Counted from the stretch's first letter, positions 1 through 39,165 are shown. The stretch is 39,165 nucleotides of DNA from an uncultured Clostridia bacterium (GCA_964482715.1 CAYZYX010000014.1:1-39165), one strand, 5' to 3'. The notes: generated from the letters alone by a model not told the origin. A program made the numbers and translations.

Positions 1-261
1 GAGATGCAACAGATGAGAGGAGAGCTTCATGCTGAGATAGTTGGAGTTAGAGATGAACTGAAGAAAAATATGGACAATATGGGAAAGGAGCTTAGAGCAG
101 AGATGGCTGAGATAGAGAAAAGATCAATTGAAAGAGATAAAAGGATTATGGAAGAAGTTGTTCAAACCAGGGATCAACTTGCCGGGAAAATAGATAAAAT
201 TTCAGAAAAATTACTGGATCATGAAAAGAGAATAGCCACTCTTGAAAAAACAAACCCATAG
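1..261 (+). CDS. C-terminal part of a coiled-coil hypothetical protein (probably begins before the window)
   Basis: Frame is open from the window edge. Heptad-like helical repeats (ELHAEI/ELRAEM) end in HEKRIATLE. Confidence 0.6.
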   Translation, partial: EMQQMRGELHAEIVGVRDELKKNMDNMGKELRAEMAEIEKRSIERDKRIMEEVVQTRDQLAGKIDKISEKLLDHEKRIATLEKTNP

Positions 262-262
262 T

Positions 263-2227
263 TTAAATAACCAGCCTTTGCAGAGAGGATACAAAATCCT
301 CAACAAGCACACAAGAAGCCTTTTTTACTCCATTGTAAAATATTCTCACCTTTTCAATCTGGGTAACAAATTTCTTCTTTTGCTCCTGACATTTTAATAA
401 AAGATTGTTTTTTCGTCTCACCAGGTAAAGATGGGAATACATGTTCTGTTCCAGAAAGGCTGAAATACATGGGTCTTTTGTGGTAATTTTTTTTACCAGA
501 TGGTTTGACTCCTGGATTAGCCTTTGCATCTTCTGGTGATCTTTTTTCTTTTTTCCTGTCTCCTTGAGCAGTTTCTTTATGATCTCCTCTCCACGCTTTG
601 CACAGAAATTAATCTCCCTTAAATCTATAATGATTCTCTCCATTTCTTTTTTTAAACCATCAAGGTTCACCCTTACCTCACTTTTCAGTGCCTCCTTCAG
701 TTTCTCTTTTACCCCCAGATGTCTGGTACAGAATTTTTCAATAGCCTCCTCTAAACTCATAACCTCTGTTCCTTTTATTCTGACACCCCCCTCGGTGGCA
801 TCTATACATCTTGCTTTACAGGAGTCTATTAACTTTTCAAAGTAAATAAGGTAAGAGTACATGTTAGGATCTGTGGGAATTTCTCTTCCGTGGATGTCCT
901 TAACCATTATTAGATCTTTAATAATCCACTTTCCATCTGGTTTTTTTATCAGAAGATACTTTTTGTTATTTTCCTCATCCACACCTATTACCACCTTCTT
1001 TCTGACAGTCGCTCCCTCTGCGTGGGTAAAGCCATCCGGATAAGATAAATCCAGTCCCATAAAGATAATGGGATTTCCTCCCACCTCTTGGGCAAGAGAA
1101 AAAGCAGTATGCGCCACACTTGAGCCTTTTTCCAAAAAACCTTTCTCCTCTGTAAACCGGGTTAGCCAGTGTAGCAGGGGTTTGTTAACATTCACGATAA
1201 ACTTGCCGCCCTGAAAATCAGAAAGAACAGCGGGATAAACCTCAGGATCTGCAACAAGGAAAAGGTCCCGGGTATCCTGCATCGTTTCCCCAAAAAGATT
1301 ACGCACCCCCCTTCCGTAGTCAATACTTACAACTATGTCAGGTTTTATACCGTGGTGAAGCATCGTTTTCAGGGCAGCATCAACACAGATAATTAAAGCT
1401 TTGTTTTTTACCTTTTTCAAAAGATGGATGTTTTTCTTAAGAGATGGACCGGCCGCCACACAGATTACCGGATTATTTTTGAATTTACCAAAAAGATTTT
1501 TAATACCCGGGTTTTTTATGATCTCCGGAATATTGGTTAGTATGTTTTGCTGAAAAATATGTCCTTTTACTATATTTGTGGTTAAGTTTGCTCGAGACCA
1601 GAGAATGGCTTCGTTGATAGAATTTTTAAATTCAACAAACTTCCCATCCAGAAGGTTGCAGGATGCAGGATGAAGGACAATACGGATCTTTCCTGTAAGC
1701 AAAATCTCCCCCAGCTGAATTATCTCCTTTTTTACTTTCACAGGTTCGGTCTCCAGAATCAATCTTATCCTGGGGGAAGATAGCATCCATGAAAAATCTG
1801 CAAGATGCAAGGCAAGTTTGAAAAAAGAGGGATTGGGTTCCACCACCAGTATCAATTTAACCTGAGGGTAGCCTGTCAGAATTTCTCTTACATGATAGCC
1901 CAGACCAAATCCAAGAATAACAACAAAATCGGCATCTTTTAAATCATAGCCCATTATGAGATTTTTTGCCTCTCTCAGGGGATCGTAGGTACTGTGAAGA
2001 AGCAAAGATTTATTACCAGATTTTTTTACCTTTAACGAGGGTAGACCCGTTCTGGCTGTGATGACCTCCACATTTGAGGGAAGATCAGCTTTTTCTATTT
2101 TTGTCAGAACATCTATCCAGTTTTGCCCCTCCAGAAGGGCGAGATTTTTAAGGTAAACTCGATCATCAATATCCTCAAAATGATTTACTCTTGTCTTTGC
2201 CATTTCTCTCATCAATTCATCTGGCAT
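263..2227 (-). CDS. maf: Motility-associated factor (Maf/DUF115) flagellin glycosyltransferase family protein
   Basis: 654 aa with LLHSTYDP, GFGLGYH, AAGPSL, KPDIVVSID, GSSVAH, GLDLSY and DATEGG motifs; lies downstream of fliC-fliD-fliS. Confidence 0.88.
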   Translation of the reverse strand: MPDELMREMAKTRVNHFEDIDDRVYLKNLALLEGQNWIDVLTKIEKADLPSNVEVITARTGLPSLKVKKSGNKSLLLHSTYDPLREAKNLIMGYDLKDADFVVILGFGLGYHVREILTGYPQVKLILVVEPNPSFFKLALHLADFSWMLSSPRIRLILETEPVKVKKEIIQLGEILLTGKIRIVLHPASCNLLDGKFVEFKNSINEAILWSRANLTTNIVKGHIFQQNILTNIPEIIKNPGIKNLFGKFKNNPVICVAAGPSLKKNIHLLKKVKNKALIICVDAALKTMLHHGIKPDIVVSIDYGRGVRNLFGETMQDTRDLFLVADPEVYPAVLSDFQGGKFIVNVNKPLLHWLTRFTEEKGFLEKGSSVAHTAFSLAQEVGGNPIIFMGLDLSYPDGFTHAEGATVRKKVVIGVDEENNKKYLLIKKPDGKWIIKDLIMVKDIHGREIPTDPNMYSYLIYFEKLIDSCKARCIDATEGGVRIKGTEVMSLEEAIEKFCTRHLGVKEKLKEALKSEVRVNLDGLKKEMERIIIDLREINFCAKRGEEIIKKLLKETGKKKKDHQKMQRLIQESNHLVKKITTKDPCISAFLEQNMYSHLYLVRRKNNLLLKCQEQKKKFVTQIEKVRIFYNGVKKASCVLVEDFVSSLQRLVI

Positions 2228-2835
2228 TTAAGCACATTTATTATTTCTTGCACCAGTTTCCTCTCATCCTTTATGCGAGGAGCAAGTTCAAACTCCAGAA
2301 TATCTGCCAGAGCCAGAAGATCGTTTTCCTGAATGGCTCTTTTTGCCTCTTCAAGATACTCCAGAAGTTCTTTCATCTTGCAGGAGGCTTTTTCTTCATT
2401 TAAAAAAATCCTGGTATAGTCAAGCCCGAAGACATTCCCTATTTTTCTTAAGGTTTCGTTGATCTCATCCCATAAACCAATGTATCTTTCCAGTAAAGAC
2501 AGGGCTTTTTTGTAATTTCCCTGCTGAATAAAAAAACCCACCTTTTCCATCTTGCTTGATATTTCAGGAAGATAAACTTTCATTTCCTCTAAGGAATCAA
2601 TTGCCCATTGCCATGGATTGGCTGTAAATACTTCCAGTACCTCAAATTCGTTCACTTTACGGTTATAAATAATCTTCTTTTGCTCCTCCCCCAGAGTTTT
2701 TCCTTCCAGTTTAACTTTAACTATAACCTTCCTGTTATTCTTTATCCACTCTTCCAGCTGGACGAGAAATTCTCCCAGTGTTTCGTTCTCTTCAGGAAAT
2801 ACCAGATTTTCAAATCCATCAATTATAACCTTCAT
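2212..2835 (-). CDS. Hypothetical protein between fliS and maf
   Basis: 207-aa ORF with a GGAGG RBS, overlapping both neighbours; helical C-terminus with LADILEFEL. Confidence 0.8.
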   Translation of the reverse strand: MKVIIDGFENLVFPEENETLGEFLVQLEEWIKNNRKVIVKVKLEGKTLGEEQKKIIYNRKVNEFEVLEVFTANPWQWAIDSLEEMKVYLPEISSKMEKVGFFIQQGNYKKALSLLERYIGLWDEINETLRKIGNVFGLDYTRIFLNEEKASCKMKELLEYLEEAKRAIQENDLLALADILEFELAPRIKDERKLVQEIINVLKCQMN

Positions 2836-3208
2836 TTACCTCCTCCATTGCTCTAATCCAGGCTTCTCTCAGAGGTTTAATTAAACTGATGACCTCTTCC
2901 ACCATTTGAATGTTTTTCTCAAGGTTGGCCTGAACCAGTCGGTAATGCATATATTCGTAAATCCTGTACAGATTAACCGCTATCTCCCCAGCCTTAAGAT
3001 TAAGAGAGCACATCAGTTCTCTTATTATTCCCTGTGATTTTACGAGAAGGTTATGACTTTTCTCTATGTCTTTTATTGAGATTTCCTCTTTTGCTTGGTT
3101 TAGACATTTGATTAACTCATCATACAGAATGAGGATTAATTTAGCGGGTGAGCTTGTCAGTATTTCCATTTCCCGGTATTTTTTCAAAGCATGAGGCTGT
3201 CTTTGCAT
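2819..3208 (-). CDS. fliS: Flagellar export chaperone FliS
   Basis: TSSPAKLILILYD, ELMCSLN and NLYRIYEYM motifs. Start placed at ATG 3208 behind GGAGG (the ORF track starts at 3226). Confidence 0.95.
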   Translation of the reverse strand: MQRQPHALKKYREMEILTSSPAKLILILYDELIKCLNQAKEEISIKDIEKSHNLLVKSQGIIRELMCSLNLKAGEIAVNLYRIYEYMHYRLVQANLEKNIQMVEEVISLIKPLREAWIRAMEEVNEGYN

Positions 3209-3233
3209 ATTCTGCCTCCATAACATTTACCTT

Positions 3234-6200
3234 TTACCCGTTGCTCCTTAAATTATAAAAGGCATACACTTGCTGCGTAAGCCAGGTACTTTGAGCCTGC
3301 ATCACACTTAAATACTGCTCCATATAGGTAAACTGTCTCCATAAAGATTCCTCTTTCATCTGAAGCAGTTTTTCCTGAGTCTCAATTCTTTCCTCATAAT
3401 CTTCATTTTGAGCCTGCAGACTGTCCTCTATGGTGGCAATTAAACCGGTTGTGCTGTCGGTGACGTAGCTTAAGTAGTCTTTTAGTTTCCCGGCAATCCC
3501 TGTATACTGGTAAGCCTCAAATTCAATCACCCTTGACCATTCTCCATCATTACTGTCATTTATCTTTAACCTTATTGCCTGAGTGGAAACGGAAAAAAGA
3601 TAATGGGTCATGACTCCCTGAGTATTACTGGTTACGGTTGTATAAGTTATCCAGTCATCATCACTGTTGGGATCTCCATTGGGAGCTAAATACTGGAGCT
3701 CGTAATCTTTTATCCCGTAGGTAGAGGCAGGATAGGTATCGGAATCAAGGGTGTAAATCATCACTTTATTTAAAGTCCTGATTTGATCAAAAGTAAGGGT
3801 AAGATAATCGGGAAACTCGGATTGAGTCCCATCTTTCCAGCCACCACCAGAAGTTCCCCAGTTATCCGACGTGGTCTCCCCATTGTTAACACTTTCAACC
3901 GGGAAATTTCCACTTGAATGGGTTGAAGAAGCACTGGCAGTTGTCCCGAAAGAAGACAGAGCTACATTTCGGTTTGCCGAAAAAAGCTCTTTTACTCCCT
4001 CCAGATCAGTAGTCAAAATCTGATTTAAGGTTGTCTCATTAACGTTTAAGTGCCCCGTGAGATCCGGGGTAATCCCGAGTTCAAATATTGAAGTTATGGA
4101 GGAAGAGCCCTCCACAGGGTTAGTTATAATTTGGACAATCTGGTTACGAATGTTGGTGAGAGTTATCTTGCCAAAAAGTGGCCCTCCTTCCTGATTGGTA
4201 TCGGCATCGTAGCTTTGCTGCTGATTTATATCGTCTATCAGGTTATTGTAGGCATCTATAAGATTGGAAATAGCTTGTCTGATACCCTCTATGTCAGCCT
4301 CCACACTGACATTCACCGTTGTATCAGGATCGGCGGAAATAAGACTTAAGGTAACCCCGGGAATAGCCTGATCAATCTGGTTGGAAGTATCGGTGATTAA
4401 AACCTCACTGCCTTCTTCTCCTATCACAATTGCCGCATTCTGGGGTAAAACGGTGGTGGTAAGTTCAAGACTTTTTCCTGTGGAAAGTGCGGGGTCTATC
4501 ACCATCCTTCCTGCCTTACCCATCCTGCTACTTGTGATAACCAGATGATAGGGATTTATACCGGAGCCATCATTAATTATGGACGCATAAACGCCGGCAT
4601 CTGCATCATTGATGGCATTCATTATTCCCTGCAAAGTCGTGTTCTCTGAGGTAATAGTTACGGAGACCTCAAAACTTCCATCAATGGTGCTACTATCTGT
4701 ACTCTGCAGAATATTAAGGTCTCTGGCAGTTGTTCCTCCTGCCTCCTCCACCTTGAGAGGAGATGCAGTCTGCCCTGTGTTGTCAGTTATTAATATCCCG
4801 TTACCACTGGAATTTATACTTGCCGTAACATCAATTCCTGAAGCGGAGTTGATAGCATCAAGAACATCCCCTATGGTTTCAGCACTGGATAAATCCACCT
4901 CTGCGCTCTGTCCTGAACGATCAGTAATTAGAATTTTATTTCTATCTACTCCCTGGCCACCATTTAGATCATCAAGCCTGGTGCAACGGGCAATGTATTG
5001 AGGATTTAAATCGTCTCCTTCAATTGTATCCGCATCCACACTCTTAAGGATTCCCAGATCTGAAGCAGCAGAACTTCCATTAAGAGCAGTAACAGAAAAA
5101 TTTCCTGTTCCTCCTGAACTATCGGTCAGAAGAATACCGTTGCCCTCCCTATCATAGGATGCAGTAACAGCTGTATTTCCAGTGGCACTGTTTATAAGGT
5201 TGATAACCTCTTGAAGGGTCTCAGCACCACTTATATCCACATTAAAGCTGTTACCATCTCTTTGAGTTATCTGAAAATCATCTCCTGTTACACTACTAAC
5301 ACCGTTTCCTCCATTTAAGGTTTTTAAAAGGATGGTGTTTAGACCTGGAATAATACGGTCCCCCACCCTGTCTCCGGCAACACCCGTTGTGTAAATTCCA
5401 AGATCATGGGCAGTGGTTCCTCCATCTACCTCATCAACGATTAAATCCTGAGTAGGTGAAGCATTAAGATCGTGAATTGTGATACCGTTACCATTGGAAT
5501 TAATCTGAACTTCAACGTTTATATTTGGTGCAGCCTCTATCAGATCTTTCACATCCTGCAGGGTGGTGGCTGAAGAAAGATCAATAACGTCCACATTGCC
5601 GACACGGTCGGTGATCTGAATGGATCCCTTGTAAACACCTGTCCCATCGTTTAAAAGGTCAAGCGGCGTTTCCCAGCTAATGTTATTTATATCCTCTCCA
5701 TGAATTACACTTGAGTCAACTCCATCAGGACCTGTGTAAATTCCAAGATCATGAGCGGTGGTTCCTCCATCTACCTCATCAACAATAAAATTACCACTCC
5801 CTCCTGATGTATCGGTGAGCTTTATAGCATCTCCCACATTATAACCTGCATCGTAATCTATTTCTGCGGTTACCTGAATGTCTGAATTTTCATTGATAGC
5901 ATCAATAACATCCTGGATAGTTAATGCACCGGTAAGGTCAATAGTGGCCGAATTTCCACTGCGGTCAACGATTCTTATGGCACCTCGCCCGATTCCCTGC
6001 TGTTCATTAAGCCATTCCAAACTGGTTTTTTTGTCAACCCACCCATTTCCAAGCTCTATGGTTATAATGTCATCTGCCGAGGCTACTACTTCATCTGTTG
6101 ATTGAAATCCCCGTGAGGTGAGCTGATGGGTCTGAGAAAGCTGATACACTTTTACCGGGTAAAGACCCACCTGGGGAGTTCCATTTATAGTGGCTGTAAT

Positions 6201-6452
6201 AATATTCTCATTGCTTGATGTTACACTTCTTGCCTGAAAAGTCACCGGCTGGGACAGGACAGTAGCATAGTTTTGCAGGGTTAGAAGCCTTGCCGTTATT
6301 GAACCCCAGGCGGTAAGTTCTGTATTGTTTTCTTCAATTTTTTGCTGGAGTGAATTTATATAGGCACGATCACGCATAAGAAGAGCCTGGATAACCTGGT
6401 CCCAGTTTATACTGGAAAAAAGACCTGTTACGTACTGTGTTGGCTCGGCCAT
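3234..6452 (-). CDS. fliD: Flagellar filament cap protein FliD, unusually long (internal repeats plus a discoidin-like insert)
   Basis: FliD N-terminus (VTGLFSSINWDQVIQALL), IPGVTLSL, YNNL and C-terminal LWRQFTYMEQYLSVMQAQS; located between fliC and fliS. Confidence 0.92.
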   Translation of the reverse strand: MAEPTQYVTGLFSSINWDQVIQALLMRDRAYINSLQQKIEENNTELTAWGSITARLLTLQNYATVLSQPVTFQARSVTSSNENIITATINGTPQVGLYPVKVYQLSQTHQLTSRGFQSTDEVVASADDIITIELGNGWVDKKTSLEWLNEQQGIGRGAIRIVDRSGNSATIDLTGALTIQDVIDAINENSDIQVTAEIDYDAGYNVGDAIKLTDTSGGSGNFIVDEVDGGTTAHDLGIYTGPDGVDSSVIHGEDINNISWETPLDLLNDGTGVYKGSIQITDRVGNVDVIDLSSATTLQDVKDLIEAAPNINVEVQINSNGNGITIHDLNASPTQDLIVDEVDGGTTAHDLGIYTTGVAGDRVGDRIIPGLNTILLKTLNGGNGVSSVTGDDFQITQRDGNSFNVDISGAETLQEVINLINSATGNTAVTASYDREGNGILLTDSSGGTGNFSVTALNGSSAASDLGILKSVDADTIEGDDLNPQYIARCTRLDDLNGGQGVDRNKILITDRSGQSAEVDLSSAETIGDVLDAINSASGIDVTASINSSGNGILITDNTGQTASPLKVEEAGGTTARDLNILQSTDSSTIDGSFEVSVTITSENTTLQGIMNAINDADAGVYASIINDGSGINPYHLVITSSRMGKAGRMVIDPALSTGKSLELTTTVLPQNAAIVIGEEGSEVLITDTSNQIDQAIPGVTLSLISADPDTTVNVSVEADIEGIRQAISNLIDAYNNLIDDINQQQSYDADTNQEGGPLFGKITLTNIRNQIVQIITNPVEGSSSITSIFELGITPDLTGHLNVNETTLNQILTTDLEGVKELFSANRNVALSSFGTTASASSTHSSGNFPVESVNNGETTSDNWGTSGGGWKDGTQSEFPDYLTLTFDQIRTLNKVMIYTLDSDTYPASTYGIKDYELQYLAPNGDPNSDDDWITYTTVTSNTQGVMTHYLFSVSTQAIRLKINDSNDGEWSRVIEFEAYQYTGIAGKLKDYLSYVTDSTTGLIATIEDSLQAQNEDYEERIETQEKLLQMKEESLWRQFTYMEQYLSVMQAQSTWLTQQVYAFYNLRSNG
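5388..5783. repeat. 51-bp near-identical direct repeat inside fliD (5388-5438 and 5733-5783)
   Basis: TGTGTAAATTCCAAGATCATG(G/A)GC(A/G)GTGGTTCCTCCATCTACCTCATCAAC, 2 mismatches; both copies encode VDEVDGGTTAHDLGIYT. Confidence 0.9.
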
Positions 6453-6466
6453 TTTTTACTTGTATT

Positions 6467-6500
6467 AAAAAAGCCAGCTGGCTTTTTGCCAGCTGGCTTT
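6467..6500 (-). terminator. Intrinsic terminator/attenuator between fliC and fliD
   Basis: Minus strand reads AAAGCCAGCTGGC-AAAAA-GCCAGCTGGCTTTTTT: a perfect stem plus a U tract. Confidence 0.85.
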
Positions 6501-6509
6501 ACCTTATCC

Positions 6510-8087
6510 TTATCTGAGCAATGTGAGGACCATCTGAGGCAAGGTGTTTGCCTGGGCCAGCATGGCTGTTGCAGCCTGAGTTAGAACCTGGTTCTTGGTA
6601 AATTCCACCATCTCCTGAGCCATATCCACGTCTCTTATTCGGCTCTCAGAAGCCTGCAGGTTTTCTTTGGTAACAGTTAAGCTGCGGTAGTTACTCTCAA
6701 GAACCTGAGCCTGGATAGCTCCCAGTTTCGCCCTCAGAGTGGAAACGTCAGAAATAGCCTCGTCAATAACACTTACGGCAGCTTGCGGGTTATTGGCCAA
6801 AGAGTAATCTCCACCAGTCTTAAGGGCAAGAAGACCTCTCTGGCTGGCACCATTAGTTGTTGTATAGTCTGCTCCCAATTCTGAAGCCTGCATATTATCA
6901 ATGGTAAAGGAATATATCTCTCCTTCTTCAGCTCCAATTTGAAACTGAGCTGTGCTCCCGTAGAGCCTGACCACATCAACATAGTCCTCACCCGATGTAT
7001 TGGAACTGGAATTTATGGTGATAGTCAAGCCATCAAGAACCGTATCATCTGCTCCCACCAGAGAGAGTCCATCACCCGTAGCATTAACATGGGTGTAGGT
7101 TGTTCCGCTGGTGTCAATCCTCTTGTACTCAAAATAACCGGATATATTGTTTCCTCTGGCGTGATGGGTGTAAGTAGATGTGGTGGCACTGACTATCACT
7201 CCTCCTGAATCGTAGAGGTCTATCAGGTAGTCATCTCCATAACCACCGGTGTGGACAAGAACTATATATCCACCCTTATCAAAATCGCTATCCTTCAACT
7301 CATCAAATTTACCACCACTTAGCTGTCCCGCACTCATGATATAGTATGCATGGACATCACTACCTGCAGAGTTAAGAGCTGAGTTTATGGCATTTATTGC
7401 CGCTGATGCAGTCATCCCACCGCTTATAGTTACGCCGATCCCGTTGATGTTCAAAGTAGTAGTGGTTCCTGAGGCAAATCCACCATTAGCATCACTGATT
7501 TTTTGTCCAGCTGCAGAAAAATGTATTCCCGTACTTAATCCCAGATTAGCCTTGGTAGCAGCACTTTTTATATGAACCTTGACATAACTTATTCCCGGTG
7601 CGCTTGCCTGTCCAACATCGGCATCAACCACCACATTAGAATTCTTTATCTCCACGCTTTTTCCTATACTCCCATCCAGAAGCTTTTTCCCAGCATAAGC
7701 GGTATTCTGGGCAATTCTGTTAATAGATTCAATTGCAGAGTCCATTTGCTGCTGATCGGCAGCTATGGCGTCTGCTGTGACAGCGGCGGTATTGGCAGCG
7801 TGAAGAGCGAGAGCACGCATTGAATCAAGCAGGCTGTGAATTTCAGTTAAAGCTCCTTCGGCGGTCTGGATCATGGAAATTCCATCCTGGGTGTTTTTCA
7901 GAGCCTGTTCTTGTCCAACTATCTGGGCTCTCATGGTTTCTGACAGAACAAGACCTGCCGGGTCATCGGCAGCTCGATTGATACGGTAACCACTTGAGAT
8001 TCTTTCTACACTTTTTCCCAGTTGACCACTTATCTGGTTAAGCTGTCTCCAGGCATTTAAAGCTGTAATGTTGTGGGCAACTCTCAT
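6510..8087 (-). CDS. fliC: Flagellin
   Basis: MRVAHNITAL, SSGYRINRAADDPAGL and ESRIRDVDMAQEMVEFTKNQVLTQAATAMLAQAN; strong GGAGG RBS. Confidence 0.98.
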   Translation of the reverse strand: MRVAHNITALNAWRQLNQISGQLGKSVERISSGYRINRAADDPAGLVLSETMRAQIVGQEQALKNTQDGISMIQTAEGALTEIHSLLDSMRALALHAANTAAVTADAIAADQQQMDSAIESINRIAQNTAYAGKKLLDGSIGKSVEIKNSNVVVDADVGQASAPGISYVKVHIKSAATKANLGLSTGIHFSAAGQKISDANGGFASGTTTTLNINGIGVTISGGMTASAAINAINSALNSAGSDVHAYYIMSAGQLSGGKFDELKDSDFDKGGYIVLVHTGGYGDDYLIDLYDSGGVIVSATTSTYTHHARGNNISGYFEYKRIDTSGTTYTHVNATGDGLSLVGADDTVLDGLTITINSSSNTSGEDYVDVVRLYGSTAQFQIGAEEGEIYSFTIDNMQASELGADYTTTNGASQRGLLALKTGGDYSLANNPQAAVSVIDEAISDVSTLRAKLGAIQAQVLESNYRSLTVTKENLQASESRIRDVDMAQEMVEFTKNQVLTQAATAMLAQANTLPQMVLTLLR

Positions 8088-8180
8088 ATTTTTACCTCCC
8101 TCCTTTCCCTTTTATAATTTTTTTGTGGCAGACCGAAGTCCACCATTTTTTTCCTCACCTCCCGATTTTTTCTTGCTATA

Positions 8181-8208
8181 TTATCGGCAGATGAGGAGAA
8201 AAACTTTA
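8181..8208 (-). promoter_or_regulatory. Sigma28 (FliA/SigD) promoter of fliC
   Basis: Minus strand TAAA-N16-GCCGATAA, matching the sigma28 consensus, about 95 nt upstream of the fliC ATG. Confidence 0.92.
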
Positions 8209-8223
8209 ACGGGAGGAGGGAAA

Positions 8224-9099
8224 CTACCGCCATAGATCAATTAAAGTGTACTGCATTATTGACCTTCCGGCATAAAGAGCTGCTTCATAGGCAGCTCCTG
8301 CATGCTGAAGTTCAATAGCCAGTTTTACCATGTCAGCATCTTCAGTAGTGGAAAGGAGCTTGGTCAGACCAACCATCTGCTCATTGAGACGGGATTTAAA
8401 AATCTCCACTCTCTTTGCTCTCCCTCCAAATTCTCCCTCCCAGCGATGTATTTGACTCAGGCATCGATCAAGTCTTCCAATCTGCGAAGATATACCCTCT
8501 GTATCATTGTTACTTAAGGCAGCTTCAAGTTCCGATAAAACTGAAAACACATCTTCCTCCCCCTGAAAGACCTGGTGGCCGGGGGCATTGACCGTTATAA
8601 GCTGTCTATCCTCAATTTGAATTTGAATTTCCCCGTTATCTCCCTGATAAGTTCCATCCGCGGTAAAGGGCTGGGTCATGGTTTTTGTTCCCGAGAAGAT
8701 GTACTTACCTCCAAAAGAGCTATTGGCCAGGTGGAGAAGTTGCTCCCTCAAATTTTGTACCTCCTGAGCTGAAGCTCTGCGAGAATCCGGGGTAGCTGTG
8801 GCATTGGTTTCCCGCAGGGCAATGACACGTGCCGAATTTAATATCTGAGAGACCTGGGTTAAGGTGTTGGTGGCAAGGTCTATCCAGGTGGTAGCAGTTT
8901 CTGCATTGCGCAAATACTGGTCAATTTCCTGAAGTTCCTTTTTAAAATTGAATATGGAGGATATACGAAGTGGATCATCAGAGGGTTTGTTTACCCTCTT
9001 TCCGGTGGAAATCATCTTTTGAATCTCCCCCAGACGGGATTTACTATCGTTTATGCTGTTAATGACACTTCTTGAAAGCATGGCATCAGTGATGCGCAT
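8224..9099 (-). CDS. flgL: Hook-filament junction protein FlgL (HAP3)
   Basis: MRITD, STGKRVNKPSDDP, GKYIFSG and DADM...AYEAAL motifs; follows flgK. Alternative GTG start at 9108. Confidence 0.95.
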   Translation of the reverse strand: MRITDAMLSRSVINSINDSKSRLGEIQKMISTGKRVNKPSDDPLRISSIFNFKKELQEIDQYLRNAETATTWIDLATNTLTQVSQILNSARVIALRETNATATPDSRRASAQEVQNLREQLLHLANSSFGGKYIFSGTKTMTQPFTADGTYQGDNGEIQIQIEDRQLITVNAPGHQVFQGEEDVFSVLSELEAALSNNDTEGISSQIGRLDRCLSQIHRWEGEFGGRAKRVEIFKSRLNEQMVGLTKLLSTTEDADMVKLAIELQHAGAAYEAALYAGRSIMQYTLIDLWR

Positions 9100-9132
9100 C
9101 TTTCTCACCTTATTTAATTATTTTATTTATCG

Positions 9133-10752
9133 TTACATTTCCACCATTGCTTTACCCAGAATATCCAGCATCTCACTTATCACCTGTAAAAAATACACAG
9201 CAGCCCGATATGCCTGTTGAAAAAGAATCATGCTGGTCATCTCCTCATCAATAGAAACTCCGGATATACTCTGTCTTCTGTTTTCCAGCTGCTCGACGAG
9301 AGTTTCCTGATTTTCCTTTAATCCAGCTGTCTGACTTGCCTCCACTCCCAGGTTGGCTATTACTCTACCGTAGTAATCCGAAAAAGTGGAGGTTCCCCCT
9401 TCAAGAAGGGGTTTATCTTTTAGAGAGTAAATAAGCAAAGCATTGCTATTATCTCCGGGGGCTCCATTTATGGAAGCAGCTATCTTACTTAAATCTTCTT
9501 GGATTGCTGGATCAAGACTTATATCCTCTGCACCAGTTCCCTGAAAAAAATTGGCTAAAATCCCGAGTTCATCCAGCATGATCCCATCAGGATCAGCGGT
9601 GATTCTTATGGTTTGAGGATTTAAGGAGTAAGGTCGGAGAACGAGTCGGTCTCCCTCTCTGCTTGCCTCTACTCCCGTATTGGTAATTTCAGCATTTATC
9701 TTAGCAATAATTGCATCAAGGTCATCCCCCGCCATAACCTGAATATTTACCCCATTAATTTCAAAACTTCCATCACTACCCAGAACCCCATTAAAATCCT
9801 TCCATGCTTTGATCTGTGCTGTTCCATCAAGACCTATTCCCTGACGATGGAGAGCGTTAACCTCCTCTATTAAAGTGGAAGCAAGTTCATCCAGCGCTTC
9901 AAGAAATCCGGGAATAATTTCATCCCTCATCTCCATAAGACCTTTGATTCTCCCGCTTGTAATTACCACCTCCTCTCCACTATCTCTCCATCTTACCTTC
10001 AAGAATCCGTTTTCACCTGCCTCGGTTATGAAAGGGGAAACAGTTCCCTTACTTACCAGGAGCTGTCCATAAACACTGATTCGCAGGGTATTATCCGGCA
10101 TTTCCTGATATTTAAAATTTATAAGTTCGGACAGCTCATCAAGGAGTAAATCACGCTTATCTCTCAAATCATTGGCCTGAGCTCTACCCCCCAGTTCTAT
10201 CTTTTCAATCTCCGTATTAAGATGAGCTATCTGCTGGATAAGACTGTTTATGTGTTCAACTTCTGCCTGTATATCTTCATCAATTTTAAGCTGTAGATCT
10301 CTAAGGTTCTGATACAAACTCCTGAAGGCTTCGCAGAGAGCCTCTCCCTGTTCTTTAACATTTGCTCTTGCCGCTCCGCTTTCCGGATTGTTGGCCAGAT
10401 CTGACCAGGCATCCCAGAAATCGCTTAATATCTTTCCAACACTGTTATCTGAGGGCTCATTGAAAAGAATCTCCATTTCTTCAAGCATCTCCTGTTTGGC
10501 TTTCCAGCGATTTAAGGTGGGGTTTTCCTCCCGGATGTAGAAGTCAATCACCTCATCACGGAGTCGCTGGATACTTTCCACCTTAACTCCGGTTCCCATT
10601 GACCCTTCGGATAAAGTAGTGGCAAGTATTGCCCTCTGGCGGGAAAATCCCGGTGTGTTAACATTGGCAATGTTGTGACCTATTACGTGGAGTGCCTGTC
10701 GTTGAGTTCTTACTGCTCTTATCCCGATTTCAAGAGACCTTAAAGCTTCCAT
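9133..10752 (-). CDS. flgK: Hook-associated protein FlgK (HAP1)
   Basis: GHNIANVNTPGFSRQ, NDLRDKRD and SGVSIDEEM...FQQAY motifs. Confidence 0.97.
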   Translation of the reverse strand: MEALRSLEIGIRAVRTQRQALHVIGHNIANVNTPGFSRQRAILATTLSEGSMGTGVKVESIQRLRDEVIDFYIREENPTLNRWKAKQEMLEEMEILFNEPSDNSVGKILSDFWDAWSDLANNPESGAARANVKEQGEALCEAFRSLYQNLRDLQLKIDEDIQAEVEHINSLIQQIAHLNTEIEKIELGGRAQANDLRDKRDLLLDELSELINFKYQEMPDNTLRISVYGQLLVSKGTVSPFITEAGENGFLKVRWRDSGEEVVITSGRIKGLMEMRDEIIPGFLEALDELASTLIEEVNALHRQGIGLDGTAQIKAWKDFNGVLGSDGSFEINGVNIQVMAGDDLDAIIAKINAEITNTGVEASREGDRLVLRPYSLNPQTIRITADPDGIMLDELGILANFFQGTGAEDISLDPAIQEDLSKIAASINGAPGDNSNALLIYSLKDKPLLEGGTSTFSDYYGRVIANLGVEASQTAGLKENQETLVEQLENRRQSISGVSIDEEMTSMILFQQAYRAAVYFLQVISEMLDILGKAMVEM

Positions 10753-10774
10753 TTAGAGACTCCTTTGAGGGAAA

Positions 10775-11269
10775 TCAACCTGTTTTGTTCAATAGCTTCC
10801 GGGTTTGTTCTTCCACCTTGTTTTTCCCTTTAGGACCATAAGTAGAGGTGGTGGTGGTCCCGGTCAATCTGTGGAAATACTCATCAACCAACTTCAGGGA
10901 GTACTCAAGTAAAGATATGTTCCTCCGGTTGAGCTTATTGATCTGTCCGATCCTGAAGACTATCTTATCCCTTAAGTTTTCAATTTCTTCTGACATTGGC
11001 TTCCCCTTTGTTTTTTTAACAACTTCAGAAAAACCAGCATCTTCAGGAAGAAGAAATCGTCTTTTAAGTGACTCAATAAGATTTATCCGGAGTTTTTCCC
11101 ATACTCTCATCTCCAGGAAGATCCTCTCCTGTTCCCGAACCGTATCTTCAAGTTTTTTTAAATCACCCTCAACAATAGCCTTTTCTTCCTCTTCACAGAG
11201 CTTGTGCAGTCTTTCGTAAAGATGAAGCTCCTTTTTTAGAACTCTGGTTAATTTCTTTATCTCCTCCAT
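10775..11269 (-). CDS. flgN: Flagellar chaperone FlgN
   Basis: 164-aa helical protein directly upstream of flgK, with LNRRNISLL and a C-terminal TYGPKG. Confidence 0.85.
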   Translation of the reverse strand: MEEIKKLTRVLKKELHLYERLHKLCEEEEKAIVEGDLKKLEDTVREQERIFLEMRVWEKLRINLIESLKRRFLLPEDAGFSEVVKKTKGKPMSEEIENLRDKIVFRIGQINKLNRRNISLLEYSLKLVDEYFHRLTGTTTTSTYGPKGKNKVEEQTRKLLNKTG

Positions 11270-11609
11270 TTAACCCTCCCTGACTATTTTTAATAACCTT
11301 ATCTTTAAGTTGCCGATATAAAATTCTGGCAAGCCCTATTCCCCCCGCTTCAGCCATTTTTTCTGCCATCACCCGGTAAAATTCCTCTTCATAGATTCTT
11401 TGAGCAAATCCTTCCTCAAGAAAACCGGACTCAGGTACGGTTTTCTTCATCTGAAGGAAAAGATAACCAAGAAAAATAGCTTCAAACCGGGAACACACTT
11501 TTTGGAGTTTCTTTTCACTTAGCTTTCCATAATTCTCGCTTTCTGAAAGGTTCCAGGTTAATGATATCCCATGACTGCAACTCTTAATTAATGGATCAAA
11601 GTGATACAT
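11193..11609 (-). CDS. flgJ: Single-domain rod-binding protein FlgJ (no muramidase domain)
   Basis: KLQKVCSRFEAIFL...MKKTVP and GGIGLARILYRQL motifs; lies after flgI and its tail overlaps flgN by 77 bp. Confidence 0.88.
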   Translation of the reverse strand: MYHFDPLIKSCSHGISLTWNLSESENYGKLSEKKLQKVCSRFEAIFLGYLFLQMKKTVPESGFLEEGFAQRIYEEEFYRVMAEKMAEAGGIGLARILYRQLKDKVIKNSQGGLNGGDKEINQSSKKGASSLRKTAQAL

Positions 11610-11625
11610 TTTTTTTAACCTTCTC

Positions 11626-12738
11626 TCACATTATTATAAGCTCGGCATTTAATGCCCCGGCCTCTTTTAACGCCTGAAAGATGGCAATTATGTCACGTGG
11701 ACTAACTCCAAGAGCATTAAGGGAATTTACCAGTTCTTCCACTGTGGCTCCCTTGAGGAGGGCAACCCTTCCCTTTTCTTCTTCGGTTTTTATCTCTACC
11801 TTTTCTTTAACCACCGTTTCCCCTTCGGAAAAAGGAGGTGGTTGAGATATAACAGGTGTGGTTTCAACAGTCACAAATAAATTTCCATGAGCTACAGCCA
11901 CAGGTAAAATCCTGACATCTCCTCCCACAACTATGGTTCCGGTTCTTTCATTAATCACCACTCTGGCTCGCTGCTCAGGACTTACCGAGAGATTTTGAAT
12001 GCGAGAGATAAAATCTACCAGTTTTCCTTCCTGCATTTCCTCCGGGACCTTAACCCTGACCAGACTTGCCTCCCTTGCTGTAGCCAGTTCTTTGGAAAAT
12101 GTCTTGTTTATTACTTCACATATACGATGGGCAGTGGTAAAATCAGGCTGATTGAGTACCAGATTGATCTGCTCTGGTGAAATCTCGGCCGGAAGCGATT
12201 TTTTTACTATTCCACCTCCAGGAATTCTGCCTACCGTGGGGTGATTTTTGCGGGCGGCAGCTCCTCCTGCCTCAACATTAAATCCACCTATGGACACAGC
12301 CCCCTGTGCCATCACATATACATCACCGTCCATCGCCTGAAGAGGAGTGAGAAGTAAGGTTCCCCCTTCAAGACTTGTGGCGTTACCCAGAGAAGAAACC
12401 ACCACGTCCACCCTGCTTCCCTCTTTGTTCAGGCTGGAAATAGTTGTAGTAACTATTACCGCCGCACAGTTTTTCACTCTCAACTCTTCAGGATCAACAG
12501 CAATCCCAATATTCTGAAGCATGTTACTGATTGACTGCACGGTGAATATAGCACCTGTCTTATCACCGGTTCCATTTAAACCCACAACAAGTCCATAACC
12601 AAAAAGTTGAACTTCTCTGAGATCTTGAATATAAGTTATATCCTTTATTCTAACCTGGACATCATCAGCAAAAGAAAAGGTAGAAAGAAAAGTAAGAGCT
12701 GACAGGATAACAATAAAAAGAAATTTTTTCATTTTCAT
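11626..12738 (-). CDS. flgI: Flagellar P-ring protein FlgI
   Basis: Signal peptide, RIKDI, GYGLVVGLNGTGD, VINERTGTIVVG and ALKEAGAL motifs. Confidence 0.97.
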   Translation of the reverse strand: MKMKKFLFIVILSALTFLSTFSFADDVQVRIKDITYIQDLREVQLFGYGLVVGLNGTGDKTGAIFTVQSISNMLQNIGIAVDPEELRVKNCAAVIVTTTISSLNKEGSRVDVVVSSLGNATSLEGGTLLLTPLQAMDGDVYVMAQGAVSIGGFNVEAGGAAARKNHPTVGRIPGGGIVKKSLPAEISPEQINLVLNQPDFTTAHRICEVINKTFSKELATAREASLVRVKVPEEMQEGKLVDFISRIQNLSVSPEQRARVVINERTGTIVVGGDVRILPVAVAHGNLFVTVETTPVISQPPPFSEGETVVKEKVEIKTEEEKGRVALLKGATVEELVNSLNALGVSPRDIIAIFQALKEAGALNAELIIM

Positions 12739-12744
12739 CCTCTT

Positions 12745-13311
12745 TTAAAAAAGTCTTAACCAGTTAAGCAGCCGGGAAATAATTCCCGGTCTTTTACCTT
12801 CACTTATGGGACCTCTCCCCTCATACCTTATATTGGCCTGGGCTATGTTAACTGAAGATATGGTGTTGTTCTCTCCTATATCCTCAGGACGAACAACTCC
12901 TTCAAGATAGATTATCTGTTCTTCCTCGTTAATTTTTACTCTCTTTGCCCCCTTTATCCTCAGGTTTCCATTAGGAAGAACTTCCACCACTTCAACAGTC
13001 AGCTTGGCAACAAGGCTCCCCTTCCTTTGAGTTGACCCTGATCCCGCAAAATCACTGGAGTAGTTCCATGTCCAGGCAGGAAGTTCTCCACCGTTTGCAA
13101 GCTCTATTTCCCCCTGAGTTTTTGTCCCTTTGGAAAAATCTGTTTTGGCAGTTTGAGAAGCCGTGGAAAACTCGGAGATAATTACAGTTAAAGTGTCTCC
13201 GACTTTGCAGGCACGGGGAGTAGCAAAAAGTGACCTTACCGCCTGTGCTGAAAGAGGTTGAAAGATAAGAAAAAACAAAAGAAAAAAAATAATCGGTAAC
13301 CTCATCCTCAT
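12745..13311 (-). CDS. flgH: Flagellar L-ring protein FlgH
   Basis: SLF..PRA.KVGDTLTVII.E, VLPNGNL.I.G and GVVRPEDI...NTI.S..IA.A.I.Y.G motifs. Confidence 0.93.
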   Translation of the reverse strand: MRMRLPIIFFLLFFLIFQPLSAQAVRSLFATPRACKVGDTLTVIISEFSTASQTAKTDFSKGTKTQGEIELANGGELPAWTWNYSSDFAGSGSTQRKGSLVAKLTVEVVEVLPNGNLRIKGAKRVKINEEEQIIYLEGVVRPEDIGENNTISSVNIAQANIRYEGRGPISEGKRPGIISRLLNWLRLF

Positions 13312-13318
13312 ATCCTCC

Positions 13319-13912
13319 TTAAAAATTGTTAAAAGGACTTACTTTCACCGTGAGGGGAGCAACAATTTCTCCCTTTATCTTCTTAAAGGAAGACATATTC
13401 AAAATCTCAATTATATCCCCCTTCTTTCCCGATTCTAAAGCTTTTCCCCGGGTTACAATTTTCAGGTTTTTCGTTTCCAGCATCAGTCTTACCAGATCGC
13501 CTCTTTTCACAAGAAAAACCTGGTCTTTGAGAGAAGGTTTCTTCTCTCCCGAAAGGTCAGACAGTATGGACTCTCTGGTTACCACAATTTCACTACTTCC
13601 CAGAACGGCAACATCCTCCGGTGACAGTCCCTTCTGGTAAAGCCGGACCAGGATATAGTCTCTACTTAAGGTGCGTCTTTTCCCGGGAAGAGGGGAGGAA
13701 CCAATTCTTGCCTTTAACAGTCTTTCCTTTAAACCCCCTTCTGCCCTGATTTCTTCAGCAATATCCCCGAGCAGAATGACATCGTCTTCAACCTGAGCTT
13801 CGGATTTTAGAAAAACAACTACTTTTTCGGCACTTACCGAAACTAAGCAAGGGCAAATAAGGTATATGAGGGTTAAAGCAAAAGATAATAAGACTTTACC
13901 TCTTGCCTTCAT
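13319..13912 (-). CDS. flgA: P-ring formation chaperone FlgA (short form)
   Basis: Signal peptide and C-terminal LVKRGDLV...GKALESGKKGDII...N..S.K; located between flgG and flgH. Confidence 0.85.
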   Translation of the reverse strand: MKARGKVLLSFALTLIYLICPCLVSVSAEKVVVFLKSEAQVEDDVILLGDIAEEIRAEGGLKERLLKARIGSSPLPGKRRTLSRDYILVRLYQKGLSPEDVAVLGSSEIVVTRESILSDLSGEKKPSLKDQVFLVKRGDLVRLMLETKNLKIVTRGKALESGKKGDIIEILNMSSFKKIKGEIVAPLTVKVSPFNNF

Positions 13913-13922
13913 TTTTTAGTCC

Positions 13923-14711
13923 TTACCTTCGCAGATTATTGGCAATGCGAAGCATCTCGTCAGTTGTCTGAATGGCTTTGGAGTTAATCTCGTAAGCCCT
14001 TTGAGCAATAATCATGTTGGCCATTTCTTCAACTACCTGAACATTAGACATCTCCAGAAAGCCCTGAGAGACGATCCCGAATCCTTCAAGTCCGGGAGTT
14101 CCCGTAATGGCCTCTCCTGAAGCATCTGTGGGTTTGTAAAGGTTGTATCCGATACTTTGAAGTCCCGCCGGATTTATGAACTTGGCCAGAGTAATCTTAC
14201 CCACTTCCTGAGGTGTCGTGTCTCCGGGAAGTAAAACAGAGACTGTCCCATCATGAGAGATGGAGATATTGGTAGCCTCAGGTGGAATGATTATCTCCGG
14301 TTCAAGAGGAAGACCATTGGCAGTAACCATCCTTCCATCTTTGTCCAGCTTGAAAGCCCCATCACGGGTATAAGCTATACTTCCATCAGGCTGAAGTACC
14401 TGAAAAAACCCGTCACCTTCAATTACAAGATCAAGTGGATTCTGGGTTTCGGTTATTTCTCCCTGAGTGAATATCTTGCCAATGGCTACGGGTTGAACTC
14501 CGTGTCCTATTTGAATTCCCACCGGAAGCTGTCCACCACCTGGAGCTTTACCCCCGGCAATGCTTATGTTCTGATAGAGAAGGTCCTGAAAATCTACCCT
14601 GCTTTTCTTGAATCCTATGGTGTTCACGTTGGCAAGGTTATTGGCAACAGTGTCAATAAAAAGCTGCTGGGCTTTCATTCCAGCTGCTGCTGTCCACAAA
14701 GCTCTTAACAT
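13923..14711 (-). CDS. flgG: Distal rod protein FlgG
   Basis: [30 protein letters not shown] and LEMSNV..VEEM..MI.AQRAYE.NSK motifs. Confidence 0.97.
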
Positions 14712-14728
14712 TTTTTACCTCCTGCGGT

Positions 14729-15463
14729 TTATCTAATTTGATTACATATCTTATCCAGGGTAGCATCTTGCAATTGAATGGCTTTCTGGCTTGCCTCGTA
14801 GAGCCGTAGGTTAACTACCAGGTTTACCATCTCCTCAACTATATCTACATTGGAAGATTCAAGGCATCCCTGCTCTACCCTGTAACTTCCCTGAACCTGA
14901 CCTGGTGAAGATGCCACTCCGATTTTAAATAGATTTTCTCCTTCTTTGTAAAGATAAAGGGGTGGATCGGGAAAAACATCTATTCTTATCTGGTCAATCA
15001 TTTTCCCATCTACAAAGACCTCTCCCTCAGGAGTGATTTTCAGTTCACCAGCTCCTCCTTCAGGAATAACTAAAGGACCTTTTTTTCCCAGAAGGAAAAA
15101 TCCCTGAGGAGTTATTATCCGTCCCTCTCTGTCCAGCGTAAAATTGCCCGCCCGGGTGTAGGCAATCCCCTGAGGGGTAAGAAGGGCAAAAAACCCGTCT
15201 CCCTTAATGGCAAGATCAAGACGCCTCCGGGTTGGCTCTATTTCTCCCTGACTGAAATCAACCCAGGTATTTTCCAGTCTGGACTGCCTTTCATCAGATT
15301 CCATCTGTCTCTGTAAAATCAGGGAAAAACTCTCATAAATGGGAATATCTTTTTTAAACCCGGGCGTTGCTACATTGGTAATATTGTTGGTTATAATCTC
15401 CTGAGCTCTTGAAGTGGCAACAATTCCTGATGCTGCACTGAAAAGTCCTCTAAGCATAGCCAT
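14729..15463 (-). CDS. flgF: Proximal rod protein FlgF
   Basis: NNITNVATPGFKKD, DLAIKGDGFF, YTRAGNF and LESSNVD motifs; lies upstream of flgG. Confidence 0.9.
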   Translation of the reverse strand: MAMLRGLFSAASGIVATSRAQEIITNNITNVATPGFKKDIPIYESFSLILQRQMESDERQSRLENTWVDFSQGEIEPTRRRLDLAIKGDGFFALLTPQGIAYTRAGNFTLDREGRIITPQGFFLLGKKGPLVIPEGGAGELKITPEGEVFVDGKMIDQIRIDVFPDPPLYLYKEGENLFKIGVASSPGQVQGSYRVEQGCLESSNVDIVEEMVNLVVNLRLYEASQKAIQLQDATLDKICNQIR

Positions 15464-15499
15464 CCCCTGAGAAAGTTATTTGGAACCAGTCTATAAACA

Positions 15500-15515
15500 T
15501 GCAAAATTTATGCCA
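15500..15515 (-). promoter_or_regulatory. Sigma54 (-24/-12) promoter of the flgF operon
   Basis: Minus strand TGGCATAAATTTTGCA gives GG-N10-GC, 37 nt upstream of the flgF start. Confidence 0.85.
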
Positions 15516-15629
15516 GAGATTTTTGAGATTGGAAAAGGCTGGCAATTTGAAAGCTGGAAAAGAGAGAAAAAATATTAGGATTTGTACAAAGGGAAAAATT
15601 TTCGGGCAGGAGATAGGAAAAATTTTAAC

Positions 15630-15926
15630 CTACAGAATCTCTTTTATGATCTTTTGCAAAGTTTCTTCCAGAACCTCTTTTGATTCATAGGCTCCGGAGG
15701 CAATTTTCCTTTCCACCTCCTGAATCTTATCCTCCCTCACATCAGGCATATTCTTAATTATCTTTACATACTCTGACACCTTTTTAGCTTCGGCGGAAAG
15801 GTCTATCTGGTCACTTTTTATTTTCTCCGAGAGCCTGACCAGCTTTCTCTTAAATTCCCCTCTGTCTATTTTCTGGATTGAAGAATGAGAGGAAACCGAT
15901 GTATCCTGTATCTTTCTTGATTCCAT
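15630..15926 (-). CDS. flgM: Anti-sigma28 factor FlgM
   Basis: DQIDLSAEAK...PDVREDKI..V..KI..G.Y motif. Confidence 0.88.
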   Translation of the reverse strand: MESRKIQDTSVSSHSSIQKIDRGEFKRKLVRLSEKIKSDQIDLSAEAKKVSEYVKIIKNMPDVREDKIQEVERKIASGAYESKEVLEETLQKIIKEIL

Positions 15927-15944
15927 CTTTTGTCTCCTTTTATT

Positions 15945-16316
15945 TTATTGCCCCAGTGTTTGTTCTAATTTCTTTTTCAAATCATCCCGCGTAAAAGGCT
16001 TGGTGATATAATTTGTTGCTCCCGCCTTAAGCGCGGCTACAACCTCCTCCTGAGTACTAACTGTTGTTAGCATAATCACCGGTGTTTCTTTGCCTTTTTC
16101 CCTTAATGCATGGAGAAACTGCAAACCGTTCATCTCTGGCATGTTCCAATCACAGAAGATGAGATCTATTTTTTCCTCATCGATTTTTTTTAGCCCCTCT
16201 GCACCGTTGGTTGCTTCAACAATACTACTGTAGCCAAGCTGGGTAAGATGATGGCGGGCAATTTTACGCATGGTTGCCGAATCATCCACAATCATAATGG
16301 TTATTTCATGGCTCAT
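15945..16316 (-). CDS. cheY: CheY-like single-domain response regulator
   Basis: VDDSATMRKI, DWNMPEMNG and NYITKPFT motifs. Confidence 0.85.
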   Translation of the reverse strand: MSHEITIMIVDDSATMRKIARHHLTQLGYSSIVEATNGAEGLKKIDEEKIDLIFCDWNMPEMNGLQFLHALREKGKETPVIMLTTVSTQEEVVAALKAGATNYITKPFTRDDLKKKLEQTLGQ

Positions 16317-17107
16317 TAATCTTTGGCCTCCTTCAGGATTTCTCTTACATTTTTTCTCAATTCATCAAGCTTAAAGGGTTTGGCAAGATAATTCTTAACC
16401 ATTCCAATATCTTTCACCTTTTCCTTTCCCTCCTTTTCTCCCACACTGCTTATGACAATTACAGGAATATCACGACCTGATTCCTTCAATGTCTGTAAAA
16501 ATTCCAGACCATCCATTTCGGGCAGGTTCAGCTCGGTAATAATAAGATCTGGCTGATGGAATTCCACGGCTTCCAGTGCTTCAATTCCACTGGACACACA
16601 CATCACAGTACACTCCTCATCACTTAAGGTTCCCTCATAGAACCTTTGCACTCTTGGCTCACTATCAGCACAGAGAATGAGTTTTCTTCTGGCAACAGCT
16701 TCATATTGTCCCCGGAGCACATCTTCCACCATTTTGCGCAGCTTTTTCCTGTCTATGGGTTTACCAAGGAAACTGATCACTCCCAGTCTTTCAGCTTCTC
16801 TTCTTATCTCCTCCCGGGGATAAGCGGTAACCATTATTACAGGAAGCTCCTTCAACTCAACTACAGATTGCATATCCACATTCAGCTTTCTGATCTGTCT
16901 CAAAACCTCAATTCCACTCATATCAGGCAGTTCAACATCAAGAATTAAAAGATCAATGTCCCTTTTCATGACTATGTCAAGGACCTGTCTGCCTTTCTCT
17001 ACAAAAATTAACTCATAATTCTTGGAAGTCAAGGTCTGTTTGATCAGTATCTGAAATAATTTAACATCATCGGCAATCAACAAAGTTTTTTTCTCTTTTT
17101 CATTCAT
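16316..17107 (-). CDS. Response regulator with two receiver domains and no output domain
   Basis: REC1 reads IADD...LILDVELPDMSG...KP; REC2 reads CADSE...IITELNLPEMDG...KPF. Start is ATG 17107 or TTG 17143. Confidence 0.9.
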   Translation of the reverse strand: MNEKEKKTLLIADDVKLFQILIKQTLTSKNYELIFVEKGRQVLDIVMKRDIDLLILDVELPDMSGIEVLRQIRKLNVDMQSVVELKELPVIMVTAYPREEIRREAERLGVISFLGKPIDRKKLRKMVEDVLRGQYEAVARRKLILCADSEPRVQRFYEGTLSDEECTVMCVSSGIEALEAVEFHQPDLIITELNLPEMDGLEFLQTLKESGRDIPVIVISSVGEKEGKEKVKDIGMVKNYLAKPFKLDELRKNVREILKEAKD

Positions 17108-17160
17108 TGAAGATAAAGTGAGAATTTTCCAGTTTAAACACAATTAACCGTCTATTTTTA

Positions 17161-17188
17161 TTATCGGCAACCCGAATCTTTAACTTTA
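17161..17188 (-). promoter_or_regulatory. Sigma28 promoter of the REC-REC/cheY/flgM operon
   Basis: Minus strand TAAA-N16-GCCGATAA, the same architecture as the fliC promoter. Confidence 0.9.
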
Positions 17189-17465
17189 ATCTTTAGAGTC
17201 TTTTTCATTTGTCCTCTCTCAGGGGGACAGCCCGGAATCCAGAAATTTCCAGCAATACCTTTAGTGCAATTGCCAATAAAAACAGTATTTTAAGCTATTT
17301 CTATTTTACTTTGCTTTCCGGTGAGCAGGGCTCCACCAGATCGGGTTTCAGCAAAATTTTCTTGCCATGCAGGGGAATGCCTCGGGCATACTCTATAACC
17401 GAGTATACTGCCTTATACAGGTCTCCTTTTACCTTTACCGGGTCAACACGACTTTTTAAAGCCAT
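17161..17465 (-). pseudogene. Remnant of a DUF362-like Fe-S protein gene (N- and C-terminal pieces only)
   Basis: 17465-17301 encodes MALKSRV...GKKILLKPDLVEPCSPESKVK*. A different frame from 17289 encodes NTVFIGNCTKG...WIPGCPP. Confidence 0.65.
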
Positions 17466-17468
17466 CTT

Positions 17469-18554
17469 TTAAGCATTACCCAGGTTTGTATTTAAAATAT
17501 GGCTGACCACCATATTCCCTATTTCATTGGTTTTTAGACCACTGCGAGTGGAAAGGTCCTTGAGTTTACCGGAAGCAAAAGTCCTTTCAACAGCCTTTTC
17601 CACTATTTCAGCTGCTCTGTTTTCACCTATAACATCAAGAAGCATCTGCATGGCACAGATGGCTGCCATAGGATTTATGACGTTCTTGCCCGTGTACTTG
17701 GGGGCTGAACCATGAATTGGCTCAAACATGGAAACTCCTTCAGGATTTATATTTGCTCCAGCTGCTACTCCCATGCCTCCCTGAATCATGGCTCCAAGAT
17801 CAGTAATAATGTCTCCAAACATGTTACAGGTGACAATTACATCAAACCACTCCGGATTTTTAATCATCCACATACAGGTGGCATCCACAAAAGCATAATC
17901 TTTCTCAATATCAGGATACTCCTCTCCTACCTCCCTGAAAACCCTTCTCCATAAATCATGTGCATAGGTCAAAACATTGGCTTTGTCACAGAGGGTGACT
18001 TTCTTTTTTCTGTTGCGTTTTTTTGCATATTCAAAGGCAAATCTCACACATCTTTCAACTCCCTTTCTGGTGTTGACCATTTCCTGAATAGCAACCTCAT
18101 CAGGTGTCCCTTTTTTGATGAACCCTCCCACACCAAGGTAGAGACCCTCGGTATTTTCTCTCACTATCACAAAATCAATATCTTCCGGTCCCTTATCCTT
18201 AAGTGGTGTCCACACTCCTGGATAGAGTTTTACAGGACGAAGATTTATGTACTGGTCAAGGCCAAATCTTAGCTTAAGGAGAATACCTTTTTCCAGGATT
18301 CCCGGTTCAACCCGGGGGTCACCAACTGCCCCCAGGAAAATGGCATCCATTTGTTTTAATTCCTCAAGGGCAGAATCGGGAAGTGTTTCCCCTGTCTTTA
18401 AATATCTTTCAGCTCCAAAATCGTAATTTATCAACCTGTAGCAAAACCCGGTTTTCCGGGATGCTGCCTTAAGTACCTTAATTGCTTCCCTTGTTACTTC
18501 CGGTCCAATACCATCTCCAGGAATCACAGCTATTTGATATTCCTTTTGATTCAC
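17469..18554 (-). CDS. leuB: 3-isopropylmalate dehydrogenase
   Basis: [31 protein letters not shown] and FEPIHGSAP motifs; GTG start at 18554 behind AAGGAGG. Confidence 0.92.
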
Positions 18555-18605
18555 CTGTTCCTCCTTATTATTTGTAATTGAACTTGTTTCATGAATCTTC
18601 ACCCA

Positions 18606-19382
18606 TCAGGAGTAAATCAAACTATCTTTAAGAGGAAAAAAAGGGAGGGATTTGATCATTTTCTGGTAGGCAAATTCCATTAAATACTTGAGATTGACAA
18701 CGTCCTCCCGGTTGTATTCAAGCAAAAGCTTAAGAGCCTCCGGTTCTCCATCCATATACCTGTTCCAGAGTTTCACGGCATCAAAACCGTTGAGATTTCT
18801 TACTCTCCTGGATCGTTGTATTCCAAGAGCCCTTTCAATTTTTTTCAAACCACCGCTGTAACCAAGTCTCTGCAGGAGGTATCTTAGATCAATGTGTGCC
18901 TGAGGAAACTCAAATCCTCCAAAGGCGTATTGCAGGAAAGGAATGTCAAATTGCTTACCATTATAAGTGACAATAACCAGATACTTTCTAATTACCTGAG
19001 GGAATCTATTTAAATTTTTTCCCTGAACGAAAAACTGCATATTTTCACCATCAAAAAGACCTATTACCGTTACATAATCTCTGCCTGTTCCAAGTCCGGT
19101 AGTTTCAATGTCCAGGAAGGCTGTTCTTTTTTTAAATTCGGGATAAAGTCTCCAGAGTTCTTTTTCAGGTAAAAACCTCTTAAAAAAAAGTATATCCTTT
19201 TTTAAAAGTGCATTCAGAGACAATCTTAAAAAAAGTGATAGATTAAGATGAATCCTGGTGGGAAGTCCAATCTGGTAGGGGTTCTTAAAATAATCTTCCC
19301 AGCACAGGATGTTGTTTCGCCAGAGAAATTGCTCCGTTCTTTCTCCAATTCCCGGAATGTGAATGAAGGTATATTTGAGCAA
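18606..19382 (-). CDS. YprB-like RNase H-fold (DEDD-type) exonuclease
   Basis: FLDIETTGL, TYNGKQFDIPF, HIDL, GGLKKIE and YNREDV motifs; N-terminal HhH-like IPGIG. Confidence 0.88.
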   Translation of the reverse strand: MLKYTFIHIPGIGERTEQFLWRNNILCWEDYFKNPYQIGLPTRIHLNLSLFLRLSLNALLKKDILFFKRFLPEKELWRLYPEFKKRTAFLDIETTGLGTGRDYVTVIGLFDGENMQFFVQGKNLNRFPQVIRKYLVIVTYNGKQFDIPFLQYAFGGFEFPQAHIDLRYLLQRLGYSGGLKKIERALGIQRSRRVRNLNGFDAVKLWNRYMDGEPEALKLLLEYNREDVVNLKYLMEFAYQKMIKSLPFFPLKDSLIYS

Positions 19383-19407
19383 ACCAGACTCCTTTTTTGT
19401 CCTTTCT

Positions 19408-19435
19408 ATTGTATTTTTATAGTTAAACCTGTCAA
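19408..19435 (-). promoter_or_regulatory. Sigma70-type promoter for the nuclease-leuB unit
   Basis: Minus strand TTGACA-N16-TACAAT. Confidence 0.65.
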
Positions 19436-19489
19436 CTGTCCCTGACTGACATTGGGACAGCTTTCATCTGTACCTTTCGCCTTAGGCTC

Positions 19490-19973
19490 CTCCATGAAAG
19501 GGATACTCCTTTCAGCTATGTAGTGAGGAGTAACTTTTTTCCCGTTGAGATAACAAGAGAAATTGCCAATGGCAAGTGGAACTGTTTCTCTCAGGCGGTT
19601 TTTTACATCTTCAATTCGAAATTTTCTGGTAAGTCCCAGGAGAGTAACCCTGGTCCCATCATGCTGTCCTGGAGGAGAGGTAGACAGCCAGACTGGCAAA
19701 TTTCCCTATCCCAAACTGACCGATTAAGTCTCTTCCAAAGATGGTAGATTTTTTCTGTTTCCTTTTATGGGGAGAACCTATGTTAAAGTACCATTTTAAA
19801 CCCTCAAGATCCACCCCGGTTCCATTGTCCTCAACAACGATCTTTTCTTCGTCAATGGTAATATCCACCCTTGTGGCGTCAGCATCATAAGCATTGTTGA
19901 CCAGCTCTCTGATAAGTTCGATACTTTCCCCGTAAAGATGCTCTCCCGGAGTGATAATATGATTTTTATATTT
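19490..19973 (-). pseudogene. Remnant of a GHKL (HATPase_c_3/MORC-like) ATPase gene
   Basis: A frame with no start codon before the N box reads HLYGESIELIRELVNNAYDADAT...EDNGTG...IGQFGIGKFASLA. It then shifts frame to HDGTRVTL...YLNGKKV and is truncated. Confidence 0.85.
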
Positions 19974-20046
19974 TTATTTTCAATCTCTTTATAGCAAATA
20001 TTCAAAAAAATACAACAGATCCCCTTCAATGTCAGGATTATCCTTA

Positions 20047-20075
20047 TTGACAGCGTCCCGTTTGTCTTATAAATT
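20047..20075 (+). promoter_or_regulatory. Possible sigma70 promoter for queH-obgE-proB
   Basis: TTGACA-N17-TAAATT. Confidence 0.5.
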
Positions 20076-20097
20076 ATAAGGTGAGGCCATATTCAAG

Positions 20098-20643
20098 ATG
20101 AAAATTCTCGTTCACATATGCTGTGCTCCCTGTGCTCTTTATGTCTTTCCCAGATTAAAAGAGAAGTTTGATGAAGTAATTGGATTCTGGTACAATCCCA
20201 ACATCCATCCACTTCAGGAATATCTCAAAAGATTAAACTCTGTCAGGGAATGGGCAGAAAAAGAAGGGGCAAAAATAATCTACGAAAACAGATACGAGCT
20301 TCAGGAATTTTTAAGAGAGATTGTTTACCGTGAGTCAAAGCGCTGCCTGATATGCTATTATATCCGGTTTAAAAAAACAGCCATCTTTGCCAGAAGAGGA
20401 AAATTTGACTATTTCGGGTCAACCCTTCTTTATTCCCCCCACCAGAACCGGGATCTTATGATTCAGGCTATTGAGCAAGTGGGCAAGGAATATTCGGTAA
20501 AACCCTACCTTCATCAGTTTAAGGAGGGCTGGAGGGAAAGCAGGGAGATTTCCAGAAAAATGGGTCTTTACCATCAAAATTACTGTGGATGTATTTACTC
20601 TGAAGAAGAAAGATACAGGAAGCTTTTAGAAAATGACACGTGA
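20098..20643 (+). CDS. queH: Epoxyqueuosine reductase QueH (DUF208)
   Basis: HICCAPC, YNPNIHP..EY..R, RCLICY, TLLYSP and QNYCGCIYS motifs. Confidence 0.93.
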   Translation: MKILVHICCAPCALYVFPRLKEKFDEVIGFWYNPNIHPLQEYLKRLNSVREWAEKEGAKIIYENRYELQEFLREIVYRESKRCLICYYIRFKKTAIFARRGKFDYFGSTLLYSPHQNRDLMIQAIEQVGKEYSVKPYLHQFKEGWRESREISRKMGLYHQNYCGCIYSEEERYRKLLENDT

Positions 20644-21646
20644 ATATTTCTTTGACGAGGTGAAAATCCATGTTAGAGCTGGCAGAGGTGGAGATGGGTG
20701 CGTGAGTTTTCGGCGGGAAAAAGGGGTTCCCCGGGGAGGCCCGGATGGTGGAGATGGAGGGGACGGGGGAAGTATAATCCTTAAAGCTGACAGGAGGGTT
20801 TCCACTCTTGCCTACTTTCACGACCACAGCCACTTTGTAGCTGAAAATGGAGCCCCAGGCAGTGGAAAAAATAAAAAAGGAAAAAAGGGACAGGATATAA
20901 TTTTAAATACCCCACCTGGAACCGTGGTGAAGGACGAGCAGGGAAATATTCTTGCTGATCTGGATGAGCACGGAAAAGTATTTCTCGTGGCCAGAGGAGG
21001 AAGAGGGGGAAAAGGTAACGCCAGCTTTAAAACTCCCGTCAATCAGGCACCTCGAACTGCAGAGAAAGGTGAAAGCGGGGAGACTCGCTGGCTTAAACTG
21101 GAACTAAAACTCATCGCCGATGTGGGAATAGTTGGTCTTCCCAATGCCGGTAAATCCACTTTGCTTTCCAGAATTTCCAGCGCTCATCCCAAAATAGCTC
21201 CCTATCCTTTCACCACTTTGAGACCTCATCTGGGAATAGTTAAAGTTGATGAGTTGAGAAGTTTCATTGCTGCTGATCTTCCTGGATTGATAGAAAAAGC
21301 ATCAGAGGGTAAGGGTCTTGGCCATAGATTCTTAAGACATGTAGAGAGGAGCAAGATACTTCTTCACCTGATTGATGTGGGTGATGATACTTCGCCAGAT
21401 CCTGTGGAAAAATACCACATTATAATAAGAGAACTTGAAAATTATAATCCTGAACTTTTAAAAAAGCCACAAATCGTTGCCGGCAATAAAATAGACCTTC
21501 CAGGAGCAAGAGAGAGATTGAAAAAGTTAAAGGAAAGTTTAAAATTAGATTATCCCGTGCTGGGGATTTCAGCAAAAACAGGTGAAGGATTAAAAGACCT
21601 GATTTTTCAACTCTCAGAGGTCCTCTGGAAAGATGAAGGCAGGTAG
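20633..21646 (+). CDS. obgE: GTPase ObgE (no extended C-terminal domain)
   Basis: Gly-rich Obg fold, GLPNAGKS, YPFTTL, DLPG and NKID motifs. Confidence 0.97.
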   Translation: MTREYFFDEVKIHVRAGRGGDGCVSFRREKGVPRGGPDGGDGGDGGSIILKADRRVSTLAYFHDHSHFVAENGAPGSGKNKKGKKGQDIILNTPPGTVVKDEQGNILADLDEHGKVFLVARGGRGGKGNASFKTPVNQAPRTAEKGESGETRWLKLELKLIADVGIVGLPNAGKSTLLSRISSAHPKIAPYPFTTLRPHLGIVKVDELRSFIAADLPGLIEKASEGKGLGHRFLRHVERSKILLHLIDVGDDTSPDPVEKYHIIIRELENYNPELLKKPQIVAGNKIDLPGARERLKKLKESLKLDYPVLGISAKTGEGLKDLIFQLSEVLWKDEGR

Positions 21647-22763
21647 AACTTATTTTATCAAAAAAGCCAGAAAACTGGTCATAAAGGTAGGTAGCAGTTT
21701 GCTATTAAAGGAGAAGGAAATTGATTTGCCCTTTGTGACAGAACTTGTTGATTCAATAGATAAACTCTTAAAGGAAGGAAGACAGGTGGTTCTGGTATCC
21801 TCTGGAGCTATTGCCCTTGGAAGTAAGAAAGTAAAAGGAAGCCATCGGTTTCAAAATCTGAAAGCTATCCCTTCCAAACAGGCTCTGGCAAGCATTGGCC
21901 AGATCCAACTCATGGATCTTTACTACCGATGGTTTGAAAAAAGGGGCCTAATTGTAGGTCAGGTTCTTCTAACTGCAGGAGATCTCTCTCACCGCCTGGC
22001 TTATCTTAATGCCCGAAACACCATCCTTACTCTCCTCAACCTGGAAACCATCCCCATAGTGAATGAAAATGATACAGTTGCTGTGGAGGAGATAAAATTT
22101 GGAGATAATGATACTCTTTCAGCACTGGTTGCCGGGCTTATAGATGCCGACCTTCTGGTTATACTTTCCGACATTGAGGGGCTTTACACCTGTGATCCTA
22201 AAAAAAATCCCCGGGCCGAACTTATTCCTCTGGTGGATAGAATAAACAGGGAAATAGAACAGATGGCTCAGGGAACCTGTGTGGAGGGAAGAGTAGGTGG
22301 AATGCAAACAAAAATAGAGGCAGCCAAAGTAGCTACCAGGTCCGGAATACCGGTGATTATTGGTGGCGGTAGAGGCTTTTTAAAGAGACTCTTTTCTACA
22401 GCCCAGGGTGGAACACTTTTTCTTCCCGCTAAGGATAGGCTCCAGGCCAAAAAACAGTGGATTGCATATGGAAGCAAGGTAAAGGGAAAAATCCTTGTGG
22501 ATGAGGGGGCAAAGGAGGCAATTTTAAAAAAAGGAGGAAGTCTTCTTCCTGTAGGTATAAAAGGGGTGGTGGGTAAGTTTCAACCGGGTGATACGGTGGG
22601 ACTGGTGGATTTTCAGGGAAAGGAGTTTGCCAGAGGGATAGTCTATTATTCAAATCAGGAACTGGAAAAATTAAAAGGTGTACACACCCAGGAGATTGAG
22701 AAAAAACTGGGATACAAATATTATGATGAGGTGATACACCGGGACAATCTGGTTATCATCTAA
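21633..22763 (+). CDS. proB: Glutamate 5-kinase with PUA domain
   Basis: VIKVGSS, VSSGAI, NENDTV, GDNDTLSA, GGMQTK and IHRDNLV motifs. Confidence 0.97.
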   Translation: MKAGRTYFIKKARKLVIKVGSSLLLKEKEIDLPFVTELVDSIDKLLKEGRQVVLVSSGAIALGSKKVKGSHRFQNLKAIPSKQALASIGQIQLMDLYYRWFEKRGLIVGQVLLTAGDLSHRLAYLNARNTILTLLNLETIPIVNENDTVAVEEIKFGDNDTLSALVAGLIDADLLVILSDIEGLYTCDPKKNPRAELIPLVDRINREIEQMAQGTCVEGRVGGMQTKIEAAKVATRSGIPVIIGGGRGFLKRLFSTAQGGTLFLPAKDRLQAKKQWIAYGSKVKGKILVDEGAKEAILKKGGSLLPVGIKGVVGKFQPGDTVGLVDFQGKEFARGIVYYSNQELEKLKGVHTQEIEKKLGYKYYDEVIHRDNLVII

Positions 22764-23664
22764 TTTCAAACCCGATGTCTTTCAGAGAATCAATGTTTTT
22801 GCGCCACCCTTTCTTTACACCTATATTCAAATCAAGATAAACCCTGCATCCCAGGCGATTTTCTATCTCCTTTCTGGCCAGTTCTCCTATTTTCTTAATC
22901 ATACTCCCCTTTTTCCCTATAAGGATACCTTTTTGAGATGAGTGTTCCGCATAAATGGTGGCACTTATATAGGTTAGATCCCGGCTTCTCTCCTTAAACT
23001 CATGAACCTTAACCAGAACAGAATAGGGAACCTCCTGACGGGTAAGCTGAAATACCTTTTCTCTTATAAGTTCTGCCACCAGAATCCTCTCTGGTTGATC
23101 GGTAATCAAATCTGAAGAATAATAGGGGGGATGATCGGGAAGATAGCCAATTATTTCTCCCGTCAGGATAGACAGGTTGGTTCCCTTTTTGGCAGAAATG
23201 GGAATGGATTTGTTAAAAGTAAAAAGTTTTTCATACTCACCCATGTAGTTATCTATTTCCTCTTTTTTTATTCTGTCGATTTTGTTTAATGCCAGAATGG
23301 TCGGCTTTCTTATTTTTTTTAAATGAGAGAAAATAAACTCATCTTCGGGTCCGGGAATTTTAGGTTCAACAATCACCACCACCACATCCACCCCCTCCAG
23401 ACCCTTTATAGTTTCTTCCAGAATCTTTCGATCAACTGGTGTGGGAGCTTTGTCTATATGCATGAGCCCTGGAGTATCCACAAAGACAATCTGAGCTTCC
23501 TCAAAGGTAACAACTCCCCTTATAATGTTACGTGTAGTCTGAGGTCGTGGAGAAATGATGGCAATTTTTTCCCCCACCAGTTTGTTCAATAAAGTGGATT
23601 TTCCCACATTGGGTCTACCCACAAGTGTCACAAAACCGGCCTTGTATTGAGTATTTGGATTCAT
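22756..23664 (-). CDS. era: GTPase Era
   Basis: GRPNVGKSTL, PQTTR, DTPG and NKID motifs; KH domain with SQKGILIGKKG. Confidence 0.97.
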   Translation of the reverse strand: MNPNTQYKAGFVTLVGRPNVGKSTLLNKLVGEKIAIISPRPQTTRNIIRGVVTFEEAQIVFVDTPGLMHIDKAPTPVDRKILEETIKGLEGVDVVVVIVEPKIPGPEDEFIFSHLKKIRKPTILALNKIDRIKKEEIDNYMGEYEKLFTFNKSIPISAKKGTNLSILTGEIIGYLPDHPPYYSSDLITDQPERILVAELIREKVFQLTRQEVPYSVLVKVHEFKERSRDLTYISATIYAEHSSQKGILIGKKGSMIKKIGELARKEIENRLGCRVYLDLNIGVKKGWRKNIDSLKDIGFEIR

Positions 23665-23686
23665 ATTTCACCTTAATTTTCAAAAT

Positions 23687-23720
23687 AAAAGTACCCTCCC
23701 TTCCCGGAGGGTACTTTTTT
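23687..23720. terminator. Hairpin terminator between spoVG and era (A/T tracts on both sides)
   Basis: AAAAGTACCCTCC-CTTCCC-GGAGGGTACTTTT. Confidence 0.85.
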
Positions 23721-23728
23721 GTCTGATT

Positions 23729-23986
23729 TTATGTAGTTTGGCGATTGTACTCGTTAAGAACCTCTCTTTGAATTGTCTCTCTCAATTCTGGAGTTAAAGG
23801 GTAGGCAGTGTCAATAAACTCCCCGTTGGGTAATTTTCGAGAAGGCATAGCTACAAAGGGGCCATCTCTTCCCTGAATGATTTTAAGTCCATGAATGCGG
23901 AACTCATTGTCAAAAGTTAAAGTTACCCAGGCTTTAAATCTATCTTTGCCTTCCACTTTCTTTATTTTTATCTCAGAAATTCTCAA
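23729..23986 (-). CDS. spoVG: SpoVG family nucleic-acid-binding regulator
   Basis: KAWVTLTFDNEFRIHGLKII.G..G.FVAMPSRK motif; TTG start at 23986 behind AGGAGG. Confidence 0.93.
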   Translation of the reverse strand: MRISEIKIKKVEGKDRFKAWVTLTFDNEFRIHGLKIIQGRDGPFVAMPSRKLPNGEFIDTAYPLTPELRETIQREVLNEYNRQTT

Positions 23987-23987
23987 G

Positions 23988-24875
23988 CTAATCCTCCTTG
24001 CTAACTCCTTCAACAGGTTGTGTCACAAAAACTTTTCCCTTTCCCGAAAGAGCTTTTGCCAGCTTTAGAGCAGTTTCTCTATCCTCCACCAGACCAAAGA
24101 CCGTGGATCCGCTTCCTGACATCAAAACCCCTCTCACACCCATATTTTTAATTTTTTTCTTAATATCACCTATTACGGGAAACCTCTCAACCACCACCTC
24201 CTCTAATTTATTGTAAAGCAAACCTTCCACGCTGGTAAGTTTCCTGGAAGATAATATCTGTTTTACCCGGCTCAAGTTTAATTTAACATTTAAACCTGAC
24301 GGTGTCAACCTTGAACTGACCTTTGAATAAGCCCAGGCTGTGGACACCGGTATCTCTGGATAAACAAGAACCACCCAGCCTTCCCTCATGGAAGGTAGTG
24401 GGTAAATTTTCTCGCCTTTACCCCTCAAAATAGCTGTTCCACCAAGGATACAAAAAGGAACATCAGCACCCAGTTTCAAAGAACAACTTAAAAGTCTGGA
24501 AAGGTCAATTCGGGTGTCAAAAAGCCAGTTCAACCCTATTAAAGTCCCGGCAGCATCGGCACTACCTCCTCCCAGTCCTCCACCCACGGGAATTTTCTTT
24601 TCAAGGTATATCTTTACTCCCGGGGAAATAGAGGTTACTTCAAAGAAGAGTTTTGCCGCTTTGAAGACCAGGTTATCCCCTTTCCGAAGCCCGCTACCCT
24701 CAGAAAGATCAATCTCAATACCTTTTTTTATTTTTTCCAGTCGAAGAACGTCGTAGAGACTGATGGACTGAGCAAGGGATTCAATTTCATGATACCCATC
24801 ATCTCTCCTGTACAGGACATCAAGATAAAGATTTAGCTTGGCTGGAACCCTCAGGGCTAATCTTCTCATTGTCAT
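23988..24875 (-). CDS. ispE: 4-diphosphocytidyl-2C-methyl-D-erythritol kinase
   Basis: PAKLNLYL, DGYHE, KKIPVGGGLGGGSADAA, LGADVPF and MSGSGSTVF motifs. Confidence 0.97.
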   Translation of the reverse strand: MTMRRLALRVPAKLNLYLDVLYRRDDGYHEIESLAQSISLYDVLRLEKIKKGIEIDLSEGSGLRKGDNLVFKAAKLFFEVTSISPGVKIYLEKKIPVGGGLGGGSADAAGTLIGLNWLFDTRIDLSRLLSCSLKLGADVPFCILGGTAILRGKGEKIYPLPSMREGWVVLVYPEIPVSTAWAYSKVSSRLTPSGLNVKLNLSRVKQILSSRKLTSVEGLLYNKLEEVVVERFPVIGDIKKKIKNMGVRGVLMSGSGSTVFGLVEDRETALKLAKALSGKGKVFVTQPVEGVSKED

Positions 24876-24881
24876 AACTTA

Positions 24882-27152
24882 CTAATCACATTCGCTGTAA
24901 CCACAGGATTTGCAAACGAAACAGCCACCTTCATGTTCTATTGCACTTGACCCACATTCAGGACAGGCTCCAATTCCTCTTTCTGACTGAAAGTTAGCCG
25001 GTTTTACCTCCAGTTTCTTTTCTACTTTTTTTATCTTAACCTCGGAGAGAGGTTTCTTGCCTGCCTTCTCTTCCTGGTAAAGTTCTATAGCTTTAGCTAC
25101 GGCATCGGCACAGGAAAGAATTCTGCCTTTTCCAAGACCCCAGGGACGATCACAGCTTATTCCTTTAAGTTGTTTTACTATTAAAAACCAGGGAATTCCC
25201 GAACGAAGGGCAAGAGAAGCCAGTCTTCCTATTGCCTCTGTCTGGGAAGCTGCACATCCTCCTGATTTTCCAAGTTGAGCAAAAACCTCAAAAGGTTCCC
25301 CTTGCTCATCTTCATTTATGGTGACATAAAGGTCCCCACATCCTGTTCTTATCTCTCTGGTCATACCATAGGTTACCTTTGCTCGAGGACGAGGGGTAAG
25401 AACCGCTTTTTCCCTTTCCTTTTCCCCTACCGTGATTACCTGTTCCTCTCTACTTTTGTCTCGATAAACCGTTATTCCCTTGCATCCCAGTTTATAAGCC
25501 AGAATAAAGGCATCTCTGATATCATTTTTTGTGGCACTGTTGGGCAAATTGATGGTTTTGGACACTGCATTATCGGTGTAGCGCTGAAAAACAGCCTGCA
25601 TCTTTATATGGTCCTGGTAGGAAATATCAAAGGCAGTAACAAATATTTTTCTTATCTCCTCCGGAACCTCAGATATATCCTGACAGCTTCCGTTGGTGGC
25701 GGCAATTTTGTCCATAAGTTCTCTGGAATAAAAGCCTTCCTTCCGGGCTATTTTTTCAAATTCACCGTTAATATATAAAAGTCTTTCTCCTCCCAGGACT
25801 TCCTTGTAGTAAACCAGACTAAAAAGAGGTTCAATACCTGAAGAGCAGTCCGCAATCATGGAAATACTGCCCGTAGGCGCGATGGTAGTGGTGGTGGCAT
25901 TTCTAAGTGCCATTCCCCTCTCGTTCCACACACTTTTCTTAAAATTAGGGAAGACTCCCCTTTCTTTAGCTATTTTTTGAGAAGCCTTTTTGGACTCTTC
26001 CTGAATAAAGCTCATCAACTTTTCTGCCAGATTTAAAGCCTTCTTAGAATTGTATGGAATCCTCAATTTAATCAGCGTATCGGCAAATCCCATAACTCCC
26101 AAACCGATTTTTCGGTTTGCCTTGGTATTTTTTTCAATCTGGGGTAGAGGATACCTGTTCATGTCTATCACGTTATCCAAAAAGCGCACGGCAATGTGAA
26201 CCACTCCTCTTAGCTTTTCCCAGTTCAACTTTCCATTTTCCACCATGCAGGAAAGATTTATAGAACCCAGATTACAGGATTCATAAGGAAGAAGGGGCTG
26301 TTCACCACAGGGATTTGTGGATTCTATGAGTGCTATCTTGGGCGTGGGATTGAACTGGTTTATTCTATCCAGAAAGATAATTCCCGGTTCACCGTTTTTC
26401 CAGGCCATTTCTGCTATTTTGTCCAGGACTTCAGCAGCATTTAACCTGCCGGAGACTTTCCCCGTATGAGGGTCTATAAGTTCATACTCACCCTGTCTCT
26501 GGGCAGCTTCCATAAAAGCATCACTCACCGCAACAGAGATATTGAAATTTCTAAGTTCCCCTTCTTTCTCCTTGCAGGTTATAAACTCCAGAATATCAGG
26601 ATGATTCACGTTAAGGATACCCATATTGGCACCACGTCTTCTTCCACCCTGCTTTATGGCTTCCGTGGAAGCATCAAAAACCTTCATGAAAGAAACAGGA
26701 CCACTTGCCACACCTGAAGTTGTCCCCACCGGAGAACCTTTAGGCCTTATTCTGCTGAAAGAAAAACCTGTTCCCCCACCGGATTTATGAATTATGGCTG
26801 CATGTTTTATAGCTTCATAAATAGATTCTATGGAATCATCAACCGAGAGAACAAAACAGGCAGAAAGTTGCTGCAGATTTGTTCCTGCATTCATAAGTGT
26901 GGGGGAGTTGGGGAGAAATTCAAAGCGTGCCATAATCTCAAAAAAATTCTCCTCTATTTCCTTTACCTCTTTTTCGCTTTTTCCGTACAGCTTTTCGGCC
27001 TGTGCAATGTTATGAGCCACCCGTTGGAACATCTGTTCCGGAGTTTCAATCACTTTACCCTCGGTGTCTTTCTGTAGATATCTTTTTTCAAGGACTTTTA
27101 AGGCATTATCTGACAGGTTAATTTTAAATCTTGCAGACATTTTTTTCCTCAT
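24882..27152 (-). CDS. nrdJ: Adenosylcobalamin-dependent (class II) ribonucleotide reductase with C-terminal TSCPD/zinc-ribbon region
   Basis: FLPNSPTLMNAG, QLSACF, TNPCGEQPL, IAPTGSIS, KGITVYRD, TGCG, SCADA and CPEC...CKSCGYSEC motifs. Confidence 0.95.
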   Translation of the reverse strand: MRKKMSARFKINLSDNALKVLEKRYLQKDTEGKVIETPEQMFQRVAHNIAQAEKLYGKSEKEVKEIEENFFEIMARFEFLPNSPTLMNAGTNLQQLSACFVLSVDDSIESIYEAIKHAAIIHKSGGGTGFSFSRIRPKGSPVGTTSGVASGPVSFMKVFDASTEAIKQGGRRRGANMGILNVNHPDILEFITCKEKEGELRNFNISVAVSDAFMEAAQRQGEYELIDPHTGKVSGRLNAAEVLDKIAEMAWKNGEPGIIFLDRINQFNPTPKIALIESTNPCGEQPLLPYESCNLGSINLSCMVENGKLNWEKLRGVVHIAVRFLDNVIDMNRYPLPQIEKNTKANRKIGLGVMGFADTLIKLRIPYNSKKALNLAEKLMSFIQEESKKASQKIAKERGVFPNFKKSVWNERGMALRNATTTTIAPTGSISMIADCSSGIEPLFSLVYYKEVLGGERLLYINGEFEKIARKEGFYSRELMDKIAATNGSCQDISEVPEEIRKIFVTAFDISYQDHIKMQAVFQRYTDNAVSKTINLPNSATKNDIRDAFILAYKLGCKGITVYRDKSREEQVITVGEKEREKAVLTPRPRAKVTYGMTREIRTGCGDLYVTINEDEQGEPFEVFAQLGKSGGCAASQTEAIGRLASLALRSGIPWFLIVKQLKGISCDRPWGLGKGRILSCADAVAKAIELYQEEKAGKKPLSEVKIKKVEKKLEVKPANFQSERGIGACPECGSSAIEHEGGCFVCKSCGYSECD

Positions 27153-27931
27153 CAGGTCTTTAATTTAGCTGATATAATCTCAGCTACTTTTTTACCAGAA
27201 AGAAGCATTCCACCAAATACAGGTCCCATCCTTGGTGCTCCATATACGGCATTGGCCGCCATTCCGCTCACATAAATTCCAGGATAAACTTCCCTTGTGT
27301 ATTCCAGAATTGCCGTCTCTCCCTTTTCTGCCCACATGGGACCTTCACCGATTATTTTCCCGGTTGGAGTATTTAGTTTTATATTCTCTCTTTGCTGGAG
27401 CTTTTTTATCACTTCACACCCGTGACCGGTTGCATCCACTGTAGCCTCACAACCCACTGTCAGAGGATCAACATGCAAACCGGCTGTTTTTGTAGCCACC
27501 CAGTTTATCACCAATCCCTGAACTTTTCCATCCTTCACCATCACATCCTCAACTTCCACAAGATTAAAGATCTTCACCCCTTCTCTTATTGCCTTTAAGG
27601 TGAGGCAGGCTACTGCCTCCAGAGAATCTGCCACGTAGTAACCATCATGGTAAGGGGTACATTTTATCTGCATCTCTTCCAGTATCGCCCGAGCTGGTTC
27701 CTGAACCACTATTTTGTTAAACATCATCCCCCCTCCAGGCATACCTCCACCCAGTCTCAGGCTCTTCTCAAAAATTGCGGTCCTTATACCACTTTTTGCC
27801 AGATAGTATCCCGCAGTCAATCCAGCAGGTCCGGCTCCCACCACAGCAACTTTTACCTTCAGACTCTGCTGAAAATCTCTAAAAAAACTCTCAACAATTG
27901 CCCGGGAAATTATGGTCTCATCCAGTTTCAT
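27152..27931 (-). CDS. thi4: Sulfide-dependent adenosine diphosphate thiazole synthase (Thi4, His-type)
   Basis: [33 protein letters not shown] and [14 protein letters not shown] motifs. Confidence 0.95.
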
Positions 27932-27946
27932 GGCACTTTTCTCCTT

Positions 27947-29017
27947 TTAATTTCTTATTACCCTTTCAATCCATCCCCCTCCAAGAACGACATCTTCCCT
28001 GTAAAACACGGCAGCCTGACCAGGAGTAATGGCCCATTGAGGCTGAAAAAAATCTACCCTGCATCTTTTCTCTTCCAGAGGGTAAACTACAGCTTCAGAC
28101 TCAGGATGCTGATATCTTATCTTTACCTTGCAGGTGATTTTCTCTTCTGGCTGCGAAATACTGACCCAGTTCACTCTGGACACCTCCATACTCCGGGAGT
28201 AAAGGTCCTCTCTTTCTCCCAGAATTATAGCACCATCTTTCTTCCTGATCTCCATCACGTAAAGAGGTTTCCTTCTTCCACCTCCCAGACCGCGTCTCTG
28301 TCCCACCGTAAAAAAGGGTATCCCCTTATGGGTTCCAATTAGCCGACCTTCTTTAGTTAGAAGAGGACCTGGTCGGGAAGAGTTGGGTATTCTCTGAATT
28401 AAAAAGTCATTATAACTTTTTTGCAGAATAAAGCAAACCTCCTGGCTTTGCTTTTTCTGGGAAACAGGCAGATTTAATCCATCTGCCAGCTTTTTAACTT
28501 CACTTTTGGTCCAGTCAGAAAGGGGAAAGATGGCATGGGCAAGCTGGTATTGAGAAAGAGAAAAAAGAAAATAAGACTGATCCTTTTCCCTGTCCTTGCC
28601 CTTTTTAAGGCAGTACCGTCCTTTTTTGTGGTCATAATTCACTTTAGTGTAATGTCCGGTGGCCACATATGAAGCACCCAGTTTTCTGGCTTTTTTTAAA
28701 AGTACTCCGAATTTGATTTTCTCATTACAAACAACACAGGGATTAGGAGTGCGGGCATTGATGTACTCTTCACAGAAATACTCCACCACCTCCTTTTCAA
28801 ACTCATTTACCAGGTTGACAACATAAAAAGGGATGGACAAAATCCGGGCAACCCGTCGAGCATCCTCAATGTTTTCCGGACTGCAATACCTGCTTCCATC
28901 CTGCCAGAGTTTCATGCTTATACCAATCACCTCATAACCCTGCTGGATCAGAAGGTAGGCGGCAACTGAGCTATCTACCCCACCACTCATGGCTACCACT
29001 ACCTTTTCTCTCCTCAA
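27947..29017 (-). CDS. mnmA: tRNA 2-thiouridine(34) synthase MnmA (CxxC type)
   Basis: SGGVDS, TPNPCVVCN, ATGHY, KDQSYFL, SQEVCF and AITPGQAAVFY motifs. Confidence 0.97.
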   Translation of the reverse strand: MRREKVVVAMSGGVDSSVAAYLLIQQGYEVIGISMKLWQDGSRYCSPENIEDARRVARILSIPFYVVNLVNEFEKEVVEYFCEEYINARTPNPCVVCNEKIKFGVLLKKARKLGASYVATGHYTKVNYDHKKGRYCLKKGKDREKDQSYFLFSLSQYQLAHAIFPLSDWTKSEVKKLADGLNLPVSQKKQSQEVCFILQKSYNDFLIQRIPNSSRPGPLLTKEGRLIGTHKGIPFFTVGQRRGLGGGRRKPLYVMEIRKKDGAIILGEREDLYSRSMEVSRVNWVSISQPEEKITCKVKIRYQHPESEAVVYPLEEKRCRVDFFQPQWAITPGQAAVFYREDVVLGGGWIERVIRN

Positions 29018-29042
29018 AGAGCCTCTCCTATGTAAGGTAAAA

Positions 29043-29447
29043 TTAAAAACATATCTCTATGGCTCTATAAGGACAGGCCTGAACACAAACTCCACAGGCA
29101 ATACACTTTTCACTGTTAAAGGAAACGGTTCTCTCCTTTCTTTCCACTTCAAAAGCACCTACCGGACAAAGAGGAACACAAACTGTACAGTGGTTACATC
29201 TTTCGGGATTCCATCTTATTTCTTCAATTAAAGGATCTACCTTTACACCGACATTTACAAGATAATTTATGCCCCTGTTTATAGCATCCCTGTCTCCACT
29301 AACCTCAAGATCCAGTCTTCCCTCTTCATAAGGGGTTATTTTGGCCTTTATAATGTTTACCACGATATCGTAATCCTTAATCAACCGATAGGTTATTGGC
29401 TCGCTGACCAGTTCTTTGGGAAAAGTTAAAGCCAGTTTTTTCTTCAT
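29043..29447 (-). CDS. NIL-domain 2x[4Fe-4S] ferredoxin
   Basis: N-terminal NIL domain (L.FP...EPITY.L...YD..VNI.KA) plus CNHCTVCVPLCP and CIACGVCVQACP. Confidence 0.9.
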   Translation of the reverse strand: MKKKLALTFPKELVSEPITYRLIKDYDIVVNIIKAKITPYEEGRLDLEVSGDRDAINRGINYLVNVGVKVDPLIEEIRWNPERCNHCTVCVPLCPVGAFEVERKERTVSFNSEKCIACGVCVQACPYRAIEICF

Positions 29448-29459
29448 CAAATCCTCCCC

Positions 29460-29915
29460 CTATCTATAAAACGTGAATTCATGTTTAAATTCATCTAAAC
29501 CTCCTTTTGACCATTCACAAAGATCCTTAAGGGTCGTATTCTCCAGAATCTCCTTTATTTTATCACCCATTTTTTTCCAGAGAAGGCGCACCACACAATT
29601 TTCTGCCTGTTCGCATTGATTTTCCTCAAATTCATCCACACAGAAAACGGGATTTACATTTTCTCCAAGAACACGAAGGATGTTGATTATTTTTATCTCC
29701 TCCGGCTTCCGTGCTAGAAGAAATCCTCCTCCCGGACCCTTCACGCTGTAAACAAGTCTTGCCCTGCCAAGTCTGTTCAATATCTGCTCCAGATAGGCAA
29801 GAGATATGTTCTGCTCTCTGGCTATTTTCTTAACCGGGACAGGATAAGAACCGTAGTTTTTGGCCAGCTCGAACATAGCTCTCACTCCATATCTTGCTCG
29901 TGTTGACAATCTCAT
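29460..29915 (-). CDS. Rrf2-family transcriptional regulator (IscR-like, three Cys)
   Basis: MRLSTRARYG.RAM, YLEQI, S.KGPGGGF.L and C-x8-C-x5-C motifs. Confidence 0.93.
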   Translation of the reverse strand: MRLSTRARYGVRAMFELAKNYGSYPVPVKKIAREQNISLAYLEQILNRLGRARLVYSVKGPGGGFLLARKPEEIKIINILRVLGENVNPVFCVDEFEENQCEQAENCVVRLLWKKMGDKIKEILENTTLKDLCEWSKGGLDEFKHEFTFYR

Positions 29916-29940
29916 TTAGTCGCCTCCACTATTAAAATCT

Positions 29941-29967
29941 ATAAACATTATCAATTCAGTCAAGTAT
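29941..29967 (-). promoter_or_regulatory. Putative Rrf2/IscR-type operator overlapping the -35 of the rrf2 operon
   Basis: Minus strand ATACTTGACTGAATTGATAATGTTTAT; the left half matches the IscR type-1 half-site ATASYYGACT. Confidence 0.5.
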
Positions 29968-30099
29968 TTTCTTCTTTAAACCCTTCTTTTTTGACCAAAC
30001 CTTAGATATTTTATTTAACAATAACCCGGCTATCAGTCAATAGGTTTTGAGTCTAAAGTTGGGATACTTGACAAATACAATGTGTTTAATAGAAAAGGA

Positions 30100-30795
30100 A
30101 TGATGGATAAAAATAAAATATGTTTTCTGGTTGAAGCTGGATTAGTAGATTACCGGAAGGCGCTTGAAGTGCAAAAAAAGACCCATCTCGCCAAAAAGTG
30201 TGGAAAAATAAAGGAGGATGTTCTCTTCGTTCTGGAACATCCGCCAACTATTACCATTGGCAGAAAAGGCTCCATAAAAGAGATTCTGGCTGATGAAATT
30301 AAACTAAAAAAAGAGGGGATTTCTGTTTACCACATCGGAAGAGGAGGAAAAGTTACCTATCATGGCCCGGGTCAATTGGTGGGTTATCCTGTACTTGATC
30401 TGACCGATTACGGGAAAGATCTCCATCTTTATCTCAGAAATCTGGAAGAGGTAATTATAGAAACTCTCAGAGATTTTTCGGTTCCTGCCGGAAGGAGAAA
30501 AGGTCTTACCGGAGTATGGGTTGATAGCTACAAAATAGCTTCTATAGGGATAGAAATAAAAAACTGGATAAGTTTACACGGATTTGCGCTAAATATAAAT
30601 TGTAACCTCAATCATTTTACTTTAATTAATCCCTGCGGAATGCATCCCTCAGCTATAACCTCACTGGAAAAAATTCTGGGATACTCTCCCCCCCTGGAAG
30701 AGGTCATTTCCCGTTTGACCTCTCACTTTGCCCGGGTATTTTCAGTATCCTTTCTCCCGGAAAGACTTGATAAATTTCAGGAAAAAATCGGGTAA
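30100..30795 (+). CDS. lipB: Lipoyl(octanoyl) transferase LipB
   Basis: LEHPPTITIG, RGGKVTYHGPGQLVGYP, KIASIG, HGFALN and INPCG motifs. Exact start uncertain (30082-30103). Confidence 0.95.
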   Translation: MMDKNKICFLVEAGLVDYRKALEVQKKTHLAKKCGKIKEDVLFVLEHPPTITIGRKGSIKEILADEIKLKKEGISVYHIGRGGKVTYHGPGQLVGYPVLDLTDYGKDLHLYLRNLEEVIIETLRDFSVPAGRRKGLTGVWVDSYKIASIGIEIKNWISLHGFALNINCNLNHFTLINPCGMHPSAITSLEKILGYSPPLEEVISRLTSHFARVFSVSFLPERLDKFQEKIG

Positions 30796-30811
30796 GGTGA
30801 TTCTTTTAAAA

Positions 30812-31222
30812 TTATTCTTTATGGATCTGGAGTTTTATTTTCTTAAATTTTTTGGCTTCTTTTTCCAGGTATTCCTTTATCTTCTGTTCTTCGGGAGGAG
30901 GAGGCATAATTTCCCTGATGCAATGAACCAGCTTTTTTCTTAAACTGGCATCAGTTACGTTATTCTCAATAAACTTCACTATTCTCTGCTCCAAAGGTGA
31001 ACCCAGCATGTAAAAGTGCACACTTCCGTCATCACTGGGTCCAATACTGGCATAAAGTTCAGCCACAGGGTGAAATTCCTCCGCTTCATAGATCAAATAA
31101 TGAGGCTCATTGTAGTCATTTGGTCTTTTTCTCAGATGAATCCCAACCTCCTGAAAATCTTTAATTAACTGCTCAAATTCCCTGATAACTTCCTCTCTTT
31201 CCTTCACTCTTTTATTCAACAT
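30812..31222 (-). CDS. Hypothetical protein
   Basis: 136-aa ORF with a GGAG RBS and natural-looking composition; no motif recognised. Confidence 0.7.
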   Translation of the reverse strand: MLNKRVKEREEVIREFEQLIKDFQEVGIHLRKRPNDYNEPHYLIYEAEEFHPVAELYASIGPSDDGSVHFYMLGSPLEQRIVKFIENNVTDASLRKKLVHCIREIMPPPPEEQKIKEYLEKEAKKFKKIKLQIHKE

Positions 31223-31320
31223 TTTTGCTTCTCCCGGTCCAAAATAAAGATTAAATTTAATCTACATTTTAAGCATAATTAACGGCAAAAAATTGTCAAA
31301 TTTCCCGGTCCCTGAAATTA

Positions 31321-31659
31321 CTATCCAAAAATTCTTCCTGGTTTAATGAGCAGCGATACCATTTTTAATCTTTTCAGAATCCTCTCACTTTTAAACAGGT
31401 AGATTGGCGTATCTTTTACTGTTTTCTTTGAAACATCCTCCCTGCTCATGAAGGGACGGGGTCCAACTTCTGTTATTCATATGGGTTTTTTCAATCCGGG
31501 CATATTATTTTTGCCATCTCCATCATATCTTTCAACAAGAGCCTTAACAAATTTTTTACAGGCTTGCATGTCATGGGGCTTATACCTGCCTATACTCCCC
31601 CACTTTTCCTGATCCCATTCTGCATAAGGCCAGATAGTGGCAAGAATGTTAAGGCTCGT
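31321..31659 (-). pseudogene. Remnant of a clan GH-A glycoside hydrolase-like gene
   Basis: Reading the frame through one TGA gives LNILATIWPYAEWDQ...KFVKALVERYDGDGKNNMPGLKKPI*ITEVG...DTPIYL. The TGA is at 31477-31479 and there is no evident start for the N-terminal part. Confidence 0.7.
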
Positions 31660-31752
31660 TTACTAAGAGGATTTGAAATTAAATTGAAATTCTGTTATAT
31701 TAAATATAAATTCTCGGAATTAATTTTTTAAAAACTTCTTAGTTTACCAGAG

Positions 31753-32298
31753 ATGGTAAACTACATACCCTGGAGACTTATAAGAAGCTGGAAGTGTCTT
31801 GCCTGTGGAAGATGCTGTAAGAAATACCGGGTAAACCTGACATGGGAGGAATACGAGAAAATTGCCAGATACTGGCCTCAGGAAGTAAAAAGGACAGGAG
31901 ATGGTTTTTATCTAAAAAGAAGACCTGATGGGGGATGTAGATTTCTGTGGGGAAAACTCTGTTACCTGCAGATATTAAACATTAAACCTCTGGCCTGCAA
32001 ATTATGGCCTTTTATGATCCTGACCAGACCGGACAAAATGGACATAAACTTTGAGGGGCTTTATCAATTTAAAAACAAAGAGTATTTTGTCTATCTTAAT
32101 CCTAAGTGCTCAGGGATAAATAAGGGGGATCCTCTAAACTTAAAAAAAGTAATAGAAGAGGTAATAAATTTATGGCTGGGCCTGAAAAAAAATCAGTATT
32201 ACTCAACCAATAGAGAATCTCTCTTATCTACTCTGGTTGTATCTCAAGAATATAAAGAATACAAAATTGAAAATAGATTTTCGTTCAAGAAAAAATGA
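31753..32298 (+). CDS. YkgJ-family CxxCxxCC cysteine-cluster protein
   Basis: CLACGRCC, GCRFL, LC and KPLACKLWPF motifs. Confidence 0.88.
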   Translation: MVNYIPWRLIRSWKCLACGRCCKKYRVNLTWEEYEKIARYWPQEVKRTGDGFYLKRRPDGGCRFLWGKLCYLQILNIKPLACKLWPFMILTRPDKMDINFEGLYQFKNKEYFVYLNPKCSGINKGDPLNLKKVIEEVINLWLGLKKNQYYSTNRESLLSTLVVSQEYKEYKIENRFSFKKK

Positions 32299-33323
32299 TG
32301 GAAGTTTCCTCTTTTAAAAGTAAAAGCCATCTTTTTGAAAGTAAAAACCAGTACACTGGACTGAATCCTCTGCAAGCTCTTGAAAACATTAAAATAAGAT
32401 GCCAGCAGAGAAAGCAGAAGAAAAAATCCAATTTAAAAACTGCCCTGGTCCTCCAAGGTGGAGGTATGCGAGGAGTATTTGGAGCAGGTGTATGTTGTGC
32501 TCTGGAAGAGTTAGGTTACACCGAAGGGTTTGACCAGATTTATGGAGTTTCCGCTGGAGCTTTAAATGCTGCTTACTTTCTTTCCGGACAGGCAGCTTTT
32601 GGAACCACCATTTACTATCAAAATATAAATAACAGAAGGTTCATCAATTTGTTTCGCTGGAAAAAAATAGTTGACATTGATTTTTTGATGAAAATCGTAA
32701 CAAAGGAAAAACCTCTCAATATAGAGAAGCTCTTATCTTCCTCTACTACTCTTAACATTGTCTTAACCTGTGTGGCATCTGGAAAACCGGTAATTTTTAA
32801 CCATAAAGATGCAGGCAAGGATATTTTAAAAATTCTTAAAGGAACTGCTGCTTTGCCCTTCCTGTATGATATCCCTGTAGAAATTGATGGGAGAAAATTT
32901 CTCGATGGAGGTATATCCTGTCCCATCCCTGTTGTAGAGACTATTGAAGATGGCTGCACCGATATCTTTGTAGTCTTGACAAGACATGAATATTACCAGC
33001 CTTCCCCACCCAGGGGAATCTGGGAGAATTTTCTGGTAAAACCTGTTATTAAAAAACATGGAGAGAATTTGTACAACCTCTATACCACTTCCTACCACAA
33101 CTACAAAGAAAGAATGCTTATTGCCACAGGCAAAAAACTATACGGAGAGAGGAAGGTTAACATTATTACTATTTTTCCCGATCCAGAAATTGGAATTACC
33201 AGGTTAACCAAAAACAAAGATACATTAAAAAAAGCAGCTACGGATGGGGCAATAAAAACATTTAATCTTTTTGGAGTAAAAAATATCCATCCAGCAGAGG
33301 TTTTAAAGTTCTTAAATTACTAA
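32295..33323 (+). CDS. Patatin-like phospholipase
   Basis: QGGGMRG oxyanion loop, GVSAG nucleophile and DGG catalytic Asp. Confidence 0.92.
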   Translation: MMEVSSFKSKSHLFESKNQYTGLNPLQALENIKIRCQQRKQKKKSNLKTALVLQGGGMRGVFGAGVCCALEELGYTEGFDQIYGVSAGALNAAYFLSGQAAFGTTIYYQNINNRRFINLFRWKKIVDIDFLMKIVTKEKPLNIEKLLSSSTTLNIVLTCVASGKPVIFNHKDAGKDILKILKGTAALPFLYDIPVEIDGRKFLDGGISCPIPVVETIEDGCTDIFVVLTRHEYYQPSPPRGIWENFLVKPVIKKHGENLYNLYTTSYHNYKERMLIATGKKLYGERKVNIITIFPDPEIGITRLTKNKDTLKKAATDGAIKTFNLFGVKNIHPAEVLKFLNY

Positions 33324-33411
33324 AATATTTTTTAATTTGACTACAGTACCCCGGGAGCCTGTATAAGAGAAAAGGAGTTAACTAAACTTCCTAAATTTCA
33401 GACCCAGACAC

Positions 33412-33440
33412 TTGACATGAAAAAAAAGACAGGATATAAT
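33412..33440 (+). promoter_or_regulatory. Perfect-consensus sigma70 promoter
   Basis: TTGACA (33412-33417)-N17-TATAAT (33435-33440). Confidence 0.88.
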
Positions 33441-33809
33441 GCGTCCAGTCAGAGAAAAACAGTTGGAAAGGAAACGGATCTGATACTGGTAAGGAAGCAG
33501 GCAAGGAAAGTCGGATAAAATCCTGGTCGGAGAGAGAAATGGTGTGGATTTCATACTCTGTCTGGGCAAAACACAGGCTTGAGAAAATAAGGGTATACTT
33601 CAGTATCCTCCAGCCCTACATTGGTAGATGTAGACCCCTTATTCCAGTAACAGTGTCCCATCTTCTAACGCTATTAAGCACAACGGCAAAACAATGACAA
33701 AAAAGAGATGGCATTTTAGCCAATGAGAGATAAAAAAATGTCTCCTTTACCGTTTTCCCGTTTCTATAAGGAAAGTAATTTAAAATAATTTAAGGGTAGG
33801 AGCTATCAT

Positions 33810-33986
33810 ATGTATCATATGCACCTTTCCAAAACACAGCGTTGTATTAAAAATGGTGTCTCACAAGAGTTAATGGATCTGATAGCCAACAGACTTAAGG
33901 GAAAGGAGTATGGGTACCTTAAGATAATCATCCAAGATGCTCATGTGTTTGCCATAGAGGAAAACGAAAGGAAACTTCTCACATAA
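33810..33986 (+). CDS. Small DUF2292/YezD-like protein (58 aa, not in the ORF track)
   Basis: AGGAG RBS 7 nt before the ATG; MYHMHLSKTQRCIKNGVSQELMDLIANRLKGKEYGYLKIIIQDAHVFAIEENERKLLT carries the YG-x-L-x-I-x-IQD-x-x-V-x-x-IE pattern. Confidence 0.7.
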   Translation: MYHMHLSKTQRCIKNGVSQELMDLIANRLKGKEYGYLKIIIQDAHVFAIEENERKLLT

Positions 33987-34003
33987 AGTACGATATCCAA
34001 AGG

Positions 34004-34705
34004 ATGTTCCACAATAAGGGATTCACCTTAGTTGAGCTTATAGTAACCATATTTATTATTGTTGTTGCCCTGTTGGGTACGCTCGCCCTCTCACTTAAAA
34101 CAACTTCTCTGGTACAGGAGACAGAAAAAGTAGCCCGTGCCGATGAATACATAGCCGGGCAAATGGACTACATAAGGTCAACTGGTGTTGCAAGTGCCAA
34201 TACTGAAATAACTGTTTCAATTAGCAGCTTTTCTGTATCTGGCACCTACAGGTTTGGTAGTATGTAGATCTCCTCTAACAAGGTGCTGGAAATAACGGCA
34301 ACCGATGCACCGGTGATTATCTACATAGATGGGAATGTAAATATTAATGGAGAAGTCCGAATAGCATCAGGTTCTACCGTCACTCTCTATGTCAGTGGAA
34401 ACACAAGTATAGCAGGACGGGGAATAGTTAATGAAAGTGGAGATCCTTCAAAGTTTGTCCTCTATGGATACAGCAAATGCGATTTCACCAGCGAAAATAT
34501 CAATTTTTATGGGGCTGTTTATGCACCTGAGATAAGTATTAAGGTTACAGGTGGCCTGATTCAGGGCTGTCTTGTGGGAAATACCGTTTCAGTTGGTGGA
34601 GGAGGTGAAGTCCGCTATGACCCAAGGGTAAAGAATATCCACATTCCATATGTTCCAAAGTTTGTATTTGCTCCCGGCTCCTGGGAAGAAATTAAAAACT
34701 TTTAA
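34004..34705 (+). pseudogene. Type IV prepilin-like gene interrupted by one in-frame TAG, joined to a Gly/Asn-rich beta-rich (PilX-tail-like) C-terminus
   Basis: KG|FTLVEL class III signal. ORFs 34004-34267 and 34283-34705 are in the same frame: ...GTYRFGSM*ISSNKVLEITAT...FYGAVYAP...YDP...GSWEEI. Confidence 0.7.
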
Positions 34706-34762
34706 TTTTTAAATCTTATTTAAAGCTCAGTTTAGAAAAAAGCTTTTTAGAGAGGAAAGAAG

Positions 34763-35476
34763 ATGGAGGAAAAAGAGAAAAAAGAAAAGCTTTTGAAGGA
34801 GTTTGTAAGTTTACGTCAGGAAGTTACCAGGCTAAAGAAAAAAGAAACCGAACACAGAAAAATCCAGAAGATGCTTAATGAAAATATCGAGAAGATGCGA
34901 AAGACCTTAAGAGCAATGATCAACACCCTTATCTTTCTGGTTGAAGAAAAAGATCCTTACACAGCGGGTCACCAAAAAAAGGTAGCCAAACTTTCCTGTG
35001 CCATAGCAAGAGAGATGGGACTTTCAGAAGAGAGCATAAATACCCTTGAACTGGCAGCAACCATCCATGATATAGGCAAGGTGAATATTCCCTTTGAGAT
35101 ACTGAACAAACCTGACCGATTAACCAGAGCCCAATTTGGAATGGTTAAAACTCACTCCCAAACAGGCTACAGTATTGTAAAGTCCATGAATTTTCCCTCA
35201 CCAGTGGCCGATATTATTCTCCAGCACCACGAAAGAATTGATGGTTCTGGATATCCCCAGGGACTTGCAGGTGATGATATCATGATAGAGGCAAGAATTC
35301 TGGGTGTGGCTGATGTTATTGAAGCTATGTCTTCCCGGAGAGCTTACCGACCCGCCCACAGTATAGATGACTGCCTGGAGGAGATCTGGCAAAAAAGGAA
35401 CATTTCTTATGACCAGGATGCGGCAGATATATGCATGGATCTTTTCACCAGAAAAGACTTCAATTTCACCGAATGA
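34763..35476 (+). CDS. HD-GYP domain protein (putative cyclic dinucleotide phosphodiesterase)
   Basis: DPYTAGHQ, HDIGK, HHERIDGSGYP and VADVIEAMSS.R.YR motifs. Confidence 0.93.
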   Translation: MEEKEKKEKLLKEFVSLRQEVTRLKKKETEHRKIQKMLNENIEKMRKTLRAMINTLIFLVEEKDPYTAGHQKKVAKLSCAIAREMGLSEESINTLELAATIHDIGKVNIPFEILNKPDRLTRAQFGMVKTHSQTGYSIVKSMNFPSPVADIILQHHERIDGSGYPQGLAGDDIMIEARILGVADVIEAMSSRRAYRPAHSIDDCLEEIWQKRNISYDQDAADICMDLFTRKDFNFTE

Positions 35477-35558
35477 AAAAATCAGCTAAAAAGCTCCATT
35501 TTTTCTTTTTTTGAATACACACCAAAGGCTTTTTAATAAAGCGAAAAGAGAAAATTCC

Positions 35559-37001
35559 ATGGATGAACTGGTAGCAAAGTTAAAGAGAAAAATCATCAGA
35601 CTGGAAAGAGTACTAACCAGATACAAACTGGAAGTGGAAAAACTCAGGGATTCTCAAAAGTGGCTTCGAACACTTTTTGAATATGCACCTGATCCTTTTT
35701 ATTTAAGTGATTTAAAGGGAAACTTTATTGATGGTAACCGAGCTGCAGAAAAAGTAACAGGCTATAAAGGAGAAGAGCTTATAGGAAAAAGCTTTTTAAA
35801 ACTTAACCTCATCTCCCCGGAAGAGATCCCAAAAGCAGCCTCTCTTTTAGCAAAAAATGCTCGTGGAAAGCCCACCGGGCCAGATGAGTTTAATTTAAAT
35901 CGCAAAGATGGGAAAAAAGTTGTTCTGGAGATAAGAACAGTCCCGGTAAAGGTTAAAGGCAAAACTGTAGTACTGGGGATAGCCCGAGATATTACTGAAA
36001 AAAAGAAGGCAGAAGAGATGCTGCGAGCATCAGAGAGAAAATACAGAATCCTTGCCGAGAATATTGCTGATATCCTGATTCAAATTGACCTTCAGGGAAA
36101 TCTTCTTTACATAAGCAAAAGTTTTGAAACAAAAACCGGTTACTTACAGCAGGAGGTTCAAGGCAAAAATATAAAAGATTTTCTCACTCCTGAATCTTAC
36201 AAAATAGCCATGCAAAGGATAAAAAAGTGGAAAGAGGGAGCAAAAAAATTGCCTCCCTATGAAATTCAGGTTATAGGTAAAGGCGGCAGAATAATCCCCT
36301 TTGAAATAAATACTTCTCCACTTATTGAGGAAGATAAACTAAAGGCCGTTCAGGTAATTGCAAGAGATATAACCGAACGCAAACAGGCAGAGAAACAGCT
36401 TCGAGAAAGTTATGAAAGGTTAGAAAGACTCCTCCAGGGAATAATAAGTGCACTTGTATCCATAGTTGAAATAAGAGACCCCTACACCGCAGGTCATCAA
36501 AAGAGGGTGGCTAAACTCTCACTTGCCATAGCAAAAGAGATGGGACTTGGAGAAGAAAGGATAAATACCCTTGAACTGGCAGCAACCATCCATGATATAG
36601 GCAAGGTAGATGTGCCTTTTGAGATATTAAGCAAGCCCGGCAGGTTAAACGAGGCAGAATTTACCATAGTTAAGTCCCACTCCCTGATAGGCTACAGCAT
36701 ATTAAAGGAGATAGATTTTCCCTGGCCCATTGCTGATATTATCCTCCAGCACCATGAAAGGCTTGATGGGTCAGGTTACCCTCAAGGTCTAAAAGATGAT
36801 GAGATCTTGCTTGAGGCAAGAATTTTAGCAGTAGCTGATGTAGTTGAAGCCATGTCTTCCCATCGCCCCTACCGGGAGGCTCCTGGTCTGGATGAGGCAC
36901 TCAGGGAAATCTCAAAAAATAAAGGTATTCTCTATGATCCCCAGGTTGTAGATGCCTGTATCAGGCTTTTTACCAGGAAAAACTTTAAGTTTGAGGATTA
37001 A
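35559..37001 (+). CDS. PAS-PAS-HD-GYP signalling protein
   Basis: Two PAS/PAC domains ending in RDITE, followed by HDIGK and HHERLDGSGYP. Start is ATG 35559 or TTG 35511. Confidence 0.93.
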   Translation: MDELVAKLKRKIIRLERVLTRYKLEVEKLRDSQKWLRTLFEYAPDPFYLSDLKGNFIDGNRAAEKVTGYKGEELIGKSFLKLNLISPEEIPKAASLLAKNARGKPTGPDEFNLNRKDGKKVVLEIRTVPVKVKGKTVVLGIARDITEKKKAEEMLRASERKYRILAENIADILIQIDLQGNLLYISKSFETKTGYLQQEVQGKNIKDFLTPESYKIAMQRIKKWKEGAKKLPPYEIQVIGKGGRIIPFEINTSPLIEEDKLKAVQVIARDITERKQAEKQLRESYERLERLLQGIISALVSIVEIRDPYTAGHQKRVAKLSLAIAKEMGLGEERINTLELAATIHDIGKVDVPFEILSKPGRLNEAEFTIVKSHSLIGYSILKEIDFPWPIADIILQHHERLDGSGYPQGLKDDEILLEARILAVADVVEAMSSHRPYREAPGLDEALREISKNKGILYDPQVVDACIRLFTRKNFKFED

Positions 37002-37034
37002 ATAGAACAATCTTAAATCTAAAGAGGGCTTAAA

Positions 37035-37764
37035 ATGAAGATTAAAATGGCAAATGTGTACATCAGGTTTTTCACTTTAGTTGTTCTTGGCCTTTCTCTT
37101 CTTGTTACACTCTCTCATTTTGCCCTCTTTCAGGTAAAGTATCCTGCTGAAATTGGCAGAGTTACAGCGGATATAATAGTCCTTGGCATAATAGTTATCA
37201 TGTTATTTGAAACTTATCATTTAAGCAGAACCTGGGAACATCCTTTTATCTGGATTAATCTGGGAATCCTTCTATTTTTTGTTGGATCCTTATTTGAACT
37301 TTTAGGTGAGTTTTTCATAAAACCAGGCTTTATAAAATACCTGGTGGAAAGTGGATCAAGGATATTTGCCTTTGGAGTTTTAGCCTGAGGATTTTCTCTC
37401 CCTTATCTATCTTAATATAGATAACTTCAAGAGGTATAACGAAGAAAAAGGGGTAACATCAGGAGATGCAGTTTTAAAGAAATTAGCCTCCCTTCTTGCT
37501 AAGAACTTAAGAAGTGGAGATCTTGTTTTCAGGTTCGGTGGGGATGAATTTATGATTCTTATTCCCATGGTAAGAGAAGAACTTGCCACAAGGATAGCTC
37601 ACAGAATAAGGGCTATGGTAGAAAATGAGTTAAAAAGTGATGGTATTACCGTGAGTTTTGCAGTTGCCACCTACCAAGAAGGCCAGGATATTCTTAAAAA
37701 ACTTGAAGAGGCAATGCAGAGAGCAAAGAAAGAAGGTAAAAACAGGGTTTGCCTCGCTAAATAA
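37035..37764 (+). pseudogene. Broken membrane-bound diguanylate cyclase gene
   Basis: The hydrophobic ORF 37035-37388 ends in TGA. Another frame from 37384 reads LSLIYLNIDNFKRYNEEKG..SGD.VL...R..DLVFRFGGDEF...KKEGKNRV, and the GGDEF N-terminal DxLTGLxNR segment is missing. Confidence 0.82.
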
Positions 37765-37825
37765 CTGTGTCTGAAAACATTTCAAGAGATTCTGTCAGGT
37801 AAGCAAAGCCTTAACAAGCAAGGCC

Positions 37826-37881
37826 TTGACAAAATTTTTCCTTACTTTACAATCAGGTAATACTAAAATATAAAGTAAGGA
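37826..37881 (+). promoter_or_regulatory. vapBC promoter and inverted-repeat operator
   Basis: TTGACA-N16-TACAAT, plus the 11-bp inverted repeat TCCTTACTTTA (37839-37849) / TAAAGTAAGGA (37871-37881). Confidence 0.8.
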
Positions 37882-37888
37882 GATTGTA

Positions 37889-38146
37889 ATGAGAGTAACC
37901 AACATGGCTACTTTAACTAAAAAAGGACAAATAACCATTCCTAAAAGAATAAGAGAGTATTTAGGAATAAAGCCTAAAGACAGAGTTGAATTTGAAATTA
38001 AAGAAGGCGAAGTCAGGATAAAACCTGCTTCTAACTTAGAGGCGAATTTCGGGAAAGTTAAGCCAAAAAGAAAACCGGAGGATTTTAAAGCTCAAAGGAA
38101 GTTTTTTGAGAAAAAAGCAGGAGAAGAGACAGCAAGGGAAGTTTAA
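37889..38146 (+). CDS. vapB: AbrB/MazE/SpoVT-family antitoxin
   Basis: ATLTKKGQITIPKRIREYLGI...D.VEF motif; lies upstream of a PIN gene. Confidence 0.92.
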   Translation: MRVTNMATLTKKGQITIPKRIREYLGIKPKDRVEFEIKEGEVRIKPASNLEANFGKVKPKRKPEDFKAQRKFFEKKAGEETAREV

Positions 38147-38149
38147 ACC

Positions 38150-38551
38150 ATGCGTTTTATTGACACCAATCTTTTACTTCGTTACTTTACCCGGGATGAT
38201 GAAGAGAAAGCCCAAAAAGTTCTGGCTCTTTTAAAAAGGGTGGAGAAAGCGGAAGAGAAAGTTACTATCTCTTCCCTTGTTATCTTTGAGACAGTTTTTA
38301 CCTTGGAGAGCTTCTATAAAGTGCCCAAAAAGGAAATAAAAGAGCTAATACTTCCCATCCTTAACTTAAGAGGATTAAAACTTCCCGATAAAGAAACATA
38401 TCATCAAGCACTTGATATTTATGCAAATAAGAATGTCTCCTTTACCGATGCTTTTAACACTGCCTTCTGTCTTAGAAAGGGGATAAAAGAAATTTACAGC
38501 TATGATGAGGATTTTGACAAGATAGAGGGAATTAAAAGAATAACTCCTTGA
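38150..38551 (+). CDS. vapC: PIN-domain toxin
   Basis: FIDTN, VIFE, FTDA and YSYDEDFD acidic PIN residues. Confidence 0.93.
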   Translation: MRFIDTNLLLRYFTRDDEEKAQKVLALLKRVEKAEEKVTISSLVIFETVFTLESFYKVPKKEIKELILPILNLRGLKLPDKETYHQALDIYANKNVSFTDAFNTAFCLRKGIKEIYSYDEDFDKIEGIKRITP

Positions 38552-38666
38552 CAAAATTTTATTTGGTATTAAAGATATAAATAGAGTTCTTTTACAAAAA
38601 AGACAAAAAAGGAAAATGTAAGGAGTCGTTTATCGACTTTAGGGTTTTTAGGGTTTACCAAAAAAT

Positions 38667-38736
38667 GGGGCCCTACCGGCCTCAAGATAGTGCCTCTCGT
38701 GGCTACTACTTGGGGCTGGTAGGGCCTTTTTTATTT
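38667..38736 (+). terminator. Long GC-rich hairpin with a U tract (terminator-like or structured leader RNA)
   Basis: GGCCCTACCGGCCTCAAG pairs with CTTGGGGCTGGTAGGGCC (18 bp, 2 G-U). There is an inner TAGT-GCC/GGC-T-ACTA stem, followed by TTTTTTATTT. Confidence 0.7.
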
Positions 38737-38738
38737 GC

Positions 38739-39104
38739 ATGGAAGGCTATTTAGCAATGAAAAATATAAATCCAGAAACTTTACAAAAAATATCACTTAT
38801 TGATTGGATTTCTATTTTACTCAAATACTCCAAGGGAAAAATCGTTTCCCGGGAGTTCAGATTGAAAAAACGAGGAGAAAGAATAGAACTCGCAACAAGA
38901 AACGGAAATTTTTTACCCGGATGGCAGGGATATATTATCCCAAAGAAAGACCCCGTAATACATCTTACAAGGGTGGATGGACATAGTGTGTCTCTGGATG
39001 TACCCCTGCCATCGCCTGATTCTTCCAGAGATACTTTCGTAACCAAAGAAACTCCCGTGGGAAAGATCATGGTCTTGTTTACTAAATCTCTTACCGAATT
39101 TTAA
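38739..39104 (+). CDS. Hypothetical protein
   Basis: 121-aa ORF (or starting at ATG 38757); no motif recognised. Confidence 0.55.
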   Translation: MEGYLAMKNINPETLQKISLIDWISILLKYSKGKIVSREFRLKKRGERIELATRNGNFLPGWQGYIIPKKDPVIHLTRVDGHSVSLDVPLPSPDSSRDTFVTKETPVGKIMVLFTKSLTEF

Positions 39105-39114
39105 GATAAACAAA

Positions 39115-39165
39115 ATGAAAAAGTGGCTTAGGTTGATAGGTGGTGTGATAGGAGTTGTGGCGGGT
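39115..39165 (+). CDS. Start of a probable secreted or membrane protein, cut by the window edge
   Basis: MKKWLRLIGGVIGVVAG: basic N-terminus followed by a hydrophobic stretch. Confidence 0.45.
   Translation, partial: MKKWLRLIGGVIGVVAG

Follow-up and report, generated by a model that had tools for sequence, protein, structure and literature searches.

A 39-kb window of one uncultured genome, the whole stretch of DNA that we analysed and the limit of every window-wide negative given here, holds a group of four genes (rrf2, a NIL-ferredoxin gene, mnmA and thi4) that amounts to a pared-down version of a sulfur-gene neighbourhood already described for Cys-type Thi4. The ways in which strict anaerobes that do without cysteine desulfurases bring sulfide into cofactors and tRNA are understood only in part, and an earlier sequence-only reading had taken these genes for a regulon of direct sulfide assimilation, of which the gene identities, the motifs and the shared sulfur theme stood up to our analysis while the placing of the ferredoxin in an iscS slot, its assignment to MnmA or Thi4 as clients and the claim of an undescribed system did not. 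The explanation toward which we lean, with fair rather than strong confidence, is that a sulfur-insertion neighbourhood sits at the promoter-proximal end of a housekeeping operon and that the partner of its ferredoxin is unlinked. The host would be an uncultured anaerobe related to Aerophobetes, and its four genes would be the reduced version of a neighbourhood common in anaerobes, which in other genomes includes, behind a three-Cys Rrf2 head, cysE, cysK, nifS, nifU or sufBC, together with HcyBio/DUF39 and NIL-ferredoxin (a two-subunit homocysteine enzyme), a LarE-like gene, a C-type mnmA and thi4.

The four minus-strand ORFs and a divergent lipB were present as claimed, with family models in agreement. 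The Rrf2-family regulator (29460..29915, 151 aa; Pfam Rrf2 3.6e-38) is followed by a NIL-domain ferredoxin with two [4Fe-4S] motifs (29043..29450; 135 aa, or 134 aa with the ATG at 29447 as start codon), a C-type (CxxC...C) tRNA 2-thiouridine(34) synthase MnmA (27947..29017; 356 aa, TTG start) and a His-type (non-Cys) thiazole synthase Thi4 (27152..27931; 259 aa), and the lipoyl(octanoyl) transferase gene lipB lies on the plus strand (30082..30795; TIGR00214, 157 bits vs a cut-off of 83.55). All five family assignments were above the curated cut-offs of Pfam and curated models. The ORF coordinates bear out the tight spacing of 9-25 nt: the four minus-strand genes are separated by 9, 25, and 15 nt, and every gap contains a Shine-Dalgarno-like stretch. 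The gene string had been thought to end at thi4 and to be dedicated to sulfur, and neither was the case: the thi4 stop overlaps by 1 nt (TGATG) the start of a gene for the B12-dependent class II ribonucleotide reductase NrdJ (24882..27152, minus strand; NF006417, 1172 bits), 6 nt after which comes IspE kinase (23988..24875; TIGR00154, 219.7 bits), then a putative SpoVG-like small ORF of 94 aa (23729..24013), named by reading its sequence, which shares 26 nt with the end of ispE, and, after a gap of 64 nt, the GTPase Era (22756..23664; NF000908, 350.7 bits), all on the same strand, where the co-directional string ends. A terminator scan found no convincing terminator between thi4 and the downstream genes through era, and rrf2, the ferredoxin gene, mnmA, thi4, nrdJ, ispE, spoVG, and era would, judging from this layout, be co-transcribed as one long operon.

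The MnmA assignment was secure (NF001138, 439.5 bits vs a cut-off of 284; TIGR00420, 364 bits vs 237), and the protein carries PCVVC and SQEVCF, which give it CxxC instead of DxxC and also the catalytic Cys further downstream. Alignment to solved chains upheld this typing, as the first Cys of PCVVC aligned with the C of 9hln (NPCVMC) and with the D of 2hma and 9hlv (NPDVMC in 2hma). It shares the CxxC...C motif and the PP-loop with the C-type MnmA of Thermus thermophilus but has a single Cys (RYCS) where the motif defined for the C-type, CC-CxxC-C, has an N-terminal CC pair; in the sections of that paper used here the pair is described as dispensable, with one C-type variant lacking it (PMC7025502). 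The same source reports that C-type MnmA used Na2S in vitro. The MnmA of the window would thiolate U34 with a [4Fe-4S] cluster and ATP, and CxxC...C was present in all 12 MnmA proteins encoded near NIL-ferredoxin genes in the listed loci of the survey described below. Thi4 likewise scored well above its cut-off (TIGR00292 'sulfide-dependent ADP-thiazole synthase', 313 bits vs 148; Pfam Thi4 2.2e-76). The claim that it is of the His type was correct, since in the alignment the His of its LHVDP fell on the His of GLHIDP in 4y4n and 4y4m, the methanococcal enzymes having His at this position, and in 1rp0 on the SCMDP Cys, which we take to be the sulfur-donor residue. Residues 160 and 175 of 7rk0 aligned with the VDP Asp and the ATGH His, respectively; according to the relevant parts of PMC8454699, the iron of THI4 from T. 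ammonificans is bound by Asp160 and His175, and His-type Thi4s use sulfide and iron. Thi4 of the window would use Fe(II) and sulfide.

The regulator passed only the superfamily-level model (TIGR00738, 140 bits vs a cut-off of 73) and was below the equivalog cut-offs for IscR (121.3 vs 207.55 bits) and CymR (116.8 vs 195 bits). Three Cys residues in the spacing C-x8-C-x5-C follow its DNA-binding domain, and they aligned with Cys residues of 19 Rrf2 proteins from related loci, confirming the three-Cys description; the motif was common to all Rrf2 proteins of the NIL-ferredoxin loci that we surveyed, and the three-Cys regulators heading these clusters are probably Fe-S binders. Rrf2 would tie expression to Fe-S or sulfur status through a promoter in the 166-bp rrf2-lipB intergenic region (29916..30081), the likely control region. 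A promoter-like site there (TTGACT-16-TAGATT, 29936..29963, minus strand; 9/12 matches), 20 nt ahead of where rrf2 begins, is weak evidence alone because 16 such sites were seen in the region vs 12.5 expected from shuffles. No inverted repeat was found in 29900-30100, nor, with 8-nt arms and up to one mismatch allowed, any repeat in the spacer. A palindrome common to Omnitrophota rrf2 promoters was also not in the spacer (its one match in the window at 3 mismatches, at 3062-3080, compares with 3.1 expected by chance), and an Rfam search of the spacer matched no family. There were no riboswitches or tRNAs across the 39 kb, so thi4 and nrdJ have no TPP or B12 leader. The operator-like repeat that was not found, the weak promoter-like match and the unbroken run of the string into four genes without a link to sulfur (nrdJ, ispE, spoVG and era) are what one would expect if the adjacency had no functional meaning, i.e., if a compact genome had its housekeeping genes crowded onto one strand and Rrf2 acted elsewhere or on itself alone. 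We think this unlikely, given how these gene families are placed in other genomes.

The sequence-only reading had proposed a survey of synteny, and in it the gene families were again seen together in other anaerobes, headed by three-Cys Rrf2 regulators. The survey comprised 80 NIL-ferredoxin loci from other genomes among the matches listed (best match 60% identity), with flanks of up to 10 kb per side of the ferredoxin gene. MnmA or Thi4 was encoded in the fetched flanks of 18 loci from several phyla; by our own rough estimate, for genomes of a few Mb, random placement would bring a single-copy gene that close in fewer than one of 80 loci, and the grouping of MnmA and Thi4 with NIL-ferredoxin thus exceeds chance. 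By family, the 80 listed loci held MnmA in 12, Thi4 in 11, Rrf2 in 16, NifS-like proteins in 15, CysK-like proteins in 18, NifU in 14, and LarE-like proteins in 10. The same families recurred side by side, in differing orders, in Omnitrophota, Aerophobetes, Chloroflexota, Thermodesulfobacteriota, and Bacillota (by record titles), far above random placement, and Thi4 neighbourhoods of this kind have been reported independently in a preprint (10.1101/2025.09.23.678117, in the portion considered here); both argue against an adjacency without meaning.

The Rrf2-headed isc/nif-type operons commonly run rrf2-iscS-iscU, and some bacteria have mnmA close by. Like these, the window has a three-Cys Rrf2 at the head of an mnmA-containing operon; unlike them, its operon has neither a desulfurase nor a scaffold gene, and its regulator does not reach the cut-off for IscR or for CymR. 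We found no cysteine desulfurase (no class-V aminotransferase), HcyBio/DUF39, COG2122-like protein, CysK, or NifU in the 39-kb window, so the claimed lack of a desulfurase holds for the window and not as a statement on the genome. That the ferredoxin fills the iscS slot did not survive the survey, in which a NifS-type desulfurase was present in 12 of the 16 Rrf2-bearing loci (and in 7 of the 18 with MnmA or Thi4); as an HcyBio partner is also usual, the ferredoxin is not in an iscS slot, and nothing shows it replacing a cysteine desulfurase here. Retention of a desulfurase by relatives, which had been named as evidence against the direct-sulfide reading, was seen in the nearest of the listed loci (L007: CysE > Rrf2 > NifS > CysK > HcyBio > NIL-ferredoxin), though with 59% identity in the ferredoxin and 50% in Rrf2 this is not a close relative.

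The ferredoxin itself has the MA1822-type architecture of a NIL domain (1.1e-16, residues 6-71) followed by a two-cluster ferredoxin domain (Fer4 on residues 79-133; Pfam), and its eight cluster Cys residues were all invariant in our alignment of these ferredoxins (A1). No solved structure covered the NIL domain, every match falling on ferredoxin-domain residues 56-134. We take MA1821 (DUF39/COG1900) and MA1822 (NIL-ferredoxin) to be the subunits of L-aspartate semialdehyde sulfurtransferase, and the bacterial DUF39 pathway to involve COG2122. The ferredoxin of the window has the same NIL and two [4Fe-4S] motifs as the small subunit of that enzyme and, like it, falls among those encoded directly after HcyBio; unlike the loci of the enzyme, the window has no HcyBio or COG2122-like gene, and the neighbours of its ferredoxin are Rrf2 and MnmA. 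In a quick tree (136 columns) it grouped with the HcyBio-adjacent ferredoxins of four loci, two from records titled Aerophobetes and two titled only 'bacterium' (L005-L008; SH-aLRT 90, the grouping branch not being starred), on a long end branch (0.88 vs a median of 0.15). Of the 47 columns conserved in HcyBio-adjacent homologs it retains 40 (group median 45, minimum 37), and by these sequence comparisons it is an ortholog of the HcyBio-partnered ferredoxins.

In the survey, HcyBio/DUF39 was directly upstream of the ferredoxin gene in 59 of the 75 loci in which adjacency could be assessed and was not adjacent in the other 16, so an unlinked NIL-ferredoxin is a common state. The observation that no MA1821-like partner stands beside the ferredoxin of the window was accurate across the 39 kb; most likely it continues to work for a DUF39 enzyme whose gene lies outside the window, by analogy with Desulfovibrio vulgaris Miyazaki, in which DUF39 (DvMF_1464) and NIL-ferredoxin (DvMF_0262) are unlinked and methionine synthesis needs both (PMC5764234, from the part drawn on here). 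In the portions of PMC5764234 and PMC12068725 consulted, NIL-ferredoxin belongs to a sulfide-linked homocysteine route, and the second gives its role as 'likely' electron supply.

The ferredoxin had instead been suggested to serve MnmA or Thi4. Co-opted as a helper of either or both, e.g., reducing or loading their metal centres or handing over sulfide, it would belong to a desulfurase-free unit for direct sulfide assimilation, and this we consider quite unlikely. NIL-ferredoxin directly precedes MnmA in the window (25 nt) and, across 19-114 nt, in four surveyed loci (L010, L038, L072, and L077), of which L010 (Rrf2 .. SufC > SufBD > Thi4(His) > HcyBio > NIL-ferredoxin > MnmA) has no desulfurase on its 9.7-kb contig; yet HcyBio is directly upstream of the ferredoxin in L010, L038, and L072, and the contig of L077 starts 195 bp before the ferredoxin gene. 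HcyBio was in fact present wherever MnmA or Thi4 adjoined and upstream DNA existed (17 of the 18 loci, L077 being the 18th), and none of the 16 ferredoxins without adjacent HcyBio had MnmA or Thi4 nearby. The NifS-type desulfurases counted above also speak against a helper role, as does the MnmA of T. thermophilus, which, in the experiments cited here, made s2U from sulfide, ATP, and DTT without ferredoxin and also accepted sulfur from IscS or SufS (PMC7025502). Among 115 longer candidate proteins none contained a fused NIL-ferredoxin, with MnmA or Thi4 or otherwise, at E <= 1e-3 (weak evidence). A predicted complex of MnmA (alignment A2) with the ferredoxin (A1), run without controls, scored 0.00 vs a mark of 0.32, which speaks neither for nor against a helper role.

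Co-option draws support from the absence of adjacent HcyBio in the window, from the long end branch, and from same-lineage relatives of the ferredoxin (five, 72–80% identity) and of MnmA (five, 61–64%), which came from the same sources with the same longest contigs (1721, 3624, 3902, 28525, and 38029 bp). A 1721-bp contig holding both would leave no room for HcyBio between them, and the pairing seems, from the coinciding contig sizes only, to be kept within the window's own lineage. This apparent retention, the long branch, the absence of a DUF39 partner within 39 kb, and the failure to find an Rrf2 operator all count against the unlinked-partner explanation that we favor, as does the window being, of 81 loci including itself, the sole one with a NIL-ferredoxin, MnmA, and Thi4 and demonstrably no adjacent HcyBio. 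A bolder version, which we regard as very doubtful, is that in an Aerophobetes-related lineage the NIL-ferredoxin was uncoupled from the DUF39 enzyme and now works with a [4Fe-4S] MnmA, and perhaps an Fe-dependent Thi4, as the shared redox/sulfide module of a desulfurase-independent, Rrf2-controlled sulfide route into tRNA and thiamin. If a ferredoxin beside MnmA and Thi4 had no DUF39 partner in its genome, it would be a natural test for clients beyond the homocysteine enzyme. No description of a NIL-ferredoxin beside MnmA without DUF39 was found in the literature searched, most subscription journals being outside that search.

The system is not undescribed as a cluster, since clustering of Thi4 with CysK, NifS, NifU, CysE, LarE, MnmA, and HcyBio is reported in the accessible text of preprint 10.1101/2025.09.23.678117, and these are the families seen here around NIL-ferredoxin genes. 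The Thi4 surveyed there is of the Cys ('suicide') type, and the emphasis is on ThiS/ThiF and DUF6775, whereas the Thi4 of the window is His-type and the window has no ThiF, ThiS, DUF6775, NifS, or CysK. The main contribution of the window is a further arrangement, in which Thi4 is His-type, of a neighbourhood known for Cys-type Thi4, and the survey finds three-Cys Rrf2 regulators heading such clusters in several phyla.

ORF calling on the minus strand (29915-27152) found four closely spaced ORFs, with intergenic gaps of 9, 25 and 15 nt and a Shine-Dalgarno-like stretch ahead of each start. The first encodes a 151-residue Rrf2-family regulator (Pfam Rrf2, 3.6e-38) that scored above the Rrf2 superfamily model and under the IscR and CymR equivalog cut-offs. 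It is followed by the 135-residue NIL-ferredoxin (NIL domain at residues 6-71, two-cluster ferredoxin domain at residues 79-133), whose translation probably begins at an ATG lying 3 nt downstream of the TTG given as its start, then by MnmA (NF001138, 439.5 bits) and Thi4 (TIGR00292 'sulfide-dependent adenosine diphosphate thiazole synthase', 313 bits); lipB (30082-30795) is divergent from the operon. The motifs that the sequence-only reading had noted in MnmA, Thi4 and the regulator were borne out by alignments to solved chains and by a C-x8-C-x5-C in Rrf2. The first Cys of the MnmA PCVVC aligned to the Asp of 2hma and 9hlv and to the Cys of 9hln, SQEVCF supplying the third Cys, and the His of the Thi4 LHVDP aligned to the Cys of SCMDP in 1rp0 and to the His of GLHIDP in 4y4n and 4y4m. 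Thi4 also has an Asp and a His aligned to Asp160 and His175 of 7rk0, which the available text of PMC8454699 gives as iron ligands. As a side observation, MnmA chains 9hln and 9i7r differed visibly from 9hlv, 9hm3, 9hmj and 2hma only at the D/C site of the aligned stretch (NPCVMC vs NPDVMC), which points to solved structures of a D-to-C pair, whether engineered or natural.

The sequence-only description needs correcting at thi4, past which the gene string runs on along the same strand to nrdJ, ispE, a putatively SpoVG-like ORF and era. The thi4 stop overlaps (TGATG) the start of the gene for the B12-dependent ribonucleotide reductase NrdJ (NF006417, 1172 bits), ispE lies 6 nt after nrdJ, a small ORF, SpoVG-like in our reading, shares 26 nt with ispE, and era starts 64 nt after this ORF; a terminator scan of the minus strand from rrf2 to era gave nothing convincing. 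The best promoter-like site ahead of rrf2 (TTGACT-16-TAGATT, 29963-29936) is a 9/12 match, and such matches are about as frequent in shuffles. Since a scan of the window for Rfam families and tRNAs found none, thi4 and nrdJ are without riboswitch leaders.

A word-indexed protein search with the NIL-ferredoxin returned 59 relatives; Candidatus Aerophobetes, at 80% identity, and Omnitrophota, at about 50-55%, supplied the best of those with a named source. Twenty-four of the 59 were aligned as the query for a scan of genome contigs that matched at least 600 stretches, at least 543 of them confirmed; the best 80 of those are the loci L001-L080, the closest of which, L007 (titled Aerophobetes), is in that scan only 60% identical to the window ferredoxin. 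ORFs called in the best 80 loci were compared with the window proteins, and the 812 ORFs no more than 6 kb from the ferredoxin gene were clustered and their representatives named by Pfam and NCBIfam. Among these 80 loci the dominant partner of NIL-ferredoxin genes is HcyBio (PF01837; DUF39/COG1900), which is directly upstream in 59, in some of them separated from the ferredoxin gene by a small NifU-like one; it was not adjacent in 16, and in 5 the contig end was too near to judge. The ferredoxin gene precedes, in many loci of Chloroflexota and Bacillota (36 of the best 80), one for a 248-residue protein matching NCBIfam PRK04334, which we infer to be the COG2122 component from the available part of Price et al. 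(PMC5764234), where the DUF39 pathway of Dehalococcoides is 'encoded by DET0921:DET0919'. A ferredoxin gene without linked HcyBio is not unusual (16/75 assessable among the best 80 loci), and the same part of that paper describes the D. vulgaris Miyazaki DUF39 and NIL/ferredoxin genes as unlinked and both required for methionine synthesis.

Counted on the ferredoxin gene's strand, the recurring families in the best 80 loci were CysK-like (18 loci), Rrf2 (16), NifS-type class-V aminotransferase (15), NifU-like (14), MnmA (12), NadA (12), Thi4 (11) and LarE (TIGR00268; 10); ThiF, ThiE, SufBD, glutaredoxin and thioredoxin reductase were present as well. Omnitrophota loci typically run (Rbr Grx TrxR) Rrf2 > CysK > (Thi4) > NifU > HcyBio > NIL-ferredoxin > LarE-like > NifS > BirA ... 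MnmA, and the order in L007 is CysE > Rrf2 > NifS > CysK > HcyBio > NIL-ferredoxin. All 12 neighbouring MnmAs carry CxxC...C, and the Thi4s are of two kinds, with LHVDP in six and a Cys ahead of VDP in five. MnmA or Thi4 lay within the fetched flanks of 18 of the best 80 loci, and both in 5; by a rough estimate, a random single-copy gene would be expected that near in fewer than 1/80 loci, and we consider pure coincidence of gene adjacency unlikely. The records bear titles of several phyla, and since the 18 loci are phylogenetically related they are not independent events.

The observation behind the sequence-only reading was thus confirmed and its interpretation supported in part. Its theme, Fe-S- or sulfide-dependent sulfur-inserting enzymes grouped behind a three-Cys Rrf2, holds, with MnmA or Thi4 in those 18 loci. 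Its proposal that the NIL-ferredoxin takes the place of a desulfurase does not hold, a NifS-type gene being present in 12/16 Rrf2-bearing and 7/18 MnmA/Thi4 loci of the best 80, and a ferredoxin serving MnmA or Thi4 is not supported either, 17/18 such loci having HcyBio and the 18th (L077) starting 195 bp before the ferredoxin gene. Among the best 80 loci, the 16 with no HcyBio beside the ferredoxin gene have neither MnmA nor Thi4 nearby; MnmA and Thi4 go with the cluster as a whole and not specifically with the ferredoxin. The 39-kb window itself encodes no cysteine desulfurase, HcyBio/DUF39, COG2122-like protein, CysK or NifU. The most likely reading, which we hold to be probable, is that the operon head would be a trimmed member of the known sulfur-insertion neighbourhood, heading a housekeeping operon, and that its ferredoxin would still partner a DUF39 enzyme encoded outside the window.

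A quick maximum-likelihood tree of NIL-ferredoxins (81 rows, 136 columns) placed the window protein with L005-L008 (SH-aLRT 90, branch not starred), which are HcyBio-adjacent in 4/4, on a long end branch (0.88 vs a median of 0.15). Of the 47 columns with at least 80% conservation across 59 HcyBio-adjacent proteins, it retains 40 (group median 45, minimum 37), most departures being conservative; its closer relatives P0002-P0021 keep 38-41. Given this placement, the 40/47 columns and the presence of all eight cluster Cys, the window ferredoxin is, as judged from its sequence, intact and orthologous, in a somewhat diverged lineage. That it was taken over from the homocysteine enzyme for MnmA and/or Thi4, as first proposed, strikes us as quite improbable, even though among 81 loci (the best 80 and the window) the window alone has the ferredoxin beside MnmA and Thi4 and, upstream, demonstrably Rrf2 and not HcyBio. 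The NIL-ferredoxin/MnmA pairing also seems to be kept in its lineage, going only by coincident longest-contig sizes and sources, a comparison that covers this adjacency and is silent on the DNA upstream of the ferredoxin gene. Five ferredoxin relatives (72-80% identity) match five MnmA relatives (61-64% identity) in longest contig and source: P0007/P0066 (28525 bp), P0012/P0069 (38029), P0013/P0068 (3902), P0014/P0065 (1721) and P0020/P0075 (3624). The 1721-bp contig leaves about 230 bp beyond the 134-residue and 360-residue genes, which must therefore be neighbours there. Against such recruitment, a ferredoxin is needless for C-type MnmA in vitro: in the available text of PMC7025502 the T. 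thermophilus enzyme makes s2U from Na2S, ATP and DTT, its [4Fe-4S] cluster being needed. It also takes sulfur from IscS or SufS (PMC7025502), so a desulfurase may still have a role in vivo for C-type MnmA.

The accessible portion of PMC8454699 reports sulfide use and a preference for iron in His-type Thi4s, and clustering of non-Cys Thi4 genes with TRASH metal-binding proteins. Sulfur-gene clustering around Thi4 is already described for the Cys type, which the available part of a preprint (10.1101/2025.09.23.678117) places with ThiF/ThiS, CysK, NifS, NifU, CysE, LarE, MnmA, HcyBio and DUF6775 in >400 neighbourhoods. A literature search covering few subscription journals found no paper tying a NIL-ferredoxin to MnmA or Rrf2. 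Our loci with a Cys directly ahead of VDP in Thi4 (L006 8158-9891, L008 4489-5917, L072 3218-4812, also L020 and L068) agree with that part of the preprint in their DUF6775 and ThiF: a DUF6775/DUF7001 'probable metallopeptidase' gene follows Thi4 in L006, L008 and L072, and ThiF is in L006 and L008, L006 also having a MoaD-like gene.

Several other features of the loci were seen. L010 (1358-7363) reads Rrf2 .. SufC-like ABC > SufBD > His-type Thi4 > HcyBio > NIL-ferredoxin > C-type MnmA, with no desulfurase on its 9.7-kb contig, and among the best 80 comes closest to a 'sulfide-only' cluster. The LarE-family PP-loop gene (TIGR00268, 319-335 bits) directly follows the NIL-ferredoxin gene in 8 of the 10 LarE-bearing loci (L036, L042, L043, L048, L050, L061, L068 and L076), and in L003 and L038 it lies further downstream, at about 1.1-1.2 kb; NifS and BirA often come next. 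The rrf2 promoters of L036, L042, L048, L061 and L068 (four titled Omnitrophota; L061 Planctomycetales) share a palindrome, TACTCTACTA-N5-ATAGAGATTATAG, in the 170 nt upstream of rrf2 and just past a TTGACA / TATACT-like promoter, which looks like a conserved Rrf2 operator candidate; it is absent from the window. A starred clade without adjacent HcyBio (L032, L039, L046 and L071, plus L033 and L037, cut by contig ends) has, around 10001 in the first four, HypF > HypD > PRK04334-like > NIL-ferredoxin > Fer4_22 > FNR-like > Fer4_11 > NuoH-like, neighbours that belong to a membrane complex and to hydrogenase maturation and are not methionine or sulfur genes.

The remaining window genes are flagellar, chemotaxis and core metabolism genes. 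The 1072-residue FliD filament cap (3234-6452, minus strand) is covered at residues 8-224 and 576-842 by much shorter profiles (465-673 positions) and seems to have a large extra region, and a 654-residue PseD-like flagellin-modification protein is encoded at 263-2227. Adjoining lipB are genes for a 136-residue protein without a Pfam or NCBIfam match (30812-31222, minus strand) and a 181-residue CxxCxxCC protein (PF03692, putative zinc- or iron-chelating; 31753-32298, plus strand).
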